Shown piece after piece: positions 1-32,000 of a DNA stretch of 32,000 nt. The stretch's first letter is position 1. Every line of letters begins with the position of its first letter. The notes below the pieces were generated by a model. That model worked only from the letters and a program-made list of their open reading frames with translations. It was not told the DNA's origin and did no database searches. The position numbers and the translations under genes were made by a program. The stretch comes from Candidatus Saccharimonadota bacterium (GTDB taxonomy: Bacteria; Pseudomonadota; Alphaproteobacteria; CAJXXZ01; 1604HC), in NCBI RefSeq assembly GCF_008189405.1, contig NZ_CP043316.1, forward strand, positions 270,001 to 302,000. Reading direction: 5' to 3'.

Positions 1-179
1 TTGCGTAATGTTGCATGATAACTTATAGATATTTCTTCATAATCTTCAGCATAATCAGATATTTCAATGTTTAGAGCATTTTGTGCACTATGATTTTCTA
101 ATCCTATATATGATGATGGAAATATACTTTGAGCAATATTAATAATAATTTGATTGTATGTTTGTATGTTTTGATTCAT
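1..179 (-). CDS. Partial ORF (N-terminal 59 aa, runs off the window start); next gene in the phage/GTA-like head-tail string after the adaptor
   Basis: ATG at 179..177 on the minus strand, 3 nt after the stop of the upstream ORF. Open to position 1: MNQNIQTYNQIIINIAQSIFPSSYIGLENHSAQNALNIEISDYAEDYEEISISYHATLR. Function inferred from gene order only. Confidence 0.35.
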   Translation of the reverse strand, partial: MNQNIQTYNQIIINIAQSIFPSSYIGLENHSAQNALNIEISDYAEDYEEISISYHATLR

Positions 180-182
180 GTT

Positions 183-581
183 TTATATTCCTTGATTATT
201 GTTTGTGATGTGTATATTTTCAGTATTTAATAGTGTGGTTTGAGTAATTTCTTTTGCAAAAAAATATCCATATCTCTTATTAATTGGTTGTAATGAAGAA
301 TTGATTTTAATATATTTATTATTCCATACACCTATATCAAATATTTCTACATTAATATTGCAAACAATGCCAAAAAAATTATGTATTAACCCTTTTTGCT
401 TTTGGTGTAAGTTTAATGGTATTACGTGACACCATATTGGTTCTTTTTTATGCTCTGATTGTACATATTTTCCATGTAAAAACATTTCACTTATCTTGAT
501 TGGCTCAATTATTTCTCTTAACCGTGGCACATTACCTTGCATAATATAGCTCCATTTTTTGGAGCGATTATTAGTATTCAT
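183..581 (-). CDS. Phage/GTA-like head-tail adaptor (head-tail joining) protein, putative
   Basis: 132-aa ORF directly after the connector gene, sharing nt 581 with it. Size and position match the adaptor gene (RcGTA g7 position). The true start may be M14 (nt 542), giving MQGNVPRLREIIEPIKI. Similarity by eye is weak. Confidence 0.5.
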   Translation of the reverse strand: MNTNNRSKKWSYIMQGNVPRLREIIEPIKISEMFLHGKYVQSEHKKEPIWCHVIPLNLHQKQKGLIHNFFGIVCNINVEIFDIGVWNNKYIKINSSLQPINKRYGYFFAKEITQTTLLNTENIHITNNNQGI

Positions 582-1111
582 TAAAATTTATTACTCATGC
601 TTTTATATGAATTTAACAATACACTATTATATTTGATTTGATCTTCAATTACAGTTGTGCCACTATATATTACATCAAATTGCTGGAATATATATTGCAA
701 TATAGATTGAGGTAATGTTTCTTTTGTAAAACCTGCATCATATGTAATTCTAATTTTTTTATTTAGAAACCTTTTATCTAATATGATAGTTCGATAATCA
801 GTGTGTATTATTTGATCAAAAAATTTAGTCGCTCTGAAATTACTGCTATTACTATTGCATGTTTCAACAGAAATAATGTTTGTGATGGGAGATTTTGGCA
901 AATAAACTTTGATTTGTTTATTAATATAACACCATGTTTTTTGCACAATTGACCTATCCGTATATGTTTCAGCTTGACTAATTGCTATTCTTAAGATTTT
1001 CTCAATATATTCATCATTCTGTTGTGGAGGAATATTGAAATGCTTTCTAATCAAATCTAAATCTACAGGTAATTCAGAGCTTTCTTTCTGTAATTGTAAA
1101 GAGTAAGACAT
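581..1111 (-). CDS. Phage gp6-like head-tail connector protein
   Basis: 176 aa. N-terminal LPVDLDLIRKHFNI..NDEYIEKILRIAISQAETYTDRSIVQKTW and C-terminal ITYDAGFTKETLPQSILQYIFQQ fit the gp6-like connector pattern. Lies directly after the capsid gene. Confidence 0.7.
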   Translation of the reverse strand: MSYSLQLQKESSELPVDLDLIRKHFNIPPQQNDEYIEKILRIAISQAETYTDRSIVQKTWCYINKQIKVYLPKSPITNIISVETCNSNSSNFRATKFFDQIIHTDYRTIILDKRFLNKKIRITYDAGFTKETLPQSILQYIFQQFDVIYSGTTVIEDQIKYNSVLLNSYKSMSNKF

Positions 1112-1122
1112 TTAATTTACTC

Positions 1123-2250
1123 TTATTCTTTTCCAGATTCTTTTGAATCTATAAACCCTACAAATGCATCAGGTCTAATTACTTTAGATCCAATATGTTT
1201 TCTAACATAATTTTGAATTAATGGTTTCCTGCTGTATTTATCATGTAATGCAAACAAATGCTCATGCTCTGCAATTGCATAACCGCTGTTTAGGTTACAG
1301 AAAATCAGTTTGCACTCTTTTCCTTCTAATTCTGGCATAAAATGAATTGGGTAATTCAAGAAAGAATGATGATTAGAGTCTATCCTAATAAGTGGCCTTC
1401 CAGCATTATCATTGAGTTTTAGAAATTCATTGTACATACTTCTAGTCATTAACCACTTTGCATTATCATGCAATTCTTCTGGAAGCTTACTGACCATTTG
1501 CATTGCTGCTTCATATCCAAATTTACCTCTCACAATGTATTTGTCATCTGATGGAATAATACTATCAATTTTATTTTCCACACCATCTACAAATAATTGC
1601 CTTTCTTTTTTAGAAATATCATTTGCAACTTTTGCGATTACAAATTCATTAAAATTCAATGGTCTTGGTTGGCACATCATATCTTGTGTGATATTTGCAC
1701 ATGCTTCGATTGCATGCATTTCAATGAGGTGTTTTTGAAATGATACAGTAGTTGAGTTTTCATTATCATATTCATGGTCAATGCTTTGTTCCTGAACGTT
1801 AAATGAATCCATAAACATTAACTCAAATGAATTGCCTTTAGATACTTTATAAGTTGATGAAAATGCTCTTACTGGAGATAAGTAGCTAGTTTGCTCTAAT
1901 AAGTATTGGTTTAGATTTGGTATGCATACATACCCTCCCATATCCTCTTGATTTGCACTTTTAGTTTCTGTAGATTTTCCTGTGCGTACATAATCTCCAA
2001 ATTGATTTACTACATTTGAATTATTATTCCCCCATGTGCTTGGGTGTGTTTCATTTATAGATTTTATCTCTAGATTAACGTGCTTTTTCATATTATTTTT
2101 CAATTCTGATAGTTCTTCCTTGATTTTGTGTTGATTGTCTTTGATTTGCTCTTCTGTTTTTGCTGAATTGTTTTTATATTCATGAAAAGATTTCCCTAAA
2201 ACATTCAAAGCATCTTGAAAGTTCTGATCGTTTGTATTGATTGTGTTCAT
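1123..2250 (-). CDS. HK97-family phage major capsid protein
   Basis: 375 aa. Charged coiled-coil N-terminal delta-like region (EEQIKDNQHKIKEELSELKNNMKK) followed by a globular domain. Located directly after the prohead protease, as in HK97/GTA head modules. Confidence 0.85.
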   Translation of the reverse strand: MNTINTNDQNFQDALNVLGKSFHEYKNNSAKTEEQIKDNQHKIKEELSELKNNMKKHVNLEIKSINETHPSTWGNNNSNVVNQFGDYVRTGKSTETKSANQEDMGGYVCIPNLNQYLLEQTSYLSPVRAFSSTYKVSKGNSFELMFMDSFNVQEQSIDHEYDNENSTTVSFQKHLIEMHAIEACANITQDMMCQPRPLNFNEFVIAKVANDISKKERQLFVDGVENKIDSIIPSDDKYIVRGKFGYEAAMQMVSKLPEELHDNAKWLMTRSMYNEFLKLNDNAGRPLIRIDSNHHSFLNYPIHFMPELEGKECKLIFCNLNSGYAIAEHEHLFALHDKYSRKPLIQNYVRKHIGSKVIRPDAFVGFIDSKESGKE

Positions 2251-2304
2251 TTTTTTTCCTTTTTTCTTTTAAACAATAAACTTAATGTAAAATTGCAATA
2301 TTAT

Positions 2305-2772
2305 TTATTTAATATATGCTTTTGGATTTGCAGGACATTTTACAATAGATATTTCATGCAAATCTATTTGAAAGATTGTCCTTATATGTGCCTCTCTTTT
2401 ATATATTATAGGTATAAAACCTATTGAAAGACCATATATTATTTTTGATTTGAGCATTTCCCAAACTTTTTGTCCCATATATAGATTTCTAAATATCTTA
2501 CCTTGTACATAAAGCCCAAATTCATCTTCTTCAATTTTAAGCCATTTCCCTAATGGCATACTTAAATCATGTTGAAAAAGCATATGTATATTATCTATAT
2601 TAGTTTTCAGTGAATATTGAAAACTTTTTTTGTGAATGATATCTCCATGCAAATCTGAATTTCCAAATACACTTGCATATCCTTCGAATATGCCATCACT
2701 ATTAATGCTTTTGATTTCTAAATTTGCTGGTATATTGCAACTATTTTGATTGCTTTTTATCATCATCATCAT
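2305..2772 (-). CDS. HK97-family prohead (maturation) protease
   Basis: Motifs FEGYASVFGNSDLHGDII, GLSIGF and LHEISIVKCPANPKA are typical of HK97 prohead proteases. The ORF is open from 2841, but the M24 start (2772) shortens the overlap with the upstream ORF, which ends at 2741. Confidence 0.85.
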   Translation of the reverse strand: MMMMIKSNQNSCNIPANLEIKSINSDGIFEGYASVFGNSDLHGDIIHKKSFQYSLKTNIDNIHMLFQHDLSMPLGKWLKIEEDEFGLYVQGKIFRNLYMGQKVWEMLKSKIIYGLSIGFIPIIYKREAHIRTIFQIDLHEISIVKCPANPKAYIK

Positions 2773-3172
2773 TACTATAGGCCATAAACGCTGCATACGC
2801 CCATTGCTTACTACTGTCTGAATAGTAGAGGTGTTGTCCACTAGGAATAAGAATTATATCGTTATTATTATATTTAGATTCATTAAATTCATCTTTGTTT
2901 TCAATGAAATGAAGATTTAATATGCTGTTTCTATCATATATTTGATCTAATAGAATTTTTGCTTTTATTGCTGCTCCTTGACTTATTTCTATAAAACCAG
3001 ATTTCAATTTATATGTCCAATCTTTTGATTGAATGTGATGTATTAACTCTGCTCTATTTGATGTGTTTTCTAAATTATTAAGCATTTCTTCTATATTTAG
3101 CCAATTTTCATCTAGTTGATTAATTGTTAATGGACCTTTATTTCTTTCGTAAGTGTTTAATTTTATGTTCAT
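2741..3172 (-). CDS. Hypothetical protein between portal and protease (RcGTA g3.5 position)
   Basis: 143-aa ORF filling the portal-protease gap and co-oriented with both. No family recognised. Acidic C-terminus NDDDDKKQSK. Confidence 0.5.
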   Translation of the reverse strand: MNIKLNTYERNKGPLTINQLDENWLNIEEMLNNLENTSNRAELIHHIQSKDWTYKLKSGFIEISQGAAIKAKILLDQIYDRNSILNLHFIENKDEFNESKYNNNDIILIPSGQHLYYSDSSKQWAYAAFMAYSNDDDDKKQSK

Positions 3173-3180
3173 ATTTTTCC

Positions 3181-4260
3181 TTATTTTTTATATCCACATA
3201 GTTGTCGTTTTTCATGCTCTGATAAGAATGAAAGACTATCTATGTGTTTTTTGTAATCTTCTGTTTTTGCAAATAATGCTGGAATATTGGAAAAATCATA
3301 TTCTAATTTCAGATTATCTTCTTGTACTAACCAGCTTTGCAATTGATTTAGAATCATGTTCGCAAGTGGTAAGATTGTATCCTCCCAAAAATGCAACCTT
3401 GCTTCTTTATAGTGATTAAATGAAGAATCTTGTATTCCTAACATTACTGGAGGCACTCCAAATGCTAAAGCTATTTCTTTTGCAGAATTGAGTTTGCCTT
3501 GATGGAAATCTATATCTTTGGGTGAAATACTCATTTCTTTCCATTTTGCATTGCCTTCTAATAATATAACCTTCCCAGCTTTATCTGATCCAGTATAATT
3601 AGAGTTAAGTTGATCTTTTAGTATTTGCCTTTGCGCTTCTGTCAATTGCTCATCGAAGATAAGAGCTCCTGAGATTCTTCCACCATTATCTAATATAGAT
3701 TTATTATATTTTGTGATTGTATCATACAGTGATGCTGATTTCTTAATCGTTTCAATTGGACTCATACCTTCCCATGGTGAGTATGGATTAGTTAATTTAA
3801 TATGTAATAACTGTTCATCATTTGCTCCATGTTCTTTATTGCCATATTTGTATTTATATGGATTGCCAGCAGAGTCACTAATTACTTTTAGTTCGTTAGA
3901 ATTCAATTTTATTACTTCATCATATGATTTAAACAAGTATATATTTCCATATAATAAAAGGTCTGTGATTACTGAATCTATTAATGAAAACCAATTATTA
4001 TGTTTATTAGGCTTTTTAATTAGCTTGTGTAGGTCATGATTGTGTAATATTATTCCATCTTCATTTTTCAAATTGCAAGGAATATTTGCTATATTTTTTG
4101 CTATTAGATTAATGCAACGATATATAATTACATTTTTTGAATATAAATCATCATATGATTCCTGATCAGAAAAAGTATAGTTAAAGTTTTCATTATTATA
4201 AACCATTACTTTTTGCTTATCTGGTTTGAATTTTTTATATAAATTTTGCATAAAACTCAT
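3181..4260 (-). CDS. HK97-family phage portal protein
   Basis: 359 aa. YRCINLIAKNIANIP; GGRISGALIFDEQLTEAQRQILKDQLNSNYTGSDKAGKVILLEGNAKWKEMSISPKDIDF; EIALAFGVPPVMLG. This matches the conserved HK97/GTA portal core. Confidence 0.9.
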   Translation of the reverse strand: MSFMQNLYKKFKPDKQKVMVYNNENFNYTFSDQESYDDLYSKNVIIYRCINLIAKNIANIPCNLKNEDGIILHNHDLHKLIKKPNKHNNWFSLIDSVITDLLLYGNIYLFKSYDEVIKLNSNELKVISDSAGNPYKYKYGNKEHGANDEQLLHIKLTNPYSPWEGMSPIETIKKSASLYDTITKYNKSILDNGGRISGALIFDEQLTEAQRQILKDQLNSNYTGSDKAGKVILLEGNAKWKEMSISPKDIDFHQGKLNSAKEIALAFGVPPVMLGIQDSSFNHYKEARLHFWEDTILPLANMILNQLQSWLVQEDNLKLEYDFSNIPALFAKTEDYKKHIDSLSFLSEHEKRQLCGYKK

Positions 4261-4406
4261 ATGTTTTTTTCCATTTTGATTGTTTTCCTTTGAGTGAGTT
4301 GAAAGTAGGAAGTAAATGCATCCTACATTTTCTGTTGTACTAAACTAAGGCTACTACTTTCAAGTTTTTTTATTTTAAGAATATAAAATAGCCTTGAAAA
4401 CTCTGA

Positions 4407-5090
4407 TTAATACTGGCTTTGTTGAACTTGTTGAGAAATATATTTTTCATGCATGCTTTTTCTATGATTTTTATATTTTGAATGAAAAAAGTCTAACATT
4501 AATGCAGATTTATCTTTTTGTTTTAAATGAAAGAGACACTCAACTATATTCAAAATACTTCTTGGCATCTTATCTAAGTTCTCATTATAAATTGGCGTAC
4601 CTTTGTTTTTATGCATAGATTTATAAAATTGTCCAAAATGTAAGATAGACTTTAAGAATTCTTTTTGTTTTAGAGCAATAACTCCCATCCAATAATAATG
4701 TATACATGGGTCAAAATTCTGATTTTTAGATAAATATTGAAATTGCTTATATGCCTTATTGAAGTTTCCTTGAGCCAGATATTTAATTGCACTATTTCGT
4801 TTAGAATTAAACTCTTTTCTTGTCATATTATTGTCATGTTGTATAACAGGAATATAGCCAAGAATATTTTCTATATAAACATCATATCCATTCTTTTTGG
4901 TTTTGATTTTGTGTTCTGCATGATTAATGACACTTTGAATCTCATCTATTTTCTGAATTTGTTTTGATTTTTCTTGATCAGAAATAGCATTATCTTTGCA
5001 CAAACTATTTATGCATTCTTTTATTGTATCAAAGTTTGAATCTATATTTGATTTAATAGATATAGAAAATAATAATAAGACCAAAAGCAT
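4407..5090 (-). CDS. CpoB/YbgF-like TPR protein (Tol-Pal associated), putative
   Basis: 227 aa. Hydrophobic N-terminus, coiled-coil stretch (DQEKSKQIQKIDEIQSVINHAEHKIK), then TPR-like repeats (AIKYLAQGNFNKAYKQFQYLSKNQNFDPCIHYYWMGVIALKQKEFLKSILHFGQF). This architecture matches YbgF. The N-terminus is uncertain (see findings). Confidence 0.45.
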   Translation of the reverse strand: MLLVLLLFSISIKSNIDSNFDTIKECINSLCKDNAISDQEKSKQIQKIDEIQSVINHAEHKIKTKKNGYDVYIENILGYIPVIQHDNNMTRKEFNSKRNSAIKYLAQGNFNKAYKQFQYLSKNQNFDPCIHYYWMGVIALKQKEFLKSILHFGQFYKSMHKNKGTPIYNENLDKMPRSILNIVECLFHLKQKDKSALMLDFFHSKYKNHRKSMHEKYISQQVQQSQY

Positions 5091-5212
5091 ACTGATATTA
5101 TAAACAAAAAATATGTTAAATAAATGTGAAATTTGTATGCTGAAAACATCTCTCTTTATTTATTCATTGAAAATATTGGCACTTTAAGATAATCTTGGTG
5201 CTATTGAGGAAC

Positions 5213-6697
5213 ATGAAAAAATATCTTTTTTATATAAATATCTTTCTGTTTTTTGGGCTAATATGGTCATTTTATAATAAATATAATGCCAGCACAAAAA
5301 ACAAAGTAAATTGCGCGCAAATTGAAACACAATCGAAGTTGCCAGATCATTATATAGGGAATGGCTTAGCAATAAGTGATTCACGTATAAATGGTAAAAT
5401 AGACTTACAACACAATAGATTTATTGATTTAAGTGTTAAGTACTATGATAAGAATTATGATTTATTAAAAAACAAGTCATTTTTAAAATTTATATGGAAA
5501 TCTAATGATATATGCATTCCTAAAGATATTGAGTGGGAATACAATTCTAATACATTATCAAAAGATAAACCTTTGATCCTAAGTTGGAAAAATAAAGATG
5601 GTTCGATATTTATACAAAGCATGCAAATCATTGATGACTATATGATTAAAGTTGAATATTCTGTATTTAATGCATTAGACAAAGTGGTTAATATAGGGCT
5701 ATGGTTAAGCGCTGATATTGCTAATAACACTCCTTTATATCACCAAAATGGGAAAATTATACGTTCAAAATCTGGTGACATGAGAAATATAGATTCTTGG
5801 TTTGGATTTGAATCTACTTACGCTGGATTATTTATTATTCCAGATCATAATTCTATTAATAATTCATATCATTTTAGTAATAAAACAATGAAAATTAATA
5901 CAGTAAATAAGCAAATCAATCCGAAAGAATCAGTTTCTTGGAGTTTTTATATTTTTGTTGGTCCAAAAAAACTTAGTTTGTTAAAGCAATATTCTAATAA
6001 ATATGGAATAAGTAATTTTGATAATGCTATAGATTATGGATTCATGTCATTTATAACAAAACCATTATTTATAGTTCTATCTTATATAATGAATATTTGT
6101 GGAAGTTTTATTATATCATTATTCTTGTTGACATTAGTGATGAAAATTATTTTACTTCCATTTTCTTATAAGTCTCATATTTCTATGGTTAAAATGCAGA
6201 AATTACAACCACAGCTGGATAGAATCAAAGAAATGTACAAAGGAGATAATGTTGCTATACAGCAAGCTATTTTAACTTTATATAAAAAAGAATCTATTAA
6301 TCCATTGGGTGGATGCTTGCCTTTACTATTTCAGATTCCATTATTTATTCCTTTATATACAATTGTTTCTATTAGTATAGATACAACAACATCAGGCTTT
6401 TTATGGATCAAGGATTTATCTGCATCTGATCCGTATTCTTTAAATGCGTTAATGCAATGTTTCACATCTAAAACATTACCTTTTAATATATCAATACTAT
6501 CAATATTATTTGTACTTACTATGCTTTTACAACAATGGAACACATTTAAGAATCAGAAAGATAATTTTATTCTAATATTTCCATTAATACTAGCGATAAT
6601 GCTATCAGGTTATTCATCTGCCTTTATACTTTATATGATTTGGAGTAATATTTTATCATATTTACAAACTATTTTATTTGACAAACTAATAAAGTAG
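5213..6697 (+). CDS. yidC: Membrane protein insertase YidC
   Basis: N-terminal anchor MKKYLFYINIFLFFGLIW, a periplasmic domain, then the conserved core ITKPLFIVLSYI, LLTLVMKIILLPFSYKSHISMVKMQKLQPQLDRIKEMYKGDN..QQAILTLYKKESINPLGGCLPLLFQIPLFIPLY. GAGG at 5206-5209. The ORF is open from TTG 5195. Confidence 0.92.
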   Translation: MKKYLFYINIFLFFGLIWSFYNKYNASTKNKVNCAQIETQSKLPDHYIGNGLAISDSRINGKIDLQHNRFIDLSVKYYDKNYDLLKNKSFLKFIWKSNDICIPKDIEWEYNSNTLSKDKPLILSWKNKDGSIFIQSMQIIDDYMIKVEYSVFNALDKVVNIGLWLSADIANNTPLYHQNGKIIRSKSGDMRNIDSWFGFESTYAGLFIIPDHNSINNSYHFSNKTMKINTVNKQINPKESVSWSFYIFVGPKKLSLLKQYSNKYGISNFDNAIDYGFMSFITKPLFIVLSYIMNICGSFIISLFLLTLVMKIILLPFSYKSHISMVKMQKLQPQLDRIKEMYKGDNVAIQQAILTLYKKESINPLGGCLPLLFQIPLFIPLYTIVSISIDTTTSGFLWIKDLSASDPYSLNALMQCFTSKTLPFNISILSILFVLTMLLQQWNTFKNQKDNFILIFPLILAIMLSGYSSAFILYMIWSNILSYLQTILFDKLIK

Positions 6698-6766
6698 TGA
6701 CTGGGTAATAAAGTTTAGTGATAAGATCATGGTATTTGATAGGCGAATAAGGCGATCTAATTAGCA

Positions 6767-7141
6767 GTGGCGATTCTCTTTTATGCAATTTGTGCTTTTT
6801 CTATAGTTTATGACATAGTGAACCTGGAAATTCATTTGATATCTTTGATTTTATTATCTTTTTATTGCAAATTCAAATTAATATCATTTAGTTTTATGAT
6901 TTTTTTTCTTAGCTTGATTCTTTTGCTTTCTAAGTTCAGTAAAAAAGCATATATGCAGTTAGGTGATTATATACTTTTATTGATTTCAGGTTCTAGCATT
7001 GTTTTTGCTAATATTTCTTTATTCTTCTTTTTGATTGCAATTTCTCATTTACTGATATCTGTTTTGTATAAGAAATTAACAAATAATCACAATATTCCTA
7101 TGGTTCCTGCAATTCTAATATCATGGATGCTTTTATATTAG
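6767..7141 (+). CDS. Small polytopic membrane protein, A24 prepilin-peptidase-like (CpaA/TadV-like), putative
   Basis: 124 aa with a GTG start and 4-5 hydrophobic segments. Two Asp residues sit in A24-like contexts (SIVYDIVNLEI and MQLGDYILLLISG, compare GxGDxKL), with a C-terminal IPMVPAIL. Shorter than typical family members. Confidence 0.4.
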   Translation: MAILFYAICAFSIVYDIVNLEIHLISLILLSFYCKFKLISFSFMIFFLSLILLLSKFSKKAYMQLGDYILLLISGSSIVFANISLFFFLIAISHLLISVLYKKLTNNHNIPMVPAILISWMLLY

Positions 7142-7165
7142 TAAATTATTTGGTAATAATAGGTT

Positions 7166-7699
7166 ATGAACTGCCCATATATTACTAAAACAGGAGATAA
7201 AGGAAAAACATCTATTATGAATAAAAGGGTGTATAAAAATTCTGATTTAATTCAATTTTTAGGTGGTTTAGATGAAATTAATTCATATATTGGATTAATT
7301 GTAAATTATGCTCCAGACAATTTGAAAAAAACTTTAATGAGTATTCAAAATCAACTACTAAATATTGGTGGGTTTATAAGTGGTGGTAGTATTGAGATAA
7401 ATGATAAGTATCATTCATGGGTTGAAGCAGAGAGTAATGAGTTTTTTAAAGCTTTAGAAAATGCTAATAATTTTGTTTTGCCAGGTGGTTCAATTTTATC
7501 TAGCCATTTGCATATAGCACGATGTGTTATAAGGCGTGTTGAAATTTTATTTTGGAAGCTTGATGAAGATACACGCTGTGATCATATTGCAAAATATATG
7601 AATAGATTATCAGATTTATTTTTTGTATTAAGCAGATTGCATGGTGAGAGCAAGGAATGTTTATGGCAGATAGGAGAAATAGATTATGACATCAAATAA
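7166..7699 (+). CDS. ATP:cob(I)alamin adenosyltransferase, PduO type
   Basis: YITKTGDKGKTSI..RVYKNSDLIQFLGGLDEINSYIG; FVLPGGS; LHIARCVIRRVE; NRLSDLFFVLSR. These are hallmark PduO/MMAB-family motifs. Confidence 0.85.
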   Translation: MNCPYITKTGDKGKTSIMNKRVYKNSDLIQFLGGLDEINSYIGLIVNYAPDNLKKTLMSIQNQLLNIGGFISGGSIEINDKYHSWVEAESNEFFKALENANNFVLPGGSILSSHLHIARCVIRRVEILFWKLDEDTRCDHIAKYMNRLSDLFFVLSRLHGESKECLWQIGEIDYDIK

Positions 7700-8069
7700 T
7701 ATTACGGAAAACAAGAGTAATTTGACTTTTGAAGAGATCATTGCAGAGTTAGAGAAAATTACTATGCAGCTAGAGCAAGGTACAATGCCATTGAATCAAG
7801 CTGTTGAAACATATACTAGTGGTATCGAATTGAAGAATATAGCAGAACAGCAATTAAAAAATGCATATATCAAATTACAGTCTGTTCAAGAAAGTAGAGA
7901 GATTTCACAGTTTAGAGAAAGATTTGCAAATTTATTGGGTAGCTTTCAGGAAGAAGTGATAAAATCATTAGATAAGAAGTCCACAATAGATAATGCAAAA
8001 GAAATGACATCTAAATTTTTGGAAAATTTAATTGGATTATATGAGTTGTATATTAAATCAATCAACTAA
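7686..8069 (+). CDS. xseB: Exodeoxyribonuclease VII small subunit with a C-terminal extension
   Basis: LTFEEIIAELEKITMQLEQGTMPLNQAVETYTSGIELKNIAEQQLKNAYIKLQ matches the XseB helical hairpin. 127 aa, longer than the length I recall as usual for the family (about 70-80 aa). Overlaps the upstream gene by 14 nt. Confidence 0.75.
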   Translation: MTSNNITENKSNLTFEEIIAELEKITMQLEQGTMPLNQAVETYTSGIELKNIAEQQLKNAYIKLQSVQESREISQFRERFANLLGSFQEEVIKSLDKKSTIDNAKEMTSKFLENLIGLYELYIKSIN

Positions 8070-8307
8070 AATGTATGATGTTTTGATTGTGTTATATAAA
8101 AATTAAATATTAATTTATGTCATATTGAATATATAATTGTAATGGTTAGTATAATTATAGTATATATTACAGTGTTAAGGCATAATTTAATTTTAAATCA
8201 ATTGATATGCAGAAACTGTTAATTTACTGAATATTTTAAATTACAAATCATAGGATATTGAAAGTCAACATATGTTTTTATATTCAATTATGGTATGAAT
8301 ATTATAT

Positions 8308-8970
8308 ATGTTTAAACTTAGTCAAGATGGAACAAAAATAGCAAAAATCATTGCAATAGGATTGGTTTTAAGCTTTGTGTTAGGGAGTTTTATTGCATTT
8401 TTAGCTATTGGATTGCTTGTTTTATTTAGAGATGAAAATCGAGTCATAACAAACCCAAGTGCATTGTTATCACCTTGTGATGGTATTATTCTATCTATAG
8501 ATAATGATGTTGATTTTACATTATCAGATCAGTATCAAAATATTAAATGGAATAAAATTACAATTTTGAATGGTATATTAGATATACATGTGAGCAGAAT
8601 GCCTATAAAAGGCAAAATAGAAGATATAATATATTCTCCAGGTGAGTCTCGTGATAAGTATATATATAAGCAAAATGAGAAAATTTCATGGGTTATTGCA
8701 GGTGATATAAAATGCATAATTTCTCATTCAGTTGATACAGTTTTCCATTTTGTTTCTTGTAAGGTAAAGCGCAATGATATATTAAATATTGGGTCTACCT
8801 ACGCTAATAATGTGATTGGAGCTACTGTTGAGGTATATGTTCCTCAAGATTTGGAAATTTGTGTTTCTGAAGGACAGAAAATGATTGCAAGTGAAACTCC
8901 TTTAATTAAAAAATTAAAAAAATCAATCGAAGAAAATATAGAAGAAAGAAAAGAGAGTAAATTAATATGA
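8308..8970 (+). CDS. Phosphatidylserine decarboxylase-family paralog (short form) lacking the self-cleavage serine
   Basis: LFRDENRVI, LSPCDG, DIHVSRMPIKGKIEDIIY, NEK and IGSTY align with the downstream psd copy. The (F/I)G-S site is IGA (GGA GCT at 8818-8823), and the QIAG..ARRI segment is not conserved. Confidence 0.7.
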   Translation: MFKLSQDGTKIAKIIAIGLVLSFVLGSFIAFLAIGLLVLFRDENRVITNPSALLSPCDGIILSIDNDVDFTLSDQYQNIKWNKITILNGILDIHVSRMPIKGKIEDIIYSPGESRDKYIYKQNEKISWVIAGDIKCIISHSVDTVFHFVSCKVKRNDILNIGSTYANNVIGATVEVYVPQDLEICVSEGQKMIASETPLIKKLKKSIEENIEERKESKLI

Positions 8971-9620
8971 TAAAGAGAGTTTTTATGGATAAAGTAAGGT
9001 CTGATGGATATAATACTATTATTATATGCGCTTTGTCATCAATAGCATTTTTTTATTATAGCTATTATCTAGGGTTATTTGGGTTATTTTTAACAGCATT
9101 TTGCATATGGTTTTTTAGGGATCCAGATAGGGTGATTCCAGATCAGAGTGAGATTGTGTTGAGTCCAGCTGATGGAATAGTTGTGGATATTGAAGAAGAA
9201 GTTGAGTCTCCAGATTTTCCTGATAAAAAATGGACAAGAATTGGTGTGTTTTTGAGGCTTTCCGATGTGCATGTAAATAGATTTCCTATTGGTGGTGAAA
9301 TAATGGATATGAAATATGAAAAAGGAAAATTTGGATTTGCGTGGGGTAAGAAAACTCATATGAAAAATGAGAGATTAGCTATATTTATTAAAGGGTTCAT
9401 TGATTGTATTGTTGTGCAAATTGCTGGTTTTATAGCTAGGAGGATTGTTATAGATGTTACAGAGCATGATGAAGCTAAAATAGGGCAAACATATGGTATG
9501 ATAAAATTTGGTAGTAGAATGGATACATATTTCCCATCTAATATGATTGTGCATGTGAAAAAACGCCAGACAGTTGTTGCTGGCGAAACAATTATAGCAA
9601 GTAAGAATGAGTTGAAGTAA
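8967..9620 (+). CDS. psd: Phosphatidylserine decarboxylase proenzyme (short alphaproteobacterial/Asd-like form)
   Basis: FFRDPDRVIP, LSPADG, DVHVNRFPIGGEI, KNERLAI, VQIAGFIARRIV, GMIKFGSRMDTYFP (G-S cleavage site at 9510-9515), VVAGETIIA. ATGA overlap with the upstream paralog. Confidence 0.88.
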   Translation: MIKRVFMDKVRSDGYNTIIICALSSIAFFYYSYYLGLFGLFLTAFCIWFFRDPDRVIPDQSEIVLSPADGIVVDIEEEVESPDFPDKKWTRIGVFLRLSDVHVNRFPIGGEIMDMKYEKGKFGFAWGKKTHMKNERLAIFIKGFIDCIVVQIAGFIARRIVIDVTEHDEAKIGQTYGMIKFGSRMDTYFPSNMIVHVKKRQTVVAGETIIASKNELK

Positions 9621-10423
9621 TGTATAATGAGAATGCATTTAAGAAGAATAAGACTCATAATGAAGAGCTAAAAAACAAGAAGCATATTTCGAAAAAGGTA
9701 ATGTTAAAAAAACCAAAGAGAGTAAGAAATTTTTTTAAAAATAGAATTTTTTTTATTCCAAATTTTGTTACGTCTATTTCAGTTTGTTTAGGTATGCAAG
9801 CAATATATTTGATATTTAATGGTGGAATTGAATATTCTGTACTATGTATTTGCGCTGCAGCATTTATTGATGGAATTGATGGTAGGATTGCTAGATATTT
9901 AAATAGTTCGTCAGAATTTGGGAAAACATTAGATTCATTAGCTGATTTTCTAAGTTTTTCTATAGCACCTACTTTAGTAATATATTTTTATAAATTGCAA
10001 AATTGGGCTAATTTTGGATGGTCTTGCTGTATATTTTTTGTATTATGTATGGCATTCAGGTTAGCAAGATTTTCTAGTGATAAGTCTGATAGTGAGGCAT
10101 TTACAGGTATTCCTGCTCCAGCTGCAGGTTTATTAGTTTTTACTCCACTTGCTGTAGAAAAAGTATTGAAAATATCATTGTGTCCTGCCTTTTTTTCAAT
10201 TACTTTATTATTTGTATCATTTGGTATGATTGGAAAATTCAAAACAATTGCATTAAATAAAATCAATGTAAAACACGGTATGAGTCATATAGTATTTGGT
10301 ATTTGTGCGTCATTAATTGTGTTAGCAACTACATATATATGGCTTACTGCCCTTCTTATTGGGTTGTTGTACATATCACATGTCTCATATGCAATGCTTA
10401 GATATGAAAAAGTTGACTGTTAA
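9620..10423 (+). CDS. pssA: CDP-diacylglycerol--serine O-phosphatidyltransferase
   Basis: CDP-alcohol phosphatidyltransferase motif DGIDGRIARYLNSSSEFGKTLDSLADFLSF, in a polytopic membrane protein. TAATG overlap with psd. An alternative start exists at M28 (9701). Confidence 0.9.
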   Translation: MYNENAFKKNKTHNEELKNKKHISKKVMLKKPKRVRNFFKNRIFFIPNFVTSISVCLGMQAIYLIFNGGIEYSVLCICAAAFIDGIDGRIARYLNSSSEFGKTLDSLADFLSFSIAPTLVIYFYKLQNWANFGWSCCIFFVLCMAFRLARFSSDKSDSEAFTGIPAPAAGLLVFTPLAVEKVLKISLCPAFFSITLLFVSFGMIGKFKTIALNKINVKHGMSHIVFGICASLIVLATTYIWLTALLIGLLYISHVSYAMLRYEKVDC

Positions 10424-10570
10424 AAATTAAATATTTTTATTTACTTATATAAGTGTCATATGTTAGTTGTGTTTTGCATATTGAATTGAATGCTTATAAG
10501 CCTATAATAATTCTGATATAGAAATTGATTTTATTCTTTAGTTGCAAATTTAGATTTTAGGTAAGTGTTT

Positions 10571-13258
10571 TCATGAGAATTTGCTTGCTAATCTACGTAC
10601 TATATTTTGGTGATTATTCATATAGTTTTGTAATGCTATATCTCGAGATTGTTTGTTTTTTATATTTAATAATTTCTTCAAATTAAATTGGTCAATATCT
10701 AATTGATTGATCAGTTTTTGTAGACTATCTTGTTCTTGTTTTTTGATGGATAATTTGTTGATAATTTCCTCTAATGTGTTCTTATTAATTATTAATTGTG
10801 TGTTTTTTGTATTTAGTTCAATATGTAGATTTTGGTTTGTTTGGGTTAAATCATCTATTTTTTTGTTTAAATCATCTACTTTTTCTTGTTTTATGTTTCT
10901 TTTGCTATTAATAATTTTGTGGTGATTTGATATTTTAGAACCATTAAGGCCTATTTGCTGTTTTAAATTTTGAATTTTACCTTCATCTTGTTTTATTAAT
11001 TGATTTATTTTACGCATTTCTTCTGTGAGTTGTGAAATATCTTTCTTAATTTTACTTTTTTCTTTATTCCTCTCTTCTTTATTCTTTATTATTTCATCAA
11101 TCCATTTTTGAATTTGAATTTTGTATTCTGATTCCTTTTCATCTTTTTGTGGTAATGCTAATTGTATAATTACATTGTATATATAATTTTTATCATATGG
11201 AGAATAGCTTAAATCAATAGATTTAGATCCTGAAGAATTAGACCTGATAGATCCACTACGCTTTCTAGGTATTTGAGGTATTTCTTGAAAATCTGCATTG
11301 TTGCTATTCAAAGGATGTTCTGATATATATTGCGATTCTTTCTTTTGAGCAAGTATTGCTGCAGATTTTCTTGATCTAAGTGCAGCTTGTAATATAGTTG
11401 CAATTTTATTTTGCTCCTGATCTTTAGCTTGTTCATTTTCATTGTTTTGCTTATTTTTTTGTTCGCTCTTTATATTATCAAATTTTGTTTTCGCTTTATT
11501 CCTCCTAAATCTAGATTGAATTTTGGTTGCATAATTATCTTTTTGTTTCTTTTGAGCAGCTTTTATATAATCATGATGTATACCAACAACTTTATTATAT
11601 TGTTCAATGCAACATGATGTGTTATCTCCAGATACCTTATTAAATTGCTTGAGAAATTGATCTAAATTAGTATAAAGATATTCTATTATAATATCTATTT
11701 CCTTAACTGAAGATGCATGTGTAATCTGGTGCTCATACCCCTTCCCTAGCAATGTATAGTGTGCAAACAGAGCGCTTAACTCTTTCTCTAGTTTAGTGAT
11801 GATTTTTTTAACTTCATTTATGTAGTAATCATGCATTTTTATTACATTATTATATTCAATATCATACTTATTTAGATCAACAGTGGATATTTGAGATACT
11901 GTTTCAGAATGTTTTTTTACGCGATCTATAAACTGATTTTTATTTGTTTGTGCAAGTTTTAATAAATTGTTAGCCTCAAAAAGTGATAGGCTGTTATTTT
12001 GTAGTTGAGCACTATATTTACCTTCAAATTTCATATAATCATTTATCAGATTAAATATGAAATCATTAACATATGTAGGTCTATTCATAGTATTTGGAAC
12101 TTCAATTTGATTATTAGATGTTGACCTTATTTTTGCAACTTCTTTTCTAGATCTTTTTCCTCTAAATATAGCTTGGATTCTGGTTGCAGAGTAATCCATT
12201 TTTTGTTTTGCAGGCTGATCTATTGATTTGCCTTGTGGAGGATATGGTGAAGGTGATTTGTTTGATGGGTTATTGATGCGCTGTGAAGAAGGAGTTTTGC
12301 GTGGAGTTGATGGTATATAGTCTGGAGATATAGAAGGTGGTGTACTGTTCGAAGGTGCACTACTTGTAGATGATTGAGTATTTTGGTTTGAAGGTGGTAT
12401 AGGTGAATTTGATATATGACTATTATATGGTGAAGTATATGGTGAAGGTGGAGCAGATGGAATTGGTGCTACACTTCCAGCGTATATAGGATTAATATGC
12501 TTGCCTAGAGATGAGTGGCTTGATGTAGTATCAATATCACTTCTTGGAGAAGGTGGAGCAGATGGGGTTGGTGGCATGGTATGCGTATATATATCATTTC
12601 TTGGAGAAAGTGGAGCAGATGGAATTGTGCCATAAACATATGGAGGATTTGCTAACCCTTCTCTTCTTTTGCCATTTCTATTATTTATAACTGCTCTTCT
12701 TCTCATATATTTTGCTTTTTGTTTTATGCTTTTTGCTTTTCTACGTGCTTTTTGCTTCATAATTTTTGCTCTTCCACGCGTTTTATTATTAATATTATGA
12801 TTCATTTCAGCACTGGCATGCGTGTTTTGTTGTGTTTCTTGATATGTTGTAGTGGATTTGGCCGGGTTTGTGTGTGTTTGTATTGGTCTGCTAGTAAAAG
12901 AATGCTGTGAAGGATATATTGTGGGGCTATATGATGGCGCAGACTGTATATATGGAGTTGTAGAATGAAATATAATACTGTGTGATTTTGGTATTAACTT
13001 CACATTTTTAAAATCCACGTCACCCGATTGATTTTGTAGTGACTTATTATATAAGTATTCCTGTGATTTTTCTGGAGATTGTGAGGGCTTTGCTTGCTTG
13101 CTACTGATTTTTAATGCTTTGCTTTCTTGAATATTGGTTTGTTTTTTGATTAATTCAATAAGTGGTTTCCCTGATTTTATTTGTTTACCTACCTTAAAGC
13201 CAATGTACAATAAAGCGAATAGTGCTAAGGCTATAATGCTGCGTTTAATAAATTGCAT
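10571..13258 (-). CDS. Orphan 895-aa membrane-anchored protein with Pro/Ser-rich repeats, three IQ-like motifs and a C-terminal heptad-rich region (candidate host-directed effector)
   Basis: Long uninterrupted ORF in very AT-rich DNA. SD AAGGAG (13267-13272) lies 8 nt before the ATG. N-terminal hydrophobic anchor SIIALALFALLYIGF. See findings for motifs. Confidence 0.85.
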   Translation of the reverse strand: MQFIKRSIIALALFALLYIGFKVGKQIKSGKPLIELIKKQTNIQESKALKISSKQAKPSQSPEKSQEYLYNKSLQNQSGDVDFKNVKLIPKSHSIIFHSTTPYIQSAPSYSPTIYPSQHSFTSRPIQTHTNPAKSTTTYQETQQNTHASAEMNHNINNKTRGRAKIMKQKARRKAKSIKQKAKYMRRRAVINNRNGKRREGLANPPYVYGTIPSAPLSPRNDIYTHTMPPTPSAPPSPRSDIDTTSSHSSLGKHINPIYAGSVAPIPSAPPSPYTSPYNSHISNSPIPPSNQNTQSSTSSAPSNSTPPSISPDYIPSTPRKTPSSQRINNPSNKSPSPYPPQGKSIDQPAKQKMDYSATRIQAIFRGKRSRKEVAKIRSTSNNQIEVPNTMNRPTYVNDFIFNLINDYMKFEGKYSAQLQNNSLSLFEANNLLKLAQTNKNQFIDRVKKHSETVSQISTVDLNKYDIEYNNVIKMHDYYINEVKKIITKLEKELSALFAHYTLLGKGYEHQITHASSVKEIDIIIEYLYTNLDQFLKQFNKVSGDNTSCCIEQYNKVVGIHHDYIKAAQKKQKDNYATKIQSRFRRNKAKTKFDNIKSEQKNKQNNENEQAKDQEQNKIATILQAALRSRKSAAILAQKKESQYISEHPLNSNNADFQEIPQIPRKRSGSIRSNSSGSKSIDLSYSPYDKNYIYNVIIQLALPQKDEKESEYKIQIQKWIDEIIKNKEERNKEKSKIKKDISQLTEEMRKINQLIKQDEGKIQNLKQQIGLNGSKISNHHKIINSKRNIKQEKVDDLNKKIDDLTQTNQNLHIELNTKNTQLIINKNTLEEIINKLSIKKQEQDSLQKLINQLDIDQFNLKKLLNIKNKQSRDIALQNYMNNHQNIVRRLASKFS
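12441..12631 (-). repeat. In-frame coding repeats; the shared DNA core tggagcagatgg encodes PSAP
   Basis: Three copies of the core at 12449-12460, 12554-12565 and 12611-12622. The two upstream copies lie in 57-nt (19-aa) units: atatcacttcttggagaaggtggagcagatgg (from 12534) and atatcatttcttggagaaagtggagcagatgg (from 12591). Confidence 0.8.
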
Positions 13259-13403
13259 TGCTCAATCTCCTTTTGCTTTATTATACTATATATTCGCAAA
13301 CAAATCACTAATATTATAGAATTATCTAAATAATCTTGTAATATTGTATAATTATTGCATAGTATAGATATGCTATGTATGTTTTAGGAGCAAACAATAT
13401 ACT

Positions 13404-13419
13404 TTAAGCGAAAGCTTAA
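13404..13419 (-). terminator. Weak hairpin downstream of the 869-aa gene (possible terminator or processing site)
   Basis: On the minus strand, TTAAGC-TTTC-GCTTAA (6-bp stem) begins 9 nt after the TAA stop (13431-13429). No clear U-tract follows, so support is weak. Confidence 0.2.
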
Positions 13420-13428
13420 TGATTCAGA

Positions 13429-16038
13429 TTATTGTGTAACTTGTTTAGTTATTATTATAGAGGTACGAGTTGCATCAAATTCTTCTTTTGCATCTTCATA
13501 CTCTTCTGCTAGTTTGTTTATATCTGCATCTTCAGTATTAATATAGTTTGATACAGATGATAAAGATCTAATTTTAGCTTGCTTTACTACTACATTCGTA
13601 AGAATTTCTAGAGCATCTCTATCTACTACTAATTGATCAATTTTTATTTGAACAGCATTTTTTTGCTCTGTTATGGTTTTCTTTTCATTCTTTACAATAT
13701 ATTCATGAATATTACTATTCAGAAAATAATTTTGATAATGCCCATTAATCATATGCTCTAAGTTGATTTGTATGCTTGATGGGACCTGTTTAAATAATGC
13801 ATCAAAATTATTTTGTAAATTTATACCTATCTCTATTTTAACACCATCTGGAGCACTAATATCATTAGCCACATCTGAATATAGTTCCTTAGCATCTGCA
13901 AACATCTTTTCTAATTCACTTTTGTATAATAAAGCAGAAGAAGTAGTAGCAGAATCTAATAATTGCGTACTAGCATTTGCAGTCTTCATATGATTTACAC
14001 TCTCAGTTTCCAATGCCTTTAAACTATCTGTAATGCTCTTATAATTTGCTATTACTTTGTTAATCATATTTATATTTAATTGATCTATTGAACCATCTAT
14101 AACGCTTTTAAGATCACCAGTAGTATTAAATACGATCGATCTGATTGTATTTGATACACCATCAAAAGTTTTTTCACTTGACAGAGTATCTGAAAGAGCA
14201 GTAAATTCATCTTTAATAATATTTAAAATAGGATGATCCTCGCCTCCACCTGGTTCTTTTGTGCCTTCTATCTGCCATATAACATTTGTCATTTCATCGA
14301 TCTTGGCATGTAATGCATTGTTCACTATATATGCTTCTTTTAATAGTACAGTTTTTTTACTTTCAATGTATTTGTCAAAATGTGCAATTAGTTCTTTTTT
14401 CAATGTTTCAATGCCATTTGTATTAATATGAAATGCTCCTAGTACTGCTCCATCCTCATCATGACGCATATCTCCAGCTTGTTGAACTAATTCGTCAATT
14501 AATAGAGTGTTTTTGTAATAGAATCCAACTTTAGTTTCATCAATTCTTTCACTATTAGCCAATTCAAATGCTTTATTTAATTTGGCTAATCCTGAATTTT
14601 CTAGATTATCTTTTTTCATGAAACATTGTATTTCATCAGTTAGTGCAGTTAGTGCAGTTAGTTCTTGACTATTGAAACTTGAGTAATCTGCAAATAATTT
14701 ATTGTAGTATTCATTGGTATCTTGATCTTTTAATTTAACTAAATCATTGCTAAAGTCAATTGCACCTGCAATCATCATATTTTCATAATATTTAGCAGAT
14801 TCAACCATAGTTGTGTATAAATCTTTAAACATGGTGGATAAATCATCACTTGAAGGTAGATTATTGATCATATCCTTTATTGTATCTGCTTTGATTGCGT
14901 TAAATATTGTATCATCAGCAGTAATCTTAATTGCATCATATATTGCTTGCGCAGTTTGATATAGTTTGGGATCAGCTTTATCTATAAATGCATCTAATTC
15001 ATCTTTGAGAACACCAAATCCTTTGACACTATCTATATTCACTCTAATTAATCTAAGTGAATTGAATGCATCTACAGTATATTGGGCAAATTTATCTTTT
15101 AACCTTTTAACTTTTTCTTGTGGATTCAAATCTGAATTACTATCATTCAAATGCAAATCATCTAATTTTTTATATAAATTAGATGATGTATTCTCATGTA
15201 TTTCCAATATTTTTAATTCTTCAAGTAGGTACTCTAAATCTTTAATTTGATTTGCAATCATTTCATATTCTGCAATTTTCTCATATGATTCTACCAATTC
15301 AGTTGGTTTATATTCTAATAATTTAGCTAGATCATCATGTCCTTTTTGACCAAATTTTGCTTCCATAGCATTTTGCAATTTAAACATAGCTGCGTCTTTT
15401 TTAAATAATAATTCTCTCTGAGCTGTATTAGTAGCAATAGCATATTGATTATCAAACAAAGCATGCTTGCTTGTATCATTAATTAATAATTTGATCTTTG
15501 ATATATCACTATCATCACCATCATTAGACAGATCAGCAGATATAATAATAGCTACTAATGCACTTTCAGACAATTTGTTTACACCATTGTAATAATCAGA
15601 AATTAGCTTACGTGCAACTTTTTTTTCTGTAATGTTATTATTTGGATCATTTTTCACTGCTTCAAATACTGTAGCAATTCTATTATTATTTGTGTAATGA
15701 CATTTGCTATCTTTGATCAAATTAATTTGATCTGGGGTTAGTGGTAGGTGATTTGTATGATAGGAAAGTTGAATGGTATTTGGTACTAAATATGCATCGC
15801 TTCCATTATTTTCAATGTATACACTTCTTCCACCCTCATTAATCATAATAGCGCTAACTTCATTTGCATCTGAGTTTGCTAAGAATGCATTTTGTTTATC
15901 TGTATATTCTTTTTTAGATACATGTTTAAACATATCCACCTCTACTACATGTCGTAAAAATGCCATGTCAGATACTTGATCAGCATTAATGCTGCATGCC
16001 ATAGCTATTGATAATATGAATTTATTATTATATTTCAT
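13429..16038 (-). CDS. Orphan 869-aa secreted/periplasmic protein (Sec-type signal peptide; acidic; predicted helix-rich)
   Basis: Uninterrupted 2.6-kb ORF. SD GGAGGA (16042-16047) just upstream of the ATG. N-terminus MKYNNKFILSIAMACSINA/DQ looks like a cleavable signal peptide. No family recognised, no C-terminal beta-barrel-like ending, and no further hydrophobic segments. Confidence 0.8.
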   Translation of the reverse strand: MKYNNKFILSIAMACSINADQVSDMAFLRHVVEVDMFKHVSKKEYTDKQNAFLANSDANEVSAIMINEGGRSVYIENNGSDAYLVPNTIQLSYHTNHLPLTPDQINLIKDSKCHYTNNNRIATVFEAVKNDPNNNITEKKVARKLISDYYNGVNKLSESALVAIIISADLSNDGDDSDISKIKLLINDTSKHALFDNQYAIATNTAQRELLFKKDAAMFKLQNAMEAKFGQKGHDDLAKLLEYKPTELVESYEKIAEYEMIANQIKDLEYLLEELKILEIHENTSSNLYKKLDDLHLNDSNSDLNPQEKVKRLKDKFAQYTVDAFNSLRLIRVNIDSVKGFGVLKDELDAFIDKADPKLYQTAQAIYDAIKITADDTIFNAIKADTIKDMINNLPSSDDLSTMFKDLYTTMVESAKYYENMMIAGAIDFSNDLVKLKDQDTNEYYNKLFADYSSFNSQELTALTALTDEIQCFMKKDNLENSGLAKLNKAFELANSERIDETKVGFYYKNTLLIDELVQQAGDMRHDEDGAVLGAFHINTNGIETLKKELIAHFDKYIESKKTVLLKEAYIVNNALHAKIDEMTNVIWQIEGTKEPGGGEDHPILNIIKDEFTALSDTLSSEKTFDGVSNTIRSIVFNTTGDLKSVIDGSIDQLNINMINKVIANYKSITDSLKALETESVNHMKTANASTQLLDSATTSSALLYKSELEKMFADAKELYSDVANDISAPDGVKIEIGINLQNNFDALFKQVPSSIQINLEHMINGHYQNYFLNSNIHEYIVKNEKKTITEQKNAVQIKIDQLVVDRDALEILTNVVVKQAKIRSLSSVSNYINTEDADINKLAEEYEDAKEEFDATRTSIIITKQVTQ

Positions 16039-16253
16039 TCATCCTCCATTTTTTTTTCTATATTGCCATCGATATCTAAAAAAAATACTAAAAAGTGTTT
16101 AAAATAATTTTATATTTATATAAAATTGTGTAATTATTAATTTTATATCTATGTAAAACTATTAATAATATAGTGTAAATATGCAGATTTTTTTAATGAA
16201 TAAATCTTATTGATTATAGTGTGATATGGTTATTGGTTGTGATTTGTATTGTA

Positions 16254-17333
16254 CTAAACATTAAATTTAAAATTACAAATATCTCCATCTTGAACAATAT
16301 ATTTTTTACCTTCTTGTCTTATTTTGCCTTGAATTTTAGCTTCTTGTGATCCATTACATTCTATAAAATCTTCATAAGATATTACATCTGCGCTAATAAA
16401 CCCTCGCTCAAAATCTGTATGTATTACACCTGCAGCTTCTGGTGCAGTAGAATCTTTAGTTATTGTCCATCCTCTTGCTTCTTTTGGTCCAACTGTAAAA
16501 TATGTTTGCAAATTTAGCATCTTATACCCTGTTTTTAAAACGTAATTCAATCCATTTTCTTTTAAATTATACATTTCGTACATTTCTTGCTGTTCTTTTT
16601 CATCAAGATCTAAGAAGCTTTCTTCTAGCTTAGCAGACACAGGAATAATAATTTCATTTGGGTATGCAGCTTTTAAACTATCTAAATGATTATTACCATT
16701 TTGAACATCTTCTTCTGCTAGGTTGGCAATATAAAATTTAGGCAAAATAGTTATGACTCCCATTGTTTTCAGCCAATTTTTATCTTTATCTTCAAATTCT
16801 ACGCTAGATAAATAAATCCCTTTAGATAATAAGTCAATTGCTTTTTTTGCTAAACTCATTTCTTCTTTAGTACGCAAATTTCTATCTGCTTTTTTATTCA
16901 ACCATTTTTCAAGTAATTCAATATCAGCTAAAATCAGCTCTGTTTCTACTAATTCAATATCAGCTACTGGATCAATTTTGCCCTCTACATGTGTTATTTC
17001 TTTATCATCAAAACATCTTGCTACATGCATTATTAAGTCAACTTGCCTTATATGGCCTAAGAATTTATTACCTAACCCTTGCCCTTCACTTGCCCCTTTA
17101 ATTAGTCCAGCAATATCAATACAAGTCAGAGTTGGGAAAATGATTTTTTTAGAACCTTCCACTTTAGATAACATTTCTAATCTAGCATCAGATACTGCTA
17201 CATGCCCCTTATTTGGCTCTACAGTGCAAAAAGCATAATTCGAAGCTTCAGCAACAGCTTTCTTTAATAATACGTTAAATAAGGTCGATTTTCCTACATT
17301 AGGAAGACCTACACAACCACAAGCAAATCCCAT
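16254..17333 (-). CDS. ychF: Ribosome-binding ATPase YchF (Obg-like ATPase)
   Basis: GCVGLPNVGKSTLFNVL (G1), CTVEPNKGHV, DIAGLIKGASEGQGLGNKFL (G3), and the C-terminal TGS-like domain IHTDFERGFISADVISYEDF. Confidence 0.93.
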   Translation of the reverse strand: MGFACGCVGLPNVGKSTLFNVLLKKAVAEASNYAFCTVEPNKGHVAVSDARLEMLSKVEGSKKIIFPTLTCIDIAGLIKGASEGQGLGNKFLGHIRQVDLIMHVARCFDDKEITHVEGKIDPVADIELVETELILADIELLEKWLNKKADRNLRTKEEMSLAKKAIDLLSKGIYLSSVEFEDKDKNWLKTMGVITILPKFYIANLAEEDVQNGNNHLDSLKAAYPNEIIIPVSAKLEESFLDLDEKEQQEMYEMYNLKENGLNYVLKTGYKMLNLQTYFTVGPKEARGWTITKDSTAPEAAGVIHTDFERGFISADVISYEDFIECNGSQEAKIQGKIRQEGKKYIVQDGDICNFKFNV

Positions 17334-17543
17334 AACGCATTATAAATGCATTTGATGAAAAATAACCATAGATATAGATTGATGTAGTGATTTGATTATT
17401 ATTATATTAATAGAATAATAACTAGGATCATTTTATAAAAATAATATTAGGATCAATTGAATAACTATGACCAATTTACAAATAGTTGATTATAAAATCA
17501 TGATATATTAAAACGTAGTTTGAATTTTGAATTCAATTTATTA

Positions 17544-17855
17544 TTAAATAATAGTTTTGATCCAGTTTGATAAGTCAGTAGAGCTCATAGAACCTGAATG
17601 CCTTGCTTCTTCTTCACCTTTTTTCAGAATAATTAAAGTTGGGATACTTCTGATAGCATAATTCTGTGCAATTGAAGACATATCATCTATATTGATTTTA
17701 AAAAAAGGAATGTTAAAGTCATTAGAAACTTCCTCAAAAGTAGGCATAAAATTTAAACAAGGTTGGCACCATTCAGCCCAAAAATCCACAATGCACTCTG
17801 ACGCTTCTGTTAATTTATTTATATTTTCAGCATTTATCGCTATTACTTTATGCAT
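17544..17855 (-). CDS. Thioredoxin with a non-canonical WCQPC active site
   Basis: DFWAEWCQPC...IRSIPTLIILKKGEE fits the thioredoxin fold. A perfect SD AGGAGG (17862-17867) lies 6 nt before the second ATG (17855), so I prefer this start over 17873. Confidence 0.85.
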   Translation of the reverse strand: MHKVIAINAENINKLTEASECIVDFWAEWCQPCLNFMPTFEEVSNDFNIPFFKINIDDMSSIAQNYAIRSIPTLIILKKGEEEARHSGSMSSTDLSNWIKTII

Positions 17856-18007
17856 AAAATACCTCCTGTGCATGTATCATACGATTTTTTTTGTAAAAAT
17901 TACATATTGCAGAAAGTTGCATAAAATTTTATCGTTAGTTTATCTAATTGTGTTAATGGATTGCAACATTAATAATCTTACAAGAAAATTTAATTAATAA
18001 AGAAAGT

Positions 18008-18036
18008 TTGATTTAATTTAGAAAATGTGTTAAATA
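18008..18036 (+). promoter_or_regulatory. Candidate sigma-70-type promoter for the rpmI operon
   Basis: TTGATT (18008-18013), 17-nt spacer, TAAATA (18031-18036) preceded by TGT (extended -10-like). Sits about 25 nt upstream of the rpmI ATG. AT-rich background makes chance matches common. Confidence 0.25.
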
Positions 18037-18060
18037 TTGACAATAGAACCGGAGATTCAT

Positions 18061-18303
18061 ATGAAATTAAAAACGAAAAAGGCGCTAATAAAAAGACTTA
18101 ATGTATCTGCAACTAGACTAAAAAGAGGAAATGCTTTTAAAAGGCATAACTTAAGAAGAAGAACAACAAATATGAAAAGGCAGGCTACAGATTTAGTTGA
18201 TGTACATCCTTCTCATGAGAGGATGATCAAGAAATTGGCTCCATACATTAAGATTAAAGCAAAAAGAGTTAGATCTATAGAATCAGCAGAAGTGAAGGGG
18301 TAA
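18061..18303 (+). CDS. rpmI: 50S ribosomal protein L35
   Basis: MKLKTKKALIKRLNVSATRLKRGNAFKRHNLRRRTTNMKRQ matches L35. GGAG (18051-18054) lies 6 nt before the ATG at 18061. The track start at 18037 is a TTG upstream. Confidence 0.88.
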   Translation: MKLKTKKALIKRLNVSATRLKRGNAFKRHNLRRRTTNMKRQATDLVDVHPSHERMIKKLAPYIKIKAKRVRSIESAEVKG

Positions 18304-18306
18304 AAA

Positions 18307-18669
18307 ATGGTAAGAATAAAAAGAGGAACTAATAAAAAGAGAAGACATAAGAAGATCTTAGAGGCTGCTAAGGGATATCAAGGTAGATCATCTACATGTT
18401 ATCGTGTTGCAAAATCTAGAGTTGAAAAAGGGTGGCAATACGCTTATAGAGACAGAAGAAACAAAAAGCGTGTTTATAGATCTTTATGGATTCAAAGAAT
18501 TAATGCTGCTGTAAAATCTTTTGGTATTAATTACAGTAAGTTTATGAATCATTTGAAAACTGCTGGTATAGAGCTAAATAGAAAAGTATTATCTGAATTA
18601 GCAATTATGAATCCTGATCATTTTGCAGATTTAGTGAAAAAGGTTGTTCCTGCACAAAATGCTTCATGA
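18307..18669 (+). CDS. rplT: 50S ribosomal protein L20
   Basis: [68 protein letters not shown] is canonical L20. Confidence 0.95.
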
Positions 18670-19654
18670 AAATGAAATTAATAGTATAAAACAAAATATT
18701 GAAGAAGAGATTTCATCATGTAAAGACATGAAAGGTCTCATTTTAGTAAAATCTAAGTTTATTGGAAAAGAAGGTATTTTAAATGCTTACTTAAAAAAAT
18801 ATTTAAAAAATTCAGAATTAAGCAATGAAAACAAAAAAAGCATTGGGTTTGAAATCAATCAACTAAAGGATTTTTTTAACCTTTTTTACAGAAAAAAAAT
18901 CAGTGCTTTTCAAAACAAACAAATACCGACAGATCAAATTGATTATTCTATTCCTGTATCTAGTGCTATAGGTAATTTGCACCCACTATCATTATCTAAA
19001 GAATATATTCACAAAATTATGCAAGAGATGGGATTTATATATGAAGATGGCCCTTCTATAGAAAAAGAATATTATAATTTTGATGCTTTGAATATTTCTA
19101 AAAACCACCCTGCTCGTAATGAGAAAGATACATTTTTTATAAATGATGATGTATTGCGTACTCATACTACTGCAGTGCAAATAAGAGCTTTAGAATCTCA
19201 AAAATATGTAGATGAATTTAGAATTTATTCTATTGGAGATGTATATAGAAGAGATGATGATTCAACTCATTTGCCTATGTTTCACCAAATTGAAGGGTTT
19301 ATTATAGATAATTCTGCTTCTATTTCTACTTTAAAAGGTTTTTTGTTAGATTTCTTGAAGAAGTTCTTTGAAAAGGATGATGTTGAAATTAGGTTGCGTC
19401 CGGGATATTTCCCCTTTACTGAACCATCTGTTGAAGTTGATGTTAAGTTCGAAAATGGAAAATGGCTTGAAATACTTGGAGCTGGTATGATTAGAAAAAA
19501 TATTTTATCTAAATATGGATATAAAAAAGGATTTGCATTTGGAATTGGTTTGGAAAGAATTACAATGATTAAGTTTGGAATAACTAATATTCATGATTTA
19601 ACTGATAATCATTACCCATGGTTAAAACAATATGGAAATTCTACGGAGAATTAA
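18659..19654 (+). CDS. pheS: Phenylalanine--tRNA ligase alpha subunit
   Basis: [74 protein letters not shown] (class II motifs 1-3). ATG at 18659; an alternative TTG lies at 18644. Overlaps the end of rplT. Confidence 0.92.
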
Positions 19655-19657
19655 TTA

Positions 19658-21847
19658 ATGAAATTTACAATAAATTGGATAAAAGATTTTTATGATTTTG
19701 ATTTGACTAATATAGATATACGGTTAGTTGATAGAGGATTTGAAATAGAATGTCAGAAACATTCTTGTGATTTTGATGGCTTTAAATCTGTAGAAATAAT
19801 TGAAATTTCTAAACACCCCAATGCTGATAAATTAAGCCTATGTACTGTAAAAACATATAATAATGAAACATATAATATCGTATGTGGAGCATCCAATCTA
19901 TACATAGGGATGAGAGTGATTTTAGCAACAGTAGGATCTAAAATACCTAAAACAGGTATGGTTTTACAAAAAGCTAATATTCGTGGGATTGAAAGTTGTG
20001 GAATGCTTTGCTCTGCAGATGAATTAGGGTTAAATATTAAATCTGATGGGATTTTAGATTTACATGATATAAGTTTAGATGTATCTATATCGGATTTATT
20101 AGATAATGGGGAATTATTTGATATTGAAGTTACGGCTAATAGAAAAGATGTTTTAAATATTTTTGGTATTGCTAGAGAAATATCAGCTGGATTTAGGATT
20201 AAAAATGGTTCAAAAATAGATCATTATGAAAATAAGTACATATTAGAAAATAGAGAAAATGTTTTATCTGATTTTGGCAAAGATTATGATATTGCATTTG
20301 CAGAATTAAAAAATACTCTTAATGGCAAAAAGCCTGAAACTCCAATTTTTATTATTAATAGATTAAGTTCTGTTGGCATAAATATAAGTTCAAATTGTTT
20401 AGAAAATATTGTAAATTATGTTCAATATATATTTGGATACAATTTTTTTATTACGAATTTGCAATCAGAATCTGACATTTTAGAGCATAGAAATAATCTA
20501 AATGGTAATAGTTTGAATAATAATGCTTTAGGTTGTCAAACTGAAATTAAAATAGATGAGACAATGATAAGTAATTTAAAACTATATTTATTTATTAATA
20601 ATTATGAAGAGCAGAATTTAAAATATTCTTATGGGGATATATCTAATATAAAAATTGCTATAAATTACTTAATCGATTTATTGGAAAAATATTGTGGGTA
20701 TGCTTTTATAAATGGGTATAAACAAGTTAATGATGCTATTAATCAGCAGATTGAACTTAATTTTGCTGAAGTGAGAGAAATTTCTGGAAATGATTACTCT
20801 AATGATGAAGTGAAAATAGCGTTATCAAATCTGGATTTTAATATTTTATCTGAGACACCAAACATGATTAAAGTTGAAGTTCCAATTTGGAGAAAGAATG
20901 ATATAATTGACTCTTCGTGTTTAATTGAAGAGGTCATACGATACTATGGTGTGGATAATATTCCTATTCAAACTTTAAATAATATAAAGGTTAAATTTGC
21001 ATATGATATGCATTTTATTTTTCGTAAATTCTGGATTCAAAATGGATTATATGAAGTCTGCAATAATTCATTTATGGATAAAAAAGATGCTTTGTTTTTT
21101 GACCATGGGTTGATCAAATTAAATAATCCCATGACATCTAAGCAAACATACTTAAGAACATCTTTAATTTCTGGGTTATTGCATTTATCAAGTAAATATT
21201 TACGTTATAATTGGCAATGTGATGGAATATTTGAAATTGGCAAAGTGTTTATACAAGATAAACAATATAATTATTTAAGTTGTGTTTGGTTGCCAAAGTT
21301 AAATGATTGGAATCAGAAGCCAAAAGATTTCTTCGAATGTAAAAAAGAAGTTGAAGACTTTTTAAAATTTGCAAATATAAAATATGAGAATCAAGTAAAT
21401 CTACAAAATGGATGTGAATGGCATATTAATAGCAATCCTGTTTGTAAGTTGGTAGAATTGGATAACCAAATGGCAAAACATTTTAAGATAAAGCAAAAAC
21501 TTTTCATCTTTGAAATTAATCTTGATTTAATTATATTAGATCATAGAAATAGTATGCAAAATAATATTCTATCTAATTGTAATGTTATTCATAAAGATCT
21601 ATCATTTAGGATGCCAAAAGATTTACCAGTTGCAATGGTTATGAATATAATTAATATGAAATTTGATAAAAGCATAAGCATAAAGATATTTGATGTATAT
21701 CCTACGTATAAGCTTGCTGAAGAAAAATCAGTAGGAATTAGAATGATTTGGGAAGAATTAGATCAAACTAAAACATCTGAGGAAATTGAAGAAAAATGTA
21801 ATGAGCTAGTAAGGCTAGTAGAAGAGTTAGGGTGTAAATATGAGTAA
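19658..21847 (+). CDS. pheT: Phenylalanine--tRNA ligase beta subunit (shortened, divergent B3/B4 region)
   Basis: N-terminal tRNA-binding OB domain (HPNADKLSLCTV, GIESCGMLCSADELGL), B5-like VPIWRKNDIIDSSCLIEEVIRYYG, and C-terminal core and anticodon-binding region. 729 aa. Confidence 0.9.
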   Translation: MKFTINWIKDFYDFDLTNIDIRLVDRGFEIECQKHSCDFDGFKSVEIIEISKHPNADKLSLCTVKTYNNETYNIVCGASNLYIGMRVILATVGSKIPKTGMVLQKANIRGIESCGMLCSADELGLNIKSDGILDLHDISLDVSISDLLDNGELFDIEVTANRKDVLNIFGIAREISAGFRIKNGSKIDHYENKYILENRENVLSDFGKDYDIAFAELKNTLNGKKPETPIFIINRLSSVGINISSNCLENIVNYVQYIFGYNFFITNLQSESDILEHRNNLNGNSLNNNALGCQTEIKIDETMISNLKLYLFINNYEEQNLKYSYGDISNIKIAINYLIDLLEKYCGYAFINGYKQVNDAINQQIELNFAEVREISGNDYSNDEVKIALSNLDFNILSETPNMIKVEVPIWRKNDIIDSSCLIEEVIRYYGVDNIPIQTLNNIKVKFAYDMHFIFRKFWIQNGLYEVCNNSFMDKKDALFFDHGLIKLNNPMTSKQTYLRTSLISGLLHLSSKYLRYNWQCDGIFEIGKVFIQDKQYNYLSCVWLPKLNDWNQKPKDFFECKKEVEDFLKFANIKYENQVNLQNGCEWHINSNPVCKLVELDNQMAKHFKIKQKLFIFEINLDLIILDHRNSMQNNILSNCNVIHKDLSFRMPKDLPVAMVMNIINMKFDKSISIKIFDVYPTYKLAEEKSVGIRMIWEELDQTKTSEEIEEKCNELVRLVEELGCKYE

Positions 21848-23693
21848 TGAAATTAGCAAGAATAAGAAAATAGAATATACTGATCCTAGAAAAATTAGAA
21901 ATTTTGCTATTATTGCTCATATAGATCATGGGAAATCCACGCTATCTGATCGATTAATTGAATTTTGTAAAGGTGTTGAGCATAGAGATTTGCGACAACA
22001 AATGCTTGATTCTTTAGATGTAGAGAAGCAAAGAGGAATTACTGTAAAAGCTCAAGCTGTATCATTAAATTATATTTTAAATGGAGAGTTATACACTTTA
22101 AACTTGATTGATACTCCTGGACATGTAGATTTTAGCTATGAAGTTAAAAGGTCTTTAAAAGCATGTGAAGCTGCTTTAGTTTTAATTGATGCCAGCCAAG
22201 GTGTACAGGCGCAAACTATTGCAAATATTTATAAAGCTATTGAAGAAGATTTAATATTAATACCTGTATTGAATAAAGTAGATTTACCATCCTCTGATGT
22301 AGATGGAGTGAGTGCTCAAGTTAGAGATGTGCTTGGGATTGATGATACCCCTTTACAGGTTTCAGCAAAAACAGGACTTGGGATTGATGAAGTGATTCAT
22401 AAAATTATAGAAAAAGCACCTTCTCCATCTGGAAATATTAATAATGAGCTAAAAGCGTTGCTTGTTGATGGTTGGTTTGACCAGTTTCTTGGAATTGTTT
22501 TATTAGTAAAAGTAATTGATGGTAAATTAACACCTAATATGAATATTAGAATGATGCATACAAACGCTGTTTTCACTATAGATCACCTAGGTGTTCTTAC
22601 TCCAAAAAAGAAAAACTTACCTCATTTAGGTCCTGGCATGGTTGGATTTATTATTGCTAATATTAGAACTTTATCTGATGTAATGCTTGGAGATACTATT
22701 ATAGAAAAAGATAGTAAGATTACGACTCCATTAGAAGGATTCCAAGAGGTAAAGCCTGTTGTTTTTTGCTGTATTTATCCTGTAGATAGCTCTGATTATA
22801 ATCTTTTGAAAACAGCTTTAGATAAATTGAAGCTACATGATGGAAGCTTATTAGTTGAAAACACTAATATGCCTAGCTTAGGATCTGGGTTTAGATGTGG
22901 GTTTTTAGGTTTGTTGCACCTTGAAGTTATACAGCAAAGATTAGAACAAGAATTTGATTTAAATGTGATTATGACCTCTCCATCTGTAAAATATAAAATT
23001 ACTAAGACTGATGAATCTATAATTTTTGTAAACCACCCTTCTGAGATGCCTGAAAAGAATTATATTGAAAAAGTTGAAGAACCTTGGGTAAAAATTAGTA
23101 TTATTATTAATGAAGAATATACTGGCCCTACTATGAAATTATGTGATGAAAAAAGAGGAAAACAAATTGGGATAGAGTACTTAGAAGGGTTAAATGAAAG
23201 TTCTAAGAGATGTATATTAAATTATCGATTCCCATTATCAGATATTATTTTTGATTTTCATGATAAATTAAAATCTATTACTAAGGGATATGGAAGCTTT
23301 GAATATGAAGATGATAAATACGAAGAAGCTGATATTGTTCCTGTTAATATTCTGGTTGATGGTGTGAAAGTAGACGCAATTGCAACTATGATTTTTAAGA
23401 GCAACGCAGAATCTTATGGAAGATGGGTATGTAAATCATTAAAAGATTCTTTGGAAAGACATTTGTTTCCTATTCCTATACAGGCAGCAATTGGTGGCAA
23501 AATAATTGCAAGAGAAACTATATCTGCTTTAAGAAAAGATGTTACTGCAAAATGTTACGGTGGTGATGTAAGCAGGAAGCGTAAATTATTAGAAAAACAG
23601 AAAAAAGGAAAAAAGAAAATGAAAGAAATGATGGCAGGGAAAGTTGCAGTTCCTCAAAAAGCAATTCTGAAGGTATTACGTAGGTCCAAATGA
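21840..23693 (+). CDS. lepA: Elongation factor 4 (LepA)
   Basis: IRNFAIIAHIDHGKSTLSDRL, DTPGHVDFSYEV, NKVDLP, and the C-terminal LepA-specific region CYGGDVSRKRKLLEKQKKGKKKMK. Overlaps the end of pheT by 8 nt. Confidence 0.96.
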   Translation: MSNEISKNKKIEYTDPRKIRNFAIIAHIDHGKSTLSDRLIEFCKGVEHRDLRQQMLDSLDVEKQRGITVKAQAVSLNYILNGELYTLNLIDTPGHVDFSYEVKRSLKACEAALVLIDASQGVQAQTIANIYKAIEEDLILIPVLNKVDLPSSDVDGVSAQVRDVLGIDDTPLQVSAKTGLGIDEVIHKIIEKAPSPSGNINNELKALLVDGWFDQFLGIVLLVKVIDGKLTPNMNIRMMHTNAVFTIDHLGVLTPKKKNLPHLGPGMVGFIIANIRTLSDVMLGDTIIEKDSKITTPLEGFQEVKPVVFCCIYPVDSSDYNLLKTALDKLKLHDGSLLVENTNMPSLGSGFRCGFLGLLHLEVIQQRLEQEFDLNVIMTSPSVKYKITKTDESIIFVNHPSEMPEKNYIEKVEEPWVKISIIINEEYTGPTMKLCDEKRGKQIGIEYLEGLNESSKRCILNYRFPLSDIIFDFHDKLKSITKGYGSFEYEDDKYEEADIVPVNILVDGVKVDAIATMIFKSNAESYGRWVCKSLKDSLERHLFPIPIQAAIGGKIIARETISALRKDVTAKCYGGDVSRKRKLLEKQKKGKKKMKEMMAGKVAVPQKAILKVLRRSK

Positions 23694-25516
23694 GGCTTAT
23701 TTGGAAATTTATAATTAATTCTATCTTTGGAATAACTATATTTTTATTAGTAATAAACATAACTTTACCTAATGTTACCGATGTGTTTAACATGAAATTT
23801 GAGCCATATATTATTTTTAAGGATGAAAAAAGCAATTTAATTGCTACTTATGGAGATATTAAATATCCAGATATAGATATAAAAGATATTCCAGATAATT
23901 TACCAAATGCTCTAATTGCTCTGGAAGATCGTAGATTCTGGAATCATTATGGTATTGATATTTTTAGTATTTTTAGAGCTATATTTAAAAATTTCACCTC
24001 AAAGAAAATAGTAGAAGGTGGAAGTACAATTACACAGCAATTAGCAAAAAATCTGTTGTTACATCAAAGTGGAAAGATTCCAGCTAGATCTTATACAAGA
24101 AAAATACGCGAAGCTTTATTAGCATTAAAATTAGAATATTATTTTACTAAAGAAGAAATTTTATACTTCTATTTGAATCGAGTATATTTTGGTAGCAGAA
24201 CATATGGTATCAATGCTGCATGCTGGAAGTATTTTGGAAAATCTGTTAACAAAATCACTTTATATGAATCTGCATGCTTAGTAAGTTTGCTAAAAGCTCC
24301 ATCAAAATATGCATTTAACGCAGAAAAATTGAATAGTAGAGTCAGTTATGTTTTAGATAATATGGTAGATCAAAGTTATATTACTGAAAATCAAAAAGAA
24401 GTTGCGTTATTAAATAAATCTAAATTGATTCATCAAATTAACTATAAATCTATATATTATTTTACAGATTGGGTTGTACGAAACCAGATACCAAGTTGGA
24501 TTTCAGATATGAAAGTAAATTTAGAAATAATTACTACTATTGATATAAAATTACAACAGCACGCTGATAAAATAGCATCTCAAATTTACAATAATAATAG
24601 TGAGAATTGGAATTTTGAACATATTTCATTAATTGCATCTGATTATCAAGGTAAAATCAAAGCGATGATTGGTGGGGTTGAATATTCTAGTGGTGGTTTT
24701 AATAGAGCAACTCAAGCATTTAGGCAAACTGGATCTATATTTAAATTTTTTGTATATTTATCAGCTTTACAAAATAATATTACTCCTGGGACTTTAGTTG
24801 ATGATTCATGCCCTAATATAAATGGATGGTCTCCTAGCAATTATTACCATAAAGAAATGGGGTTTTTGCCTATGGAAGATGGGTTTATTAAATCTATTAA
24901 TGGAATAACTGTGAGATTAGCAAACCATATTGGAATAGAAAACATTACTAGCCTTTCATCTTATTTGGGCTTGTCTGATACAACAGAAAATAATCTATCT
25001 ATTTCATTAGGTAGTTCAAGTGCAAGCTTGTTAGAATTAGTAAATGCATTTGGTATAATACCAAATCAAGGAAAAAAATTCAAATCATTTGGCATTACAA
25101 AAATTACAGATAAAGATAATAATCAGGTATTATTTAAGTATATTCCAGATAGTAAGGCTGAAATTATTATTAAATCTGATATTGCAAAAGAAATGGGCAT
25201 TATTATGAAGCAAGTTATTTCACCACGTGGTACTGGAAAGAGTATAAAATTACCCTACCCTGCGGCTGGAAAAAGTGGATCTTCTCAAGAGTATCGTGAT
25301 TTTTGGTTTATAGGGTTCACTCCTAATTTGATTATTGGAACTTGGTGTGGAAATGATGATTATTTGAAATCTATGAAACTAAATAGAGGACCAAATCCTA
25401 GTGTAGTCGCATGGAAAGATTTTGCATCTGGAGTTGAGGTAAATGATTCAGACATTGCAAATTGGAATAAGTTTTTTAAGAGTAATAAAGAATATAAAGC
25501 TAAGTTATTAACCTAA
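23690..25516 (+). CDS. Bifunctional class A penicillin-binding protein (PBP1A family, compact 608 aa)
   Basis: Glycosyltransferase motifs EDRRFWNHYGID, GGSTITQQLAKN, RKIREA. Transpeptidase motifs SIFKF (SxxK), SIN (SxN), KSGSS (K[ST]G). N-terminal anchor. ATGA overlap with lepA. Confidence 0.88.
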   Translation: MRLIWKFIINSIFGITIFLLVINITLPNVTDVFNMKFEPYIIFKDEKSNLIATYGDIKYPDIDIKDIPDNLPNALIALEDRRFWNHYGIDIFSIFRAIFKNFTSKKIVEGGSTITQQLAKNLLLHQSGKIPARSYTRKIREALLALKLEYYFTKEEILYFYLNRVYFGSRTYGINAACWKYFGKSVNKITLYESACLVSLLKAPSKYAFNAEKLNSRVSYVLDNMVDQSYITENQKEVALLNKSKLIHQINYKSIYYFTDWVVRNQIPSWISDMKVNLEIITTIDIKLQQHADKIASQIYNNNSENWNFEHISLIASDYQGKIKAMIGGVEYSSGGFNRATQAFRQTGSIFKFFVYLSALQNNITPGTLVDDSCPNINGWSPSNYYHKEMGFLPMEDGFIKSINGITVRLANHIGIENITSLSSYLGLSDTTENNLSISLGSSSASLLELVNAFGIIPNQGKKFKSFGITKITDKDNNQVLFKYIPDSKAEIIIKSDIAKEMGIIMKQVISPRGTGKSIKLPYPAAGKSGSSQEYRDFWFIGFTPNLIIGTWCGNDDYLKSMKLNRGPNPSVVAWKDFASGVEVNDSDIANWNKFFKSNKEYKAKLLT

Positions 25517-25741
25517 AAACTGTTGTTTTATATATAAATGAAAAATAGATTAATTTATATTTTTATATGTACAAATTTATTGTTAATAAATTAATTAAAA
25601 TTCTCAATTTTAAGGTATATATTAAATAGATTAGTAAAACTTGTATAATGAGTAACAGTTTTCTATAACATTAACACATATTTCGCAATAATTTATGATA
25701 TTCATATAGCAATTCTATAAGTGTTTTTTTATTGTAATTAT

Positions 25742-32000: not shown

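Follow-up and report, generated by a model that had tools for sequence, protein, structure and literature searches.

The 895-aa protein encoded in the window, a 32,000-nucleotide stretch of the genome of Candidatus Cytomitobacter primus, carries two statistically solid IQ motifs of a eukaryotic type and a third, degenerate copy. The open reading frame (ORF) is real and the motif observation, made in an earlier note, is confirmed; the interpretation placed on it there is partly supported. The source bacterium is a Holosporaceae endosymbiont of Diplonema japonicum with a genome of 622 kb, and the description of that genome as obligately intracellular was correct for this obligate endosymbiont. 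By the sequence searches below, the protein is found only in this one bacterium. It is a credible candidate for host contact on the strength of its motifs, and docking of host calmodulin is plausible. The features are as follows.

10571..13258, minus strand: coding sequence (CDS) of the 895-aa orphan protein, from the ORF list; ATG start; QEK38536.1 / WP_148971652.1, annotated 'hypothetical protein'
13267..13272, minus strand: Shine–Dalgarno site AAGGAG in the upstream sequence, 8 nt before the ATG
13184..13252, minus strand: single N-terminal hydrophobic helix, aa 3-25 (hydropathy; AlphaFold2 (AF2) helix aa 2-28)
12665..12811, minus strand: very basic helix, aa 150-198, with an 11-aa tandem duplication (AF2, charge, repeat scan)
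12191..12658, minus strand: disordered Pro/Ser-rich region, aa 201-356 (three PSAP(P/L)SP repeat units; pLDDT <50)
12131..12190, minus strand: IQ1, aa 357-376, SATRIQAIFRGKRSRKEVAK, complete canonical motif inside a disordered region (Pfam IQ, own HMM)
11618..12082, minus strand: helical region without relatives, aa 393-547 (AF2 helices aa 393-543, pLDDT ~50-70)
11327..11617, minus strand: single long predicted helix, aa 548-644, bearing IQ2 and IQ3 (AF2, pLDDT 62-77 over aa 550-630)
11480..11530, minus strand: IQ2, aa 577-593, ATKIQSRFRRNKAKTKF, IQ motif without the Gly (Pfam IQ, own HMM)
11351..11401, minus strand: IQ3, aa 620-636, ATILQAALRSRKSAAIL, degenerate IQ-like copy (nucleotide matches, own HMM)
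11159..11326, minus strand: disordered Ser-rich linker, aa 645-700, with RKRSGS at aa 665 (pLDDT <50 for aa 640-717; motif scan)
10574..11158, minus strand: C-terminal heptad-periodic helical (coiled-coil-like) region, aa 701-895 (periodicity test; AF2 helices aa 707-894)
13429..16038, minus strand: 869-aa orphan upstream in the same variable slot (ORF; cleavable-looking signal peptide, …ACSINA|DQ)

IQ motifs and layout of the 895-aa protein

The three motifs lie exactly where they had been placed (12137-12187, 11480-11530 and 11351-11401), and IQ1 is the only one to fit the full canonical consensus [FILV]Qxxx[RK]Gxxx[RK]xx[FILVWY], as had been claimed. The Gly-less IQ consensus is fitted by IQ1 and IQ2, and IQ3 fits only [IL]QxxxR. 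In the profile check proposed in the earlier note, the whole protein scored 21.3 bits (E 2.1e-4) against Pfam IQ (PF00612), above the gathering cut-off of 20.3 bits; as separate peptides, IQ1 reached 21.2 bits, also above the cut-off, IQ2 reached 19.5 bits (E 7.4e-4), slightly below it, and IQ3 gave no match to this profile. An independent IQ HMM, built from 88 motifs, scored IQ1 at 25.5, IQ2 at 8.7 and IQ3 at -1.3 bits, values that were reached by 0, 1 and 225, respectively, of 5000 composition-preserving shuffles. These were the three top scores among 143 ORFs (42 kaa; the window and related symbiont loci), IQ3 being third-best over that background. In-register nucleotide identity was 51/75 between IQ1 and IQ2 and 43/75 for both IQ1–IQ3 and IQ2–IQ3, against a background of 24 ± 4.5, and the best in-frame nucleotide matches of each segment in the whole CDS were the other two. 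Because it is a reciprocal best in-frame match of IQ1 and IQ2, IQ3 is taken to be a degenerate copy and not noise, and the sequence comparison indicates that the three segments are a duplicated, retained module. The claim of three motifs thus stands for IQ1 and IQ2, whereas IQ3 lacks profile support and is counted as a degenerate copy by its nucleotide match; the description 'eukaryote-type' is borne out by the profile scores and shuffle statistics.

In the PDB, the IQ1 peptide best matched the IQ motifs of three chains from solved structures of axonemes, RSP23 (E 4e-10), CFAP91 and Sp17, with further identical residues outside the consensus (RKEVA..RS). The subtype with which IQ1 (SATRIQAIFRGKRSRKEVAKIRS) aligns best is 'ATKIQAxFRG', which comprises neuromodulin (GAP-43)/neurogranin, Sp17, Chlamydomonas RSP23 and CFAP91. 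As judged by these alignments, the IQ motifs are shown to be of a eukaryotic, flagellar or GAP-43-like, subtype.

The AF2 single-sequence model of the protein (pLDDT 50.6), usable for secondary structure only, is all-helical or disordered, with about half of the residues predicted to be disordered. Confidence is highest in the basic helix at aa 150-198 (pLDDT 74-82), for which there was no Pfam match; aa 149-200 have a net charge of +18 and the region encoding the helix contains a 33-nt tandem repeat (12713-12778). The Pro/Ser repeats that had been noted in the protein are DNA-level duplications, 43-nt direct repeats at 12423-12627 that are up to 86% identical; aa 201-356 contain 34 Pro and 32 Ser in 156 aa, with PSAP at aa 213, 232 and 267. 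IQ1 alone is not predicted to be helical, being coil in AF2 (pLDDT <50), and one predicted helix of 97 residues carries both IQ2 and IQ3, at a spacing of 43 residues. The heptad-rich C-terminal region was borne out by the coiled-coil check: over aa 701-895 the mean hydrophobic enrichment at a/d positions was 0.49 against 0.26 in shuffles, a value reached by 0 of 500 shuffles. The whole protein had no match among PDB sequences, and a Foldseek search of the model against the PDB returned only generic spectrin-like helical bundles (E >=0.19). The suggestion that the protein mimics a cytoskeletal protein was not upheld, as it depends on this all-helical, low-confidence model and no significant fold match was obtained.

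Relatives of the protein and the origin of IQ1

An exhaustive phmmer search over 1.84e9 representative proteins, D. japonicum EukProt sequences included, returned only the protein's own transcript fragment and 11 other proteins. All 11 match aa ~325-399 only, and the 10 that were scanned with Pfam are multi-IQ proteins. Word-indexed searches with the full-length sequence and with IQ1 as a peptide gave no match, apparently through a limit of the index: the cluster is represented by a transcript fragment of only 421 aa, and the candidate list is swamped by low-complexity words. The exhaustive search was relied on instead. No ortholog was found among the 1.84e9 representatives, in a GTDB genome scan or in related genomes, and the region aa 393-547 had no relatives among those representatives, PDB sequences or PDB folds. 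The protein is therefore an orphan, as had been proposed, with no motif-bearing ortholog in the free-living or other bacteria searched. Its accessions were matched by exact-sequence look-ups, and none of the papers searched mentions QEK38536.1/WP_148971652.1 or PF00612 in endosymbionts.

One explanation for the subtype of IQ1 is transfer from a eukaryote, in which IQ1 or the whole IQ module would be a captured flagellar or GAP-43-type fragment that was later duplicated and ameliorated. IQ1 shares 16 of 21 residues with the repeat unit of a metagenomic multi-IQ protein (P0006), its matches to RSP23, CFAP91 and Sp17 go beyond the consensus, and no bacterial relatives were found among the 1.84e9 representatives, all of which would fit such a capture. 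However, the similarity is confined to ~25-50 residues and, outside the IQ1 region, the same search gave no eukaryotic or host relative; the codon and base composition of the gene is symbiont-like, and convergence can give near-consensus short motifs. On balance we consider a captured fragment quite unlikely. This explanation concerns origin only and is compatible with calmodulin docking. Transfer of the whole gene from the host was rejected, as the 1.84e9 representatives contained no D. japonicum or other eukaryotic relative beyond the IQ1 region.

The gene, its genomic slot and the envelope

The gene occupies a hypervariable slot between pssA and ychF, which was compared in five related genomes (L011, L012, L016, N. 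abundans and C. indipagum). In L011 the slot is empty; in L012, L016 and N. abundans it is filled by orphans that are unrelated and have signal peptides; in C. indipagum it is lost, gene order being broken there. BLASTP of the protein against its counterparts at this position in L012, L016 and N. abundans showed no similarity (best pairwise E 0.1-0.2), neither IQ nor Pfam domains were found in these counterparts, and tblastn detected no remnants of the gene in the related genomes. A GTDB scan with YchF gave nothing but Mycoplasma-like loci of ~45% identity, of no use for synteny, and the slot was traced via PssA homologs instead. The 869-aa orphan upstream has no Pfam or NCBIfam family and no similarity to the positional counterparts, and its AF2 model (pLDDT 33) is unusable. 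As the closest relative with a sequenced genome lacks the gene, the protein is not a core symbiosis factor and, the slot there being empty, it is dispensable in the clade.

It could be argued that the gene is a transient orphan of a hypervariable island, expressed and with little or no specific function, whose repeats and IQ-like segments arose by duplication and by drift in AT-rich, Lys/Arg/Gln/Ile-coding sequence. The lack of a homolog anywhere searched, a slot content that is wholly different between related genomes and empty in one, several internal DNA-level duplications and the predicted disorder of about half of the residues are all in keeping with this. Against it, the 2.7-kb ORF is intact in DNA of 27-30% GC, where stop codons are frequent, and lies in a gene-dense genome with very few pseudogenes (10.1101/719211). 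The strong Shine–Dalgarno site that had been reported is present, and aa 475-895 are 100% identical to the ORF of a D. japonicum Trinity transcript (P0002; host-culture transcriptome), the 3' half of the gene being represented in that assembly. Moreover, composition-matched shuffles did not generate the IQ scores and background ORFs of the same genomes yielded nothing comparable. We regard a transient gene of this kind as quite unlikely. Promoter-like hexamers at 13342-13313 were no more frequent than expected by chance in AT-rich DNA, and promoter and terminator scans were at or below shuffle expectation.

The protein had also been described as membrane-anchored. A single N-terminal hydrophobic segment (aa 3-25) is indeed present, the next-best 19-mer outside it having a mean hydropathy of only 0.89, but the topology is ambiguous and a cleavage site is lacking: in contrast to the other slot proteins, all of which have signal peptides, no signal-peptidase (small-x-small) site follows the segment, which is probably an uncleaved signal-anchor of ambiguous orientation. 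Of the two flanks of the anchor the C-terminal one is the more positive, an arrangement that would favour the bulk of the protein lying in the bacterial cytoplasm, although the flank charges do not settle its orientation. Pfam, NCBIfam and the AF2 model revealed no outer-membrane or secretion module and no beta-barrel. A C-terminal translocator of the autotransporter type is likewise absent, the C-terminus being a heptad-periodic helix with no match to a barrel family, and membership of the autotransporters was rejected on this ground.

Another possibility is that the protein is a purely bacterial scaffold of the envelope or cell interior, in the style of TolA, TonB, ZipA or TipN, whose IQ-like helices never meet host calmodulin and would instead, being basic and amphipathic, bind bacterial partners, anionic lipids or nucleic acid. 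Scaffolds that span the periplasm or serve in division are generally built of a Pro-rich spacer followed by long helices, and both elements are present here. The single anchor without a cleavage site, flank charges compatible with a cytoplasmic bulk, the missing outer-membrane or secretion module and the strongly basic helix at aa 150-198 would also suit such a role, as would the other slot proteins, which are coiled-coil-rich orphans without eukaryote-like domains. However, Pfam and NCBIfam gave nothing resembling TolA, TonB, ZipA or another envelope family, and two independent IQ-profile matches, HMM scores reached by 0 and 1 of 5000 shuffles, and identity to eukaryotic IQ motifs beyond the consensus are hard to call incidental. 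Conservation would further be expected of an essential scaffold, but the nearest relative has nothing in this slot. We therefore hold a purely bacterial scaffold to be somewhat unlikely. Membership of the TolA, TonB and ZipA families themselves was rejected, no family domain being detected at E values up to 10 (Pfam) or 1 (NCBIfam); what is common to them and the 895-aa protein is only the generic layout of N-terminal anchor, Pro-rich spacer and helices.

Possible host contact and comparison with known systems

Ca. Cytomitobacter primus lives naked in the host cytoplasm, without a host membrane around it (PMC5845003), and contacts the host mitochondrion (PMC5845003; PMC13462478). Host calmodulin is found in the cytosol, the same compartment as the bacterium. 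The genome has kept Sec, together with a T2SS/T4P hybrid and a modified T6SS; many of its hypothetical proteins are predicted to be secreted (bioRxiv 10.1101/719211). Cytomitobacter and Nesciobacter symbionts, nestled against the host mitochondrion, have lost energy metabolism and cannot be cured from their hosts (10.1101/719211; PMC11909080; PMC13462478); from 22% to 50% of the genes in these symbionts lack an annotation.

We tentatively favour the explanation that the protein is a species-specific, fast-evolving, envelope-associated or exported protein with acquired eukaryote-type IQ helices, on which host calmodulin or an EF-hand light chain would dock; its export and exposure, its binding of calmodulin and whatever effect follows from this are what we infer from the features above. 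The motif statistics, the signal peptides of the other slot proteins, the intact and transcribed gene, the secretion systems of the genome and the cytosolic life of the bacterium speak for this reading; the ambiguous topology, the missing secretion module, the coil prediction for IQ1, the lack of profile support for IQ3, the wide IQ2–IQ3 spacing and the empty slot in the closest relative speak against it. In the most likely mechanism, the N-terminal hydrophobic segment would act as a targeting signal for the Sec pathway and the envelope. A part exposed to the host cytosol would then dock host calmodulin, or an EF-hand light chain resembling it, with IQ1 as the stronger site and IQ2 and IQ3 as weaker ones. 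One complete IQ motif would lie in a disordered tether and two on a long rigid helix, followed by the coiled coil. The protein may act at the bacterial surface as a non-enzymatic scaffold or sink, with the coiled coil giving oligomerisation. A more specific proposal, which we consider unlikely as it stands, is a multi-IQ 'calmodulin tether' without enzymatic activity, which this protist endosymbiont would carry on its envelope and which would couple it to host Ca2+ signalling or the host cytoskeleton. Host calmodulin or EF-hand light chains would be recruited or sequestered by a GAP-43/radial-spoke-type IQ helix displayed on a disordered stalk, together with a lever-like helix bearing two IQ motifs and a coiled coil, at the interface between bacterium and cytosol, and between bacterium and mitochondrion.

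Mimicry of eukaryotic motifs by intracellular bacteria is an already known kind of phenomenon. The Legionella effector SidJ, whose IQ helix binds host calmodulin (PMC6858067), is a valid precedent, as the earlier note had suggested, and like the calmodulin-activated glutamylases SidJ and SdjA the 895-aa protein belongs to an intracellular bacterium and has a canonical eukaryote-type IQ helix (PMC6858067). SidJ, however, is a Dot/Icm substrate with a kinase-fold catalytic domain and one C-terminal IQ, whereas in the 895-aa protein the IQ motif is present in three copies, the membrane anchor is N-terminal and there are long stretches of disorder and coiled coil. An effector of the SidJ/SdjA type was rejected, as no catalytic Pfam or NCBIfam domain and no sequence similarity to SidJ were found. 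In its layout the protein recalls GAP-43, a membrane-tethered, intrinsically disordered protein with an IQ motif, although the likeness to GAP-43, Sp17, RSP23 and CFAP91 is one of motif only, the 895-aa protein being bacterial and without an RIIa, NDK or other common domain. Like the neck and tail of unconventional myosins, it has IQ2 and IQ3 on one helix, then a linker, then a heptad-periodic region, but the IQ2–IQ3 spacing is 43 residues compared with the 23-25 typical of light-chain arrays. Membership of the myosin neck/tail class was rejected given this spacing, the lack of a motor domain match or fold match, and profile support for only IQ2 of the helix pair.

Listeria ActA and Rickettsia RickA and Sca2 are also proteins of cytosolic bacteria that combine proline-rich repeats, a membrane anchor and short eukaryote-like motifs, as does the 895-aa protein. 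They target actin regulators and are displayed via a Gram-positive C-terminal anchor or an autotransporter barrel; no such display route is evident in the 895-aa protein. Within the same family, the Holosporaceae, the 89-kDa and 63-kDa periplasmic proteins of Holospora obtusa are Sec-exported orphans that are released into the host (PMC11909080). The 895-aa protein is likewise an orphan but showed no sequence relationship with them, and theirs is an infectious form, none being known in Cytomitobacter.

Should the 895-aa protein prove to be purely periplasmic or cytoplasmic, it would provide a cautionary example of motif-level mimicry without function. If our favoured explanation is true, the exploitation of calmodulin by bacteria would be extended from the activation of toxins and effectors (SidJ, CopC) to a scaffold-type protein in a protist symbiosis. 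The more specific 'calmodulin tether', if real, would be a scaffold that docks calmodulin and not an enzyme activated by it, the first of this kind to be described in a bacterial symbiont, and it would give the diplonemid symbionts their first candidate for a host-contact protein. For these symbionts, a protein whose eukaryotic calmodulin-docking motif is statistically solid provides a concrete, testable handle on contact with the host.

Genomic setting of the 895-residue protein

The 895-residue protein (QEK38536.1, identical to WP_148971652.1) is annotated as a hypothetical protein of Candidatus Cytomitobacter primus, and its gene lies on chromosome OX638200.1 (622,378 bp; GCA_951805245.1), from an assembly that the genome note on Diplonema japonicum describes (PMC13598402). 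The genome of C. primus, an endosymbiont of the Holosporaceae, is strongly reduced: glycolysis, TCA cycle and respiration are missing, but Sec, a modified T6SS and a T2SS/T4P in reduced form are kept, and numerous hypothetical proteins of this organism are predicted to be secreted (bioRxiv 10.1101/719211). The window (23-36% GC) encodes YidC, two Psd paralogues, PssA, YchF, PheST, LepA, PBP1A, an EamA transporter, a TLC ATP/ADP translocase and a GTA-like portal/protease/capsid cluster, a content that fits the picture of a reduced-genome endosymbiont.

Features of the window
183-4260 (-), GTA-like cluster (portal, S78 protease, major capsid, small ORFs), adjoining yidC in all relatives
8308-9620 (+), two tandem phosphatidylserine decarboxylase (psd) paralogues with a 4-nt overlap
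10571-13258 (-), gene of the 895-aa protein
13429-16038 (-), 869-aa acidic orphan, directly upstream on the same strand
25742-27514 (-), 590-aa orphan between PBP1A and the EamA transporter

The GTA-like cluster agrees with the gene transfer agents already published for protist endosymbionts (PMC9254644). Of the two psd paralogues the first has diverged much further (best NCBIfam score 90 bits, vs 211 bits for the other), and the tandem pair is kept in all five related complete genomes, which were reached through PssA homologues.

IQ motifs and their relatives

An earlier note, made from the sequence alone, had described a membrane-anchored orphan with three IQ-type helices, Pro/Ser repeats and C-terminal heptads, and every feature it described is present. 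A Shine-Dalgarno sequence (AAGGAG) is followed by ATG 8 nt on, the single hydrophobic segment spans aa 3-25, and AT(R/K/I)(I/L)Q segments occur at aa 357-376 (IQ1), 577-593 (IQ2) and 620-636 (IQ3). IQ1 fits the full consensus of this eukaryotic calmodulin-docking helix, IQ2 fits the Gly-less form and IQ3 is degenerate. Against the Pfam IQ profile the whole protein scored 21.3 bits (gathering score 20.3); as separate 40-aa peptides, IQ1 reached 21.2 bits (E 2.2e-4) and IQ2 19.5 bits (E 7.4e-4), and IQ3 gave no match. A second HMM, built from 88 distinct full-consensus motifs, scored the three at 25.5, 8.7 and -1.3 bits; it is partly circular for IQ1, as its source proteins were found through IQ1, while the Pfam result is independent. 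Composition-preserving shuffles reached these motif scores in 0/5000, 1/5000 and 225/5000 cases respectively, and among 143 ORFs (42,096 aa) from the window and five related symbiont loci the top three scores were those of IQ1-IQ3. In register, the segments share 51/75, 43/75 and 43/75 nucleotides (background 24 +/- 4.5), and across the whole CDS the best in-frame matches of each are the other two (runners-up 36-39). By these mutual best matches, IQ3 is a degenerate copy of the module seen in IQ1 and IQ2 and no random similarity.

Searched exhaustively with phmmer, 1.84 billion representatives yielded 12 proteins at E <= 0.001. One of them, a Trinity transcript ORF of 421 aa in the EukProt set of D. 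japonicum, matches aa 475-895 at 100% identity and is therefore evidence that the gene is transcribed. This entry (EP01064, TRINITY_DN15011_c0_g2_i1.p1) is a symbiont transcript fragment that entered a eukaryotic proteome set as a host protein and, as cluster representative, masks the full-length bacterial protein in word-indexed searches. The remaining 11 cover aa ~325-399 only; all 10 that were scanned with Pfam are multi-IQ proteins (IQ E-values 1e-30 to 1e-96). They originate from ENA metagenome contigs, and the one contig examined (L017, encoding P0006) has 54.6% GC. The repeat unit of these proteins (e.g. SATKIQATFRGSKARKEVAKI) and IQ1 (SATRIQAIFRGKRSRKEVAKI) have 16/21 positions in common. 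P0006 (L017 406-3081), whose gene has a 4-nt overlap with the ORF upstream of it, and P0007-P0015 carry the long repeat 'IDIDLxDPxV..SATKIQAxFRGxKARxEVxKxK'.

Against PDB sequences the whole protein gave no match and an IQ2-IQ3 peptide only a marginal one to Sp17. The IQ1 peptide matched Chlamydomonas RSP23 (E 4.3e-10), CFAP91 and Sp17 at their IQ motifs, the identities running beyond the consensus (RKEVA..RS), and by sequence IQ1 belongs to the ATKIQAxFRG subtype of GAP-43 and these three proteins. Regions outside IQ1 have no bacterial or eukaryotic relative among the 1.84 billion representatives or PDB sequences. Motif-level capture from a eukaryote is a possible origin, although its support is confined to ~25-50 residues around IQ1. 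The protein is not mentioned in the searched literature, and neither are IQ motifs in Holosporales.

An AF2 run without an alignment gave a poor model (pLDDT 50.6) that is informative for secondary structure; Foldseek against the PDB found generic helical bundles only (best E 0.19).

Predicted regions of the protein (AF2)
aa 2-28, anchor helix
aa 40-149, disordered stretch
aa 150-198 (window 12665-12811), very basic helix, best-scored part of the model
aa 199-392, disordered Pro/Ser region including IQ1
aa 393-543, helices
aa 548-644, single 97-residue helix bearing IQ2 and IQ3
aa 645-689, disordered Ser-rich linker
aa 707-894, helices

Because the model places IQ1 in a disordered region, it looks like a short linear motif within a disordered tether, as is the IQ motif of GAP-43 and neurogranin; IQ2 and IQ3 look like sites along a rigid helix. 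The C-terminal heptads are borne out by a periodicity over the last 195 residues that exceeds all 500 shuffles, and the Pro/Ser region contains repeats at the DNA level. Three PSAP motifs (P[ST]AP, ESCRT-I/TSG101 late-domain-like; aa 213, 232 and 267) sit within such repeat units, PSAP(P/L)SP(R/Y) (window 12423-12627), and may represent additional short linear motifs of eukaryote type or simply reflect repeat composition. The basic region (net charge +18 over aa 149-200) has a 33-nt tandem duplication in its DNA, and its helix carries a tandem 11-aa duplication, RGRAKIMKQKA / RRKAKSIKQKA; the helix has no family match and could bind membrane, nucleic acid or calmodulin. RKRSGS (aa 665-670, window 11249-11266), in the linker that joins the IQ helix to the coiled coil, is an RxRxxS basophilic-kinase-type consensus.

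A hypervariable slot between pssA and ychF

The order YidC...psd-psd-pssA-[slot]-ychF-trx-L35-L20-pheST-lepA is kept in four of the five related genomes, and the slot differs.

Content of the pssA-ychF slot (identity to C. primus PssA)
C. primus, 10424-16253, 895-aa and 869-aa orphans
ERZ25333217 (L011), 74%, empty, 225 bp (10733-10956)
ERZ25333236 (L012), 69%, 1056-aa and 817-aa orphans (10785-16571)
C. indipagum (L013), 64%, synteny lost downstream of pssA
MAG CP060235.1 (L016), 56%, 1752-aa and 1101-aa orphans (10865-19519)
N. abundans (L015), 53%, single 622-aa orphan (10924-12792)

Within the Cytomitobacter/Nesciobacter clade this interval is hypervariable: between syntenic flanks it has zero, one or two large orphan genes, none of which resembles another by BLASTP. 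Slot proteins of the related genomes have no similarity to the C. primus pair (BLASTP, tblastn), no IQ motif and no Pfam domain. All of them have N-termini that resemble signal peptides and include small-x-small sites; the 895-aa protein differs in that its hydrophobic segment is longer and lacks such a site. The gene thus appears to belong to a fast-turnover island whose occupants are exported, coiled-coil-rich orphans; the empty slot of L011 makes it dispensable in the closest relative. Such turnover is consistent with a transient orphan without function; against this, the ORF is intact over 2.7 kb of AT-rich DNA in a gene-dense genome with few pseudogenes, and the shuffle results agree poorly with it.

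The 869-aa neighbour carries what looks like a cleavable signal peptide (…ACSINA|DQ). It belongs to no family and has no relatives at the syntenic positions, and its AF2 model (pLDDT 33) is unusable. The 590-aa orphan (N-terminus MQRLSFLILILCINNLDA|VD) has no Pfam or NCBIfam family, and L011 has only a 35-aa ORF at its position, which suggests that the PBP1A-EamA interval is another variable slot for exported proteins. PheT of N. abundans (L014/L015 16834-19752) is 972 aa long; with 698-729 aa for its counterparts in C. primus and L011, this amounts to an extension of ~250 aa.

Topology and a putative calmodulin-docking role

The best-supported reading is that the protein may be envelope-associated or exported, and that in the host cytosol its IQ helices would be docking sites for host calmodulin or for an EF-hand protein of calmodulin type, the protein serving as a scaffold or sink and not as an enzyme. 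The identity and significance of the motifs, their eukaryotic subtype, the transcription of the gene, the cytosolic lifestyle of the symbiont and export machinery in its genome are shown; outer-membrane export, host exposure, binding and consequence are steps that we infer. The host-directed role proposed in the earlier note is partly supported, and topology is its chief weakness. Because the anchor has no cleavage site and a C-terminal flank more positive than its N-terminal one, and no outer-membrane module is present in the protein, its bulk could be periplasmic, or even bacterial-cytoplasmic. This ambiguity leaves room for a rival reading in which the protein is a bacterial scaffold and its IQ-like helices are incidental, but the motif statistics speak against the latter.

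Legionella SidJ, which works through IQ-mediated calmodulin docking, is the closest system to the putative calmodulin-docking protein (PMC6858067); lacking the catalytic domain, the latter falls outside the SidJ family. Its IQ2-IQ3 helix and coiled coil recall a myosin neck and tail, but there is no motor and the IQ spacing is wrong. At the level of motifs, where the evidence lies, the protein would be a case of a known kind, eukaryote-motif mimicry by an intracellular bacterium. Its gene is species-specific and dispensable, and the protein is a good experimental lead on the host interface of the diplonemid symbiosis.
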